DNA of 63,548 nt, filler included, from Pseudomonadota bacterium (GTDB lineage: Bacteria; Desulfobacterota; Desulfobacteria; Desulfobacterales; JBDRRP01): NCBI GenBank assembly GCA_043825735.1. It is 7 parts of 7 records of this genome, joined end to end, with 100 filler letters (N's around TTAATTAATTAA, not from the genome) between each part and the next. Parts side by side here need not be neighbours in the genome. Positions count along the whole stretch, not along the records: positions 53,225 to 58,123 come from JBDRRP010000029.1; 6 more parts are not named here. The stretch is one strand, 5' to 3'. The notes beneath the pieces were generated by a model. It saw only the letters and a program-made list of their open reading frames with translations. It was not told the DNA's origin and made no database searches. The position numbers and the translations under genes are program-made. Below, one piece after another: positions 1 through 63,548 of the stretch (positions within the stretch are counted from its first letter, which is position 1; the number at the start of each line of letters is the position of its first letter).

Positions 1-448
<448 letters not shown>

Positions 449-520
449 AATTGCAAACCGTTGCCGAAGCAACGGTAATTTAACTCTTGAGACCCGACCC
501 GACATAAATCGTCACTATTT

Positions 521-534
521 AGTTTTCAAAGATC
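521..534 (-). promoter_or_regulatory. rrn leader boxA-like antitermination site
   Basis: GATCTTTGAAAACT on minus strand between the promoters and 16S. Confidence 0.65.
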
Positions 535-589
535 AAACCCCGCTCCGGAGAGCGGCGTGCCGTGCTTTCGGCACCTCGCGAAAAACGAC

Positions 590-876
590 TTTATAGCTTA
601 ATCGCCATTTTTCTGTCAAGACTTTTTTAAAGATCGAATTTTGAAGCAGGGCATCATTTTGCCCCCCTGAGAACCAAACTTTATACTCACAGAATTTATT
701 TCTGTCAATATTTTTTTGGTCCGCTCAGCGTTTTTCTGACAGCCGCCTTGACGACCTATCCAGGTGCCCAAGGTGCCAGTCTTACGCCGTATTCGTCTTT
801 GAGAGCAGCTCCAGGTGCGATTGGCATCCCGAAGTGTCGAAGCAGGTTTTATACATTTCTACTTTGAGAAAGTCAA
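590..876 (-). promoter_or_regulatory. Three tandem sigma70 promoters of the rRNA operon
   Basis: Minus strand: TTGACT-N17-TATAAA (876-848), TTGACA-N17-TATAAA (708-680), TTGACA-N18-TATAAA (619-590). Confidence 0.8.
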
Positions 877-985
877 CCTGTTTTTCATTTCCTTTCGCTG
901 ACCGTGACCGGGGTTGCACCACCGGGCTCAGTGAAGCGAAATGCCTTCTACATGTTGTACGAGGTTCGGTCAAGCATAAAGTTAA

Positions 986-2272
986 CTAACCGGTAACAAT
1001 TTTGTGGAAGCGCTTTTTCCCTGCCCGCAGAAAGATGGCGCCGTTTTTCAGATCAGCGTCAGATACCCGTTGATCGTGGACCGTAAGCCGTGCACCATTG
1101 ATATATGCCCCCCCCTGGGCAATGAGCCGACGGGCTGCCCCCCCGGAATCCACAAGACCGGCGGTGACAAACAGCTTAAATGCTGGCACGCCTTCTTGGA
1201 GTTCCTTCAGACTCACAGCCGTGTGAGGAACTGCGGTCTCCTCGTCCGTTCTACCTTTACGGGGGATGGTACTCGACGGCAGAAGCCCGGAGGGGATACT
1301 TCTGACCCCAAACATGTCCTGCGCCGCCTCCATGGCTTCGATGGCAGCTGTGGCACCGTGGGCAATCTGTGTGGCTTCGAAAGCCAAGACGGCCTTGGCG
1401 GCGTTGATATCAGCATCCTTCAGGTTTTCCACCTGACGGATCTCATCAACGGGCAAAAACGTATACAGCGACAAAAACCGTTTCACATCCTGATCGTCGG
1501 TGTTGACCCAGTATTGATAATATTCGTAGGGACTGGTTCGCGCCGGATCCAGCCACACCGCCCCGGCATGGGTCTTGCCCATTTTAATACCAGCACTGGT
1601 CATAATGAGCGGGAAAGTGATCCCGAAAGCGGTTTGCTGTTTCACCCTCCGGATCAGCTCGATACCCGCGACAATATTTCCCCATTGGTCGCTGCCACCC
1701 ATCTGGAGCAAACAGTCATGGGTATTGGCAAGTTCCAGGAAATCGTAGGATTGAAGCAGCTGATAATTAAACTCGATGAAGCTGAGCCCTTCCTCGGATT
1801 CAAGACGCATTCGGTAGCCTTCCGCCTTGATCATTCGGTTCACCGAAAAGTGGCGGCCGATATCCCTGAGAAACGCAATATAGTTAATCGGTACGAGCCA
1901 GTCCGCATTATTGAGCAACAGGGCCTTGCCCTCAGAAAAATCGATGAATCTGGCCAGCTGCATTTTCAGGGCCACGGCGTTTTCCTGCACGATTTCGGCG
2001 GTTAACACCTGTCGCATTTCCGTCTTTCCGCTAGGATCACCAATTAAGCCCGTGCCGCCCCCCACCAACGCTATTGGACGATGCCCATGGCGCTGCATGT
2101 GGGCCAGCGACATGATGGGCACCAGGCTGCCGATATGCAGACTCGAAGCGGTCGGATCAAAGCCGATGTAGCAGGTGCGTCCGGGGACGGCCAGGTACTG
2201 CTCCAGCTCGGCACCATGAGTGGTGTCTTCAATAAACCCACGTTCTTTGAGCGTATCGATCACGGTTGGCAT
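986..2272 (-). CDS. tyrS: Tyrosine--tRNA ligase
   Basis: YIGFDPTASSLHIGS (HIGH-like), GGSDQWGNI, KMGKT (KMSKS-like), C-terminal S4-like domain ending GKKRF. Confidence 0.98.
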   Translation of the reverse strand: MPTVIDTLKERGFIEDTTHGAELEQYLAVPGRTCYIGFDPTASSLHIGSLVPIMSLAHMQRHGHRPIALVGGGTGLIGDPSGKTEMRQVLTAEIVQENAVALKMQLARFIDFSEGKALLLNNADWLVPINYIAFLRDIGRHFSVNRMIKAEGYRMRLESEEGLSFIEFNYQLLQSYDFLELANTHDCLLQMGGSDQWGNIVAGIELIRRVKQQTAFGITFPLIMTSAGIKMGKTHAGAVWLDPARTSPYEYYQYWVNTDDQDVKRFLSLYTFLPVDEIRQVENLKDADINAAKAVLAFEATQIAHGATAAIEAMEAAQDMFGVRSIPSGLLPSSTIPRKGRTDEETAVPHTAVSLKELQEGVPAFKLFVTAGLVDSGGAARRLIAQGGAYINGARLTVHDQRVSDADLKNGAIFLRAGKKRFHKIVTG

Positions 2273-2287
2273 GTTTTTTCCTTATCT

Positions 2288-2551
2288 ACGGGTCTTTCTC
2301 TTTCAATTTGAGGAAAGGGTTCAAGGATTCAAGGGTTCAAGGGCTTGCCCGCCGATGCTTTGTGGCGGGTTCAAGTGACGGCATTGGGCGTCATGTGGTA
2401 TTCTGGCGGTTGGCCGCCGGCCCAGACGGCAAGTCGAGCCCCAGTCAAAACACGCTCTCCCTCTGAGGACGGCGCAAAGGCCTGCGGTTTGAAGGCACTG
2501 TGCCGTTGTGTTTTTCACTCGGCCCCTTGGACCCTTGAACCCTCGACCCCT
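2288..2551. repeat. Family A MITE-like intergenic element (inverted 8-mer tandem arrays), copy 1
   Basis: AAGGGTTC/AAGGATTC array at left, CCCTTGGA/CCCTTGAA array at right; internal GTGACGGCATTGGGCGT shared with copies at ~32200 and ~36080. Confidence 0.8.
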
Positions 2552-2553
2552 GT

Positions 2554-4116
2554 TTATTTGTTGGCGTACTCGACGGCACGCGTCTCCCGGATGACGGTGA
2601 CCTTGATCTGGCCCGGAAACGTCAGCGATTCCTCGATACGCTTGGCGATGTCCTTGCTCAGCAATGTGGCATCCTCATCGCTGATCTTTTCACTCTCAAC
2701 GATGACGCGCAGCTCTCTGCCGGCCTGAATGGCGTAAGTATTGGCAACGCCCGTAAAGGCCTTGGCGATGCCCTCCAGGTCTTCAAGGCGTTTGATGTAG
2801 TTTTCGAGCATTTCCTTCCTGGCCCCGGGTCTGGCCCCTGAAAGACCGTCTGCCGCCTGAACCAGCAAAGCGTACACGGAATTTGGCGGTACGTCTTCGT
2901 GATGGGCCGCAATGGCGTGGACCACCTTCGGCGCTTCGCCGAATTTCTTCGCCAGCTTAGACCCGATCAGTGCATGAGGGCCTTCCACTTCATGGTCAAC
3001 CGCTTTGCCCAAATCATGGAGCAAACCCATGCGCCGAGCGATTTTCTGATTCAACCCAAGCTCCGCGGCCATGATACCGCACAAAAAACCGACTTCAACC
3101 GAATGCTGCAGCACGTTTTGAGCGTAGCTCGTTCGGTATTTCAAACGCCCCAGATAGTTTACCAATTCGGGTTGAATCCCATGAACCTCCAAATCAAAGG
3201 CGGCCTGCTCACCGGCCTCTTTAATGGCGCCGTCCACCTCTAAGGTCACTTTTTTCACAACGTCTTCGATCCGAGCCGGATGAATGCGACCATCGGCAAT
3301 GAGTTTCATTAAAGACAAGCGCGCCACTTCACGCCGAACAGGATTGAACCCGGACAAAATCACGGCCTCGGGGGTATCATCGATGATCAGATCGATGCCG
3401 GTAGCAGCCTCCAGCGCGCGGATATTTCGCCCTTCCCTTCCGATGATCCGGCCCTTCATCTCATCATTGGGCAATTGCACCACCGATACCGTACGTTCGG
3501 CGACAAAATCACCGGCATATCTTTGAACCGCCACCGCAATGATTTTTTTGGCCTTTTTTTCGGCCTCCTCACGGGCTTCATTCTCGATGCGTTTGATCAG
3601 TTTCGCCCCTTCGTAGCGGGCATCGTTTTCCATCGCTTTGATCAGCAGATCCTTGGCCTGTTCCGAGGTCAATCCTGAAATTTTCTCAAGTTGCTGTTTT
3701 TGCTCAGCAATCAATTCTTGATAGCGCTCCTGCTGCTGAACGATCTCGTCCTCATGCTGCTGCAAATCTTTTTCTTTATCGGTCAACCCCTGCTCGCGCT
3801 CATCCAGCTGGTCTGCTTTTCGATCAAGGTTCTCCTCTTTTTCAAGCAACCGGCGCTCTTTCTTGTTTAAGGACCGGCGTGTCTCGGTTGTTTCCGAATC
3901 AAAATCGCTTTTCATCTTAAGCAAGCGATCCTTGACTTCAAGCTCCGCCTCCTTAACCAAAGCGTCACCCTGTCGCTCTGCAGTGGATACGATCCGCTGC
4001 GCCTCTTCTTCCGCAGCGCGCAGTCTCTGGGTCAAGGCTTTCCCCTTAAGCCAGTAGGCAACCAGGCCGCCAGCACTGAAGGCGAGTACACTAAACAAAA
4101 TCGTCACTGTATCCAT
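2554..4116 (-). CDS. rny: Ribonuclease Y
   Basis: N-terminal TM, coiled coil, KH motif MKGRIIGREGRNIR, HD motif LLHDLGK. Confidence 0.98.
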   Translation of the reverse strand: MDTVTILFSVLAFSAGGLVAYWLKGKALTQRLRAAEEEAQRIVSTAERQGDALVKEAELEVKDRLLKMKSDFDSETTETRRSLNKKERRLLEKEENLDRKADQLDEREQGLTDKEKDLQQHEDEIVQQQERYQELIAEQKQQLEKISGLTSEQAKDLLIKAMENDARYEGAKLIKRIENEAREEAEKKAKKIIAVAVQRYAGDFVAERTVSVVQLPNDEMKGRIIGREGRNIRALEAATGIDLIIDDTPEAVILSGFNPVRREVARLSLMKLIADGRIHPARIEDVVKKVTLEVDGAIKEAGEQAAFDLEVHGIQPELVNYLGRLKYRTSYAQNVLQHSVEVGFLCGIMAAELGLNQKIARRMGLLHDLGKAVDHEVEGPHALIGSKLAKKFGEAPKVVHAIAAHHEDVPPNSVYALLVQAADGLSGARPGARKEMLENYIKRLEDLEGIAKAFTGVANTYAIQAGRELRVIVESEKISDEDATLLSKDIAKRIEESLTFPGQIKVTVIRETRAVEYANK

Positions 4117-4380
4117 ACAACGCTCCTCATTGAGAATTAGTCCGTGTCATGAAAAAGCATCACCCAAAATTCATGGCCTTACAGTCCGAAAACAGCAGTA
4201 TCATCCCTTCCCGCATCCATCTCTTGAACGTTTTCTGCTGGTCAAGGATATTGTGCTGCTAATGGAAAAATTGAGAATCAAGTCCTATCAAAACGGAGAA
4301 AGAGAGAGACAGACAGGCTTGCAAGGAGGATATTGAACAAACGCGGTAAGGCGAACCCCATAAAGCGGAAAGCAAGAGAG

Positions 4381-4559
4381 ACCCCCTGCCATTGTGCCGT
4401 GTCGGTAGGTCTTAGAACCAAAGACCATTAAGTGGGTGCCCCGTTACCTCTTTAGGCTTTTCTGTACAAGCAGAACTTGCTCACCGAGGTAAGTGAAGGC
4501 TCCCGATGCCAAGGTGTTGGGTCAAAGAGCTTCTTCCAATCACGAACACGGCAGGGGGT
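4381..4559 (-). ncRNA. ssrS: 6S RNA
   Basis: 179 nt with complementary ends (ACCCCCTGCC...GGCAGGGGGT) predicting a long rod; lies directly downstream of zapA, the usual ssrS position; strand inferred from the operon. Confidence 0.85.
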
Positions 4560-4673
4560 AATCATATTCCGAAAACACACTCTGGATCGGTCAGATCTGA
4601 TGACGCATGATCATTCACTTCAGAATATCACGGGTTGTGTATCTCCACGACCGCCGGCCCCAAGCAACGTTAT

Positions 4674-5015
4674 TCATTGCGCCTGGGGGCAATGACCGAT
4701 TTTTGCAAGCCGCTCGGTCAGCTTCTGAATGCGGCGGCTCAACTCCTCTGTTAGTGCGGCCTGCGAGTTTTTTAATTCAACGTACGCATTGGCGATATTC
4801 AGTGCCGCAGACAACAGTAGGGCCATTTCATTCTTTGGGACAGGCTTGCCCGTCTCAGCGGTTTCAATCTGTCTCAATTCCTCGGCCAGATGCATCATCA
4901 CTTCCTCAGCGTGATCACTGGCAGAATCGGCCTGAAACGTATAAGCCCGGCCAAATAACGTGATGGTGTGGAGATGATTCACAATATGGTTACAACCCGG
5001 TGTAAATCTATTCAC
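4674..5015 (-). CDS. zapA: Cell division protein ZapA
   Basis: ITLFGRAY...LLSAALNIA motif and C-terminal coiled coil; start uncertain. Confidence 0.85.
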   Translation of the reverse strand: MNRFTPGCNHIVNHLHTITLFGRAYTFQADSASDHAEEVMMHLAEELRQIETAETGKPVPKNEMALLLSAALNIANAYVELKNSQAALTEELSRRIQKLTERLAKIGHCPQAQ

Positions 5016-5259
5016 TCAGTGCGTCTTGAGACTGCTCTCCCAATTTTGCCAGGAGGCCATCAATTCGGAAACGGACCAGATCCCTCTCTTGGGCATACTG
5101 CGCAACCGCTTCAGATTTCACCTGAAGTTCCTGTTCTAGCCTCTCAATCTTTTCAAATAACTCGATATTTTCCTTTTTTAGTACCGCATAAGCGCCTAAA
5201 AGCTGGTCAATTTTCTGTTCAACTTCGTCAAAATATTTGATTATTGAAACGTTATCCAA
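5008..5259 (-). CDS. zapB: ZapB-like coiled-coil protein
   Basis: 83-aa coiled coil ending ERDLVRFRIDGLLAKL, directly upstream of zapA. Confidence 0.75.
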   Translation of the reverse strand: MDNVSIIKYFDEVEQKIDQLLGAYAVLKKENIELFEKIERLEQELQVKSEAVAQYAQERDLVRFRIDGLLAKLGEQSQDALSE

Positions 5260-5334
5260 AGCAGACCTCTAATAGTACCTTTAGTATATAGCCGTTCGGC
5301 CGATTGAAAGTCAACCATTTTGGAATTGGCCATC

Positions 5335-5531
5335 CTGCTTATGCACAGTCCTCAAATTGACGTTACCCGCAGCACTGCGTGTGAACCACGAAGGCCACGA
5401 AGTGCACGAAGAAAACCTGAAAAACAAGTGTGTTAGAAAACCTTCGTGCCCTTCGTGAATTTGGTGGTGATCAAAAACATCGGGGGCTGCCGAGGCATCT
5501 GTGCAGTTACTTGAGTGTTGTGCATAACCAG
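5335..5531. repeat. Family B MITE-like element (TIR CTGxTTATGCACA; internal CACGAA 9-mer inverted arrays), complete copy
   Basis: CTGCTTATGCACAGTCCTCAA at 5335 pairs with TTGAGTGTTGTGCATAACCAG ending 5531; CACGAAG x3 and TTCGTG x2 inside; second copy at 31242-31385. Confidence 0.75.
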
Positions 5532-5587
5532 CCTGGCCATTTCGGCCACGCGCAGTGGGATTTTCGACAGTCGCGATGGCCTTGATT

Positions 5588-6340
5588 TTAGGTGCGATTT
5601 CTTAGGGTTAATGTACCCTCAACCCGCGCCAAATCCTCGAGTGTGTTGATTCCGACCACCTCTTGAAGGCCAGCACACGCCTCGATCCCTACACGCCAGC
5701 CGGCGGCGCAGCCAATCTGGACAATATCGGTAAGGTAATATTCGCCCTGGGCATTGTGGCACTGAATCTGCGCCAACCCGATTTTCAGCAGCGACTGGCG
5801 TATACAGTAGATACCTGCATTGACCAGAGTTATTTCACGCTGCGCGTCTGTCGTATCCCGTTCTTCGACGATGCCGGTAAAGCGCCCTTCCCGGTCGATG
5901 ATGATCCTGCCGTAACCGGTGGGATCTGGCATACGGACACACAATACGCTGACATCCCTACCGCTGGCATGGTGCCCATTGACAAAAGCCGACAGGGTCT
6001 CTTTCGATATCAACGGCACATCACCGCATAACACGACAACGGTCTCAACCGATGAGGCGATCTGAGGCAAGGCGCATTGCAGCGCATGGCCGGTGCCTAA
6101 CTGCTGGCGTTGTTCGACAAACCGCGCGTCGGCCATCTCAGTAACAGCCTTACGCACCGCTTCCGCCTGGTGTCCCACCACAACGACGACACGTTCCTTA
6201 ACCAGCTGCGAGGCCGTGTCCACCACGTATTGGATCATGGGCTTTCCAAGGAGCGGATGGAGGACCTTGGCCATGTCAGATTTCATGCGGGTGCCTTTCC
6301 CCGCAGCCAACACGACAATGGCCGTATGATTCAGATTCAT
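5588..6340 (-). CDS. GlmU-type nucleotidyltransferase, uridyltransferase domain only
   Basis: LAAGKGTRMKS, QQLGTGHA, GDVP, GYGRI, EYYLTD motifs; ends before any hexapeptide domain; likely start ATG at 6340. Confidence 0.9.
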   Translation of the reverse strand: MNLNHTAIVVLAAGKGTRMKSDMAKVLHPLLGKPMIQYVVDTASQLVKERVVVVVGHQAEAVRKAVTEMADARFVEQRQQLGTGHALQCALPQIASSVETVVVLCGDVPLISKETLSAFVNGHHASGRDVSVLCVRMPDPTGYGRIIIDREGRFTGIVEERDTTDAQREITLVNAGIYCIRQSLLKIGLAQIQCHNAQGEYYLTDIVQIGCAAGWRVGIEACAGLQEVVGINTLEDLARVEGTLTLRNRT

Positions 6341-6510
6341 TCCCGGAGCACTCCTTGTTGGACGGTAATACCCGTGCCCGTCATGAGGATCAATGATAAA
6401 ACAACGGGGCAAACCATTCCATGGTTTGCCCCGCTTTGTTTTTCTCACAGACAACGATTGCGCCCATACGATCGGGCCTCAACGATCCGCGCGGCGGACA
6501 CCGTTGGTTC

Positions 6511-6924
6511 TTAAATGCGACGGCTCTCGGCAATCCGCAGGCGGTAGAGGGCCCTTTCCAGTGCTGCCTTAGCCCTCAAAAAATCGAGATCTTCCTTGGC
6601 CTGAGCGATGCGGGCCTGTGCGCGTTCCAGAGCCGCCTGGGCCCGGGCCTGGTCGATGTCCTTTCGGCGCTCTGCAGATTCAGCAAGAATGGTGACTTTA
6701 TCGGGAAGGGCTTCAGCAAATCCGCCGCTGAGGAACACAAACCGCTCCTTGCCGCCGGCATCGGTATATCTAAGCGCTCCTGTTTTCAGTGTGGTCATAA
6801 ACGGCGTATGCCCGATCAGCACACCGAATTCACCCATGGAACCGGGCGAAACCACCATTTGCACATCCTCGTTGACAACATCCTTTTCAGGCGTGACCAC
6901 TTCGAGTCGAATATTTCCAGCCAT
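6511..6924 (-). CDS. atpC: ATP synthase F1 epsilon subunit
   Basis: LEVVTPE, GEFGVLIGHTP, SGGFAE motifs; operon position. Confidence 0.97.
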   Translation of the reverse strand: MAGNIRLEVVTPEKDVVNEDVQMVVSPGSMGEFGVLIGHTPFMTTLKTGALRYTDAGGKERFVFLSGGFAEALPDKVTILAESAERRKDIDQARAQAALERAQARIAQAKEDLDFLRAKAALERALYRLRIAESRRI

Positions 6925-6942
6925 TGCTTCCCCTTCCGGCGA

Positions 6943-9266
<2,324 letters not shown>

Positions 9267-9326
9267 ACTCTAATATCCTCACTGCTTTTCAATGAGTTGG
9301 GTGTCGGGTGGACCTAGGTGGCGAAC

Positions 9327-10843
<1,517 letters not shown>

Positions 10844-10844
<1 letters not shown>

Positions 10845-11395
10845 CAGACGCTCTCACCCCTTTTTAAAGATTCTTTCATATTAAGCAGTTGCGTTCTAAT
10901 GCTGCCATCCAATACGAGATCCCCGATCCGCGTAACAATACCGCCGATCAGGCTGGGATCCTGCTCAACCTCCAGAATAATATCTTTACCTGTCTTTTTT
11001 GACAGGGTTGCCCGAATCTTCTCAACGGTCTCGGACGAAAGCGCCACCGCCGAAACCAAGCTGGCTCTGGCAATGCCCTTTACCTCATCGGCCAGCTTTT
11101 TGTAAAAATCGTTGATGCTTGCCAGGAACCCGATTCTGCCCTTATCAAAAACCAGCAGCAGAAACGCGCGCATGACTTCCGACAACGTCAACGTTGAAAT
11201 CACTGACTGCAACACTTTTTTCCGTCCGGCGGCATCATAGAGCGGATTTCTGATGGCCAGTTCGAGGTCACTGTTTTCTTTGATCAAGCCAGTGATATGC
11301 TCAAGCTCATCTCTGTATGTTTCAGCGTTGCCATCCGCTTGCCCGATGAGCATCAGTGCCTTGGCATACCGCCGTGCAATCGCCAAATTCTTCAC
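10844..11395 (-). CDS. atpH: ATP synthase F1 delta subunit
   Basis: [16 protein letters not shown]...DGS. Confidence 0.96.
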
Positions 11396-12021
11396 TATGC
11401 CACCACCTTCTGTAAGTATTCATCAACAAGTTTGCTCTGATCATCAGATGATATCGCGTCCGTGATCAATGCTTCGGCTTTAGCCAGCGCCTCATCAACG
11501 ATTTCCCGCTTCAGTTGTTCTTTGGCCTTCAAAAATTCATGCGCAATATTCTTTTTCGCCTGCGCTTCCATCTTCTCGGCCGTGGATTCAGCCTCTTTCA
11601 AAATGCGCGCTTTGGCGCTCTCGCCCTGCTTGATATATTCGTCAACAATTTGTTGTGCTTCGGTTTCGAGTTTGGCCAGTTTCTCACCGTAGGAAGCGAG
11701 TTCGGCTTCGGTGGCTTTCTTTTTTGCCTCGAGTTCTTCCAACTGTTCACGGATGCCCGCAATGCGACCGCTCAGGGCCTGCGCCACGGGCTTTTTAAGT
11801 AAAAACACCAGTGCAATGGCGAGCACCGCAAAGTTCATGACTTTATACGTGTCGGTGGCCGCCCAATGGGAGCCGCCGCCGCCGCCCCCGTGTTCGGCTG
11901 CAGTGCTTTTTTCCCCGCCACCGCCGGAGGCCAGCGCGGCACCGGGCATCGCCATAAAAATCAAGGCCGCGAGGCATGTCAGGGCAATTGCCCATTTTCG
12001 GCAATCAAAATGAATCTTCAT
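11395..12021 (-). CDS. atpF: ATP synthase F0 subunit b with signal-peptide-like N-terminal extension
   Basis: KVMNF TM segment then coiled coil; ATG at 12021 overlaps the upstream stop (TGATG). Confidence 0.9.
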   Translation of the reverse strand: MKIHFDCRKWAIALTCLAALIFMAMPGAALASGGGGEKSTAAEHGGGGGGSHWAATDTYKVMNFAVLAIALVFLLKKPVAQALSGRIAGIREQLEELEAKKKATEAELASYGEKLAKLETEAQQIVDEYIKQGESAKARILKEAESTAEKMEAQAKKNIAHEFLKAKEQLKREIVDEALAKAEALITDAISSDDQSKLVDEYLQKVVA

Positions 12022-12548
12022 CAAACCGCCCTCCCCAGAATCTTTTCGCATACGGCATTGGCAAATGTGTCCAGTTCCGACCGCAATGCCTCCCTGACCT
12101 TGCTGATGTCCTCAGCGACCTTGCTCTTTGCGGCAGCCAACTCGTTTTTCGCGCTTTCATTAATCCGATCGACGATTTCCTTTTCTTCAGCGGAGGCTTC
12201 GTTGATCATGATTTCTTTTTGTTTCTGTCCTTTGATTCGCGCCGCTTTGATACCCTCAGCAAAGGCTTCCTGTTTTGCGCCGGCATTTGCCTCAGCCGCC
12301 TCGATACCCTTTTCCAAGCCGTTGATCTTTTCTTTCCTCTGGATGAGAATGCGCCGGATCGGCCGATACAAAATAATGTTCAAGACCCAGATGAGAAAAA
12401 GAAAGTTAATGATCTGAATGAACAAAGATGGATCAACGTCAACCATACCACCGGCAGCGAGTGCTTCAAAAGGCACCGCCAGCACGATCAGGCCAGCAAT
12501 GCTTGTTTGAGTCAGTGCCCGTTTCCGGCAACCAAAGAGCATCTTCAT
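12021..12548 (-). CDS. ATP synthase F0 subunit b'
   Basis: SLFIQIINFLFLIWVLNIILYRPI...R motif and coiled coil. Confidence 0.9.
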   Translation of the reverse strand: MKMLFGCRKRALTQTSIAGLIVLAVPFEALAAGGMVDVDPSLFIQIINFLFLIWVLNIILYRPIRRILIQRKEKINGLEKGIEAAEANAGAKQEAFAEGIKAARIKGQKQKEIMINEASAEEKEIVDRINESAKNELAAAKSKVAEDISKVREALRSELDTFANAVCEKILGRAV

Positions 12549-12720
12549 CTAACCGTCCTCCGCAATCTCTTTTCACTGTGCACTGGCAAAAGGCTCCGGA
12601 TTGCCCATGAACGTTAACAGACGTTAACGCGCCCCTCATCCACTGCCCATGTGTCTGAAAAAAAAGAAACCTGCCGCCGCCCCTAAACGAAGAGAATGGG
12701 CTCTACTGGAAACCCACGCG

Positions 12721-12750
12721 TCTATAGCATTTAGATAATTTACCTGTCAA
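12721..12750 (-). promoter_or_regulatory. Putative sigma70 promoter of the atp operon
   Basis: TTGACA-N18-TATAGA with TGn extended -10 on minus strand. Confidence 0.5.
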
Positions 12751-12931
12751 AGGTTTTTTATACAGCAATTTCCCCGTCTCCGGGGCGGGAGAATGAGAAT
12801 ATTAACAACGATTTAAGCATGTTGGAAACAGGCCGCTGCAATAGGGGCCAAACGCAGCCCTTCGTTGCCCCTCCCGACGCTGATCCGACGTCAGCGGCTG
12901 AACGCGATTTTCCGTTGCGCCTCGCCCGCAC

Positions 12932-14035
12932 TTACTCAAACAAAAAACGCCGCATGCTGACATTGAGCAGCATCCCAATGCCGATCATCACGGTAATGAT
13001 TGACGAGCCGCCGTAACTGATGAACGGCAGGGTGACCCCAACCACCGGCAACAGCCCCATGACCATCCCAATATTGATAAACACCTGCCAGAAGATCATG
13101 GCCGTAACACCCACCGACAAAATGGTGCCAAAGGGATCGCGGCAATGCTGAGCGATGTTGAGCGCCCACAGAATCATGAAAAGGAACAACAGGATCAATA
13201 CGCTCGCGCCGATCAGCCCCCACTCTTCGGCCAGGACTGAAAAAATAAAGTCGGTATGCTGCTCCGGCAGAAAGGACAGGGCATTCTGGGTTCCTTTTAG
13301 GAATCCCTTGCCGCTGATCATCCCGGAGCCGATAGCGATTTTTGACTGGATAATGTGGTAGCCCGCCCCCAGCGGATCCCGATCAGGATTGAAAAAGGTG
13401 AGGATGCGCTGTTTCTGGTAACCTTTGAGAAAAAACCACACCGCGGGCACGGACACCGTGCAGCACGATACCAGCGCAATCAGCGTGCGCCGCTCGATCT
13501 TTACAAAAATGGTGATGGATACGGCGATCAGTGCCATCACCATTGCCGTTCCCAGATCGGGCTGCCTGACGATCAGCAAAAAGGGAATCAGGGTCAGCGC
13601 CATCGGTTGAAGCAGTTCCCTGAAGGTCAGTCCCCGGGCGTTTGCCACTTTTGCGAACACGCGTGCCAAAACGATGATCACCGCGATCTTGACCAATTCC
13701 GAAGGCTGCAAAGAGGCGGGCCCCAATGCCAACCAGCGTCTTGAACCGCCGACCACTTTGCCAAAAATCAACACCCATACCAACATGGCGATGCAGGCGA
13801 AATAGATGACATAGGCCCACCGCTCCAGGGTTTTGTAGCTGAACAGGAAAGAGACCACCATCCCCACGGTGCCGCATCCAAACCATATGAGCTGTTTAAT
13901 GAACAATGGGTTTTGCGAAGAAGCGCCATCCGAGGACACGGCACTGTAGAGGGTAATCACGCCCGCGATGCCGATGGCCGCAGTCAGCGCCAGCAGCCCC
14001 CAGTCAAAGCACTGCGCCAAACGTCTGTCAAACAT
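12932..14035 (-). CDS. rodA: Rod shape-determining protein RodA
   Basis: QPSELVK, QPDLGT, LPEQHTDFIF, LPFISYGGSS. Confidence 0.97.
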   Translation of the reverse strand: MFDRRLAQCFDWGLLALTAAIGIAGVITLYSAVSSDGASSQNPLFIKQLIWFGCGTVGMVVSFLFSYKTLERWAYVIYFACIAMLVWVLIFGKVVGGSRRWLALGPASLQPSELVKIAVIIVLARVFAKVANARGLTFRELLQPMALTLIPFLLIVRQPDLGTAMVMALIAVSITIFVKIERRTLIALVSCCTVSVPAVWFFLKGYQKQRILTFFNPDRDPLGAGYHIIQSKIAIGSGMISGKGFLKGTQNALSFLPEQHTDFIFSVLAEEWGLIGASVLILLFLFMILWALNIAQHCRDPFGTILSVGVTAMIFWQVFINIGMVMGLLPVVGVTLPFISYGGSSIITVMIGIGMLLNVSMRRFLFE

Positions 14036-14044
14036 CGTTCACCT

Positions 14045-14198
14045 TTTGCTGTTTTCTCTGTTGTTTTTCACTCGAACCCCTGTCGCTGTTAAGCCGTATA
14101 GGCGCAACCCTCGGACCCTTGGCCCCTATTCATCGACCAACTCTTTGAAAGATGATCCGGTTTTTAAAACCTCCGTGTTCTCCGTGAACGCCGTGGTT
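14045..14198. repeat. Family A right-half copy with nested 31-bp insert, followed by a half 9-mer array (CTCCGTG)
   Basis: TTGTTTTTCACTCGAACCCC...CGGACCCTTGGCCCCTATTCATCGACCAACTCTTTG matches ~18880-18945. Confidence 0.8.
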
Positions 14199-14267
14199 CA
14201 ATTCACTGTGTGAAAAAACCTGCAGGATCTTTCGGCCTAAGCCTATCAGTCGATCGGCCCAAAGACC

Positions 14268-16094
14268 TCATTGCCGGGCGGCGTCCGGTTTCAGAAAAGC
14301 CGCGATCATCTCCTGGGCGATCGGTGCAGCGGCGCTGGATCCATGTTCACCGTGCTCCACGATGACGGCAACGGCGATTCGCGGCGCCTCCGAGGGGGCA
14401 TAGGCGACAAACCAGGCATGATCCTTGATCCCGGTCTCGTCCTCGGCCCCGTCGCCATCCTCGTCCCCCTGGCGGCTCACCAGTTGCGCCGTTCCCGTTT
14501 TCCCGCTGATGGCATAGGCCTTCGAGCGAATGCCGCGGGCGGTACCATGAGCGCCGTTAACCACTTCGAAAAGACCCTGGCGAACCAGCGCCAGGTTCAC
14601 CGGCGACACGTTGATCCGACCGACAAGCTCAGGCAACTCCTGAAAGATGGTCTTGCCATCGGGCGTCTTGATCGCATCCACCACCAGCGGACGGTATCTT
14701 GCACCCCCATTTCCGATCGCCCCCACGACGACGGCCATTTGAAGCGGGGTCACCAGATTGTATCCCTGCCCGATGGCGATGGACAAGGTCTCCCCCTGCT
14801 GCCAGGGAATGCCAAAACGTTTGAGTTTCCAGGCCGCCGTGGGAATTAATCCTGAGTTTTCGTTTTCAAAGCCGATGCCGGTGATGGATCCGAGCCCGAA
14901 GGCCTTGGCATGCCAGGCGAGCCGATCGACGCCGAGTTTGACACCCGCCTGATAAAAAAACACGTCACAGGACTGCGCTATCGCCTGGACCACTTCCAGG
15001 GTGCCATGGCCGGTTTTCTTCCAGCACCGAAAAGTGCGGTCGCCGAAGGTGAAATATCCCGGACACCGGACGGTGGTGGCCGCATCGATGGCGTCTTCTT
15101 CCAGTGCCGCCATAGCGGTGACGATTTTGAACGTGGAAGCCGGCGGGTACTGCCCCTGGATGGCTTTGTTCTCCATGGGATGGTTGGGATTTGAAATCAA
15201 CGCCTGCCAGTCTTCGGTGCTCATACCGTCGACAAAAACGTTCTGATTGAAAGAAGGGCTTGAGGCCATGGCCAGAATTCGGCCAGAATTGGGATCGATC
15301 GCCACGGCGGCACCGGCGCTTCCATGCAGCAGCGACTCGGCTTTTATCTGAACGGCATGATCCAGGGTCAGGAAAATGTTGTTGCCCGGTTTTGCCGCCA
15401 CGACCTTGATGACCCGGACGATCCTTCCGGTGGCATCCACTTCCACCTGCTGGCCGCCATGCTCCCCGGTCAGGTAGGTGTCATAGAGCTTCTCTACGCC
15501 TGATTTCCCTATAAAATCTCCAGGTTGTCGCCCCGTGTAGTTCTCGGAGCGCAACTCGTCAGCACTGATTTCACTCAGATAGCCGATCAGGTGCGCCGCG
15601 TTTTGCGCTTCGATATAGTGGCGCCGCGGTTTGACGTTGACGACGATACCGGGCAGATCGAATTTGTGCACTTCAATGGTCGCCAGCATATCCCTGCCGA
15701 TGTCCTGTTTCAGCGGAATTGGCGTATAGGCCCCGACGCGGCGATGCTTGCGGTAGCGCTTATTGAGCTCTGCAATCGGAATCCCGGTATAATGCGCCAG
15801 TTTGCTCAACGTGACATCTACGGGCTTGGCGTCCTTGGTGATGATTGACAGATCGAAAGCCGGGCGGTTGTCCACCAGGAGGGTGCCGTTGCGGTCGAAA
15901 ATGAGCCCTCGTTGAGGGTCCAGATTTTGCAGCCGGATGCGATTATTGAGGGAAAAACGCTGCATTTCCTCCCCCACAATAACTTGAAGATATACCAGCC
16001 GAACAAACAAAACGATAAACGCAGCGATGGTGATCACGACCAAACCCGTCAGCCGCATCCGAAACCACTCGTTGTCTATGGTACGCAGATACAA
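14268..16094 (-). CDS. mrdA: Penicillin-binding protein 2
   Basis: STFK (SxxK), SCD (SxN variant), KTGT; probable TTG start at 16094 after AGGA (ORF open to 16145). Confidence 0.96.
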   Translation of the reverse strand: MYLRTIDNEWFRMRLTGLVVITIAAFIVLFVRLVYLQVIVGEEMQRFSLNNRIRLQNLDPQRGLIFDRNGTLLVDNRPAFDLSIITKDAKPVDVTLSKLAHYTGIPIAELNKRYRKHRRVGAYTPIPLKQDIGRDMLATIEVHKFDLPGIVVNVKPRRHYIEAQNAAHLIGYLSEISADELRSENYTGRQPGDFIGKSGVEKLYDTYLTGEHGGQQVEVDATGRIVRVIKVVAAKPGNNIFLTLDHAVQIKAESLLHGSAGAAVAIDPNSGRILAMASSPSFNQNVFVDGMSTEDWQALISNPNHPMENKAIQGQYPPASTFKIVTAMAALEEDAIDAATTVRCPGYFTFGDRTFRCWKKTGHGTLEVVQAIAQSCDVFFYQAGVKLGVDRLAWHAKAFGLGSITGIGFENENSGLIPTAAWKLKRFGIPWQQGETLSIAIGQGYNLVTPLQMAVVVGAIGNGGARYRPLVVDAIKTPDGKTIFQELPELVGRINVSPVNLALVRQGLFEVVNGAHGTARGIRSKAYAISGKTGTAQLVSRQGDEDGDGAEDETGIKDHAWFVAYAPSEAPRIAVAVIVEHGEHGSSAAAPIAQEMIAAFLKPDAARQ

Positions 16095-16116
16095 GAGAAG
16101 TTGTCCTGATTCATTT

Positions 16117-16635
16117 TCAGATATCGCTCGTGCGAAACCGTTCAACGACTCTGCGCTCGAAAGATCCTTGCAGATTGCGGATCACTATGAGGATGACGGG
16201 TCCGGTCGGCAGCGCCCACAAGACCTGAATCACCATATGGCGCAAAACACCGTCAATCGCCATCGGGGCGCTGCCGCCCGCGCTCATCATAAACACCACA
16301 ACGGCGTTTTCCAGCGCCACACCGGCAGCCACAACGAAAGGGATCAACAGGGTGCTCTGGACATTGAAAAGGCTGATGAGCCATTTCAAAACGATGAATA
16401 GCCAGTAATAGGCGGTCATGTAGATGCCAAAAGGCCCACCTGAGAGTCCTTCCATAGTCAGCCCCAGTGCAAACACGAGCACTGCGCCTTCCCGTGAAGG
16501 TCGAAACAAGGCGAGGTAAACCACGATGGGAATGGTCAGATCATAAACGAAGCCCCAGCCAAACACCGCCGGCAGGATCACCGATTGCCCCAGCACGAAT
16601 AGCAGCCACAAAATGGCAATAAATATCACTGTCAT
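16117..16635 (-). CDS. mreD: Rod shape-determining protein MreD
   Basis: Polytopic membrane protein between mreC and mrdA. Confidence 0.85.
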   Translation of the reverse strand: MTVIFIAILWLLFVLGQSVILPAVFGWGFVYDLTIPIVVYLALFRPSREGAVLVFALGLTMEGLSGGPFGIYMTAYYWLFIVLKWLISLFNVQSTLLIPFVVAAGVALENAVVVFMMSAGGSAPMAIDGVLRHMVIQVLWALPTGPVILIVIRNLQGSFERRVVERFRTSDI

Positions 16636-17474
16636 TTTTCTGATACCCGGCTATCCGGCTCTGGCGCGGGGCTGATCACCACCAGGACCTCTTCGAGTTT
16701 TTCAAAATCGACATATGGCGTTACGGTCACGTCCTGGAATATGCCCGATGTCTTTCGAATGACACCCGACACGGCGCCAATGCGCAGGCCTTTGGGAAAC
16801 ACGCCGTCGAGTCCTGAAGATATCAAGGGATCGCCAACGACCACATCGCTTTTTCGCAATACGTATTTGAAATCGCAAATACCGTCGGGATTTCCTGAAA
16901 CGATCCCCCGCGCGCGGCTGCGCTCCACCAGGGCGTCAACGGCGTTGTTCTGGTCGACAATGAGCAGCACCTTGGAATAGCCGGCCCCGGCCGCCATCAC
17001 CTGTCCGACGATACCTTCCGGCACCACCACCGGCATCCCTTTTCTAACGCCGTCCCGATTGCCCTTGTCGATGACCACGGTGCGGTACCATGGCGAAGGG
17101 TTCTGCCCGATGACTTCGGCGGCCAGGACGTCTTGCTGCATGGTTTTCTGGAAACTGAGCAGGCTTCGCAATCTGAGGTTGGAGCGCTCTATTTCCTGGA
17201 AGACGTGACTGCGGTTTTGCGCCTCGTCAAGCTTTCGGCGCAGGGCGTCGTTTTCCATGGATACACCGGCAAGGTAAAAGTAATGCAGCCATACGTCCCG
17301 GCAGGAACGGATGGCGCCGGTCACGACACTCTGGAAGGGAGCGACCACCTGTATTGCGAATCGCCCGAGGCCTCTGGAAGGGGCGTGCCCCTGGCTGCTG
17401 ATGGCGAGAACGATGATGTTGACCGCGACCACCACGATCAAACCAACGATCATCAACGTTTGTTTGGAAAACAT
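16632..17474 (-). CDS. mreC: Rod shape-determining protein MreC
   Basis: TM, coiled coil, IDKG..DGV, SSGLDGVFPKGL. Confidence 0.96.
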   Translation of the reverse strand: MFSKQTLMIVGLIVVVAVNIIVLAISSQGHAPSRGLGRFAIQVVAPFQSVVTGAIRSCRDVWLHYFYLAGVSMENDALRRKLDEAQNRSHVFQEIERSNLRLRSLLSFQKTMQQDVLAAEVIGQNPSPWYRTVVIDKGNRDGVRKGMPVVVPEGIVGQVMAAGAGYSKVLLIVDQNNAVDALVERSRARGIVSGNPDGICDFKYVLRKSDVVVGDPLISSGLDGVFPKGLRIGAVSGVIRKTSGIFQDVTVTPYVDFEKLEEVLVVISPAPEPDSRVSEK

Positions 17475-17480
17475 GATGGA

Positions 17481-18620
<1,140 letters not shown>

Positions 18621-18678
18621 CTACCAAATTGTTACTGACCTTACAAGCGAAATGTTTGCAGAATCACTTTAGAATTTT

Positions 18679-18957
18679 ATGGGTCTTCTCCGATTTTGAT
18701 AGAGAAGAGGGTTCGAGGGTTCAAGGGGCCAAGGGGTCAAGTAAAGGCATTGCGCGATATTCAGTACTTTTGCGGCCGACAGCAAATCCCGGCGGCATTT
18801 CAGCGATGAACTCAAAACGTACACGCAATGCAGGTGGGCCTAAGTCTGTCGGTCAGCAGACGTATTTCGCTGTTTTGTTAGTTGTTTTTCACTCGACCCC
18901 TTGAACCCTCGGACCCTTGGCCCCTATTCATCGACCAACTCTTTGTGGGATGGTCCG
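18679..18957. repeat. Family A MITE-like element, complete copy
   Basis: GAGGGTTCGAGGGTTCAAGGGGCCAAGGGGTCAAG ... CTCGACCCCTTGAACCCTCGGACCCTTGGCCCCT. Confidence 0.85.
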
Positions 18958-18971
18958 TATTCTTAGATCCC

Positions 18972-20093
18972 TCAATCGGCGGCAAGGCCACCGGGCGATC
19001 GTCTCACGGCGGCCATAAGTGCATCAAAAATTGCCGGGCGAAAGTTCTTGATCCCTTCGGCAAAACGGTAGGGGTGGGTCCGGTTCGTGAGCAAAACGAT
19101 ATGCACCCCGGTGGTCAGCTCCAGCCAGAATGACACACCGGTGAATCCCAGATGCCCGATCGTTGGCGTTGAAAAATAAGCACCGCAGCTGGGCTGATCC
19201 CCCGACGGGACATCGAAGCCGAGGGCACGGCCGCCGCCTGCCGGGGGGCTCAGAAAGGCCCGGACCGTTTCCGGTGAAAACGCGCTAAGCGCGATATCGC
19301 CGGAAAAGCACTGCCACAGCGCCGCCACCACTCGGTGCACCGCCAGGGCCGTACCGAAAAGCCCGGCATGGCCGGCCGCGCCGCCCAGGATGAAAGCGTT
19401 TTCGTCATCCACCACCCCCGTCAGCAGCCGGGCCCGCCAAGGGCACAACTGGCCGGCAGCATAGTGATGGCCGCTGCTGCCGGAAATCGCAGGGAAGAAA
19501 AGTCCCTCCCCGCCCATTTCCGGATAGATGTTCTTCTCCAGCGTCTCGGCCAGAGGCCGGCCTGAAAGTACTTCCAGCAGCCACGCCAGAATCAGAAACC
19601 CCACGTCACTGTAAAGTGTCGTGCTGCCGGGAGGAGAGATCGCCGGCTCCCGGGACAGCATTTCCAAGAGTAGTGACCGTCGGGCTGAAAGCGGCACCCG
19701 TGCGAGCGTTTGGAAGAAAGGCCGCCACGCCGCCAATCCGGCGGTGTGGGATAGAAGCATTCTCGGCGTATAGCGCGGCGCAGCTGCCGGGAAGTATTCG
19801 CTCAGCGTATCGGCGACAGGTCGATCAAGTTCCAGAACGCCGCGCGCTGCCAAATGCATGGCAACCAGGGTGGTCGCCAGCGGCTTTGTCACCGAGGCCA
19901 GGTCGAACACCGTATCAAAGGTCATGGGCCTTCGTCGAAACAGGTCGGCCTGTCCGTAGGCCCGGTGGAAGAAAATTCGATCCCCCTGCCCGGCCAGAAG
20001 TACTGCTCCGGGAAAGGCACGCGCGGCGATGGCCGCCGCCATCACCCGCTCGACTGCCGGCCACTGCGAGCCGGAACAGTTGTTCTTATCCAT
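18972..20093 (-). CDS. Serine hydrolase, beta-lactamase/AmpC-like family
   Basis: FDLASVTK (SxxK), YSD, GHLGFTG; likely start ATG at 20093. Confidence 0.9.
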   Translation of the reverse strand: MDKNNCSGSQWPAVERVMAAAIAARAFPGAVLLAGQGDRIFFHRAYGQADLFRRRPMTFDTVFDLASVTKPLATTLVAMHLAARGVLELDRPVADTLSEYFPAAAPRYTPRMLLSHTAGLAAWRPFFQTLARVPLSARRSLLLEMLSREPAISPPGSTTLYSDVGFLILAWLLEVLSGRPLAETLEKNIYPEMGGEGLFFPAISGSSGHHYAAGQLCPWRARLLTGVVDDENAFILGGAAGHAGLFGTALAVHRVVAALWQCFSGDIALSAFSPETVRAFLSPPAGGGRALGFDVPSGDQPSCGAYFSTPTIGHLGFTGVSFWLELTTGVHIVLLTNRTHPYRFAEGIKNFRPAIFDALMAAVRRSPGGLAAD

Positions 20094-21024
20094 GGGAAGT
20101 CGATGCCCCGGCCTGATTTGAGAAATCAACACTCAGGGTTGCACGGCCCGTGTCAAGAACTGCCGGCACACCGAGAGGGACGGCAAGATTGGTTGCGCCG
20201 TGTCCGATGGGAAAACCGCCCATCACCGGGATGGAAAGTCTTTCAAAGTGTGTCAGGAAAACATCCCTGATGTGTGCAGGCTCACCGCAGTATTCGAAGG
20301 TGCCCAGGGCCAGGCCGGCGAGCGCGTCGAAACACCCGGCCATCCGCATCTGGCACAGCATCCGGTCCAGCCGGTAGGGCGCCTCGTGGATGTCTTCCAA
20401 AAGCAGTATGCACCCGCTCAAATCCGGCATAAATCCGGTGGCGAGCAGGTGATTGAGCGTGGTCAGGTTTCCCCCGATCAAGGGCCCGGCGGCAATGCCC
20501 GGGCGCAACACGTCTGCAGGGTCCGCTGCGATGGCGATAGCCGCTCCGGAAAGCAGTTTTTCAAGGCCCGCGAGTGTTGCCGCGTCAGAGGTGGCCAGGG
20601 ATGTGACCACCGGTCCGTGGATGGCGGGAATGCCGCAGCGCAGCGATAGAAACAACAGCAGGGCGGTGATGTCGCTGAAACCGATGACGGGCTTGGGGTT
20701 CCGGCTGATGAGCGGCGCATCGAGCAGCGGCAGCAGCCTCAAAGAGCCGTAGCCCCCCCGCGCGCAGATGATGGCCGAGATACCTTTATTTTCGAAGAGG
20801 GCGTGCAAAACGTCCGCCCGCTGCCGGTCATCTCCTGCAAGAAACGCCGTCTTGGCCGCAATGCGGGGATCCACATGCGCCTTAAAGCCCATCCCTTCTA
20901 TAATGGACAGACCCGTGGCAAACAGGTCTTCATCAAAGGGCCCGGCAGGCGCGGCCACGCCGATGGTGGCGCCTGGTTTCAACCGGAACCGCTCAGATTC
21001 CATTTTTTGCATGGCAGGTTCCAC
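20086..21024 (-). CDS. LD-carboxypeptidase (peptidase S66)
   Basis: RGGYG, GFSDIT, GGNL, LLEDI, IGHG. Confidence 0.93.
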   Translation of the reverse strand: MEPAMQKMESERFRLKPGATIGVAAPAGPFDEDLFATGLSIIEGMGFKAHVDPRIAAKTAFLAGDDRQRADVLHALFENKGISAIICARGGYGSLRLLPLLDAPLISRNPKPVIGFSDITALLLFLSLRCGIPAIHGPVVTSLATSDAATLAGLEKLLSGAAIAIAADPADVLRPGIAAGPLIGGNLTTLNHLLATGFMPDLSGCILLLEDIHEAPYRLDRMLCQMRMAGCFDALAGLALGTFEYCGEPAHIRDVFLTHFERLSIPVMGGFPIGHGATNLAVPLGVPAVLDTGRATLSVDFSNQAGASTSHG

Positions 21025-21066
21025 TGGCGCCGATACGCCCCGTGTGCGTTATAAAAAAATGAGAAA

Positions 21067-21205
21067 TTTGACAAACGCGTAAAAAGTCTGAAATCACCAC
21101 AGAGGACGCCAAGAGCGCAGAGATAACTTTTTAATTATTCATAATATTCTCTGCGGTCCTCTGCGGTCTCTGCGGTTCAAAATCACTTTTTACGGTTTCA
21201 TCAAA
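21067..21205. mobile_element. Family C MITE-like element with TIRs related to the IS at 58897-60787
   Basis: TTTGACAAACGCGTAAAAAGT ... ACTTTTTACGGTTTCATCAAA; internal CACAGAG/CGCAGAG arrays facing CTCTGCGGT arrays. Confidence 0.75.
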
Positions 21206-21347
21206 AATACCCAACGTTGACAAGCGTTTCTCATCATATGAGAAAACATCCCGGTATTAAAGGATTTTTTATCATCACGGCCGCCGCCGCGATGTCGGAA
21301 TCACCGCTTGACAACACCCGGTGATACTGTTAGTTAGGCCGCTTGTG

Positions 21348-21425
<78 letters not shown>

Positions 21426-21428
21426 AAA

Positions 21429-21528
21429 NNNNNNNNNNNNNNNNNNNNNNNNNNNNNNNNNNNNNNNNNNNNTTAATTAATTAANNNNNNNNNNNNNNNN
21501 NNNNNNNNNNNNNNNNNNNNNNNNNNNN
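21429..21528. other. Artificial contig linker (same at 39432-39531, 46433-46532, 53125-53224, 58124-58223, 61262-61361)
   Basis: N44-TTAATTAATTAA-N44 six-frame stop spacer, identical six times. Confidence 0.99.
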
Positions 21529-22029
21529 CTCCGATTCATCGGGAAGATGTCCCTTTCCCGAATTCCGTTTTTTGGCTGGGCCACCCGTCGCATCGGCATC
21601 ATCTATATCGATCGCAATGATCCCGAAAACGCCCGCCGTACCCTGAGCACTGCGGGAGCATCGCTCACCGGCGGTGTGAGCACCCTATTTTATGCAGAAG
21701 GGACACGCACAACAGACGGCCGGTTGCAGCCGTTTAAAAAGGGCGGCGTCATGCTGGCCCTGAAGACCGGTCTTCCCATCGTACCGATCACCGTTGTGGG
21801 CAGCCGCACCCTGATGCCCAAACACGCCCTGCGGATTCGCCCGGGAACCATCCGTGTCATTATCGGTCCGCCCATCGAAACCGTTGGCAAGAGCCCGGCG
21901 CAAAGAGATGCGCTCATTGAAACCGTCCGCGCGCACATCCAAGACACCCTGCACCGATATCCCCACGATCAGGACGCCCCATCACCCGCCATGATTCCGG
22001 CAGCTTCCCCGGAAGGCACAACCGCCTGA
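21529..22029 (+). CDS. 1-acyl-sn-glycerol-3-phosphate acyltransferase (PlsC family), 5' truncated by contig edge
   Basis: IYIDR, YAEGTR, FKKG, LPIVP motifs. Confidence 0.88.
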   Translation, partial: LRFIGKMSLSRIPFFGWATRRIGIIYIDRNDPENARRTLSTAGASLTGGVSTLFYAEGTRTTDGRLQPFKKGGVMLALKTGLPIVPITVVGSRTLMPKHALRIRPGTIRVIIGPPIETVGKSPAQRDALIETVRAHIQDTLHRYPHDQDAPSPAMIPAASPEGTTA

Positions 22030-22211
22030 CTCTGATTGTTTTTATAAAACTGAAGTGCTCGGCGCCCGCAGAGGTCTTTGGCTGCTGTCTGCAGCGGCAC
22101 ACCACTGCCTCGTGCGCTCAAGGATGCGGCAGTTAAGCCCGCTGAATGCGTTTGACTCCATGACCGAGGTGGTTTATGGCTGAAAGCCATCTCAAAACAG
22201 AAGGAGTTTCC

Positions 22212-22559
22212 ATGTTCGAAAACGAACTCGACAAGCTGAACCTGAAAGTGGATACCACCAACATGTATATGGAGGAAGGCTTCACCGATTTGAAAGTCGC
22301 CTCCATCCGGAGATTGACGCCAATAAAGGCCGACGGGACGCCGGATCCAAGCCGAACGCCGATTTTTGTCGGTACCACCCAATTGCTCACCCCTGAAGGG
22401 CCGCTGCCCATCCAGGCGCCCCTGATGGCCAATTCGCTGCAGGAAGCCCTCGAGGTGTTTGCCGACGCGATGAAAAAAGCGGTGGCGGACATGATGCAGG
22501 AGGCCCGGCGGATGAAGCAGGACGAGGCGTCCCGGATCATTGTTCCAGGCAGGGGATAA
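22212..22559 (+). CDS. Hypothetical cytoplasmic protein
   Basis: AAGGAG RBS before ATG at 22212; typical codon usage; ends SRIIVPG. Confidence 0.75.
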   Translation: MFENELDKLNLKVDTTNMYMEEGFTDLKVASIRRLTPIKADGTPDPSRTPIFVGTTQLLTPEGPLPIQAPLMANSLQEALEVFADAMKKAVADMMQEARRMKQDEASRIIVPGRG

Positions 22560-22608
22560 CCGCGTTTCTTGTCGTCGATTGTCATTGCCAAACTTAGGGA
22601 GTGTTGCC

Positions 22609-23301
22609 GTGTCGTATCTGGAGTTCACTCGCCGGGAGTTGCTGGCGCGTTGGCTGCCGGCCGGCATTATCGGCTTTTGGCGTTGGGGCGGTGATCCTAT
22701 AAGCCTGATGGCCATGGGCGCCAACGCCCTTCCGGATGGCATCCATCGGGCGGAAGGCCGCGTTACGGTCAATGATCGACCGGTAAGCGTGGGCGCTCCG
22801 GTGGCATCCGGTGATTTGGTCGGCACCGGTGCGGCAAGCAGTGCCGTAGTGGTGCTGGATCAAGCGGTGTATTTGGTGCGCGAGCAGACCCGCGTGGTCG
22901 TGACCGTCGGCAGCAAAGACAACGCCGTGCGCGCCGTCATTCGGGTTCTCAATGGTCGGTTGCTGTCCGTCTTCGGTGGGGGACAGCACCGGGTCACGAC
23001 GGATACGGCCGTCATCGGCATTCGCGGCTCCGGGCTCTATATCGCAACGGATTCGCAGCGCACCTATGCTTGCACCTGCTACGGGACCGCCCGGATCCAG
23101 GCCGTTGGTGATCCCGGCATTGGAGAAACCGTGCAAACCCGTCACCATGAAGCCCCCCGGTTCATATACGGCCAGGGGCACTCCCAACGGATCACGCCGG
23201 CACCGGTCATTGACCACACCGATGCCGAATTGATTATGCTCGAGGCCTTGGTGGGACGCCGACCGCCGTTCATGGACAACCCTTCCGGTTACAAGTACTG
23301 A
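22609..23301 (+). CDS. FecR-domain protein with twin-arginine-like N-terminus
   Basis: TRRELL; GDLVGTG...; TDTAVIGIRGS FecR-like motif; GTG start after AGGGAG. Confidence 0.7.
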   Translation: MSYLEFTRRELLARWLPAGIIGFWRWGGDPISLMAMGANALPDGIHRAEGRVTVNDRPVSVGAPVASGDLVGTGAASSAVVVLDQAVYLVREQTRVVVTVGSKDNAVRAVIRVLNGRLLSVFGGGQHRVTTDTAVIGIRGSGLYIATDSQRTYACTCYGTARIQAVGDPGIGETVQTRHHEAPRFIYGQGHSQRITPAPVIDHTDAELIMLEALVGRRPPFMDNPSGYKY

Positions 23302-23474
23302 TTCTCGCCAATCCTGCGGGGGTGCCGTGTGATGTCTCGCCACGCAATCACTGGCGGGGCAACCGCGTTTCAGGGCCATCACCGTTTCCATTATTGACAG
23401 CCTTCCGGTGGCGAAGCATCTTTCATGACAGTCTGAGTAAATCCCATATCGTGTATGCGTTCAGGGAGCTGATC

Positions 23475-24068
23475 ATGAATACGTTTTCTACTCACCGGTG
23501 GGCGGTGCTGGGTGCCCTGCTGCTGGCCACCGCCTGTACCACTACCGGCAAACCGGCGGCGTCCGTTCCATCGGCCGCCACCATTGCCGAAGAAAACGAC
23601 GCCATTCGTCCGGTGGTGGAAAAACTCGCCGTCAATGTCCGTGAGCTCAGGGTGGTGTATGACGATCTTCACATTCTTGCCCGAGGCGCGATTAGTGGCG
23701 CTGATCCGGACCGTCAATTGGACTACGTGCAAAAGGTCTATCTATACGTGAACGCGGCACTGCTTGTGGCAGAATATCAGTATAAAATGTTGTCCGTGCT
23801 CAATTACGTCAAAGATGCCCGTCGGACAGACTATCTGACCTTGCGCGCCCGGGGGCTGGACGAGGCGATCAGCCGCATGAAGGAAACCATCATATTTATG
23901 ACCCTATACGACGCCTTCATTATTAATCCAAAAGTGACGGCCACCATTGCCCGGACCCAGGCTCTGATTCAGGGCAACATCTATCTTTATGACCAGCTGC
24001 TGGATATATTGCAGCCCTTGGTGCACCCTGCCGGCGCATTTACCCTTGACCCATATGCCCCTATTTAG
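23475..24068 (+). CDS. Putative lipoprotein
   Basis: GGGAG RBS; hydrophobic stretch ending LATAC (lipobox-like). Confidence 0.65.
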   Translation: MNTFSTHRWAVLGALLLATACTTTGKPAASVPSAATIAEENDAIRPVVEKLAVNVRELRVVYDDLHILARGAISGADPDRQLDYVQKVYLYVNAALLVAEYQYKMLSVLNYVKDARRTDYLTLRARGLDEAISRMKETIIFMTLYDAFIINPKVTATIARTQALIQGNIYLYDQLLDILQPLVHPAGAFTLDPYAPI

Positions 24069-24212
24069 AGTACCTGTCAGAATAATGTTCCGTTTCATCG
24101 CCAAGATCCTATCGGGATCGATATCGATGTGTTCCAAGGTCGATACCGATACCGATTTCGATGTTCACCATGAGTTGTTGTGCAAACGGAGTGTATTTAT
24201 GACAATGGCTAT
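24066..24212. repeat. Short palindromic element with inverted (G/T)ATCG / CGAT(A/T) hexamer arrays
   Basis: ATCGGGATCGATATCGAT ... GTCGATACCGATACCGATTTCGAT; weak outer IR (TGTCAGAATA / TATTTATGACA). Confidence 0.5.
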
Positions 24213-24359
24213 TAATGCACACAACATGCACAAAAAATTATTGACTTTTCACCACATGTGGTGGCATAAGCCAAGCGCGCTTCATGCACTGCTTCTTCTG
24301 CCTCTGTTCTGGGTATTTTCTGAGCTCGCTTTCCATCGGATTCGCTAAAGCGCAAACTT

Positions 24360-24400
24360 CGAAGCCTCCGTGCCTCAACGGCCGGGGGCTTCGCTTTTTT
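24360..24400 (+). terminator. Rho-independent terminator (plus strand)
   Basis: CGAAGCCTCCG...CGGGGGCTTCG stem followed by T6. Confidence 0.65.
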
Positions 24401-24408
24401 AGGGGCTT

Positions 24409-24447
24409 TAAAAAAAGGGTGGGTGGCTCATAGGGGGTGAGCCACCC
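24409..24447 (-). terminator. Rho-independent terminator (minus strand)
   Basis: Perfect 10-bp stem GGGTGGCTCA/TGAGCCACCC, then ACCC and T7 on minus strand. Confidence 0.6.
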
Positions 24448-24683
24448 GGAGGTTAGAGATGAAAAAAGCAGGTATTTGTAAAACAAGGCAACTGGCGTTA
24501 CCTTGCAAATAAATTAAAACAGCCATGACGCGTGTCAAGCGGTTGCTTTGGTATTTATTTGTTTTCATCATTGACCCGGAGCGTTTCCCTATACTACCGA
24601 TCACGATCCCATAATCCACCATTTGTAAATGGATCCCGACGATTCCGGCCATAACCTGGGCATTGTTTACAAGGAGTGATGAC

Positions 24684-26486
24684 ATGACCGATCGTTTCTT
24701 CAGCAGGCGCAATCTGGATTTCTTGCTCTATGAAGTGTTCGATGCCGAAGCCCTGACCCGATTTGATTATTACGGAGACCATACCCGGCAGGGGTTTTCC
24801 ATGGTTCTTGACGCCGCGGCGTCCCTGGGCGCCGACCTGCTGCATCCCTGTCTGACGGAAATGGACGAGCACTCCGCCTTTCTGGAAAACGGACGGGTGG
24901 CGGTCCATTCCGTTGTTCGCAAGTTTCTCAAGGAATGCGGCAAGGGGGGATGGATCGGTGCAAGCTTTCCGTACGATCATGACGGTGAGCAGTTGCCGGA
25001 TATGGTGACCTCGGCCTGTCGCTTCATCTTCGCTGCGGCCAATTACTCGGCCAGTGTGTTTCCCGAGCTTTCCGCCGGCGCGGCGCATCTGGTCACGACC
25101 TTTGGCAGCAAGGCCCTGGTGGACGCGACCGTTCCCCATTTGCTGGCGGGGCGATGGCAGGGGACCATGGCCCTCACCGAGCCGGAGGCGGGCAGCTCCC
25201 TTTCCGATGTGGCCACCATGGCGGTGCCTACCGATGACGGACGCTACCGGATCCAGGGGCGAAAGGTGTTTATCAGCGCCGGGGATCATGATGCGGTTGA
25301 AAATGTGGTCCATCTTCTGCTGGCGCGGATCCAGGGCGCTCCGGCCGGCACCCGGGGGATTTCCCTGTTCGCGGTCCCCAAACTGAGAACGGAAAACGGA
25401 AAACGGGTCCCCAACGATGTTACCGTCAGCCAGGTCTTTCACAAACTCGGCTACCGCGGCGCGCCCATCACCGAGTTGAGCCTGGGCGAGCATGACGATT
25501 GCCTGGGCGATCTGGTGGGCCCCCCCCACCGGGGCTTGTCGTGTATGTTTCAAATGATGAACGAGGCCCGTATCGGTGTGGGCCTGGGGGCGACGGCGAT
25601 TGCCTCGGCGGCCTATTATGCCGCCCTGGACTATGCCAGAGGCCGCCGTCAGGGCCGAAAACCAGGAGAAAAGGATCCCGCCTGCCCGCCGATGGCCATC
25701 ATCGAACACGCCGATGTTCGGCGTATGCTGCTGTTTCAGCGGGCGGTGGTCGAGGGCAGTCTGGGGCTGCTGCTCCAGTGCTGCCATTATTCGGACACGG
25801 CGCATGCAGGACCGGCAGGCGAACGTGAGGACGCCGGTATGCTGCTTGATCTGCTCACACCCGTGGCCAAATCCTACCCTTCGGAGATGGGGGTGCTGGC
25901 TGTGAGCGCGGGGCTCCAGTGTCTGGGAGGATATGGGTATTGCAGTGATTTTCCCCTCCAGCAGTACTACCGGGATGTTCGCATTCACCCCATCCATGAG
26001 GGTACCACCGGAATTCAGGGCATGGACCTGCTCGGGCGAAAGGTGTTCATGCACGACGGCAGAGCCCTGGCCCTGCTCGCGGATGCCATGGGCGTCACCA
26101 TGGCCGCGGCCGAAGGCCGCGGCGCGTTGGCCGATCACGTCAGGGCACTGCGCGATGCCCGGGAGCGTCTGGCCACCGTCACCCAGCATCTCCTCGGGGT
26201 GGCCATGACCCGGGGCCCGGAGGTATTTCTCGCCGACGCCACACTATACCTCGAGCTCTTCGGCATCACCGTCGTGGCATGGCAGTGGCTGAAACAGGCC
26301 GTGGTCGCCGACAGCGCCCTGGACACGAACCGTGCTGACGGCGCGCGCCGGTTTTATCTTGGCAAACGGTTCACGTGCGATTATTTTTTCGCCTATGAAC
26401 TGCCTAAGACATTGGGGCTGGCACAGCGCCTCACCGATGAGCGCGCCCTCACCACGCAGATGTCGTCGGATTTGTTTGATGACTGA
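24684..26486 (+). CDS. Acyl-CoA dehydrogenase (long, ~600-aa type)
   Basis: GTMALTEPEAGSSL, KVFISAG, MFQMMNEARIGVG, IHEGTTGIQ; AAGGAG RBS. Confidence 0.95.
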   Translation: MTDRFFSRRNLDFLLYEVFDAEALTRFDYYGDHTRQGFSMVLDAAASLGADLLHPCLTEMDEHSAFLENGRVAVHSVVRKFLKECGKGGWIGASFPYDHDGEQLPDMVTSACRFIFAAANYSASVFPELSAGAAHLVTTFGSKALVDATVPHLLAGRWQGTMALTEPEAGSSLSDVATMAVPTDDGRYRIQGRKVFISAGDHDAVENVVHLLLARIQGAPAGTRGISLFAVPKLRTENGKRVPNDVTVSQVFHKLGYRGAPITELSLGEHDDCLGDLVGPPHRGLSCMFQMMNEARIGVGLGATAIASAAYYAALDYARGRRQGRKPGEKDPACPPMAIIEHADVRRMLLFQRAVVEGSLGLLLQCCHYSDTAHAGPAGEREDAGMLLDLLTPVAKSYPSEMGVLAVSAGLQCLGGYGYCSDFPLQQYYRDVRIHPIHEGTTGIQGMDLLGRKVFMHDGRALALLADAMGVTMAAAEGRGALADHVRALRDARERLATVTQHLLGVAMTRGPEVFLADATLYLELFGITVVAWQWLKQAVVADSALDTNRADGARRFYLGKRFTCDYFFAYELPKTLGLAQRLTDERALTTQMSSDLFDD

Positions 26487-26505
26487 CACCGGATAAGGAG
26501 ATGCC

Positions 26506-27294
26506 ATGAAGATACTGATCTGCGGCAAGGGCGGCAGCGGCAAGAGCACGACGGCGGCCATGATGGCCCTGGCATTTCACGACATGGGGCGACAGGTGCT
26601 GGTGGTGGATGCCGACGATTCCAACCAGTGCCTGCACCGGCTGTTGGGGTGCCCGCGGCCGATGTCCATTATGGACGATCTGGGCGGCAAGCCGGGATTT
26701 CGAGATCGGGTGTCAAGCGCGGGCGCAACGGTTTTTCATGCCCCAACAGAACCAGTGGATCTGCCGGCGTCCGTCGTGCCGCAGCGGCCAAATCTGAGTC
26801 TGGTATCAGTGGGAAAGATACACCATTTCGGCGAAGGGTGCGCCTGTCCCATGGGGCGGCTTTTCGGAATGCTCTTTGACCGGTTGCACACCCCGCCCGG
26901 GACCGTGGTGCTGGTGGACACCGCCGCCGGGGTGGAGCATTTCGGCCGCCGCCTGGACGGCGCCGTTGACCGCTTGGTGGCCATCATCGATCCGAGCGGG
27001 GAGTCTCTTGAAATGGCGGGACGATTTGCGGCGCTGGCCGCCGAAGCGGGAAAACCCCTTTCTTTTATCCTTAACCGGGTTGACCCTGATGTTGCCGGAA
27101 TAATGGCCGATCACGTGCCTGCCGGTCAGTTGCTGGCGAAGATCCCCGTCGACCGGGAGGTGATGATGGATAACCTTCTCGGGAACCCGCTGACTCACGC
27201 GTTGCCGGAGGTGGCGGAAGCCTGCCGGTGCCTGCTCGATGAACTGCCGGCGGCAAAGATGGGGGGGCGGCCCTCCCCGTTTCGCACCCTGTGA
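26506..27294 (+). CDS. CooC-like nickel-insertion ATPase (MinD/ParA family)
   Basis: GKGGSGKST deviant Walker A, GCACP, DTAAGVEHFGR. Confidence 0.85.
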   Translation: MKILICGKGGSGKSTTAAMMALAFHDMGRQVLVVDADDSNQCLHRLLGCPRPMSIMDDLGGKPGFRDRVSSAGATVFHAPTEPVDLPASVVPQRPNLSLVSVGKIHHFGEGCACPMGRLFGMLFDRLHTPPGTVVLVDTAAGVEHFGRRLDGAVDRLVAIIDPSGESLEMAGRFAALAAEAGKPLSFILNRVDPDVAGIMADHVPAGQLLAKIPVDREVMMDNLLGNPLTHALPEVAEACRCLLDELPAAKMGGRPSPFRTL

Positions 27295-28421
27295 GCGGCC
27301 TGCCCATGGCGCCGATGCATATCGCTTTTTTCATCACGGCCCATGGTTTCGGCCATGCCGCACGCGCGGCAGCCGTCATGGCAGCCGTCCGCCGCATCTA
27401 CCCGGCCGCGCTCATCCACGCTTACACGACCGTCCCGGTCTGGTTTTTTGACCATGTCGATACGGGGCCCGTCACCATCCGGCACCTGGAAACCGACGTC
27501 GGGATGGTGCAGAAAAACCCACTGGAAGAAGACCCTGCCGAAACACTCCGGCGATTGAACGCGTTTTTCCCGGTTGCCGACAGCTATGCCCGGGGCCTGG
27601 CCGAGGAGTTGACCCGCGAGGGGGTGAGCCTCGTGGTGGCGGACATTGCACCGGTGGGCATCGTTGCCGCGGCCTTGGCCGGTATCCCGTCGGTGCTGAT
27701 CGAGAATTTTACCTGGGACTGGATTTACGCGCCGTACATCCGTCGCTGGCCCGGTTTCGAGCGACACATCGCTTATCTGGCCCGCGTGTTCGACCGGGCG
27801 GACGTCCGGATTCAGGCGGCGCCGGTCTGCCGTCCGGTTCCCTGTCAGCTCACCGTGTCGCCGGTGAGCCGTGAGGCGCGAACGCCGCCCACTGAGATCC
27901 GCGCCAGATTGGGGATTGACGATGAAGAGCGCATGGTGCTGTTGGCCCTTGGGGGGACCCCGGTCACCGGGGACATGTTGTCCGCCATCCGGGTTCCGAA
28001 GGGATTTCGCCTGGTGGCGCCCGGCGGACCGGAAAACCTGGCGCAGCTGCTGCGCGTTGTGCGGCTTCCGGCAAATTCGGGATATTATCACCCGGATTTG
28101 ATCCGCGCCGCCGATGCTGTTATCGGAAAAGCCGGCTACAGCACCATGGCCGAAATTTATCGCTACGGGGTGCCGTTCGGGTTCGTATCGCGGCCTCATT
28201 TTAGGGAAGCCCCCATTATGGAGGCCTTTATCACGGCTGAATTGGGGGGACGGCTGATTTCGGAGGAGATGTTTCAAGGTGGAAACTGGCGTCGCCTCAT
28301 GGCGGATCTCGTGGAGATGCCGCCACGGACGGCAGCGGCCGAAAACGGTGCGGATACCATTGCCCGTTTTCTTGTGTCCCGGTTCGGCTGCAGCAGGATC
28401 CGCCGCGTCACCGCCGGGTGA
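27291..28421 (+). CDS. GT-B glycosyltransferase-like protein (similar to arabinokinase N-terminal domain)
   Basis: HGFGHAAR, NFTWDWIY, GKAGYST. Confidence 0.75.
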   Translation: MSGLPMAPMHIAFFITAHGFGHAARAAAVMAAVRRIYPAALIHAYTTVPVWFFDHVDTGPVTIRHLETDVGMVQKNPLEEDPAETLRRLNAFFPVADSYARGLAEELTREGVSLVVADIAPVGIVAAALAGIPSVLIENFTWDWIYAPYIRRWPGFERHIAYLARVFDRADVRIQAAPVCRPVPCQLTVSPVSREARTPPTEIRARLGIDDEERMVLLALGGTPVTGDMLSAIRVPKGFRLVAPGGPENLAQLLRVVRLPANSGYYHPDLIRAADAVIGKAGYSTMAEIYRYGVPFGFVSRPHFREAPIMEAFITAELGGRLISEEMFQGGNWRRLMADLVEMPPRTAAAENGADTIARFLVSRFGCSRIRRVTAG

Positions 28422-29205
28422 GCATCTGTTCGAACTGACGACGGCTGTCGGCCAGGCGGCGCCGGTCCGGATCAAAGACTTCAAAAGTGACCGTGTCATC
28501 GTAGCCCAGCGCGACCAGCCGCCGGGCCAGCGAGGGGAAATCCACCTTGCCGTCACCCATCGGCAGGTGTTCGTCGCCTTTACCGGAGTTGTCGCTGATG
28601 TGTACGTGGGCCAGGCGATCGGCGAACCGGTCGAGAAAGGCCAGCAGGCGGCGGCCTCCCGGGGAGCGGATATTGGCGTGGCCGGAGTCCAGGGTCAGCC
28701 CCAGCTGCGGAAATCGGCTGAATATGGGCAGGTATTCATCGGGTTCGAAAAACGCCCCGTAAGCGGGGAACATGTTCTCGATGCACAGTTTCAGCCCGGC
28801 GGCGGCGCCGGCCGCCGCGATGGCCGCGATGCTCTCCATGGCATGCGCCTTTGCCGCGGGCAGGACATGGCTGCCCATCCCCCGGATGAGGCCCGGGTGA
28901 AACACCACTTTTTCGGCACCCAGTTCACCGGCTGTTTCCAGTGAGTCGAGCATTTCAGCCACCGAGGCCAGCCGGATGCGGTCGGTGAGATCGGCAGTGT
29001 GCACAAAGGTGGGCAGGTGACAGACCAGACCCATGCCGGCATCGGCAAGCTGGGACCGAATGCGGCCACAGCCCAGCCGCAGTTGGCTGAAATGGGCCAT
29101 GGGCGGGTCCATGGCCAGCTCCAGGTAGTCGAATCCCAGGGCGGCGAAAGTGCTGATTTCCTCGGTCACCGGCATGATGGGAAAGTTCATGGCGCCGTAT
29201 CGCAT
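28408..29205 (-). CDS. Sugar phosphate isomerase/epimerase family (xylose isomerase-like TIM barrel)
   Basis: IENM, DSGHA, HVHISDN..DEHLP.GDG, FEVF. Confidence 0.85.
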   Translation of the reverse strand: MRYGAMNFPIMPVTEEISTFAALGFDYLELAMDPPMAHFSQLRLGCGRIRSQLADAGMGLVCHLPTFVHTADLTDRIRLASVAEMLDSLETAGELGAEKVVFHPGLIRGMGSHVLPAAKAHAMESIAAIAAAGAAAGLKLCIENMFPAYGAFFEPDEYLPIFSRFPQLGLTLDSGHANIRSPGGRRLLAFLDRFADRLAHVHISDNSGKGDEHLPMGDGKVDFPSLARRLVALGYDDTVTFEVFDPDRRRLADSRRQFEQMLTRR

Positions 29206-29246
29206 AGCATTTCCTAACTAGTGTCCATCCATGGGAAGCCGCTTGC

Positions 29247-29358
29247 TCCCTCTCTCTTGATGGGAGAGGGCTGGGGTGAGGGTGACAACCCGCCGGCAAC
29301 AAGAGATCATCTGATACCGACCCGCCCCTCCCCTGTCCCCACCCACCAGGGGAGGGGT
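29247..29358. repeat. Paired CCCTCTC..GAGAGGG / CCCCTCCC..GGGAGGGG palindromic repeat
   Basis: CCCTCTCTCTTGATGGGAGAGGGCTGGGGTGAGGG and inverted partner CCCCTCCCCTGTCCCCACCCACCAGGGGAGGGG. Confidence 0.6.
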
Positions 29359-29376
29359 ATTTAAGGAGCCGCAATT

Positions 29377-30924
29377 ATGTTCATCGCATTCATCAGGACC
29401 CGAGCGCAACGGTTTCTTTTTCTGGGTGTGTTTCTGGCGATCGTCGCTGCAAGCATCTCGGCGGCTTCAGCAGCCGGGGTGGACGTTACGCTGCTCTTTT
29501 TCAACGACCACCACGGGCATTTGAGCCCGTTCGAGCTGAAAACGGATGGGGCCGGGCAATCGGTGGGGGGCATGGCGCGCATCGCCACGTTGGTGCGGCA
29601 GGTGCGCGAGGAGAACGCGGCTGCCGGCGTGCGGACCGTGCTGGTGGTCGCCGGTGACATCCTCCAGGGAACACCGCTGTCCACCGTGTTCAAGGGACAG
29701 GCGGATGTGGCCTGTTTCAATGCCATGGGGGTGGATGCCGTCACCGTGGGCAATCACGAGTTCGATTTCGGTCTCGATAATTTCAAGGCGCTGGTGCAGC
29801 AGGCCCGGTTTGTGTTTATGAGCGCCAATATCCGGTGGAAAGACGGTGGCCGCCCGCTGGTGGCCGCCGGTCAGCGCATCGCGTTGGGAGACGGGCTCTT
29901 TATCCATTTCATCGCCGTGACCACACCCGAGCTGCTGACATTGACGCGGCCAGAATATGTCGCGCCGCTATCGGTGGCGGCGCCTGTTTCCGTGGTGCGG
30001 GACGCCGTGGATCGGATCCAGGGCAAAGGCCCCGTCGTACTGGTGTCCCACAGCCGGCACCGAACCGATATCGCCATCGGTTCGGCCGTCCCGGAACTGG
30101 CGGCCATCATCGCCGGCCATGACCACCTGCTGTTCGATCCGCCCCGGCACGCGGGCAGTGTTCCGGTATACCAGGCCCTGGATTACGGGCGCTACCTGGG
30201 GCGCCTTGACCTGCGTGTCGATTCGGCCACCGGACACGCAACGACCCAGTCGTGGCGCTATATCCCCATTACCGCCGATATCCCCCCGGATCCGGAGGTA
30301 GCGGGCATTATCGCATCCTACGAGGGCCGATTGGGCGCGCAGTTCAAGGAGACGATCGGCGAGGCAGTGGTGGATCTGGATGCGGCGCGGGCAACTGTCC
30401 GTTTTGGCGAAACCAACTGGGGGGACCTGGTGGCGGACGTGGTGCGGACCTATTCCGGGGCTCAGATCGCCCTGGTCAACAGCGGCGGTCTTCGGGCCAG
30501 CATTTACAAGGGGCCCATCACCGTGGAATCCATTTTCAGGGCACTGCCGTTCACTAACGAAATCGTGATTTTGGAAGTGACGGGCGCCACGCTGCGAGCG
30601 GCCCTGGCGCGTTCAGTGAGCCCGGCTCGCGAAGATGAAGACGGCGGCTTTCTGCAGGTGTCAGGGCTGCGTTTTCGCATCGAGGGCAAGGCACCGGTGG
30701 ACATCCGGATTGGCGACGGGCGGCAGCCCCTGGCAGACGGCCAAACCTACCGGGTGGCCGTACCCGATTACCTGGCATCGGGGGGAGATCAATACACCAT
30801 GTTCGCAGGGTTGCCCCGCCTGGATACGGGGCTCCCCTTGCGCGATATCGTCGTGGAGGATATCCGTCGGAAAGGACGGATCGCGCCGGCGGTGGACGGA
30901 CGCATCGCGCGTGGCGCCGAATAA
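29377..30924 (+). CDS. Periplasmic 5'-nucleotidase / UDP-sugar hydrolase
   Basis: Signal peptide, NDHHG, AGD, GNHEFD, GHDH, NSGGLR, GGDQY. Confidence 0.93.
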   Translation: MFIAFIRTRAQRFLFLGVFLAIVAASISAASAAGVDVTLLFFNDHHGHLSPFELKTDGAGQSVGGMARIATLVRQVREENAAAGVRTVLVVAGDILQGTPLSTVFKGQADVACFNAMGVDAVTVGNHEFDFGLDNFKALVQQARFVFMSANIRWKDGGRPLVAAGQRIALGDGLFIHFIAVTTPELLTLTRPEYVAPLSVAAPVSVVRDAVDRIQGKGPVVLVSHSRHRTDIAIGSAVPELAAIIAGHDHLLFDPPRHAGSVPVYQALDYGRYLGRLDLRVDSATGHATTQSWRYIPITADIPPDPEVAGIIASYEGRLGAQFKETIGEAVVDLDAARATVRFGETNWGDLVADVVRTYSGAQIALVNSGGLRASIYKGPITVESIFRALPFTNEIVILEVTGATLRAALARSVSPAREDEDGGFLQVSGLRFRIEGKAPVDIRIGDGRQPLADGQTYRVAVPDYLASGGDQYTMFAGLPRLDTGLPLRDIVVEDIRRKGRIAPAVDGRIARGAE

Positions 30925-30937
30925 ATGACGGGTTGCG

Positions 30938-31132
30938 TTACCGGCGGGCGGCAAAATATGCCATGCTCTGCTCGATAATCTGCCGGCGGGCCCCCGGGTC
31001 GCCTTCGAAGTTCAGGCAGTTGCGCGCCGCATCGTAGCGCACCCGGCACTGATAGCGCTTGGCAACGCTGTCCATGATTTTTGATATGATTTTCAGGTTG
31101 CTGACGTGTCTGTTGATTTTTACGGCGTTCAT
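30938..31132 (-). CDS. Small hypothetical protein (64 aa)
   Basis: GGAG RBS upstream; preceded by a sigma54 promoter; convergent with the nucleotidase gene. Confidence 0.6.
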   Translation of the reverse strand: MNAVKINRHVSNLKIISKIMDSVAKRYQCRVRYDAARNCLNFEGDPGARRQIIEQSMAYFAARR

Positions 31133-31204
31133 GATTTCCAGCTCCCGATGACCTGCTTGGCCGCCGGCGCCCGGCGGTTGTATTCAATGTTGCCACGAGA
31201 GCAA

Positions 31205-31220
31205 AGCAAACCGCGTGCCA
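31205..31220 (-). promoter_or_regulatory. Sigma54 (-24/-12) promoter
   Basis: TGGCAC-GCGGT-TTGCT matches the TGGCAC-N5-TTGCW consensus. Confidence 0.75.
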
Positions 31221-31241
31221 GGTGTCGGGGTGCTGCATCGG

Positions 31242-31385
31242 GTGTGAACCACGAAGCTCACGAAGTGCACGAAGAATAACCTAAAAAACAAGTGGGATAG
31301 AAAACCGTTGTGTCCTTCGTGGCGATCAAAAACATCTGGGGTTACAAGGCGCCGGCACTGTTACCTGAGTTTTGTGCATAATCAG
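31242..31385. repeat. Family B element, partial copy (left TIR missing)
   Basis: GTGAACCACGAAG..CACGAAGTGCACGAAG...TGTGCATAATCAG, colinear with 5380-5531. Confidence 0.75.
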
Positions 31386-31538
31386 GTAGTGCAATTTCTG
31401 GCCGCCATTCAGAACCGGGCAATAGGCTGCACGGCCACCGGGATGCGGCGATTGCCCACCCCGGGCGCATATGATAGTGCACTCGGGCGTTTAACGGATG
31501 ACTGACGGTCAGAAAAATGACACGAAAGGAAGGCTGTT

Positions 31539-32033
31539 ATGAAAGATGCAAACTACATGGCCATTGCGGAAAAGGCCATGGGGCAGATTCAAAAGGGTGC
31601 TTTTTTGACGGTGGCGGCGGAAGGAAAATTGAACACCATGACCATCGGCTGGGCCACCATCGGGTTTTGCTGGCGAAAACCGGTGTTCATGGTTGCCGTC
31701 CGCGATTCGCGCCACACCTTCACCCTCATGGAAAAGGCCCCTGACTTTACCGTGTCGGTGCCGGCCACCCCCATGAAGGACGAGATCATGTTCTGCGGCA
31801 CAAAAAGCGGGCGCGATGTGGACAAGTTCGCCGCCCTCGGTATTACCACCGCCGAGGGCCGCCAAGTGGCCTCTCCCATCATCGACATCCCCGGTATCCA
31901 CCTGGAGTGCCGCATCATCGTGAAGACGCCCATGGACCCGGCATTGATGGCGGGCGATCTTGAATCGCTGTACCCTGAAAAGGACTACCACACCCTTTAT
32001 TTCGGCGAGATCATGGCCTGCTATGAAACATAG
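31539..32033 (+). CDS. Flavin reductase family protein
   Basis: NTMTIGW, RHT, CGTKSGRDVDK, YHTLYFGEI. Confidence 0.9.
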   Translation: MKDANYMAIAEKAMGQIQKGAFLTVAAEGKLNTMTIGWATIGFCWRKPVFMVAVRDSRHTFTLMEKAPDFTVSVPATPMKDEIMFCGTKSGRDVDKFAALGITTAEGRQVASPIIDIPGIHLECRIIVKTPMDPALMAGDLESLYPEKDYHTLYFGEIMACYET

Positions 32034-32268
32034 GGGCAAAGGGTCCGAGGGCCCAAGGGTCCGAGTGAAAACCAAACAAGAAAACGGAAAGATACGTCTG
32101 CAGGCACTACCCTTTTAAACCGCCTGCAGTGGGTTTGCATGTTGAGCGTGTTACTAACATGCTGCCTGGGCCGGCTGCCAACCGCCGGGATACCGCATGA
32201 CGCCCAATGCCGTCACTCGACCCCTTGGACCCTTGAACCCTTTTCTCCATATGACCTGGAAAAGAACC
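32031..32268. repeat. Family A element, reverse orientation
   Basis: AGGGTCCGAGGGCCCAAGGGTCCGAGTGAAAA ... ACGCCCAATGCCGTCACTCGACCCCTTGGACCCTTGAACCC. Confidence 0.8.
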
Positions 32269-32271
32269 ACA

Positions 32272-32799
32272 TTATTGAATAGTGCCGCAGGCCACCCGCG
32301 CGCCGCCGCCGCCCAGCGGCGCGGGGATGTCGGAATAATTGTCGCCGCTGGCATGAATCATCAGGCTGCGGCCCTCAAAATCTTCCGGTTTGAGCCGCGG
32401 GGCCAGGACCGGCAGAGTGGCTGTGCCGTCAGCCGCGACGGTGAGCGCCGGCAGGTCCCCCAGGTGCCCGGCGCTGTATGGGCCCAGGTGTTTTCCCGTC
32501 TTGCCGGGGTCGTAGTGGCCGCCGGCCGCCAGCGCCGGCACCTTTTTGCCGTCCTTTTCACCGGGTTCACAACTGGGATTCTCATGAAGGTGAAACCCGT
32601 GGATGCCGGGGGAGAGCCCCTTGAGATTCGGGGTCAGCAGGGTGCCGTAGGGGGTTTTGCTGATTTGAATCGTTCCCACCGGCTGGCCGATTCCAGCGGT
32701 AGTGACAGCGTTCATCGCGACGCCCGCTTTTTCTTCACAGGCCGCCGCTCCCATTAGCATCAGTCCGATACATGCCAGTAAAATCAGTTTTTTCATCAT
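32272..32799 (-). CDS. sodC: Cu/Zn superoxide dismutase, probable lipoprotein
   Basis: [36 protein letters not shown]; signal ending AAAC; start at MMKK. Confidence 0.95.
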
Positions 32800-33140
32800 G
32801 TTTCCTTTCGATACCATCCGTTGGTAGGATTTCTTGTATTGATAAACATAACGCAGGACGCTCTTTGTGCAATCTGTCAGAGCGCCACGCGTCGCCATCG
32901 ATGCGTGAGCACGGGGGCAGGAAACAATTTTGTCCATCATTGTGAAAAATTGTGTAACCATTGAGCGCAACCCGAAGCGGCCAAAGGAGAATGCATATGG
33001 AAAACACCGTCGCTGTCATGCGATGTGAGGACTACGACCGGGCTTGAAGAAGCGCGCCGCGCCTGGTAGTCTGTTCCTGTTTTTTTCAGATCGCCTCACC
33101 GAGGATTTGAACAACGGCAGATTACGATAGCGGAGCGCAA

Positions 33141-33608
33141 ATGCAACGCGACATCAGACGAAAAGACCGGGTGCTTGAAACGCCATTGGCACAGGCGCTG
33201 CTCGAAAACGGGGAATACGGCGTGCTGTCCACCTGTGGCGGCGATGGTCAGCCCTACGGCGTACCGGTGAACTATGCCGTCATGGGAACCGACATCGTGA
33301 TCCACTGCGCCACGGCCGGACACAAAGTGGAAAATATCGCCGAAAACCCGAAGGTCAGCTTTACGGTGGTGGGAAAAACTGAGCTCCTGCCGGAAAAATT
33401 CGCCACCCGGTATGAAAGCGTCATCGCGTTCGGGCGCGCATCTTTTATCGATGACCCGAATCTCAAGCGGGACGGCCTCAGGGCGCTGGTGGCCAAGTAT
33501 GCCGCCGATCATATTAAAGCCGGTGATGACTACATCGAGACGCTGATAGACAAGACGCGCGTGATTCGTGTGGCCGTGGACCGGATCACCGGCAAGGCCA
33601 GACGGTGA
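33141..33608 (+). CDS. Pyridoxamine 5'-phosphate oxidase / NimA-like flavin-binding protein
   Basis: RRKDR, PYGVPVNY, HCA..GHK, YESVI, ITGK. Confidence 0.88.
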   Translation: MQRDIRRKDRVLETPLAQALLENGEYGVLSTCGGDGQPYGVPVNYAVMGTDIVIHCATAGHKVENIAENPKVSFTVVGKTELLPEKFATRYESVIAFGRASFIDDPNLKRDGLRALVAKYAADHIKAGDDYIETLIDKTRVIRVAVDRITGKARR

Positions 33609-34750
33609 TGCAATCGCAGCGGCCCAAAGCGGTCATGCCTGAAGTCATACGGCCCTTTATCGATGCCGTTGCCGAGAGTCCGTCGCGATTGGCCGAGTTG
33701 AACCGCCAGGGCCGAACACTCGTCGGTTATTTTTGCACCTACACCCCCATAGAACTGATCCACGCCTGCGGCATGGTGCCGGTGCGCATCACCGGAGAGC
33801 CCGGCGCCGTTGAAAAGGCCTACGGCCTGGCGCCGGATTTCATCTGTCCCTTCATGAAGCGCGCCCTGGAAAAAGCGATGGATGGGCAGTACGCGTTTCT
33901 TTCCGGGCTGGTACAGGGTTACACCTGTGATGTGGCCTGCGGCATGGTGAACATTTGGGCGGAAAACATCGGGGGCAACCTGTACCGGGCGCTGCCGATG
34001 CCTTACAACGACACGCCCGAATCCAGAGACTATCTCACCGCGGAATACATGGCCTTTGTCGGGCAGGCCGTGGCTGCCGGTGGCCGCTTCAGCCCGGAGC
34101 GGCTATCGGCCTCGCTGGATCTTTATGCCGGCATCCGGCGGCGGGTGCTGAAGCTTTTCGCACTGCGCGCGCGGGGCGCCCTGCCGCTGTCGGCGGCTGA
34201 TTTTCACGCCGTGGTCCAGGCCGGGTTTGTCACCCCACCGGAGGCTTTTACAGCCATGCTGGACAGCCTGCCGGTGGATGATGAATCGGTTTGCGCCGCG
34301 GTGCCGGCCAGCGGAATGCCGGTCCTCGTAACCGGCAGTCTTGTGGAATCGACCGCCGTGCTGACGGCGCTCGAAGCGGCGGGCGCCCGCATCGTTGCCG
34401 ATGATCTGTGCACAGGCTACCGTCATTTCTCACCGGCCGACGGCGCCGGGGCCGAGCCGATGGACCGGCTCGTCGACCGGTATATGCGCCGGTTTCCCTG
34501 CCCGTCCCGGAGCCGGGCCGAGGAGCGGCTGCCGCGCATTCTCGATCTGGCGGCGCGCTCCGGAGCCAGGGGCGTGGTGTTTCTTTTGCAGAAGTTCTGC
34601 ACGCCCCACCTGGCCGATGTGCCGCCCCTCACGGATATGCTCCGGGAAAAAGGGATTGCCAGCCTGCTGCTGGAAATGGATGAAACCTGGCAGGTGGACG
34701 GCCGGATCCGCACCCGGCTGGAAGGGTTTTTTGAAATGCTCCAGGCGTGA
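33605..34750 (+). CDS. 2-hydroxyacyl-CoA dehydratase family subunit (HgdB/BcrC-like)
   Basis: FCTYTPIELI, CPF, TCD, DDLCTG, KFC, TRLEGFFEML. Confidence 0.88.
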   Translation: MMQSQRPKAVMPEVIRPFIDAVAESPSRLAELNRQGRTLVGYFCTYTPIELIHACGMVPVRITGEPGAVEKAYGLAPDFICPFMKRALEKAMDGQYAFLSGLVQGYTCDVACGMVNIWAENIGGNLYRALPMPYNDTPESRDYLTAEYMAFVGQAVAAGGRFSPERLSASLDLYAGIRRRVLKLFALRARGALPLSAADFHAVVQAGFVTPPEAFTAMLDSLPVDDESVCAAVPASGMPVLVTGSLVESTAVLTALEAAGARIVADDLCTGYRHFSPADGAGAEPMDRLVDRYMRRFPCPSRSRAEERLPRILDLAARSGARGVVFLLQKFCTPHLADVPPLTDMLREKGIASLLLEMDETWQVDGRIRTRLEGFFEMLQA

Positions 34751-34769
34751 CAGGCAACGGGTGAGTTCT

Positions 34770-36014
34770 ATGGAGAAGCAGCGAAAATCGACCAAACGGC
34801 TTGCCGCGGCCAGAGAGCTCAACCGGGTGGTGGGCGAGTACTACCTGGAATGCGCCGCCGCCAAAGATGCGGGCCGGCCCGTGGGGTGGATGCCGCCCAT
34901 GAACGGAGCCATCGAGATTTTCTACGCCATGGACCTGCAGCCGGTCTTTCCCGAAAACTGGTCGCCGGTCTGCGCCGCCTTCGGCCTCACCCCGGCCAAT
35001 TTCGAGGTGAGCGAGAATATGGGCTACTCCAGGGATCTGTGCGGGTATCTGAGAAACATCATCGGGTATGTCCACGGTCCCATGACAGACCCGAATGCGC
35101 CGCTGGGCGGCCTTCCGGCGCCGGATCTGCTCATCTCACCCGGCGGCGGGTGCGTGCCGGTGATGAAGATATTTCACGCCCTGGAGCAGCGCTTTCCCGA
35201 TGCCAGGGTTTTTAAGGCGGACCTGCCGCAGGTGGCGGTGGAGAGCGTCCGGGACCATCACGTGGCCTATGCGGTCCGCGAGATGGAGCGCCTCATCGCA
35301 TTTTTGTCCGAGGCCACGGGCCGCGTCCTCGACCCGGAACGGCTGCGGGCCGTGGTGGCGCTCTCCGATCAGGCCTGCGCCCTGTGGGATGAGATCATGA
35401 GCTTTCGCAGCGCGGTGCCGGCGCCGTTTTCAGCGGCCGAAATCGGCATCATGTTCGTCATGGTCACCCGGCAGGGGACCCAGGCGGCCGTGGATTTTCT
35501 TACAAAGGTGCGCGACGAGGTGCGCGAGCGGGCCGATGCCGGCACCGGCGTCATCGAAAAAGAGCAGCTGCGGCTGTTCTGGGACAATATCCCGCTCTGG
35601 TACAACCTGGGGGTTTTCAATTATTTCGAGAAGGCCGGCGCCGTGGTGGTGGCCGAAACCTATTCGGCGGCCTGGTCGCTTCGGCTCGATCCGGACAATC
35701 CGCTGGAGTCCCTGGCGCTCAAGAGCCTCAAGTCCTATCCAATGGTTTCCTGCGTCTCTCTGGCCAATCGAAAAGAAATGGTCCTCAAAGCCTGCCGGGA
35801 GTACCACATCGACGGTGTGGTCTTTCACCGAAACCGCTCCTGCGTGCCCATCAGCCTCGGCCAGATGGATATCCGGCGGGCGCTGGAGACCGAACTGAAT
35901 ATTCCCTCGGTGATCATCGATGCCGACCACATGGATGACCGCAATTTTTCCCAGGCCCAGTTCGAGACCCGGGTGGATGCTTTCCTGGAGATGCTGCACC
36001 AGAGAAAAGGGTGA
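34770..36014 (+). CDS. 2-hydroxyacyl-CoA dehydratase family subunit (HgdA/BcrB-like)
   Basis: PEN, GYSRDLCGY, IDGVVFH.NRSC, TRVDAFLEML; start at ATG 34770. Confidence 0.88.
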   Translation: MEKQRKSTKRLAAARELNRVVGEYYLECAAAKDAGRPVGWMPPMNGAIEIFYAMDLQPVFPENWSPVCAAFGLTPANFEVSENMGYSRDLCGYLRNIIGYVHGPMTDPNAPLGGLPAPDLLISPGGGCVPVMKIFHALEQRFPDARVFKADLPQVAVESVRDHHVAYAVREMERLIAFLSEATGRVLDPERLRAVVALSDQACALWDEIMSFRSAVPAPFSAAEIGIMFVMVTRQGTQAAVDFLTKVRDEVRERADAGTGVIEKEQLRLFWDNIPLWYNLGVFNYFEKAGAVVVAETYSAAWSLRLDPDNPLESLALKSLKSYPMVSCVSLANRKEMVLKACREYHIDGVVFHRNRSCVPISLGQMDIRRALETELNIPSVIIDADHMDDRNFSQAQFETRVDAFLEMLHQRKG

Positions 36015-36299
36015 AAGTCGAAGGGTTGCGCCTATACGGCTTAACAGCGACAAGGGGCCGAGGGGCCAAGGGTTCAAGTGACGGCATTGGGCGTTATAAA
36101 GTACTCTTGCGGCAGGACGCCGATCCCGGCAGCATGTTACCTGTGAGATAAAATCGCACCCAAAGAAACCGGTCCAACGCTTTACGGGCCGCAGACGTAT
36201 TTTACTGTTTTCTTAGTTGTTTTTCACTCGACCCCTTGACCCCTTGAGCCCTCGGACCCTTGGTCCCTATCCATAGACCAACTCTTTGGAAGATGATCC
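36015..36299. repeat. Family A element, complete copy with nested 31-bp insert in the left array
   Basis: Left GGGGCCGAGGGGCCAAGGGTTCAAGTGACGGCATTGGGCG; right CTCGACCCCTTGACCCCTTGAGCCCTCGGACCCTTGG; tail GACCAACTCTTTG..GATGATCC. Confidence 0.85.
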
Positions 36300-36332
36300 A
36301 AAAGAAAATTATCTCTTATAGAAGGTAAAATA

Positions 36333-38145
36333 ATGCCACACACGATCAACCGGATATTCATCGAAAACGCCGGGCAGTTTTCAGACGACGTGATCATTCA
36401 CTGGAAACCGGCGCGCGGCGGCGCTTATGAGGAGATGACCTGGGGGGCGCTGGCGGACGCGGCTTTTGGTTTTGCCGCAGGGCTAGAGGACCTCGGGCTC
36501 GCTCCGGGAGACCGCCTGGCCATTATCGCCTTCAACCGGCTTGAATGGATCATCGCCGATCTTGGGGCGCTGCTGGCCGGGGGCGTGGATGTGCCCATCT
36601 ACCACACCAGCACGGCCGAGCAGTGCCGTTACGTGCTTCATGACGCCGGGGCCCGGTTCGTGGTGGTCGAAGACGCAGCGCAGCTTGAAAAAGTGCTTTC
36701 CAGTGCTGACGGCCTGCCGGCGCTGGAGCGTATCATATTGATGGACGGTCCATCACCGGTCGAGGACCCGCGCGTTCTGACCTTTGAAGCCGTTCTGGCC
36801 GCCGGAACGGCAGCGGGCTCTTCACGGCGCCGGGCCATCACCGACAGCGCCCTGGCCGTCAGGCCCGAGCAATTGGCCACCCTGGTCTACACCTCGGGCA
36901 CCACCGGACCGCCCAAGGGGTGCATGGTCAGCCACGGCAACGCCGGCTTTGTGCTGGCGTCCATCGATCAGATGCACGCCATCGAGAGTCGAACCAACAT
37001 TTCGCTGCTGGTTCTCCCCCTGTCGCATTTTTACCCCCGCGTATCCGGCTACTATTTCAACCTTTACAAGAACATTCCCCTGGCCATCGGCGAATCCATC
37101 GACACCCTGGCCGCAGACATTCAGGCGATTCGGCCCACCTATTTTTGCTGCGTGCCGCGGATTCTGGAAAAGGTCAGCGCCAGGATCACGGGCGCCGCCG
37201 GGCAGGGGGGGGGGGCTGCGCCGGTTCATTTTCAACCGGGCTATCGCGGTCGGCAGGGTCAGGGCCATCTGCCAGCGGATCGGGCGGCCGGCGCCGCTGA
37301 TCCTGATGTTGCAGTTCCGGCTGGCCAAGGCCCTGGTCTTTGACAAAATCCGGCAGCGCCTGGGCGGGCGGCTCGATTTCGCCGTTTCGGCCGGTGCGCC
37401 CCTTTCCGCCGAGGTGGGCGAATTCATCAACGCCCTGGGCATTCGGGTCATCGAATTCTACGGGCTCACCGAGACGCTGGGCGGTACTATGACCACGCTG
37501 GACGCCTGCCGCTACGGCACCGTGGGAAAAGCCATGCCGGGTTTCGAGGTATCTTTGGCCGACGACGGCGAAATCCTGCTCCGGGGAAACAACTTCATGG
37601 GGTACTGGAACAACCCGGAAAAGACGGCCGAGGTGCTGGTAGACGGCTGGTGCCGCACCGGCGACGTGGGGCGCTGGGAAAACGGTTATCTGAAGATCAC
37701 CGACCGCAAAAAGGACCTGATCATCACCTCCGGCGGGAAAAACATCTCCCCCCAGAACCTGGAGAACCTCATCATCAACAAAATCCCCCTGGTGAGCAAC
37801 GCCATGGTCTACGGGGACGCCAAAAACTACCTCACCGTACTGCTCACTCTGGATCCGGCGGCGCTCGAAGCCTTTGCCGCGGCGAGAGGACTTGGTTTTG
37901 ACACCGTTGCCGATCTGACCCGGCACCCGGATATCCGGCAGGCGATCCAGGAGGCCATGGACGGTGTCAACGCCGGCCTGGCCCGCTACGAGACATTAAA
38001 GAAATTTGAGATCCTGCATAGGGAATTCTCTCTGGAAGCCGGTGAGGTGACGCCCACCCTGAAGCTGCGGCGCGCAGTGGTCCGGGACAAGTACCGGGAC
38101 CGCATGGAGGCCCTCTACGGGCCGGCGCCGACGGTCATCAATTGA
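36333..38145 (+). pseudogene. Long-chain fatty acid--CoA ligase, split by a frameshift at a G11 tract (37205-37215)
   Basis: First frame carries YTSGTTGPPKG; second frame carries YGLTE, TGD, DRKKD, TPTLK; deleting one G gives a 603-aa ORF; could be an assembly error. Confidence 0.85.
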
Positions 38146-39431
38146 GTTCACTCAAGGCATCTTGGGTTAATGTCTTGAGTTTGTCTACCCAGGCATCATT
38201 TGATCGGCCATCCATTGTTTTAAAGATCATGGCGCCGGTCCGGACATCGACGACATATAGTTTGACAATGATGAAGTCGCTTTGGTCGAACCATATGTTC
38301 AGTAAAATCGCCAGATCCGAATGCAGCTTTTTTGCCAAATCGATCACAATATCTTTTTGCGGTGATTTACTGGCATCGAAAAACGATTGTTTTTTCCACA
38401 GTGAAGCCACTTCTTTTTCGTACTCCGACGACTCAATCAGGGTCATGCCTCCAAAAAAGGGCGCGTCGTCTTCCTTAAATATGGCGCGCAGCTCATAATT
38501 TTTTCCCAACCTGATGGCCTGGCTAACGCCTTTGGTCATTAGGTTCTTCATCGGATTGGCATTGGACCAGTGAGTTCTTTGGTATTCTTTGAGAACAGGC
38601 AGCAGGGCTACCGGCAATCTGCTGTTGGCAATAGGTATGGACGCAGGGACCGGCTGGTGGGATGCAATTTGCAAGGGCTCTGATTTCGAGATTTGATCGG
38701 GCGGTAATGCCGTGGTGATCTTTTCTTTTTCCATCTCCAGACGTTCTTGTTCCAGTTTGAGCTTATCCAACTCCAGGGCCTGCCGCTGCGCCATGAGCTC
38801 TCTTTCCATTTCCAGCTTCTGGCGGTCCAGCTCGAGACGCTGCTTTTCAGCCTGGATGGCGGCCATCTGGTCGGCCTGGATAGCTTTCTGCCTGCTGGCA
38901 GCCTCTGCGGTCTGGCGCTCGGCCACGTGCCGGCGCTGTTCCTCTGCTCGGCGCTGCTGCTCGGCGACCCATGCCTGGTTGTAAAGAACGAACTGGCCGT
39001 CGCGGTCCATGGGGGTCTTCAGGCGCCCCACACTGGGCCGCTGACCGCCGATCTCGCTGACCGGCTTCCACACCCGCGTGTGAAAGAGGTTCTCCAGGTC
39101 CATGACCTCCCGGTCGTTTTCTTTGAGCGCCGAGATGAAATAAAAGGCAAAGAGGCTGTGACCCTCGGCGCCGCCGTCGGCCACCGGCTCGATGCCGCCG
39201 CTGCTGATGACTTGGCGCGATCGTTTGGCCGCTGCCTGCATGAGCTTGGTCTTGTAGTCGCCATCCAGGGTCATTAGGCTGGGCCCGCCACGGAGCATGG
39301 CGCCCGAGTAGCAGCTGTCGGCGATCACCACCACGTTCTTGGCGGTGACTTTCTCCGAGCTGAAGATGGCCTTCAGATAGCTGTTTGAGATCCAGGAGCT
39401 GGGGTTGTTGGCCTCGCCTTCCACGGGGATC
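38138..39431 (-). CDS. Caspase-like (peptidase C14) domain protein with coiled coil, 5' truncated by contig edge
   Basis: VIADSCYSG catalytic Cys motif, SSGGIEPVAD, HSLFA; long E/Q/R coiled coil. Confidence 0.8.
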
Positions 39432-39531
39432 NNNNNNNNNNNNNNNNNNNNNNNNNNNNNNNNNNNNNNNNNNNNTTAATTAATTAANNNNNNNNNNNNN
39501 NNNNNNNNNNNNNNNNNNNNNNNNNNNNNNN

Positions 39532-40832
39532 TCCATGGCCAGGTCATCAATCGAGAACTCTTTTTCTCGCTTAATGTCGAGCTTGCCGAAATTCAGGTTT
39601 ACCTGCTGCCATTTGCACCAGAAATAGATGATCTGGCGCTCGGCTTCGGATACGGCCTTTGCCTTCCGGGTCAGTACGCTGGTGAGCTGCTGGAACTCAT
39701 AGCGCAGCGCAACGCCGCTTGAGACCTCGTTGTTGCTTTTGCGCTGGCCGTGCACGCCGGACAGGTGCGCCATGCGGAAAATCTCATCCACCTTTCTGTC
39801 CATCCACTTGAGCACCGCCTCAATCGGGTCCAAAACAACGGACTCCAGCCAATCCGGCTTTCCCGATTCGCCATCCTTGGGGTCAAATTGAAGAACCGAC
39901 TTTTGCCCCACCGGCACGTCCTTGGCCTTTTTTCCGGTCGCTGTGTTTATGCTTATTTCGTAACCGGATTTTTTCGGATGCCGCAGCATGGGAAACGCTG
40001 CCCACTTGATGACCTCAGATCCGTGTGACAAATCCCGAACAAGGCTGGCCACGATAGGCGCAATGTCCTGAAGGTCGGATGCGCCAATGTTGGGGCTCGT
40101 TATGTCTCTGATGTTCGGGAGCCACACAAACGGGATTTCGCCGAGCGTGTTTGTGCCGTTATCAATAAGCTTGATCCCGTTGGAATCGGAATTTTCCCCC
40201 TTTTCCAGCCGTACCCGTTTATATGCTTCTGGCCAGTACAGCAGGTAGTCGCCGTCTTCCTCTCTGAGCTTGAGGTATTCAAGGCAGCGCCGGCCGGTCG
40301 CCGGATCCGTCCCGTAGCGCCAATCGAGGATGCTCTGCGCGCCATAGCCAGCCAGGTACGGATAGATGCCGTTGGCAATTTCCGCCTGCCGGGTGCTGAA
40401 TCCATGCTTGGGTTTGATGAGCAGCATACCGAAGGTGCCCGTAATCGCTGCCCGGCGCTCCGCCTCATTCATGTAATCGTTCCAATCGGTGCCGGACTGG
40501 TCACAGTCTTTGCTGAACATATCCCACAACTCGTTATTGGCGAGCTTGGTTTCGTTGATGTTTCTGATGGGTGCCTTTTCGCAAAGGTAAAACGAGAAAA
40601 GATCGATGATGCTGCGCGCGTAGTTGAAGTTTACAGCCTCATCGCGCCGCGCCTTGAAGTTGGCCGCCGTCTCCCGGGGGTTTTTCCTGTTGATGACGTG
40701 CTGGATAAATGCACGGCCACCGTCATAGGTAAGGGTGAAAAACTGCCAATCCTCGATTCTTTCGGAATGCTTTTTGTGCAGTTTTTCCAACTCGATTTTT
40801 GTCACAACGTCTGTAGATTTCAATTTTGTCAC
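39532..40832 (-). CDS. Phage portal protein, 3' truncated by contig edge
   Basis: Follows terL; RET...FKARR, LGEIPFV, SGVALRYEF. Confidence 0.85.
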
Positions 40833-40834
40833 CT

Positions 40835-42361
40835 CTATTTCCAGTGGATCATGTCAGGATCATCTTGGAGGAAAGGCTCCCCGGCCCATGATAAAAACTG
40901 CGATGTTGAGTCGACAGAGTCGTCTTCTTTCCAATTCGGGAAGTGAATCAAGGCGGTTTCATAGTCCACCAGCCATGGTGCGCGTTCCGGCAAAAACACC
41001 TTGCCGGATTCAAAAAAGGTCGTTACCCGCTGGAGCCGAATGATTTTGTTCGCGTCCGGCTCGATGGCTATTACCGGGATGTTCGTGTTCTTTTTCAGAT
41101 CCTGGATAAGGCTCTGGCCGCTGGCCTTATCTTCGATGAGAAGCGGCACTTGGGCGCGGTTTACGCGGAAAGCCTCTACATTGCGCTCGTGCATCCTTTT
41201 TGCGGCGCTGATGAGATCGGGATACCCGACGCGCTTATTGAACATATAAAGCAGCCAGTAATCGTCGTTTTGTGTGATGCCCCATACCGTGCAGCAGCTT
41301 GGATCGTTTACCTCGTTTTCTTTGAAAGCCGTGTCCCAGGAGCATACGATCAGCTTAAAGCCCTTGAGCGCCGCTTTGCCGTCATCCATGGCGATGTGCC
41401 CGAGACTGTGCGCCCTGGTTTCTTCGGTCATCATCCGGACATCACGGTAGGTGTACCGCTGGAACCATTTATCCAGGACCATGCCGCCGGATTCCGGTAC
41501 CGGACGCTGTTGGTAGAGCGCTGACCAGTCTCTCGATCCGAGCGTTTCTTTGATGCGTCTTAGCCTTGGAACGGGGTATTTTTCCGGCCACAGGGCTTCA
41601 CCAGGTTCTCGCCCCAGGAGATCGCCGCTTTCGGCGATGGCCGGCAGGTTAATGATGCGCCAGTTTTCATGGGCCTTTTCGTCAAGCAGCCACCCGGCCA
41701 GATCGTAGTAGCTCCACCTGGTCATAACGAGGATGATGGCGCTGGTGCCGGGCATAAGACGCGTGTAGGCAACCGCCGTGAACCAGTCGCGCAGGCGGCG
41801 CTGCGCAATTTCGCTTTCAGCGTCCTCGCGGCCCTTGATAGGGTCATCGATAAGAAAGATGTTCGCCCCGCGGCCTGTGGTGCCGCCGCCGATACCAACT
41901 GAAACGTACACGCCGTCTTGTTGGGTCGTGAATTTGTTGGCCGCTTTGGCATCTTCTGAAATCTGGCAGCCCGGGAAGATGCTCTGGTGCAAAGGATCGA
42001 GCAACTGGTTGCGAACCTTTCGGCCGATGTCCGTTGCACGGTCGAAGCTGTAGGTGGATGATATGATCTGGTGATCGGGACGACGGCCAAGGTGCCATGC
42101 CGGAAAATACTCACTGATGAGCATTGTTTTTCCGTGCCGGGGCGGGGTGAATATCATTAGCCGATCGACTTCGCCCCGGCTCACGGCTTCAAGCTCTGCG
42201 GCAATTGTCCGGATGTGCCTGCCCACAACGTAGTTGGGGTTCATCGCTTTCGCGTAAGAAAGCAGTTTTGAGTAGGCAAGCCGTTCCGGAGTGAGCAGGG
42301 AGCGCAGCTTTTCTCGCTGCCCATCGCTCAGGTCGTTAAAAGAAAGACCCGCCATCATCAC
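40835..42361 (-). CDS. Phage terminase large subunit
   Basis: PPRHGKT Walker A, LIDDP, VMTRW, WDTA, IEDKASG, DDSVDS nuclease motifs. Confidence 0.95.
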   Translation of the reverse strand: MMMAGLSFNDLSDGQREKLRSLLTPERLAYSKLLSYAKAMNPNYVVGRHIRTIAAELEAVSRGEVDRLMIFTPPRHGKTMLISEYFPAWHLGRRPDHQIISSTYSFDRATDIGRKVRNQLLDPLHQSIFPGCQISEDAKAANKFTTQQDGVYVSVGIGGGTTGRGANIFLIDDPIKGREDAESEIAQRRLRDWFTAVAYTRLMPGTSAIILVMTRWSYYDLAGWLLDEKAHENWRIINLPAIAESGDLLGREPGEALWPEKYPVPRLRRIKETLGSRDWSALYQQRPVPESGGMVLDKWFQRYTYRDVRMMTEETRAHSLGHIAMDDGKAALKGFKLIVCSWDTAFKENEVNDPSCCTVWGITQNDDYWLLYMFNKRVGYPDLISAAKRMHERNVEAFRVNRAQVPLLIEDKASGQSLIQDLKKNTNIPVIAIEPDANKIIRLQRVTTFFESGKVFLPERAPWLVDYETALIHFPNWKEDDSVDSTSQFLSWAGEPFLQDDPDMIHWK

Positions 42362-43004
42362 CCCCGGCTTTGCGGCTTGCCTTAACGGCCCTGGTTAGGA
42401 TTTTGTCTTTTCCCGACATTGCCGGTGGGGTGGCGCTGACAGGTATCGCCTCCGGCGGCATGTCACATTCCTCAAATTCCCCGTCTATGATTTCACCCGC
42501 CCCGCCAAAGAATTCGATAAGCGTTTGCCTTGGCAGCCCTTCAAGCAGCTCTTTTGGGATTTTGTCTTTTTCTCCAAGAGCCGCCATGATCATTGCGTCT
42601 TGCTGCGCTGTTGAAATCTTCACGCTTGCGATCACTTCTTTTCTTTCCGGCGCAAACCCTCCGACGATCTTTAATTCCAGTTCGATGATTTTCCGGATTT
42701 CCTCGATCCAGCGCGATCCCTGGGCGGCGCTTGTGATCCGCGTGATTCGGTCCCAGCAGGTTTTTCTCAATTCGGCCAGCTCAAGCAGCTTTTGGACTCT
42801 TACTAATGCTGCGTTTTCAATTTGACACTCATCGAGCCGTTTAAAGAGAGCTTTTACGTCACGGCTGACGGTCGCGGGGTCCACATTGAGCAGCTCTGCG
42901 ATTTCGTACTGAAAATAACCCTGTTTTAACAGGTTGATTACCTGCGTTCTGCGGTCCTGGATCACCATGTGTTGCTTCTGTGTGACCGGCAGCTTCCACG
43001 GCAT
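42336..43004 (-). CDS. HTH protein, probable terminase small subunit
   Basis: QYEIAELLNVDPATVSRD HTH; overlaps the terL start. Confidence 0.7.
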   Translation of the reverse strand: MPWKLPVTQKQHMVIQDRRTQVINLLKQGYFQYEIAELLNVDPATVSRDVKALFKRLDECQIENAALVRVQKLLELAELRKTCWDRITRITSAAQGSRWIEEIRKIIELELKIVGGFAPERKEVIASVKISTAQQDAMIMAALGEKDKIPKELLEGLPRQTLIEFFGGAGEIIDGEFEECDMPPEAIPVSATPPAMSGKDKILTRAVKASRKAGGDDGGSFF

Positions 43005-43050
43005 AAGATGACCTTTCTGTAAAAAATATTTGAATACTTACAAAATTGGC

Positions 43051-43086
43051 TTGACAGATCCTCACTTATAGTGAGATTTATGTCAA
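43051..43086. promoter_or_regulatory. Dyad element in the divergent phage intergenic region
   Basis: TTGACAgatcCTCACTtatAGTGAGatttaTGTCAA: TTGACA on both strands flanking a CTCACT/AGTGAG palindrome. Confidence 0.55.
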
Positions 43087-43149
43087 CGAAAAAGTCAATC
43101 GGGTCTTGTCTCGGAGCGGCCACTTCGCGGCAGGGGTCAAGAAACAAAC

Positions 43150-43199
43150 AAGGGGGGACGGTGCGGCGTCCGTACACGCTGCTGCCGTCCCCCCTTTTT
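43150..43199 (+). terminator. Terminator-like hairpin in the leader of the scaffold gene
   Basis: AAGGGGGGACGG...CCGTCCCCCTTTTTT. Confidence 0.55.
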
Positions 43200-43315
43200 G
43201 TTTGCCCGAGCAGCACCGAGGAAGTTGCGGCCGATACCGCTTTTTAAGGCTTATGGCCGGATGGCCAAACGGTTACCAAGGGCGCGATGCCCGCAAAATG
43301 AAGGAGAGGACACGC

Positions 43316-44143
43316 ATGAAGCTGAAACTGGATAAAGACGGACTCGTTGTCGTTAAGGACGGAAACCCTGTTTACCTCATTACTGAGGACGGGGTCGAAA
43401 AAGACTTCGTTATGGACGGGCCCCAGATGATGAGTGACCTGGCCGCAGCCAACAACGAGGCAGGCGAAAGCCGTCTCAAGCTCAATGAAGCGACCGAAGC
43501 CCTGGAAAAGTTCAAGGGGATCGAGGATCCGGCCGCCGCTCTGGCAGCGATTGCCAAAGTGAAAGACCTCGACAGCAGCAAGCTGCTTGATGCCGGAAAG
43601 GTCGATGAGCTGCGGCAGGAAATGCAGGCCGTCTTTACCGAGAAGTACAACGCCCAGACCGCAGATTTCCAGAACCAGCTCGCCGCGCGCGATACCGATC
43701 TTGGCACCGCAAACGACACCGTGCGCCAGCTTCTCATTAAACACGCTTTCGGCCAGAGCGAGTATTTCTCCGGACCCAAGGCCAAAACCACGCTTCACCC
43801 CGAGATTGCCGCCAACTACTTCGCCGACAGCTTCAAGGTGGAAGGCTCCGGCAAAAACGCGAAAATCGTCGCTTACACCGGCGATCGAGTCATCAACAGC
43901 AAAGAGTTTTTTGGCCAACCGGCCTCTTTCGATGAAGCCATTGGCATCATCATCGACCAGCACCCGCTTAAAAACAGCATCCTGGCCTCGACCCCGGGCG
44001 GCCCTGCGGCTAAAGGCGGCGAAAAAGTGGGAACGGCCGGGAAAATTTTTCTGACAACCGAAGAAGCCGAAAACCGGCAGACCTGGCTTGCCGCTGAAAA
44101 GCAGGCCGCCGATTCCGGCCTTCAAATCGTCATCCAAGACTAA
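43316..44143 (+). CDS. Phage capsid scaffolding protein (DUF6651-like)
   Basis: MKLKLD.DG.VVVKDGNPVY N-terminus, coiled coil, ASFDEAI..II; directly upstream of the capsid gene; AAGGAGAGG RBS. Confidence 0.8.
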   Translation: MKLKLDKDGLVVVKDGNPVYLITEDGVEKDFVMDGPQMMSDLAAANNEAGESRLKLNEATEALEKFKGIEDPAAALAAIAKVKDLDSSKLLDAGKVDELRQEMQAVFTEKYNAQTADFQNQLAARDTDLGTANDTVRQLLIKHAFGQSEYFSGPKAKTTLHPEIAANYFADSFKVEGSGKNAKIVAYTGDRVINSKEFFGQPASFDEAIGIIIDQHPLKNSILASTPGGPAAKGGEKVGTAGKIFLTTEEAENRQTWLAAEKQAADSGLQIVIQD

Positions 44144-44170
44144 GCCCTGCGGGGCATGTGAGGTTCAACC

Positions 44171-45358
44171 ATGAGTAACGCCCTTGATGCCTACAATCCC
44201 ACGTTTTACGCTCAGAACGCACTGACCCAGCTCGAGCTGGCCCTCGGTATGACCCGCCGGGTCTACATGGGCTATGACGAGGAACGCAAATCGGTGGAAG
44301 AAGGCGACACCATCGAAGTCCGTGTGCCCAGCTCCTTTGTCGTCCAGGACGGCGGCAACGGCACCGTGCAGGACACCAAGACCGATAAGATCCAGATGAA
44401 ACTGGATCAGTGGAAAGAGGTCAAGTTCGGCATGACCGACAAGGAGCTTGCCCTTTCCCACAACAAGATCATCGAGGAGCACATCCGTCCGGCCATCCTG
44501 CCCCTGGCGGTGTTCGTGGAAAACTACCTCACGAACCTGTACAGGGCCGTGCCGTACTCCTACAACATGGCGTCCAGCTTCGACGTCACCGACATCACCG
44601 GTGCCCGCAAAGTGGTCCGTGACAACGCCGGCGCGGTCATCGACGATGTCATCATGAGCTGCGCGGTCGACAGCACCCTGGAAGCGGCCATGCTCTCCAG
44701 CACGATCTTTCACTCCGCGGGAGTGACCGGCGAGAACCGCAACCAGAACGCCCTCATCAAGGGCCACCTGGGCCAGCGTTTCGGCACCGAGTTTTTCGTG
44801 CAGCAGACGCTGCCCACCCATACCGGCGGCACCGTGCTGACCGGTGCCGACCAGGCGGGCACGCTCACCGGTGCTCACGCCAAGGGCGCAACGGCCATTG
44901 CCATCGCGGACCTGGCCGGCGTGGAAACCCTCAAGGCCGGTGACAGCTTTTACTTCGCCACCGCCCCCACCGTTCGCTATGCGGTTACCGGAGATGTCAC
45001 CTTGACTGCCGGCGCCGCTGCCGGTGTGGGGATTTTCCCCGCGCTCAAGGCGGATGTTGCCGATACCACGGTGATCACCTTTGAAGCGGACGGTGCCAGC
45101 AACCACTGCGCGTCGTTTGCCACCAACCTCATGTTTCACAAAAACGCGTTCGCGGTTGCCTTCGGCCGCCTGCCGAAAATCGGCCACGGCGCCGGTGCGC
45201 GCATGAGTGTTGTTCAGGATCCGGTCACCGGCCTGGCGATCCGCTCCCGTATCGCCTACATCGACGGTTCGGCGAAAGTCGTCATCACCTTCGACATCCT
45301 GTTCGGCGGCAAGTGCATCCGGCCCGAGCTGGCCTGCGTTATGCGCCGCAACGTGTAA
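44171..45358 (+). CDS. Major capsid protein (P22 coat-like) with beta-rich insertion
   Basis: GDTIEVRVP, NLMFHKNAFA, FDILFG...RPELAC; strong codon bias. Confidence 0.88.
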   Translation: MSNALDAYNPTFYAQNALTQLELALGMTRRVYMGYDEERKSVEEGDTIEVRVPSSFVVQDGGNGTVQDTKTDKIQMKLDQWKEVKFGMTDKELALSHNKIIEEHIRPAILPLAVFVENYLTNLYRAVPYSYNMASSFDVTDITGARKVVRDNAGAVIDDVIMSCAVDSTLEAAMLSSTIFHSAGVTGENRNQNALIKGHLGQRFGTEFFVQQTLPTHTGGTVLTGADQAGTLTGAHAKGATAIAIADLAGVETLKAGDSFYFATAPTVRYAVTGDVTLTAGAAAGVGIFPALKADVADTTVITFEADGASNHCASFATNLMFHKNAFAVAFGRLPKIGHGAGARMSVVQDPVTGLAIRSRIAYIDGSAKVVITFDILFGGKCIRPELACVMRRNV

Positions 45359-45382
45359 CGCTGACGCTTAACGGTAAAACCT

Positions 45383-45421
45383 GGGGGGCGGGCGAGTGTT
45401 CGCCTTGCCCCCCTTCTTTTT
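45383..45421 (+). terminator. Terminator after the capsid gene
   Basis: GGGGGGCGGGCGA...TCGCCTTGCCCCCC followed by a T-rich tail. Confidence 0.7.
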
Positions 45422-45445
45422 AACGAGAATTCAAGGAGATCCATA

Positions 45446-45772
45446 ATGAGCAAAGCCACCGTGAAAGTCGTCAACCCGAAACGCCCGCAGTTTTTCATGA
45501 TCCTGGCCAAATCCGATTTCGAGGCCAATCCGGACAAATACAAGCTGTGGCCCGATCAGGAAATCGCTCAGGCCGAAGTCGAATCCGATGCCCTGGCCGA
45601 GGCCAAAGGCATCCTCATGGGGCTGGCCTCCGCGCTTGAGGTCCCCGTCAAAAAGCAGATGAAGCTTTCCACCATGGCCGGGGCCATCAAAGAGGCGATC
45701 ATCGACCTGCAGGTTGCGCTCGACGAGGCCAAGGACGCTGCGCCAGGTGAATCCGACGCCGACCCCAAGTAA
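45446..45772 (+). CDS. Phage hypothetical protein
   Basis: AAGGAG RBS; position after the capsid gene. Confidence 0.75.
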   Translation: MSKATVKVVNPKRPQFFMILAKSDFEANPDKYKLWPDQEIAQAEVESDALAEAKGILMGLASALEVPVKKQMKLSTMAGAIKEAIIDLQVALDEAKDAAPGESDADPK

Positions 45773-45860
45773 GAGCGCTCCGAAAGGGGGCAAAAGGGCC
45801 GGGGGATAGAGATTATTCCCCCGGCAGCTTCTAAGACCCGGCGTCTTGTGGAGGTAGCTC

Positions 45861-46388
45861 GTGGCAGAACTGATCGTCGAAACAGGGGCCGGGCTTGCAA
45901 CCGCCAACTCATATTGCACTCTTGCGGAAGCCGAAGCCTACCACGCCAGCAGGCCCTACAACACAGCATGGTCAAGCGTCACCGGGGATGCGGCGGACGC
46001 GACAAAAGAGGCCGCCCTTATGTGGGCCACGCGCCTTATTGATATGAATTTCGAGTGGGAAGGTGAGCGCGCCGCCGCAGCGCAGGCGCTTAGCTGGCCC
46101 CGGTGCGATGCAATCAATTGGAACGATCCGTTTCAATCTTACTTTTCACCCGCCGAGCTTCCGAGTTTTTTGAAACCGGCGATCGCAGAGCTTGCGATGT
46201 GGGTTCTTGCCTCAGATCGCAACGCTGAAAACGCAGCCACCGGCATTGATGAAATGGTCCTGGGGCCCCTGGAGTTCAAGTTCAATTCCCGCGACCAGCG
46301 GCCAGTAATCCCCGTCATCGTGCAACAGATGCTTTCCATGTTCGGCGCTTGCGTTGACAGCATGGACATGCAGCTTGAGAGGGCGTAA
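45861..46388 (+). CDS. Head-tail adaptor ('DnaT-like' phage family)
   Basis: LIVETGAGLATANSY, EAALMWATRLID, QALSWPR; GGAGG RBS. Confidence 0.8.
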   Translation: MAELIVETGAGLATANSYCTLAEAEAYHASRPYNTAWSSVTGDAADATKEAALMWATRLIDMNFEWEGERAAAAQALSWPRCDAINWNDPFQSYFSPAELPSFLKPAIAELAMWVLASDRNAENAATGIDEMVLGPLEFKFNSRDQRPVIPVIVQQMLSMFGACVDSMDMQLERA

Positions 46389-46432
46389 ATGGGACTCAGG
46401 CAAGCGGCCAGGGCCGCAGCAGCCGCAGGGTT
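46389..46432 (+). CDS. Start of next phage gene (probable head closure), truncated
   Basis: ATG immediately after the previous stop; open to contig edge. Confidence 0.45.
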
Positions 46433-46532
46433 NNNNNNNNNNNNNNNNNNNNNNNNNNNNNNNNNNNNNNNNNNNNTTAATTAATTAANNNNNNNNNNNN
46501 NNNNNNNNNNNNNNNNNNNNNNNNNNNNNNNN

Positions 46533-46812
46533 GGGCACACCGGATGAAGTTAGAACGGCCACTGATGATTATCGAAACGAAATGGATACGCTATCAGATT
46601 TTCTGAATGATTGCTGTATCGAAGGCCCTTTGCAGGAGGTGAAAACGAAGGATTTATACCCGGCCTATTGCGCTTGGTGCGAAAGCAATGGGGACCGTCC
46701 ATTGGCCAAGCGTTCCTTTGGACTGAGACTGAAGGAGAAAGGATTCGAACAATGCAAGGTTAGTCCAGACCGTTCCAGAGGATGGAATGGTATAGGACTG
46801 CGGACGCAATAG
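46533..46812 (+). CDS. P4/D5-family primase-helicase C-terminus, 5' truncated
   Basis: PDEVRTATDDYRNEMD.LSDF...LY.AY..WC...G...W.GIGL winged-helix tail. Confidence 0.8.
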
Positions 46813-46921
46813 AGGTACCGGACGCAACTGGACGCAAGTTTCAATGTTTTTTTATAAATCTGTCCCATGAGAAAAAACCTCTAATATTGCGTCCCCTTGT
46901 GTCCGGAAGCGAGTTGTGTCC
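46802..46921. repeat. Convergent iterons, putative replication origin
   Basis: GGACGCAA x3 (46802, 46820, 46830), AT-rich spacer, TTG(C/T)GTCC x3 (46887, 46897, 46914). Confidence 0.75.
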
Positions 46922-47254
46922 GGCCTGAGGTTCCCAGCACCCTCATGGCCATCGACAATGAGCAGGCATGGTTATAGGCCAGGCCTGCGCGAGCGTCGGT
47001 AGCGACCAGCACCCCACCGGCCGGTAAAATCAGTTCTGTTGATACAGTTGATTTCCAATCCGGTCCATCATCCTGCGGACCTTCTCTTGCTGAAGAAGTC
47101 ACTATTTGGGCTGCGGACTTGACCAAAATTTTTGTGGATGCGGCGGGGCCTATTCGAGTCTGGAGAGCACTTTAGAAATGCCATTTAAGCGAGCTGAGAG
47201 CGATTCTGGCGTGATGTAACCATTTGCCAAGCAAAACCACAATACTGATATCGG

Positions 47255-48214
47255 TCATGATTTGACATTGATCTCTTTAAGACCTTTTTTTAGTAATGGA
47301 ATAAATATTTTTTTGAATTTAAGCAAATTTTCTATATGCCAATTCTTAATTTGTAATAAATCTTCTTCACTGCTTTCTATTGAACCTTCACGATATATCG
47401 CGATTCTTGATGCTCTTTTATCGTCCAACCGTTCCCAGTCAAGGGGTTGATCAAATTTGTCTTGGATTGATTCTTTTTGTCCTACAAGCCAATCGAATAT
47501 GGCCTTGTTTCTGTCTTTATCAAGAACATCTATATAGAGTTCAGTTCGTGTTTTTTGGCCCATATTGAAGACAGCACCAATCGGAATATTACTGAATCCA
47601 GAAGAGAAGGAATACCAGTTTTGGGGTTGGGCCTTTTTTGCGTTCGTAAAATGGTATTTCTCTCGAAGTTCATCGATTAATGATTGGAAATAGTTCCGAT
47701 AGGCTTCACCCTTCGATGATACATTGGGATTAGGTTGGCGTTTTTTTGATTTCTGCCATTCGTTTGGATAAACCACAGGATTGAAGCTATATGCTGGTTT
47801 TGAGTCGTCAATCTTGAAAACTTCTATTGCCACACCAAAGAACTGCGTATCCTCATCGGTTCTTTGATTAAGCCATTCAAGAGCCTGCCGGTGCTCATCT
47901 CTCACAGTTTCAGACACCCATATGACTGTTGAAGCACTGAATCCAGCGGCATAGGTCAATAATTTCCCAAGGTGATCATGGTCCGTTTGGCAGAGCTGGT
48001 TCTCAATTACCACGGTGTGACCACTGCCCAGATCTTTGGCCAGAAGGTCCAGTGAAAAATCCCCCACTGATGCCTCTTGCCCTTCTATTTCCAGTTCCAT
48101 TCCAAGGGCTTCTCCCAAGGCAGATATGTTTTCTGCGAGCCAGGGCGTGAAATCGGAGGACTCTTTAGGCCAGATTTCTCTCAAGTTTAATTTTGTGACT
48201 TTTCCGAATTTCAT
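47255..48214 (-). CDS. DUF4268-like protein with N-terminal NucS-like nuclease fold
   Basis: DFTPWL, DLLA...VIENQ, DHDHLGKLLTYA, LDWERL; lower GC than the core contigs. Confidence 0.8.
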   Translation of the reverse strand: MKFGKVTKLNLREIWPKESSDFTPWLAENISALGEALGMELEIEGQEASVGDFSLDLLAKDLGSGHTVVIENQLCQTDHDHLGKLLTYAAGFSASTVIWVSETVRDEHRQALEWLNQRTDEDTQFFGVAIEVFKIDDSKPAYSFNPVVYPNEWQKSKKRQPNPNVSSKGEAYRNYFQSLIDELREKYHFTNAKKAQPQNWYSFSSGFSNIPIGAVFNMGQKTRTELYIDVLDKDRNKAIFDWLVGQKESIQDKFDQPLDWERLDDKRASRIAIYREGSIESSEEDLLQIKNWHIENLLKFKKIFIPLLKKGLKEINVKS

Positions 48215-48418
48215 ATGGCACCTTTATGCAAATCTATCAGATCCAGTTTATTCATGGCGGGGTTCCTTAAGGCGGGACTTGAGAAAAAGCATAAGTAAAT
48301 AGTTGTGAAAAGTCAATGAGTTCTGTATGATTTAGCTTTATGCAATTGTTTCGCCGGGGAAAAGAACGCCTATCGTGTATCTTCCGTATTTCCCGGCGGC
48401 TACAAAGGATTTCACCGA

Positions 48419-48601
48419 ATGAGCAAAACCCCAGGAAATGGACAGTGCACCGACCCAACCAAGGAATTAAGCATCAAGATCCCCTGCAGGCTGGCCAAAA
48501 GGGTTGAGGCCTATGCCCTGGAGACCGATAACACCATAGAGGGGGTGGTCATCGAGGCTCTGGATCAATTGTTGCGAAATCGGACGAGCAGATCAGACTG
48601 A
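48419..48601 (+). CDS. Small ribbon-helix-helix-like protein
   Basis: LSIKIP..LAKRVEAYA...IEGVVIEALD strand-helix-helix pattern. Confidence 0.55.
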   Translation: MSKTPGNGQCTDPTKELSIKIPCRLAKRVEAYALETDNTIEGVVIEALDQLLRNRTSRSD

Positions 48602-48655
48602 CGTTTACCTACTGTTATTACATTATATTTCGAACGTGATATTGCACTCAGGACT

Positions 48656-48707
48656 GACTGAACGTGAAAACACCTTCAATCGATTGAACGGAAAAACACG
48701 TTCAATC
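48656..48707. promoter_or_regulatory. Two tandem 26-bp palindromic sites
   Basis: GACTGAACGTGAAAACACCTTCAATC then GATTGAACGGAAAAACACGTTCAATC (22/26 identical; second has perfect 9-bp arms). Confidence 0.7.
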
Positions 48708-48762
48708 GGCTGGGCGAAGATTACCAATCAGATTTGGGTTAAAATCTTAAGAGACTCAAACT

Positions 48763-50856
48763 ATGGGTAAAATGGAAATCCATGACAGGGTATTCCCATT
48801 CGTATGCAGCAATGACGAGTGCAGACACGAGTATGATCTGAAAGACTTCGCAGAGGTCATACAACTATGGGGTTTCATCTATATGACCAAGGGCGAGCAC
48901 ATGCTCCTTGGGCTGACATGCCCCCATTGCATCAAGACCACTGTTCGTAAATACCCAATACTTGCTTACGATTGCTCTATTGATTCATTTGCGCGACTCA
49001 TAAGTCAGTTGAATTTTTTCGTTCCGTTTTCCAAACGAATTCTTTTGGAGCAGGGATTGATTCCTGAAGACGTCAGCAAAGGCAGTGATCCAAATGACTC
49101 ATTTTGTCTGCCAGATTGCTTTGAAGCGATAGCAAACTACCAAAAGATGGTGGAGGGTGAGCACCCGTTCCATATTGCTGAAGATAACATTGAGGATTTA
49201 ATTCAGATTGAAAATGTTAATAAGATCAAGGCGATTCCAAGGATTGTATCTCTCTTCTCTGCCTATAAAGAATGGGATCAGCTATTTACATATTTTGAGC
49301 CGAAAGATGTAGTCCAGCCCATGCGATATGGTTCAATTAACTACGAGCTCTTCCAAGCCTGCACTTGGAGGTATGAAAAACTTCTTCTTCCAGAACTTGG
49401 AGGTCGCAAATCGAGATACTTTAAATTTATCAAAAATGAATTCGACAGCGAAGATTTAAAAGATTTTGATTACGAAGGATCAGTAGAGGAAAATATTTTT
49501 CCGAAATACATTAATCAGGTAGTCCTTGAATATGCGTCATTTCGAAACACACTCGACTTCGAGATTTGCCACAGAGTCAGATTTGAGAATAAGTATGCAC
49601 GTCTTTTATATTATAGAGAAGGAAGTGCCTTTAAGCAAATTGAAAGAAATGCGAAATACGCAGCCGAATTCGCTGATCAGCCTCCAGTAGGTGTTGACGA
49701 ACATGGGATGCCAGTTTACTCGGTCAAAAATTTACCAGCCAGAAATCCAATTATAGTTATCTCAAATTCCAACATTGATGAAACAGCCTCGCATGTTGAC
49801 AACAGGAGAATCGATAAAGCAGAAACACCACCTCGAAAACCCACTCCGCAAAAACGAAGAGAAAAATGGTCTCCCGTTGAATTGGATAGACTAAATAGGA
49901 AAGTCGCTAGGTATGAGAAAGAGTTCCCTGCACTTAAAGTTATCATTACAGCAAACCCACGCATGATGGAGCTGAAATGTTTTATTGCTGAGAAATGCCA
50001 TCATGACATCAATGTTTTGATAACTGGAGAAACTGGTACTGGCAAGGAGTTGTTCGCCAAGGCAATTCACGAAGTCTCCAAAAAGAATGGAGCGAGGCAC
50101 GGCAAATTCAAAGAAATTAACTGTAAGTCAATTCCAGAAAATCTTATAGAAAGCACTTTGTTCGGTCATACAAAGGGATCATTTACTGGGGCAACTAGTG
50201 CAAACCCAGGACTTTTCATGTCTGCTCGTGGAGGCACTCTTTTTCTGGATGAACTTGGAAAAGTGCCAATTCATTTACAAGAGAAGTTGTTGAAAGCTGT
50301 CGAGGACAGGCAGGTTTTGTCAGTCGGTGCAACCGAATCAGTGAAGGTTGATGTGAAGCTTATTTATGCCGCTGGCCCTGATATTTCGAAATTGTGTGGA
50401 GAAGGAAAATTCAGCAAGGATCTCTATTATAGGATCAAGACACACTCCATACACATACCAGCCTTACGAGAAAGACTGGAGGATATCCCCTTTTTAGCAG
50501 ATCATTTCCGCGCCTTTTTCAACAGCAAATACAAGAAGGCGGTGCAAACCTTCTCGCCAGAAATTATTGAGATGCTGAAAGCCTATGATTGGCCGGGCAA
50601 CGTTCGCGAATTGAGTGGAATTATCAATTCCGCAATTTTCCAGGCAAATGGCCAAAACCTCGACCCTGAAAAAGTTAGATCTGTTCTCGCGCCATCGGGT
50701 GAATCAAGTTCCGATCAGCGAAAAACCAACCCCAAAAAGCCCTCTCCCCAAGAAATATTAGCCGCTTTGGAAAAATTCGACGGTAACAAATCCAAAGCCG
50801 CTGATTTTTTAGGAATCGACCGTAGCACCATATACAGAAAACTACCCAAGCCGTAA
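48763..50856 (+). CDS. Sigma54-dependent activator (AAA+ bEBP, Fis HTH) with uncharacterised Cys-rich N-terminal region
   Basis: GETGTGKE, ESTLFGHTKGSFTGA, LFLDE, DLYYRI, WPGNVREL, C-terminal HTH; CSNDEC...CPHC at the N-terminus. Confidence 0.92.
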   Translation: MGKMEIHDRVFPFVCSNDECRHEYDLKDFAEVIQLWGFIYMTKGEHMLLGLTCPHCIKTTVRKYPILAYDCSIDSFARLISQLNFFVPFSKRILLEQGLIPEDVSKGSDPNDSFCLPDCFEAIANYQKMVEGEHPFHIAEDNIEDLIQIENVNKIKAIPRIVSLFSAYKEWDQLFTYFEPKDVVQPMRYGSINYELFQACTWRYEKLLLPELGGRKSRYFKFIKNEFDSEDLKDFDYEGSVEENIFPKYINQVVLEYASFRNTLDFEICHRVRFENKYARLLYYREGSAFKQIERNAKYAAEFADQPPVGVDEHGMPVYSVKNLPARNPIIVISNSNIDETASHVDNRRIDKAETPPRKPTPQKRREKWSPVELDRLNRKVARYEKEFPALKVIITANPRMMELKCFIAEKCHHDINVLITGETGTGKELFAKAIHEVSKKNGARHGKFKEINCKSIPENLIESTLFGHTKGSFTGATSANPGLFMSARGGTLFLDELGKVPIHLQEKLLKAVEDRQVLSVGATESVKVDVKLIYAAGPDISKLCGEGKFSKDLYYRIKTHSIHIPALRERLEDIPFLADHFRAFFNSKYKKAVQTFSPEIIEMLKAYDWPGNVRELSGIINSAIFQANGQNLDPEKVRSVLAPSGESSSDQRKTNPKKPSPQEILAALEKFDGNKSKAADFLGIDRSTIYRKLPKP

Positions 50857-51428
50857 GCAAATCCCTCCTACTGTCGCATTTTCTCTGCCGCAACACTGTT
50901 CACTGTTGCAGCACTCCTGGTTTTGCCACACTTTTTCTCGCCCTAAACCTTCCATAAAACCGGCTACTGCCAGATCTTAACAGCCCGAAATTAATACTTA
51001 TTCACAACACACTTATTTCCCGAATCTCGGTTTGGCCTGCCTTTCTCAATAACAAACGGACAGCAACGCCAAGCAAACAGCCGGCTGCACATAGCCCGAA
51101 AGGAGGTGACACCGGTAAACCGGAGGCTGTTTAGCGAGGCACCCACAAACCACTTAGGAGGCAGGCCATGAAACAAGAAACCGTAGGAAACTGGATCATT
51201 GGAATGTTGGTTGGAGGAATGCTGTCGCTCCGATCAAAAAACGGCGGAACAAACCGCCATTTCACCAAACCACTGGGCTGCGTCATCGCCTTGATGGTGA
51301 TCGGGGCGTTAGGATTAGGGACCTCGACCTTTGCGGGTCTCATCCCCGCCAATACCACCATTAAGATGCCCACTTCCGAGATTTCCGAACCATGGATCTG
51401 TCCTCCGCACTTAACAAGGAGAACTACC

Positions 51429-53045
51429 ATGGAAAAACTTGATCAACCGGGCGAAGCCCAATGGAAAGATGTAAAAAAGTCGGCGATGGAGCTGAGAGAT
51501 CTCGATATTGATTCCATCGAAATCAGTAAGTATCACCCTCGTCTCGATTATGGCGACATCGAAAAACTGCAAGGTTCTTTGCGAAGAGATGGGCTGAAAC
51601 ATCCGCTCGCTGTTTATGAGATTGAGCCTGGGCGGTACGGTATCGAGGATGGTGCACGGAGGCATAAGGCCGCGAAAGGTATGGGTTGGAAGAAGATCCT
51701 TTGCCTCATTAAAAGAGGAATCACTGAGGCTGAGGCCGCTCACTCTTCGTATGTGATAAATGCTGAGCGAAAAACTCTCAGTGCCATCGAAGAGGCTCGG
51801 CATATTCAAACAATGCGGGATACCTTCGGTTACACCTATGATGAGCTTGAACTCAAAGGATATGGGTCGCCAACGTCCATTTCCAACAAGCTCAAGCTTC
51901 TTGACCTTCCCGAAAAGGTTCAGGGGCTGATTCAAGAGAGTAAACTTTCCGCCGCTCACGGACGCGAGTTGGTCAAACTCCCCACCAAAGAAGAACAACA
52001 ACGGATGGCCATCAAGATCGTTGATCACGATTTGACCGTCCGGGTGTCTGGGGCCCGGATCGACCGCTATCTCTCGAAGAAGCGGAAAGAAAAAAAGGAT
52101 CGCCCCAAGGAGATTATCCCTGTAGGCGACATCCCGGGCGTTTACATGAAGGATGCTCGCGACATGGCTGAGCTCCCTGACAAGTGCGTTCACCTTATCG
52201 TCACCAGCCCGCCGTATCATGTCGGGATGGAGTTTGAAGCTGGCGAGACCTTCAAGGAGCATCTGGCCAATGTCGGCGCCGTGATGAAGGAATGCGCGCG
52301 GGTGCTGGCTCCTGGAGGGGTTATCGTTCTGAACGTCGCTGATATCGTCAACTACAAGAGCGATAACGGCACGAACGGAAAAGCACACGTCCAACTGATG
52401 GCGCACCGCTACCAGGCTTTCCTGAAACGCTATGGGGTGCTCCTCACCGACGAAATCATCTGGAAGAAGCGCCCCGTTTGGAACAAAGACCGATACGAAA
52501 CTTACAAGGCGAATACGCCCCACACATCATATCGGATTTTTGACAACTGGGAGCCGGTTTACATCCTCCACAAAAAGGGCGAACGCCAGGTACCTTCAGA
52601 GGAAATCGCTCTGCAATCCCGCCTGACCCGAGAGCAATGGATGACCTACATCAACGGCGTGTGGGAAATCGAGCCCAACCGCAGCACCCATCACGGTCAT
52701 CCCTGCACCTTCCCGGACGAACTCGTCAACCGCCTGGTTCGACTCTTCTCTTTCGTCGGGGACACTGTCCTGGACCCTTTCCTTGGCAGCGGCACTACAG
52801 TCAAGGTGGCCCGTGAACTGGGCCGGGAGGCCATCGGGTACGAGCGAGAGCTTCAGTACAAGGCCGCCATCATGCGAAAGCTGGGTTTGCCTTTCGTGGA
52901 CACGCTCGAAAACGTCCAACAGACCTTGAGCGCCAACAACTGGGCTCCGGATCTGTCCGGCGAGGACAGTTCTACGGAAGTGACTGAGAATCAGGAGACC
53001 GAGGAGGCCTTGCCTTTGGCCGCCGAAGTCGGGGCTGAAGCCTAA
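51429..53045 (+). CDS. ParB/Spo0J-domain plus N4/N6 DNA methyltransferase fusion
   Basis: ParB N-domain (DGARRHKA, IEEA, HTH), then TSPPY, HPCTFP and DPFLGSGTT (beta-class order); AAGGAG RBS; frame open upstream to ATG 51168. Confidence 0.9.
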   Translation: MEKLDQPGEAQWKDVKKSAMELRDLDIDSIEISKYHPRLDYGDIEKLQGSLRRDGLKHPLAVYEIEPGRYGIEDGARRHKAAKGMGWKKILCLIKRGITEAEAAHSSYVINAERKTLSAIEEARHIQTMRDTFGYTYDELELKGYGSPTSISNKLKLLDLPEKVQGLIQESKLSAAHGRELVKLPTKEEQQRMAIKIVDHDLTVRVSGARIDRYLSKKRKEKKDRPKEIIPVGDIPGVYMKDARDMAELPDKCVHLIVTSPPYHVGMEFEAGETFKEHLANVGAVMKECARVLAPGGVIVLNVADIVNYKSDNGTNGKAHVQLMAHRYQAFLKRYGVLLTDEIIWKKRPVWNKDRYETYKANTPHTSYRIFDNWEPVYILHKKGERQVPSEEIALQSRLTREQWMTYINGVWEIEPNRSTHHGHPCTFPDELVNRLVRLFSFVGDTVLDPFLGSGTTVKVARELGREAIGYERELQYKAAIMRKLGLPFVDTLENVQQTLSANNWAPDLSGEDSSTEVTENQETEEALPLAAEVGAEA

Positions 53046-53288
53046 ACCATTAACCAGAACCGGGGCGGGGGCATTCACCTCCGCCCCGGCCTGAAAGGAG
53101 ATCGAAAATGAATCCAATCACCACNNNNNNNNNNNNNNNNNNNNNNNNNNNNNNNNNNNNNNNNNNNNTTAATTAATTAANNNNNNNNNNNNNNNNNNNN
53201 NNNNNNNNNNNNNNNNNNNNNNNNCTCGGCATAAATTATTCCAAAAGACACAATAGACTGAAAACTGAAATTCCGTGTATTATGCGGA

Positions 53289-53312
53289 TCAATCTAAACA
53301 TTGTTAGATTGA
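53289..53312 (+). other. attI-like recombination site
   Basis: TCAATCTAA-ACATTG-TTAGATTGA dyad containing the GTTRRRY core GTTAGAT (53303-53309). Confidence 0.5.
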
Positions 53313-53324
53313 CCGGAGGACATA

Positions 53325-53834
53325 GTGCGGATAAGGCCTGATTGCGCAAGGCTTCCATGGCTCACTGCAGTAGTTGGAATCGCCGGTTTGACTGCAGGCT
53401 TCTTCCTCCAAAGACCGACTTCATGGTCCTGGGCAGATGCGTGGGCTTTGTACCTTGCTGTTGCCGTCATCTCTGGTTTGCTACTTCTCCTCGCATACCT
53501 TGATTGGCGGTGCCATCGCGAGACGTCCATTGCGTCCATGCCACCCGAGTCAACGATAAGATTGCTGGCCCAGCTCGCCGAAAAAGACGGATGGGTTGGG
53601 TCACCGGCTGAGTTCAACAAGTACGCTTCGTGTTTGCTTTACGGTGTGAGCTTTTCAGAGTTTTTGACGAACCCCACTGACTACTATTCGTCGCTCATGT
53701 CGGGCGGGTTAATCGAAATTGCGAGTGTGATGGACTACGGAAATCGACCAGACGGGACGCCGGATACAACGTTATACGTTATGTTGACACCGAAGGCGCA
53801 AAGGGTGCTTTGTATGGCGCAATCTAACCTATAA
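53325..53834 (+). CDS. Integron-cassette ORF: two TM helices plus soluble C-terminal domain
   Basis: GGAGGA RBS just after GTTAGAT; gene end overlaps the inverse core ATCTAAC. Confidence 0.7.
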   Translation: MRIRPDCARLPWLTAVVGIAGLTAGFFLQRPTSWSWADAWALYLAVAVISGLLLLLAYLDWRCHRETSIASMPPESTIRLLAQLAEKDGWVGSPAEFNKYASCLLYGVSFSEFLTNPTDYYSSLMSGGLIEIASVMDYGNRPDGTPDTTLYVMLTPKAQRVLCMAQSNL

Positions 53835-53878
53835 GGATTGACACGACCTGCAAGGTCGTTTTCAATCTATTGTTCAAG
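53822..53878 (+). other. attC-like site 1 (imperfect, 57 bp)
   Basis: R'' ATCTAAC complements the cassette's own GTTAGAT; stems GATTGA/TCAATC and ACGACC/GGTCGT; ends GTTCAAG. Confidence 0.6.
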
Positions 53879-54146
53879 AAGCCCGGATAGGGCGCACCAT
53901 TTATTAAGGGTAATGATTTAAGAGGTATCAGGGTGGGTTTTGCCGGAGTATAATGTTGCCGGCAAAGAATCAGGGTCGGCCGGTAAAATCGAACCGTTTA
54001 TTTTCAGAATCAGCTAAAAACCGACCGTTCTTTGACAAGTAGAACCGGACAGCGCATCGTTTTGGCAGCCACAGAGCGCAACTATCCTGTGCCGTCGGAT
54101 TATCAGACAGCGGATTGATGAAAGTAAAACAGCCTTAAATCCTCCT

Positions 54147-55247
54147 TTATCCGGGGCCTGCCGGGGCCATCATAAAGGGCAGGACCGAATAGAGGTATTT
54201 GAGCTTGCCGCCGCAATGCGGGCATATTGGCGGTATGTGCGGCGCAAGGGTTGATTCGAGGCAGGTGATTTCAAACCCATAAGCTATTTCTATGAGGGTG
54301 CGGATCTTATTCAACGGAACAGAGGAACAAGGGTGCAAAAAGCCGTAGTAGCGCACCTTCATAAATCCTGTCGGCAGAACGTGCTGTAAGAAGCGTCTTA
54401 GAAATTCCATGGCATCGAGAGACATGGTGCGCCGGCGCCGGCTGCCTTTTTTCTTATACCGAATGAAAACGGTATGATTCTGCACTTTAACGATGCGGTT
54501 GTTTGAGATGGCAACCTTAAACACATAGGGGGCCAGATACCTGACGCTCTGCTCGCTGCTGCCCACGGGTTGGCAGTTTACATTCCAATCGATTTTCCAG
54601 GCTTCGGCTGGAATGGAACTCCAAAGGTCTGTCTTTTTGATTTCATCACGGAATTTGGCCTTGAACATTTTGGACATGGCTCGGATCGGCAGATAAAAAT
54701 CGACGCGCGCGCAATGCCATTTGTTTTGTTCTCTGGACAAAGCGCCGCCCGGGACGATGTAGTGAATATGCGGATGATACTGCAGCTGCCGACCCCAGGT
54801 ATGCAGTACGCCGAAGAAACCTGGAAGATCGCCGCCGATGAACTTTGCATCGGCAGAAAGTTTTTTGAGAGTATCGGCAGAAGCTTTGAACAGGGCCGCA
54901 TAGCAGATGCGCTGGTTGCTGCGGATAAAGCGGCGCAACTGCTCAGGGACGGTAAAAGTGATCATAAAATGATGTCCCGGAAGCTGTCGTTTCATCTGCC
55001 ATTGCAGCCACATTGTTGTTTTATGATTCTGACAGGAGGGACAATGGCGGTTGCCGCAGGATCTGAACACCGAATGGGAGCTGTGACATTTATCACACTG
55101 GTAAATGGCCATGCCGCAGCTTTGGGTGCGGCAGTCGATGATGGCGTTGATGACTTTTCTGTGTTCATTTGGCATGGCATCGCCAAAGCGATGGATATAC
55201 TCTGGTGCGTATTGTGTAAAAATCTGTTGGATGTTATTCATGATCAC
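54147..55247 (-). CDS. IS91-family rolling-circle (HUH Y2) transposase
   Basis: Zn domain SCGNRHCPSC, HPHIH, YLAPY, VRYYG. Confidence 0.95.
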   Translation of the reverse strand: MIMNNIQQIFTQYAPEYIHRFGDAMPNEHRKVINAIIDCRTQSCGMAIYQCDKCHSSHSVFRSCGNRHCPSCQNHKTTMWLQWQMKRQLPGHHFMITFTVPEQLRRFIRSNQRICYAALFKASADTLKKLSADAKFIGGDLPGFFGVLHTWGRQLQYHPHIHYIVPGGALSREQNKWHCARVDFYLPIRAMSKMFKAKFRDEIKKTDLWSSIPAEAWKIDWNVNCQPVGSSEQSVRYLAPYVFKVAISNNRIVKVQNHTVFIRYKKKGSRRRRTMSLDAMEFLRRFLQHVLPTGFMKVRYYGFLHPCSSVPLNKIRTLIEIAYGFEITCLESTLAPHIPPICPHCGGKLKYLYSVLPFMMAPAGPG

Positions 55248-56113
55248 ACCTCCTGCATCAGGCCGTTGATGATGCCGTAGGCGCGTTCATGGCCTTGAGT
55301 GGTCAGGTGCAGATAGACCATGGTGGAGTTGAGGCTGTGATGACCCAGGTATTGTTGGATGCGGCGGATATTGACGCCGGCCTCCAGCAGATGGGTGGCA
55401 TAGCTATGGCGCAGGGTGTGGATGGAGATGCGTTTTTTAAGTTTAAGTTGTTTCAATACCCGGCGCAGGGCGCCTTGAACGGAGGATTTGTTCATTGGGA
55501 TGGTGGCGGCAGGCCCTTCTTTGCCGCTGCGGCCGAGCCGCGGGAAGATCCAGACTGGATTTCGATGCAGCTTCCAGTAAGATCTTAAAATATTGAGGGT
55601 TGTTTCGGGAAGCGGGACATATCGGTCTTTGGCGCCTTTGCCGCGATGGACGTGAATACGCATGCGATCACTGTCGATGTCGCTGACCTGAAGATAAAGA
55701 GCTTCATGCAATCTGAGGCCGCAGGAATAGGTGGTGGTGAGATAGGCTTTGTTTTGAGGGGTGCTGACAGCAGCAAGGATGGAGCGCACTTCATCAAGGC
55801 TCAGGACGGTAGGAAGTCTTTGTTCGCGATTGGCGTGGATCAGCGCCAGGGTATGCCAGTCACGCTGAAGGACATTGAGGAAAAAGAATTTAATACCGCT
55901 GTAGCAGATGCGCATGGTGGCGGCAGACCATTTGTCAGTGTTTCGGCGGTGCAGGAAATAATCCTGAAGCTGCGCTTCGGTGATTTGATCGGGGGGGTTG
56001 TTGTAAAAATCAGCGAGCATGCGAACAGATCGTGTATAGCACTCCTGGGTACGCTGGCTCATCCCGGCAAGTTGCAGGGCTCTCATGGACTTTTGGTAAT
56101 AGTCTTTCATCAT
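55244..56113 (-). CDS. Tyrosine recombinase/integrase
   Basis: GLRLHE, GKGAKDR, HTLRHSYATH, LGH, TMVY; stop overlaps the transposase start; AAGGAG RBS. Confidence 0.95.
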   Translation of the reverse strand: MMKDYYQKSMRALQLAGMSQRTQECYTRSVRMLADFYNNPPDQITEAQLQDYFLHRRNTDKWSAATMRICYSGIKFFFLNVLQRDWHTLALIHANREQRLPTVLSLDEVRSILAAVSTPQNKAYLTTTYSCGLRLHEALYLQVSDIDSDRMRIHVHRGKGAKDRYVPLPETTLNILRSYWKLHRNPVWIFPRLGRSGKEGPAATIPMNKSSVQGALRRVLKQLKLKKRISIHTLRHSYATHLLEAGVNIRRIQQYLGHHSLNSTMVYLHLTTQGHERAYGIINGLMQEV

Positions 56114-56257
56114 AACCTCTCTCCTTTCTTTGAAGGGTTTATTGGATGGGGATCCGATATGAGAGGTATGACAGAAGACTATAAGCTTTTGCAACCTGCC
56201 GCGGATGGGCTTAATTGAAAAAAGGATTGGAAGGTTTTTCTGCCGCGTAGCGGCTTA

Positions 56258-56315
56258 CTTGAACAAGGCAAATGCAGCCGACTCGTGACCGCGCAGCTGA
56301 TTTGCAGCGTTCAAT
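56258..56315 (+). other. attC site 2 (58 bp)
   Basis: R'' CTTGAAC; GCAAAT-G-CAGC pairs with GCTGATTTGC leaving one extrahelical base; R' GTTCAAT. Confidence 0.8.
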
Positions 56316-56394
56316 CCATATTCCTCAATCCCATGTTGTTTCACGGGAAATAAACAGAGCCGATATATTTTACGACGATGTGGATTGTAAATGG

Positions 56395-57771
56395 CTAAAA
56401 TATCTTGTCCGGGTTCATAAGCCACTTGGGGTCAATCATCTCCTTGATCTGGCGCATGAGATGATAGCTCTCACCATGTTCAAGCTGCATGAACTTGCGC
56501 TTGCCGATGCCCACCCCATGCTCACCCGTGCAGGTACCCCCCACTTGAACAGCTTTTTCCACGATGGCATGGTTAATGGCTTCGAGCCTCGACCATTCCA
56601 CTGTATCTGCGGGGTCCCCCACGAGCACCACATGCAGATTGCCGTCGCCTGCGTGTCCGAAAACATAGCCGACGGCGCGGTATTCATCCAAAAGTTTCTG
56701 TGAAAACACTACGATCTCAGGATAGCGGGAGATCGGAACCGCCGCATCGACGATCAGGGTTTGTTTCTTCGGGTGGGCGCGATGGATGGTCTCCCACGCC
56801 TCGTGACGGGCGCGCCACAGATCTTTGCGAGCGCTCTCTTCGGTTGCGAAGTTAAAGCCGACAGCGCCGCAGTCCTCGCACACCTCCCTGGCAAGATCAG
56901 CTGTTTCCTGGAGAACGTTTTTGCTGATTCCGTGAAACTCGCAGAAAAGGGAAGGAGCCTCTGGCAGGCCGAGATGCTTTTCCCGGTTCATCAACTGGAT
57001 CAACCCAGGCGGTAAAAGTTCAAGGGCGGCAGGTCCAAGACCCGATCCGATCATGAGTACTACAGCCCTGGATGCGCTTTCCAGATCCTTGAAACGAATG
57101 GTTGCGGCCAGAAAATGACTGGGAATACCGGTCAGGCGAAGCGTCGCCTCGGTGACGATCCCTATGGTTCCCTCTGATCCCACAAAGAGCCGCGTCAGGT
57201 CATAGCCGGATGAGGATTTTGGCGCCTTGCAGCCGGTGTGAATAATCATGCCCTGGGGCAGCACCACCGTGAGGCGCATGACGTAATCCTTGGTAGCCCC
57301 GTATTTTACGGTCTGGACTCCGGATGCGTTGTTGGCGATCATGCCGCCGATGGTTGCATCGGCCCCCGGATCCGGCGGGAAAAAGAGCCCATGCTTGCCT
57401 GCCTGTCGGTTCAGTTCTTTGCGGAGGACGCCGGGTTCCACATCGGCCTGAAGATCCTGGGGACGGATATTCAGGATGCGGTTCATGAGGGTAAGATCCA
57501 CTACTAGCCCGCCGCGTGTGGGCACCGGATTTCCCTCGGTGCTGGTGCCGGCCCCCCAGGGCGTGACAGGGACATCGTTGGCGTATGTCCACGATAATAT
57601 GCGGGATACCTCATCGGTTGTGAGAGGCCAGATGATTCCGGCGGGAAGCGTTCCCTGATGGAAGGATATATCGTGGCGGTGAAGTTCACGGTTGGACTGC
57701 CCCGTGGAGAACCGTTCCGAAGAAACTATGGCTGACAGATCGGCGATGTGCCGGGGAGTGAACGTGTCCAT
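56395..57771 (-). CDS. FAD-binding oxidoreductase (GlcD/D-lactate dehydrogenase family)
   Basis: PWGAGTS, FPPDPGA.ATIGG, GSEGT.G, GHAGDGNLH, GEHGVG.GK. Confidence 0.93.
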   Translation of the reverse strand: MDTFTPRHIADLSAIVSSERFSTGQSNRELHRHDISFHQGTLPAGIIWPLTTDEVSRILSWTYANDVPVTPWGAGTSTEGNPVPTRGGLVVDLTLMNRILNIRPQDLQADVEPGVLRKELNRQAGKHGLFFPPDPGADATIGGMIANNASGVQTVKYGATKDYVMRLTVVLPQGMIIHTGCKAPKSSSGYDLTRLFVGSEGTIGIVTEATLRLTGIPSHFLAATIRFKDLESASRAVVLMIGSGLGPAALELLPPGLIQLMNREKHLGLPEAPSLFCEFHGISKNVLQETADLAREVCEDCGAVGFNFATEESARKDLWRARHEAWETIHRAHPKKQTLIVDAAVPISRYPEIVVFSQKLLDEYRAVGYVFGHAGDGNLHVVLVGDPADTVEWSRLEAINHAIVEKAVQVGGTCTGEHGVGIGKRKFMQLEHGESYHLMRQIKEMIDPKWLMNPDKIF

Positions 57772-57864
57772 ATTCTCTTATTCCTCGTTTTTGTTATAAT
57801 GCTGGTGTTACTCACATATTTGTTAAACCGGGCGCCGGCGCTGGAATAAATTGCACAGGTTTCA

Positions 57865-58123
57865 TCAGCGATAGATCAACGACGGCAGCCACAGGGTCAG
57901 CGGCGGCCAGAAACATGAGATCAACAGCGCAGCAATAGCTATGGCCACAAAGGGCATCACGGCCCGGCCAACTTGGCCCAGGGGCAGGCCCGACATACCG
58001 CAACTGACAAAAAGGCAGATGCCCAACGGCGGGGTGAGCATGCCTATAGACAGGTTGACCACCATCAGCACGCCGAACTGTACCGGGTCCACCCCCATCT
58101 GGGGCGACAACACGGCCAGCACC
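57865..58123 (-). CDS. TRAP transporter large permease (DctM) C-terminus, 5' truncated
   Basis: GVDPVQFG...NLSIGMLTPPLG. Confidence 0.88.
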
Positions 58124-58223
58124 NNNNNNNNNNNNNNNNNNNNNNNNNNNNNNNNNNNNNNNNNNNNTTAATTAATTAANNNNNNNNNNNNNNNNNNNNN
58201 NNNNNNNNNNNNNNNNNNNNNNN

Positions 58224-58896
58224 CGGCGCTGGCGTAGATACCCCCTGAACGCTTACCATAATTGCAATAAGAAAGGCGGCGATACGCCTATTCCAGATAG
58301 AATTAGAATTAAAAAGAGCTCTCAACTTTATAACGGAAAGGAGGACCGCTGGCGGGGCCAACAAAGTAAAGACCCAAAAATACCTCACCAGGGTCACATT
58401 GGCAACTATCATAAAACCCAAGAAAAATGAAACATAAGCAACGGCAGGCACCAAGGGCGGAGTTTTCCTCCCCCTAAGCGACAACAGGCTTAGGATGAAA
58501 ACCAAAGGCCCCAAAGAAAAGGGGATGATCAGGCATAAAGCATAGCTGTATTTTCCATATGGGAATGCCCAAGGCTCATCCACAGCCCTCAGTACGGAAG
58601 GGCCTCTGGCGAAATAATCATCATTATAATTTGCACTATGCCAGTTATAAATTTGATCAACAAAATTGGGCCATATTAGTATAAACGTTATTATAAAAGC
58701 CGCTACAAAAAGAGAATATCGAAAAAATATTCGCTTTTCTCTTTTTTTCACTACATATAGATAGCCGGTTAATAATATGTACATTATAGGCAACATCAAA
58801 CTGTATTTTGTCGTGATCCCCACCGCGCACAGGACTCCGGAAAAAATGGTTGCCCATGTTTTCGCCTTTTCTTCGTTCAACAGGCCGAGGCACAAC
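58224..58896 (-). pseudogene. Membrane glycosyltransferase (GT39/ArnT-like) fragment; 5' end cut by the IS, 3' end by the contig edge
   Basis: Multi-TM, GITTKY and VRY motifs, low GC; frame begins at the IS terminus. Confidence 0.6.
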
Positions 58897-60787
58897 ATTG
58901 ATGACCTCGCAGAAACCCCTTGAGTGCCAAAAATCGAAAGGGGTGGGATTTTTCGCCTGACTTCAAGCCGCCAGCATCAAGTTGCGCTCGAAATGGTTGA
59001 ATAGGGGCGTTGGATGCTGTTGGGGCGTAAATTTTGGCAAATATAGGACGATTTTTGCTGTTTTTGCTGCTTTACGAGCCTTTTCGGCCTCGTTTTGAAT
59101 ATAGCGCTTCACGTTGATGGCCAGGGCCCTGAAAAAGGTCGAGGCGGCGACGCGATTTCGGCCGCGTGTCCAGGATCTTTTCAGGCCTGTCAACCGCTGG
59201 GTCTCCGAGATGGTGGCTTCGATCCCGGACCGGATTTTGTAGCGCTCTTTGAAATCCTCGGTTTCCTGCTCGCACCGTCGGCTGGCCGCAGCCACCGTTT
59301 TTCTGTCCACGCGAAAGCGAAACGTCCCGTTTTTATGTCGTTTTACCGGGCACAGGGCTTCAAGATCGCACCGGCCGCAAGCGGACTGGCTGAACACCGC
59401 GAAGACGGATTTGCCGTTGGGCGTGAGGCCGGTTCTGGCGGGTTCGTGGCCTTTGAGGCAGGATAAAACCCGGGTCCAATCGGAGTCGAAGTCAAAATCA
59501 TCGATGCGTACGCGGTTTTCCCCGGGCTTGCTCCCGGAAGTGATGGGGGCGATAAACTCAACCCCTTTCCCCTTTGTTCCCAGCAGGTTGTCGCCAGAGC
59601 CGTAGCCCGCGTCCGCCAAGAGTTCGTCAGGCTTGGCATCCAGAGCCTCCAGCCGGTCCAGAACAGGCGCCACGTCCTTGGCGTCGGGCTGGTTGGCCTT
59701 GTCAACGGCCACGTCGGTGATCACCTGGAAGCCGTTTTCCTTGACGCAGGTCTCGGTGAGCGAAGCCTTGTAGCCCTTGCCCTTGTGGCCATACGTGGCG
59801 TCCGGGTCCGAAGGGTTTTGCAGGGATTCGGCAGAAATGTCGGTGGGCGTTTTCAGCACAACCGGCTCAGCGGCACCGGGTGTGATTTCGCATTGTTCTT
59901 CGAGCAGCCGGGACATGAGTTTGTAGGAATGCATGCTCGTGACGGCCTGGTCGCCCCGGAACCGGTCCACCAGGTCGAAGAGGTGCCGGGCGCTCTTTTC
60001 CAGCCGCCGCCGAGCCTTCCCGGATTTGACGTCCGCGAAATACCCGGCCCGCTCCAAATACGCCTTGGCATACACGGCGGGCAGCCGCGAAAACGCCTCC
60101 TGGTGCGTCTTTTCGAGCCGCGCCAGGAATTTTTCGATGGTGCGGACGAAAAGCGAAAGGCGGGTCAGGTTGGCCATGTTGGAGGTGATGTGGGTCGAGT
60201 CCAGGCGCTGCCGGACCGTGGAAATCTGGGCCTCGCGGATGATCTTGGCCGTGATGCCGGAAAAGACTTTCTCGGCCATGCGGTTTTCCGCCACCAGCGA
60301 GCGGAAGTTGTGCAGGGTTTTCTGGCAGACGCCCGCCTCGTCCATGTTGACGTCCAGGGCATACTGCCACCGAAGGTCCCATCCCAGGGAGCCCAGAAGC
60401 TCGGCATCGGTGAGGTTGTGCCATTCCTTGAGGATGCACAGGCCGATGAGGATGGCCACCGGCACGTTGGGGCGGCCGTTGTCCGGGCAGTAAAAGGGCG
60501 CAAACGGGTCCTCGTCGATGAGCGGGAGGATGTTGCGCCGAAACGGCCCGGCCCAGGTTTTGTCCAACGCGGCCACCCGGTCTTCAGGCAGGTACACGTC
60601 AAGATCGAAAAGGCTTCTTTGCTGTCTTTTGAGTCGGAACATGGCGAACCGTCCATGGGTTAATATGTTGTAATATCTGACGGTTACCCTATCACGGCCA
60701 GGGCTCGAAGTAAAGAGAAAAATGAGCGCTTTATCAGTATTTTCAGCGCCATGGCGGGGGATAGAGGGTTTTTACGAGGTCATCAAT
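58897..60787 (-). mobile_element. IS1182/IS5-like insertion sequence
   Basis: 22-bp TIRs ATTGATGACCTCGCAGAAACCC / GGGTTTTTACGAGGTCATCAAT (2 mismatches) around one transposase gene; no clear target duplication. Confidence 0.88.
58963..60642 (-). CDS. DDE transposase (DUF772 plus DDE, IS1182-like)
   Basis: GRPN, RLDSTH, DPDATY, ADAGY, CxxC...C, YKIRSGIEAT (YxxRxxIE). Confidence 0.92.
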   Translation of the reverse strand: MFRLKRQQRSLFDLDVYLPEDRVAALDKTWAGPFRRNILPLIDEDPFAPFYCPDNGRPNVPVAILIGLCILKEWHNLTDAELLGSLGWDLRWQYALDVNMDEAGVCQKTLHNFRSLVAENRMAEKVFSGITAKIIREAQISTVRQRLDSTHITSNMANLTRLSLFVRTIEKFLARLEKTHQEAFSRLPAVYAKAYLERAGYFADVKSGKARRRLEKSARHLFDLVDRFRGDQAVTSMHSYKLMSRLLEEQCEITPGAAEPVVLKTPTDISAESLQNPSDPDATYGHKGKGYKASLTETCVKENGFQVITDVAVDKANQPDAKDVAPVLDRLEALDAKPDELLADAGYGSGDNLLGTKGKGVEFIAPITSGSKPGENRVRIDDFDFDSDWTRVLSCLKGHEPARTGLTPNGKSVFAVFSQSACGRCDLEALCPVKRHKNGTFRFRVDRKTVAAASRRCEQETEDFKERYKIRSGIEATISETQRLTGLKRSWTRGRNRVAASTFFRALAINVKRYIQNEAEKARKAAKTAKIVLYLPKFTPQQHPTPLFNHFERNLMLAA

Positions 60788-61361
60788 CATAGGAGTAAAC
60801 AAATGATGGCTTGCCTTTGATATGACTTCCCTTCCGCTTTTTCTTGGACTTTCCTATAAACTTGTACCTGGGAAGGGTGAGGTGTCGGTGGTCAATAGCT
60901 ATACGTGATGTGCTTGTAACTGTAACATGATCAAGACTACAGTGTATTTCTTGTGGAAGTTTCATTGTCATCCTCTTTGATAGGGTTAGTTTTGACTACT
61001 TGATGTTGTCCATAAGGACAGTATGGAATTGTAATTCATCATCATTCATAAATAGGATAGTTCGCATTATTTATGTGGGGAATGACATATGTTATGACAA
61101 TACCGCTCCGACATACCCTGGAGGGGTTAACATCACTACAAAGAACTCCTGGGGCTCATTTTATGCAGGCAAACCGCGGCGGCACCATTGCCAAAACATG
61201 TTTTTGGCTGCGTATCGTTTCTTGACGGCATCGTGTAGCGGAGAAATCAAGAAGGTGGAAGNNNNNNNNNNNNNNNNNNNNNNNNNNNNNNNNNNNNNNN
61301 NNNNNTTAATTAATTAANNNNNNNNNNNNNNNNNNNNNNNNNNNNNNNNNNNNNNNNNNNN

Positions 61362-61734
61362 TATAAAAAAAGAGACGCCGTTCGGGGCCGGGCCGATCCA
61401 TCTGCGCGACACGATCCACAACAAGGTCAGCGTGTCCGGGACAAAAGTGTCCGGCATCCTCGGCACGCCGCTGGCGCATGGCGAGCCGGTGGAAATGGGG
61501 ACCAAGCCGCATTTCCCGCCGATCGGGCCGATTCAGTTCTGGGTGCAGCAGAAACTGCATATCGAGGGCGAGAAGGAATCGCGGTCCGTGGCCTTTCTGA
61601 TCGCGCGGGCGATCTCAAAGCGCGGCACGAAACCCCGCAAAATGTTTTCCACCGGGTTTGATGAAAACGAGGCGGCGGTGCGGCGGATACTGGCCGAGAT
61701 CCCGGCCGATATTATCCGGAGGGTGAACCAATGA
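61362..61734 (+). CDS. HK97 gp10-like phage tail-completion protein, 5' truncated
   Basis: TPFG...LRDTI, VEMGTKPHFPP, GTKPRKMF. Confidence 0.75.
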
Positions 61735-62186
61735 GCGAGGCCGATATCAGGGGGCAAATCGCGATTGTCCTTGCGGGCGTGTCCGGCATGGGCGTGGTGC
61801 ATGAGTATCAGCGCTGGGCCACTACCTGGGAGAAATTTCTGGATCACTTTAAAGATGCGGACAATAAGATCAACGGCTGCTGCATCAGCCGGGCCGCTAC
61901 GCCGGCATTTCGCAAAACCATGCCGACCATCGAGCGCGAGCACAAATACATCATCCGTTATTATTATGGTTTAAACGATGCCGCCGGCAGCGAGCTGATT
62001 TTTCAGGCGCTGGTCGAGGGCATTCAAAACAAGTTTGACAGCGACAGCAATTACAAGCTGGGCGGCTATGTACTCAACAGCGGCCCGCTTCAGGTCCGGA
62101 TCATCGAGACGCGCATGTTCGGCGGCGTGCTGTGCCACTTTGCCGAGCTGGAGCTGCCGGTAACCGAGCGCGTAACATATAGTTAA
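61731..62186 (+). CDS. Phage tail terminator-like protein
   Basis: ATGA overlap; position before the tail tube gene; FGGVLCHFAEL motif. Confidence 0.65.
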   Translation: MSEADIRGQIAIVLAGVSGMGVVHEYQRWATTWEKFLDHFKDADNKINGCCISRAATPAFRKTMPTIEREHKYIIRYYYGLNDAAGSELIFQALVEGIQNKFDSDSNYKLGGYVLNSGPLQVRIIETRMFGGVLCHFAELELPVTERVTYS

Positions 62187-62196
62187 GGAGGCAATC

Positions 62197-62412
62197 ATGA
62201 GTGCAAATACCACCATAAACGAAGCCCGGACCATCCTGCTGGACAAAGACGGCAACGTGTTGCCGGTACCGGCGGGGACCGATCCGCATCTTGAAAAAAA
62301 ACAAAAAACAGGGGTCGGGGGTCAGGGGCCGGGGACCAGCGCGCCTGCGGCGCAAAAGAAAACCGAACCCCGGCGCCCGGACCCTGACACCCACAAAGGA
62401 GGTAAGTCATGA
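62197..62412 (+). CDS. Small phage protein containing a translated inverted 7-mer repeat
   Basis: AAGGAGG RBS; stop overlaps the tail tube start. Confidence 0.55.
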   Translation: MSANTTINEARTILLDKDGNVLPVPAGTDPHLEKKQKTGVGGQGPGTSAPAAQKKTEPRRPDPDTHKGGKS

Positions 62413-63335
62413 CACTTCTCAAACAACGCTGCCAGATCGCCTGCGAGATCGAGGCTGAAGAGGGCACGGTCGAAACGCTGGAAGGCGTCGATGTGTTTCT
62501 GGCGTTTAACCCGAGGTTTAAACCCAATATCGAGGCGCATGAACGAGATCCAGTTCGAAGCTCGCTGTCCCCGCATCCGAGCGTTTTCGGCAAACGCAGC
62601 GCCACGCTGGGTTTTGACGTGGAGCTGGTGGGTGGAACTGCCGGGGCCGCCATCCATTATTCGGATGCGCTGAAAGCCTGCGGCGTGGGCGAGACCCTGG
62701 TGACCGTGACCAGCGCCACCTATAAACCGGCGTCGGCCAGCGTGCCGTCCGTGACGCTGGGGATGTATATGGACGGCAAATCCTATACCGTCAGGGGCGC
62801 GCGCGGTACGGCCAAGCTGTTGCTGGAAGCAGGAAAACCCGGCATATTGAGCATGGATTTTACTGGAGCAGATTTTACCGAGGCGGACACGGCCCTTTTG
62901 ACCACAGGGGTGTCGCTGTCTGCTGTGATCCCGCCGGCGTTCCAGGGCGCAACGCTGACCATCGATGCCTATGCCGCGACGATCTCCAAGCTGGAAATCG
63001 ATCTGGGCAATACCATAGCCCTGCGGGAGGACGCCAATTCGACCTCCGGGCACAAGAGCGCGGCAATCACCAACCGGCGGCCCAAAATGTCTTTTGATCC
63101 TGAAAATGCGCTGGTGGCCTCCGAGGATTATCTGGGCAACTGGAGGAGCGGCGCGCTGATGGCGCTGTCTACCGTGATGGGAACCGGCGCGGGCAACGTC
63201 ATCACCATCACGGCTCCCAAGGTGCAATACCAGGACGTCAGCATGGTGGACCGCGACGGCATTTCGGTGTTTGAGATTAGCGGCCTGCTGTGCCTCAATG
63301 CCGGGGATGACGAGTGGTCGATTGCGATAACGTAA
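62409..63335 (+). CDS. Phage tail tube (major tail) protein
   Basis: ALKACG, GARG, ITAPKVQY...DRDGI; AGGAGG RBS. Confidence 0.8.
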   Translation: MTLLKQRCQIACEIEAEEGTVETLEGVDVFLAFNPRFKPNIEAHERDPVRSSLSPHPSVFGKRSATLGFDVELVGGTAGAAIHYSDALKACGVGETLVTVTSATYKPASASVPSVTLGMYMDGKSYTVRGARGTAKLLLEAGKPGILSMDFTGADFTEADTALLTTGVSLSAVIPPAFQGATLTIDAYAATISKLEIDLGNTIALREDANSTSGHKSAAITNRRPKMSFDPENALVASEDYLGNWRSGALMALSTVMGTGAGNVITITAPKVQYQDVSMVDRDGISVFEISGLLCLNAGDDEWSIAIT

Positions 63336-63432
63336 ACAACAGGGGCCGGGGGTCCCAGGCTTCGCCCCTACGGGGCTACGCTGGGCAGGCAGGTGTCGGG
63401 GTCTAGAAAAAGAAAATAAGGAGAAAATAAAT

Positions 63433-63548
63433 ATGTTGAAAATTGATGCGGCCGTTCAATCCTATGAGAGCATGCCGGTGGAATATAAGGACGGCGCGGT
63501 TTTAAACCTGCGCCCGTATCCGGCCAGCAGGGCCAACTTTGAATTTAA
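63433..63548 (+). CDS. Probable tail assembly chaperone, truncated by window end
   Basis: AAGGAG RBS, frame open to the end, follows the tail tube gene. Confidence 0.55.
   Translation, partial: MLKIDAAVQSYESMPVEYKDGAVLNLRPYPASRANFEF

What the first reader, a model, noticed from the sequence alone, without database searches (positions are those of the whole stretch)
53872..56315. IS91 HUH transposase plus tyrosine recombinase unit built as an integron gene cassette with its own attC
Seen: the unit starts at the GTT core of attC-1 (GTTCAAG, 53872). Its other end, CTTGAAC (56258), is the perfect reverse complement of that core and is also the R'' box of a well-formed 58-bp attC with one extrahelical base. 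Excision at the two GTT points would give a circle with a 7/7 paired R''/R', as for a true cassette. Removing only the IS would leave two attC sites back to back with no gene between them, so attC-2 probably travels with the element. Established: an IS91 subgroup carries a tyrosine-recombinase ORF; IS91 enzymes use GTTC/CTTG sites and make ssDNA circles; attC recombines as a folded single strand. Inference: this is a self-mobilising cassette in which rolling-circle ssDNA exposes the attC hairpin and the encoded recombinase (or a host IntI) inserts it into arrays. The recombinase lacks the IntI-specific insertion, so attC use by it would be new. I cannot confirm that the link is undescribed.
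Basis: partly seen in the sequence, partly recalled or inferred. Interest (0 to 1): 0.85.

Follow-up and report, generated by a model that had tools for sequence, protein, structure and literature searches.

The report
IS91 transposon lodged in integron attC
A 2.4-kb jumping gene that carries a rolling-circle transposase and an integron-integrase-like recombinase sits backwards at one exact spot inside the hairpin recombination site of an integron gene cassette, and its own end hairpin imitates such a site.

Summary
The mobile unit is 2,436 bp (53829-56264; a shared AAC leaves 3 nt of ambiguity). It holds an intact IS91-family transposase gene and an IntI-like tyrosine recombinase gene. A public DNA contig joins 53825 directly to 56262: this is the empty site.

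The unit lies between the first box (R'', ATCTAAC) and the body of the attC of the left-hand cassette (ORF 53325-53834). Its genes run antisense to the array.

- The body of attC-2 (56265-56315) belongs to the host cassette and does not travel with it.
- GTTCAAG and CTTGAAC are the element's own terminal inverted boxes.
- attC-2 matches a home-made attC covariance model (14.4 bits, E 0.025 within the contig). The element's own hairpin matches it nowhere.
- Relatives sit at the same spot and in the same orientation in attCs: 4 of 6 contexts in the window's clade, 9 of 29 family-wide. Others sit at plain AAC sites, some in genomes where no IntI was found.

So this is an attC-homing IS91 element, not a cassette moved at G|TT. 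Which enzyme inserts it is not settled. This scan has reported the same kind of element before on other DNA (14 notes, at least 12 genomes).

The parts
53303..53309 (+). GTTAGAT box at the start of the host cassette X. It is the complement of the ATCTAAC box at the cassette's end. It lies in a short inverted repeat (53290-53309) behind AT-rich DNA.
   Evidence: It is the only exact 7-mer match in the 600 nt to the left of the element.
53325..53834 (+). ORF of host cassette X: 169 aa, GTG start 5 nt behind GGAGGA, no family match. Its last two sense codons and its stop codon now come from the element.
53822..53828 (+). ATCTAAC, the first box (R'') of cassette X's attC. The element is inserted directly behind it or within its AAC.
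   Evidence: Empty-site contig; borders; box pairing.
53829..56264 (-). The mobile unit, 2,436 bp. 53826-56261 is equally possible because AAC is shared. It is an IS91-family element with a recombinase gene.
   Evidence: the joint 53825 to 56262 skips 2436 with 3 nt ambiguous; contig L020 is 99.9% identical and spans exactly 56264..53826. One search also shows borders at 53824-53826 in 11 loci.
53829..53878 (-). With the CTTGAAC of the other end it would close a 57-nt attC-shaped hairpin in a circle.
   Evidence: Folds. 93-97% identity in loci whose element bodies are 67-75% identical. The same layout is kept in relatives of 47-50% identity. No attC-model match.
54147..55247 (-). IS91-family transposase gene, 366 aa. 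It has a zinc ribbon, HPHIH and YLAPY, and no stop codon inside.
55244..56113 (-). Tyrosine recombinase gene, 289 aa, IntI/XerA-like, without the IntI insertion. The residues R, K, HxxR, H and Y are present.
56238..56264 (-). Conserved ter end of the element. On the minus strand it begins GTTCAAGTAAGCC and holds a short GC hairpin.
   Evidence: the conserved stretch starts at the G of GTTCAAG in about 20 loci.
56265..56315 (+). Body and R' box (GTTCAAT) of cassette X's attC, cut off from its first box by the element.
   Evidence: contiguous with 53825 in the empty site; R3, 14.4 bits, E 0.025, + strand; fold.
56395..57771 (-). GlcD-like FAD oxidase gene, a neighbour to the right of the array and not part of the element.

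Best explanation
The feature is one copy of an IS91-family rolling-circle insertion sequence of the subgroup that also encodes an IntI-like tyrosine recombinase. It has inserted, without target duplication, at the AAC of the first box (R'') of an integron cassette's attC, with its genes antisense to the cassette array.

Its ter end supplies a new first box (CTTGAAC) to the displaced attC body. Its ori end supplies a hairpin plus a GTTCAAG box to the cassette on its left. As a result two attC-shaped sites flank it. This anatomy is shown.

Inferred mechanism:
1. The HUH/Y2 transposase nicks at the ori end and peels off the strand antisense to its own gene.
2. Joining the two ends closes an attC-shaped hairpin with a 7-bp outer stem.
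3. This single-stranded circle is integrated at AA|C of a folded top strand of an attC. That is the position in the hairpin that IntI cuts, but on the opposite strand.

I put about even odds on the strand exchange being done by the element's own recombinase or by the transposase alone, whose family is known for a GTTC/CTTG target next to the ori end. Host IntI is not needed.
For: Borders:
- The empty-site contig in run X3 joins 53825 to 56262 and skips 2436 nt.
- L020 is a 2438-nt contig, 99.9% identical, spanning exactly 56264..53826.
- Homology ends at 53824-53826 in 11 loci and begins at or within 3 nt of 56264 in about 20 loci.
- Loose ends at the same places lead into other flanks in runs X3, X5 and X7.

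Target and orientation:
- Model R3 was built from 9 attCs of 5 arrays, none next to an element. It hits the site abutting the ter box in 7 of 13 metagenome contexts and 2 of 16 genome contexts.
- In the window's clade it hits 4 of 6 contexts.
- All 9 hits are on the strand antisense to the transposase gene.
- A true intI within 3 kb runs in the same direction as the transposase gene in L064 and in G146:C94. That is the direction expected for an array read away from intI.

Cassette context:
- Boxes complementary to the left junction box stand one cassette upstream in the window, L026, L024 and L040.
- The arrays continue to the right with matching boxes in L026, L024 and L022.

Self-mobility:
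- G265 is a single contig with no IntI at E<=1e-70 and has 2 copies in different places.
- G020 has no IntI found, yet holds a copy in an attC whose rebuilt empty site folds at -24.2 kcal/mol.
- L022, L023 and L024 have identical elements (0 differences in 2459 nt) and the same right flank, but three different left flanks. This is the pattern expected of one-ended rolling-circle events.

Intact genes.
Against: - No circle junction was seen. Only assembled contigs could be laid, and they cannot show one.
- No experiment bears on which enzyme acts.
- The attC link is not universal. R3 finds no attC at 20 of 29 ter-side flanks, and the two G265 copies and L071 sit at AAC sites that do not look like attCs.
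- R3 is a small home-made model. Its misses and its modest score for attC-2 (14.4 bits) are hard to calibrate.
- The element's hairpin fails the attC model, which weakens 'attC mimic' to a likeness of shape.
- The matching-box test failed in L027. The adjacent attC ends GTTCGGT while the junction box is GCCTAAC, so the 7-mer match I first counted there is probably chance.
Confidence: 0.8

Rival explanations
1. One reading: a self-mobilising integron cassette that runs from G|TT at 53872 to G|TT at 56309, carries attC-2 as its own attC, and is moved by IntI-type crossovers in R' boxes.
For: The stretch 53873-56309 has the formal layout of a cassette. The boxes at its two ends pair 7/7, and attC-2 matches the attC model.
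Against: The empty site removes 53826/9-56261/4, not 53873-56309. The left hairpin is conserved with the element in more than 10 contexts, while the attC-2 body differs in every context. No locus or loose end breaks at 53872 or at 56309 (29 further loose ends were not shown).
Confidence: 0.03
2. An ordinary IS91 insertion at a generic GTTC/CTTG-type site that happens to lie in an attC. The hairpin is merely the family's ori structure, with no link to integrons.
For: IS91-family rule (recalled): no duplication, and a target tetranucleotide beside the ori end. Some relatives sit at non-attC AAC sites. The hairpin is also present in clades whose flanks are not attC-like.
Against: attCs are a tiny share of any genome. 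Yet 9 of 29 ter-side flanks score as attC, always at the same box and in the same orientation. The fourth base after GTT is mostly not C. Genomes with a transposase hit more often hold IntI: 17 of 28 against 123 of 373 (related genomes are not independent).
Confidence: 0.07
3. A true cassette in reverse: host IntI integrated the element's circle through its hairpin by an off-pathway reaction with the top strand of the host attC, and the IS91 genes are only passengers.
For: On the element's own strand the layout is that of a cassette, and the crossover falls at G|TT behind its hairpin. The window's genome has two true IntI genes, and a true IntI lies 1.5-2.6 kb from relatives.
Against: The hairpin matches no attC model on either strand, and in several relatives it is a perfect stem without bulged bases. 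Copies occur in genomes where no IntI was found, and one of these has two copies. The same orientation in 9 of 9 cases would need the rare strand choice every time. The identical right flank with three different left flanks fits a rolling-circle element better.
Confidence: 0.08

Closest known systems
Canonical IS91 family (IS91, IS801, IS1294; ISCR relatives)
   Same: - Y2/HUH transposase with an N-terminal zinc ribbon (NF033538, 374.8 bits; Pfam Y2_Tnp and Zn_Tnp_IS91).
- No target duplication.
- Distinct ori and ter ends with a short inverted repeat.
- A fixed short target word next to the ori end.
- A pattern like one-ended transposition.
   Different: - It carries a second gene for an IntI-like recombinase.
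- The ori end extends about 50 nt beyond the inverted-repeat box into a conserved hairpin.
- The target word is GTT plus any base, rather than GTTC/CTTG.
- It shows a strong preference, in one orientation, for the first box of attC sites.
- The best plasmid-borne IS91 transposases are only 35-41% identical.
IS91-family members that ISfinder lists with an upstream integrase ORF (names recalled: ISAzo26, ISSod25, ISSde12, ISShvi3 and others)
   Same: The same gene pair in the same order. [quoted passage not shown]
   Different: In the papers I could search I found no statement of the target rule (first box, fixed orientation, attC-shaped joined ends). ISfinder and TnPedia are not in the library, so I cannot exclude that it is written there. 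I did not compare sequences with these named elements.
IS1111-attC group (IS110 family) and group IIC-attC introns
   Same: These are parasites of integron arrays that insert near the 5' end of attC sites and antisense to cassette transcription (PMC3001079, passages read). That is the same place and orientation as here.
   Different: The machinery is unrelated (a DEDD transposase with a guide RNA; a ribozyme with reverse transcriptase). Neither brings an attC-shaped end nor rebuilds two attC-like sites.
Integron gene cassettes and IntI
   Same: - A folded site with complementary outer boxes.
- A crossover at the AAC/GTT triplet.
- A recombinase whose nearest solved relative is IntI4 (2a3v, 112 bits) and whose best NCBIfam match is the integron-integrase model.
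   Different: - The crossover is in R'' of the host site, not R'.
- The element's hairpin fails the attC models.
- The recombinase scores 179 bits against a cut-off of 265 and lacks the insertion.
- The unit also occurs in genomes where no IntI was found.
ISCR28 next to attC sites in sul4 modules
   Same: [quoted passage not shown] Its authors discuss passive shuffling as a cassette (PMC12772301, passages read).
   Different: ISCR elements have no recombinase gene. The authors give their data as 'not shown', and I made no sequence comparison.

Membership tests
IS91 family insertion sequence | Transposase of the Y2/HUH type with a zinc-binding N-terminus | tested here: met
   NF033538 scores 374.8 bits (cut-off 125). 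PF04986 scores 193.7 bits and PF14319 95.1 bits. HPHIH and YLAPY are present in the translation; that these are the catalytic motifs is recalled.
IS91 family insertion sequence | Insertion without target-site duplication | tested here: met
   Comparison of the empty-site contig with the occupied site shows only a shared AAC, present once in the empty form.
IS91 family insertion sequence | Target tetranucleotide GTTC or CTTG abutting the ori end | tested here: inconclusive
   GTT follows the ori end in 26 of 28 contexts, but the fourth base varies (A in the window). A CTTG does lie inside the element, at the start of its own box.
IS91 family insertion sequence | Rolling-circle transposition from ori to ter, with one-ended events | not testable with these tools
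   The only sign is indirect: identical elements and right flank with three different left flanks.
Integron gene cassette | The mobile unit is bounded by G|TT crossovers in R' boxes on the array's top strand | tested here: not met
   The borders lie at the AAC of R'' boxes on the top strand. Array polarity comes from the strand of the model hits (9 of 9), the direction of cassette ORFs and the direction of intI.
Integron gene cassette | Carries its own attC, which moves with it | tested here: not met
   The body of attC-2 stays in the empty site and differs between copies. The hairpin that does move with the element matches neither R2 nor R3: 4.8 bits at best, and no hit at E<=10.
Integron attC site (for 56258-56315) | Matches an attC covariance model in the array's orientation | tested here: met
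   R3 gives 14.4 bits, E 0.025 within the contig, over the full model length, on the + strand. R2 gives 10.9 bits. Both models are home-made; the IntegronFinder model was not available.
Integron integrase (IntI) | Score over the family cut-off and presence of the IntI-specific insertion | tested here: not met
   TIGR02249 scores 179.1 bits against a cut-off of 265, in two stretches that skip model positions 181-230. About 31-34 residues are missing compared with the genome's own IntI and with 2a3v.
attC-targeting mobile elements (a functional class, not a homology family) | Repeated independent insertions at one position and in one orientation in attC sites | tested here: met
   9 of 29 ter-side flanks are attC by R3, all on the antisense strand and all abutting the ter box. 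There is an empty site for the window's copy and a clean rebuilt attC for L073.

The most novel reading that the evidence does not exclude
The element runs a mirror image of integron recombination. Its IntI-like recombinase lacks the insertion that, as I recall, reads the bulged bases of attC. It would recombine a rolling-circle single-stranded circle, through the element's own bulge-poor attC-shaped hairpin, with the folded top strand of host attC sites at AA|C of the first box. That would be a second, strand-inverted attC recombination system, encoded by a transposon, and a possible relative or source of the IntI/attC pair. Each insertion also hands a new hairpin to the neighbouring cassette.
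Probability: 0.3. Interest if true: 0.85.

Novelty: new variant of a known kind. Interest (0 to 1): 0.6.

Why it matters
Integron arrays are known to be invaded at attC by two unrelated kinds of parasite: IS1111-attC elements and group IIC-attC introns. This would be a third kind, and the only one that brings an IntI-like recombinase and an attC-shaped site of its own.

- Annotation. Such insertions split an attC into two attC-shaped sites. Cassette callers would then report a false 'transposase cassette' and assign the wrong attC to the neighbouring gene.
- Mechanism. The element pairs a single-strand-producing HUH enzyme with a recombinase from the branch that acts on folded single strands. 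This makes the question of what the extra recombinase does in this IS91 subgroup directly testable.
- Spread. Words of this very copy occur in 20 public runs from 13 studies of groundwater, rock, sediment and soil. The four runs that were laid hold it at 90% likeness or more.

Tried and rejected
- Repeat search for cassette arrays beside the genome's two intI genes gave nothing usable. A first hairpin scan with strict thresholds missed even the element's own hairpin.
- My first model, that the array runs in the direction of the transposase gene and that attC-2 belongs to the FAD oxidase gene, was dropped. The evidence against it was the strand of the model hits, the direction of cassette ORFs, the direction of intI and the empty site.
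- I first used the 411-aa ORF between intI and the element in L064 as a 'first cassette' to set polarity. It is another IS91 transposase gene, so that argument was dropped.
- Matching of boxes across a cassette cannot set polarity, because it reads the same on both strands. I use it only to show that the junction box belongs to the left cassette.
- MAFFT alignments of attCs and of the element hairpins across clades were not structurally consistent. I therefore ran no formal covariation count, and the claim that the hairpin is kept rests on single folds.
- No match to the ori block in plasmids or in complete E. coli genomes. No close transposase on plasmids.
- Rfam holds no attC family; the window gave only rRNA, 6S RNA and a tRNA.
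- No overlap of contig C29's ends with other contigs of the genome, so I could not link it to either intI.
- Laid contigs showed no joint from 56264 back to 53829. Contigs cannot show a circle.
- Literature hits for 'IS91' in PMC11023631 and PMC5001619 were IS911. PMC3332091 concerns an IS91 isoform unrelated to attC. PMC7923331 and PMC8876359 mention IS91 and ISCR only in general terms.
Full report
**Setting**

The window is not one stretch of genome. It is seven contigs of one 6.8-Mb assembly joined by runs of N. The finding lies on contig C29, which is 4,899 bp long (window 53225-58123). Genes to the left of 53225 are therefore not neighbours. The element occurs once in the assembly. The assembly holds two true integron integrase genes on other contigs: TIGR02249 at 415.9 and 393.8 bits, cut-off 265.

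**The observation**

- GTTCAAG (53872-53878) and CTTGAAC (56258-56264) are present and are exact reverse complements.
- On the minus strand between them lie two genes.
  - A 366-aa IS91-family transposase gene (NF033538, 374.8 bits; Y2_Tnp and Zn_Tnp_IS91). Its translation shows HPHIH and YLAPY.
  - A 289-aa tyrosine recombinase gene, with all the usual catalytic residues in the translation.
- The recombinase's best family match is the integron-integrase model, at 179 bits, below the cut-off of 265. The match is in two pieces that skip model positions 181-230.
- Its nearest solved relative is IntI4 of Vibrio cholerae (2a3v, 112 bits in two stretches).
- Against this genome's own IntI it is 31% identical and lacks 24 plus 7 residues at the same place.
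- 56258-56315 folds as described.

**Borders**

I collected relatives from one species-representative genome set, from metagenome contigs and from 400 genomes of the same phylum.

- blastn shows that similarity to the window ends at 53824-53826 in 11 loci.
- L020, a 2,438-nt metagenome contig that is 99.9% identical, spans exactly 56264 to 53826.
- A 25-27-nt ter end, beginning at or within 3 nt of the G of GTTCAAG on the minus strand (window 56264), is kept in about 20 loci, down to 47% transposase identity.
- The roughly 60 nt at the other end (53824-53886), which include the hairpin to the left of GTTCAAG, are 93-97% identical in loci whose element bodies are only 67-75% identical.
- Beyond these two points every locus differs.

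The decisive result came from public reads. In run X3 a contig runs from 53700 to 53825 and continues at 56262-56301, skipping 2,436 nt with 3 nt of ambiguity. In the same run the element itself stands as a separate contig at higher depth. This is the empty site.

- The element is therefore 53829-56264, or 53826-56261.
- It made no duplication.
- The cassette on its left owns the 56265-56315 body.
- Contigs in runs X3, X5 and X7 leave the window at 53824-53826 and at 56262-56265 into other flanks.
- Nothing breaks at 53872 or 56309 in any locus or in the loose ends listed (29 further loose ends were not shown).

**What the flanks are**

I needed an attC model and Rfam has none, so I built one.

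- The seed was an array beside a true, divergently transcribed intI in another genome (L065). There, boxes on either side of each cassette are complementary.
- Model R3 rests on 9 attCs from 5 arrays, none of them next to an element.
- With filters off, R3 hits the site that abuts the element's ter box in 7 of 13 distinct metagenome contexts that have at least 60 nt of flank: the window, L022/23/24, L026, L027, L034, L038 and L040.
- It hits 2 of 16 genome contexts: L073 and L084.
- In the window's own clade it hits 4 of 6 contexts.
- All 9 hits lie on the strand antisense to the transposase gene.
- Every other array site hit with E<1 in the loci also scores best on that strand; two further hits, L083 and L089, run the other way.
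- The element's own hairpin is not hit in any locus at E<=5, nor in C29 at E<=10. The narrower model R2 gives it 4.8 bits on the minus strand.

The array's direction is supported by three further observations.

- Cassette ORFs on the left of the element read in the array's direction. In the window this is a 169-aa ORF with a GTG start behind GGAGGA.
- A true intI lies 1.5 kb and 2.6 kb from relatives and runs in the same direction as the transposase gene.
- The box at the left junction is the complement of the box one cassette further left: ATCTAAC and GTTAGAT in the window, and likewise in L026, L024 and L040.

In L027 this box test fails and my first count there was a chance match. In four loci the flank is too short.

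**Anatomy in one sentence**

On the array's top strand the order is:

1. cassette X;
2. its first box, ATCTAAC;
3. the element: hairpin, GTTCAAG, ori side, transposase gene and recombinase gene in reverse, ter side, CTTGAAC;
4. the body and last box of cassette X's attC.

The insertion thus turns one attC into two attC-shaped sites.

Read on the element's own strand, the unit has the cassette layout: genes, hairpin, then G|TT. Relative to the host array, however, the crossover is in the first box, on the strand that IntI does not use.

**Family view**

- Relatives down to 47-50% identity keep the same ends: a GGCTT-CTTGAAC box, 3-5 nt, a hairpin whose stem letters differ but still pair, 6-9 nt, then GTT. 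11 of 12 such stretches folded singly showed the hairpin; the L030 stretch was cut short. Several are perfect stems without bulges.
- GTT follows the ori end in 26 of 28 contexts.
- Not all targets are attCs.
  - The two copies in G265 lie at AAC sites that do not fold like attCs. G265 is a single-contig genome where no IntI was found at E<=1e-70.
  - L071 likewise lies at an AAC site that does not fold like an attC.
  - The copy in G020, also without a detected IntI, lies in an attC whose rebuilt empty form folds at -24.2 kcal/mol with fully paired outer boxes.
- In the phylum sample, 17 of 28 genomes with a transposase hit (E<=1e-60) hold IntI, against 123 of 373 of the rest. Relatedness inflates this contrast, and the hit set includes distant IS91 members.
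- L022, L023 and L024 carry identical elements (0 differences in 2,459 nt) and the same right flank (1 mismatch in 1,100 nt), but three different left flanks. One of these lacks the AA. This is what read-through past the ter end, or ori-side rearrangement, would give.

**Mechanism**

Shown:
- the borders;
- the lack of duplication;
- the target position and orientation;
- intact genes;
- independence from a resident IntI in at least some genomes.

Inferred: IS91 enzymes are held to displace a single strand from ori to ter (recalled literature). Here that would be the strand antisense to the transposase gene, which is the array's top strand. Its joined ends fold into a 57-nt hairpin with a 7-bp outer stem. 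Both partners, the circle and the host attC's top strand, would then be cut at AA|C in the 5' arm. That is the position IntI cuts, but on the bottom strand.

Two readings remain.

- For the recombinase as the integrating enzyme: it is IntI-like, it lacks the insertion, and the element hairpins have few or no bulges.
- For the transposase acting alone: the family's known habit of a GTTC-type word beside the ori end, and the one-ended pattern.

I hold the two about even.

**Literature**

- I searched full text for IS91 with attC and tyrosine recombinase, for the ISfinder names, for IS91 with cassette terms, for IS91 with integrase and R box, and for IS1111-attC.
- The nearest statements, read as passages only, are these.
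[quoted passage not shown] - IS1111-attC elements and group IIC-attC introns insert near the 5' end of attCs and antisense to the array (PMC3001079).
- I found no statement of the rule described here. ISfinder, TnPedia and subscription journals are outside the library, and I opened no supplements.
- This scan has noted the same kind of element before on other DNA: 14 notes in at least 12 genomes. Those notes agree with my reading and are not independent evidence.

**Verdict**

The feature is real and its anatomy is resolved. It is an attC-homing IS91 element with an IntI-like recombinase, not a cassette that carries attC-2. It is a new variant of a known kind. Its interest is moderate to high because of the untested recombinase step.

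Noticed in passing
window 21429-21528, 39432-39531, 46433-46532, 53125-53224, 58124-58223, 61262-61361: The window is seven contigs of one assembly joined by pairs of N runs. Gene neighbourhoods across these points are not real.
   Followed up: yes
L064 16104-17445 (G001:C24): A second IS91-family transposase gene (411 aa, 35% identical to the window's) with no recombinase gene beside it lies tail to tail between a true intI and the relative of the window's element. An 11-nt copy of the ter-end start stands 46 nt before it.
   Followed up: partly
L040, reverse strand, positions 311-376 and 1298-1960 counted from that end: A decayed ori-end hairpin of a window-type element sits behind a GCATAAC box. 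One cassette further on, an intact element of another clade sits in the next attC, and the boxes on either side of that cassette match 7/7.
   Followed up: partly
L010 19731-19789 (G000:C139, 520 nt behind the stop of intI, same strand): A good attC (R2, 32.6 bits) lies downstream of this genome's intI and in the same direction, just before the contig ends. This arrangement differs from the usual divergent one.
   Followed up: no
window 53290-53309: Cassette X begins behind a short inverted repeat (ATCTAA, 6 nt, TTAGAT) preceded by AT-rich DNA, not behind a full attC. It could be an attI-type site or a remnant. L024 shows a similar short repeat at the same place.
   Followed up: no
L022, L023, L024: Three metagenome contigs hold identical elements and the same right flank but three different left flanks. 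One of the left flanks lacks the AA of the target triplet.
   Followed up: partly
L074 and L096 (G265), L073 (G020): Relatives occur in genomes where no IntI was found at E<=1e-70. Two copies lie at AAC sites that are not attC-like, and one lies in a clean attC, which suggests an array without an integrase.
   Followed up: partly
phylum sample of 401 genomes: Integron integrase scores over the family cut-off in 137 of 401 genomes of this phylum sample, so integrons are common in the group.
   Followed up: no
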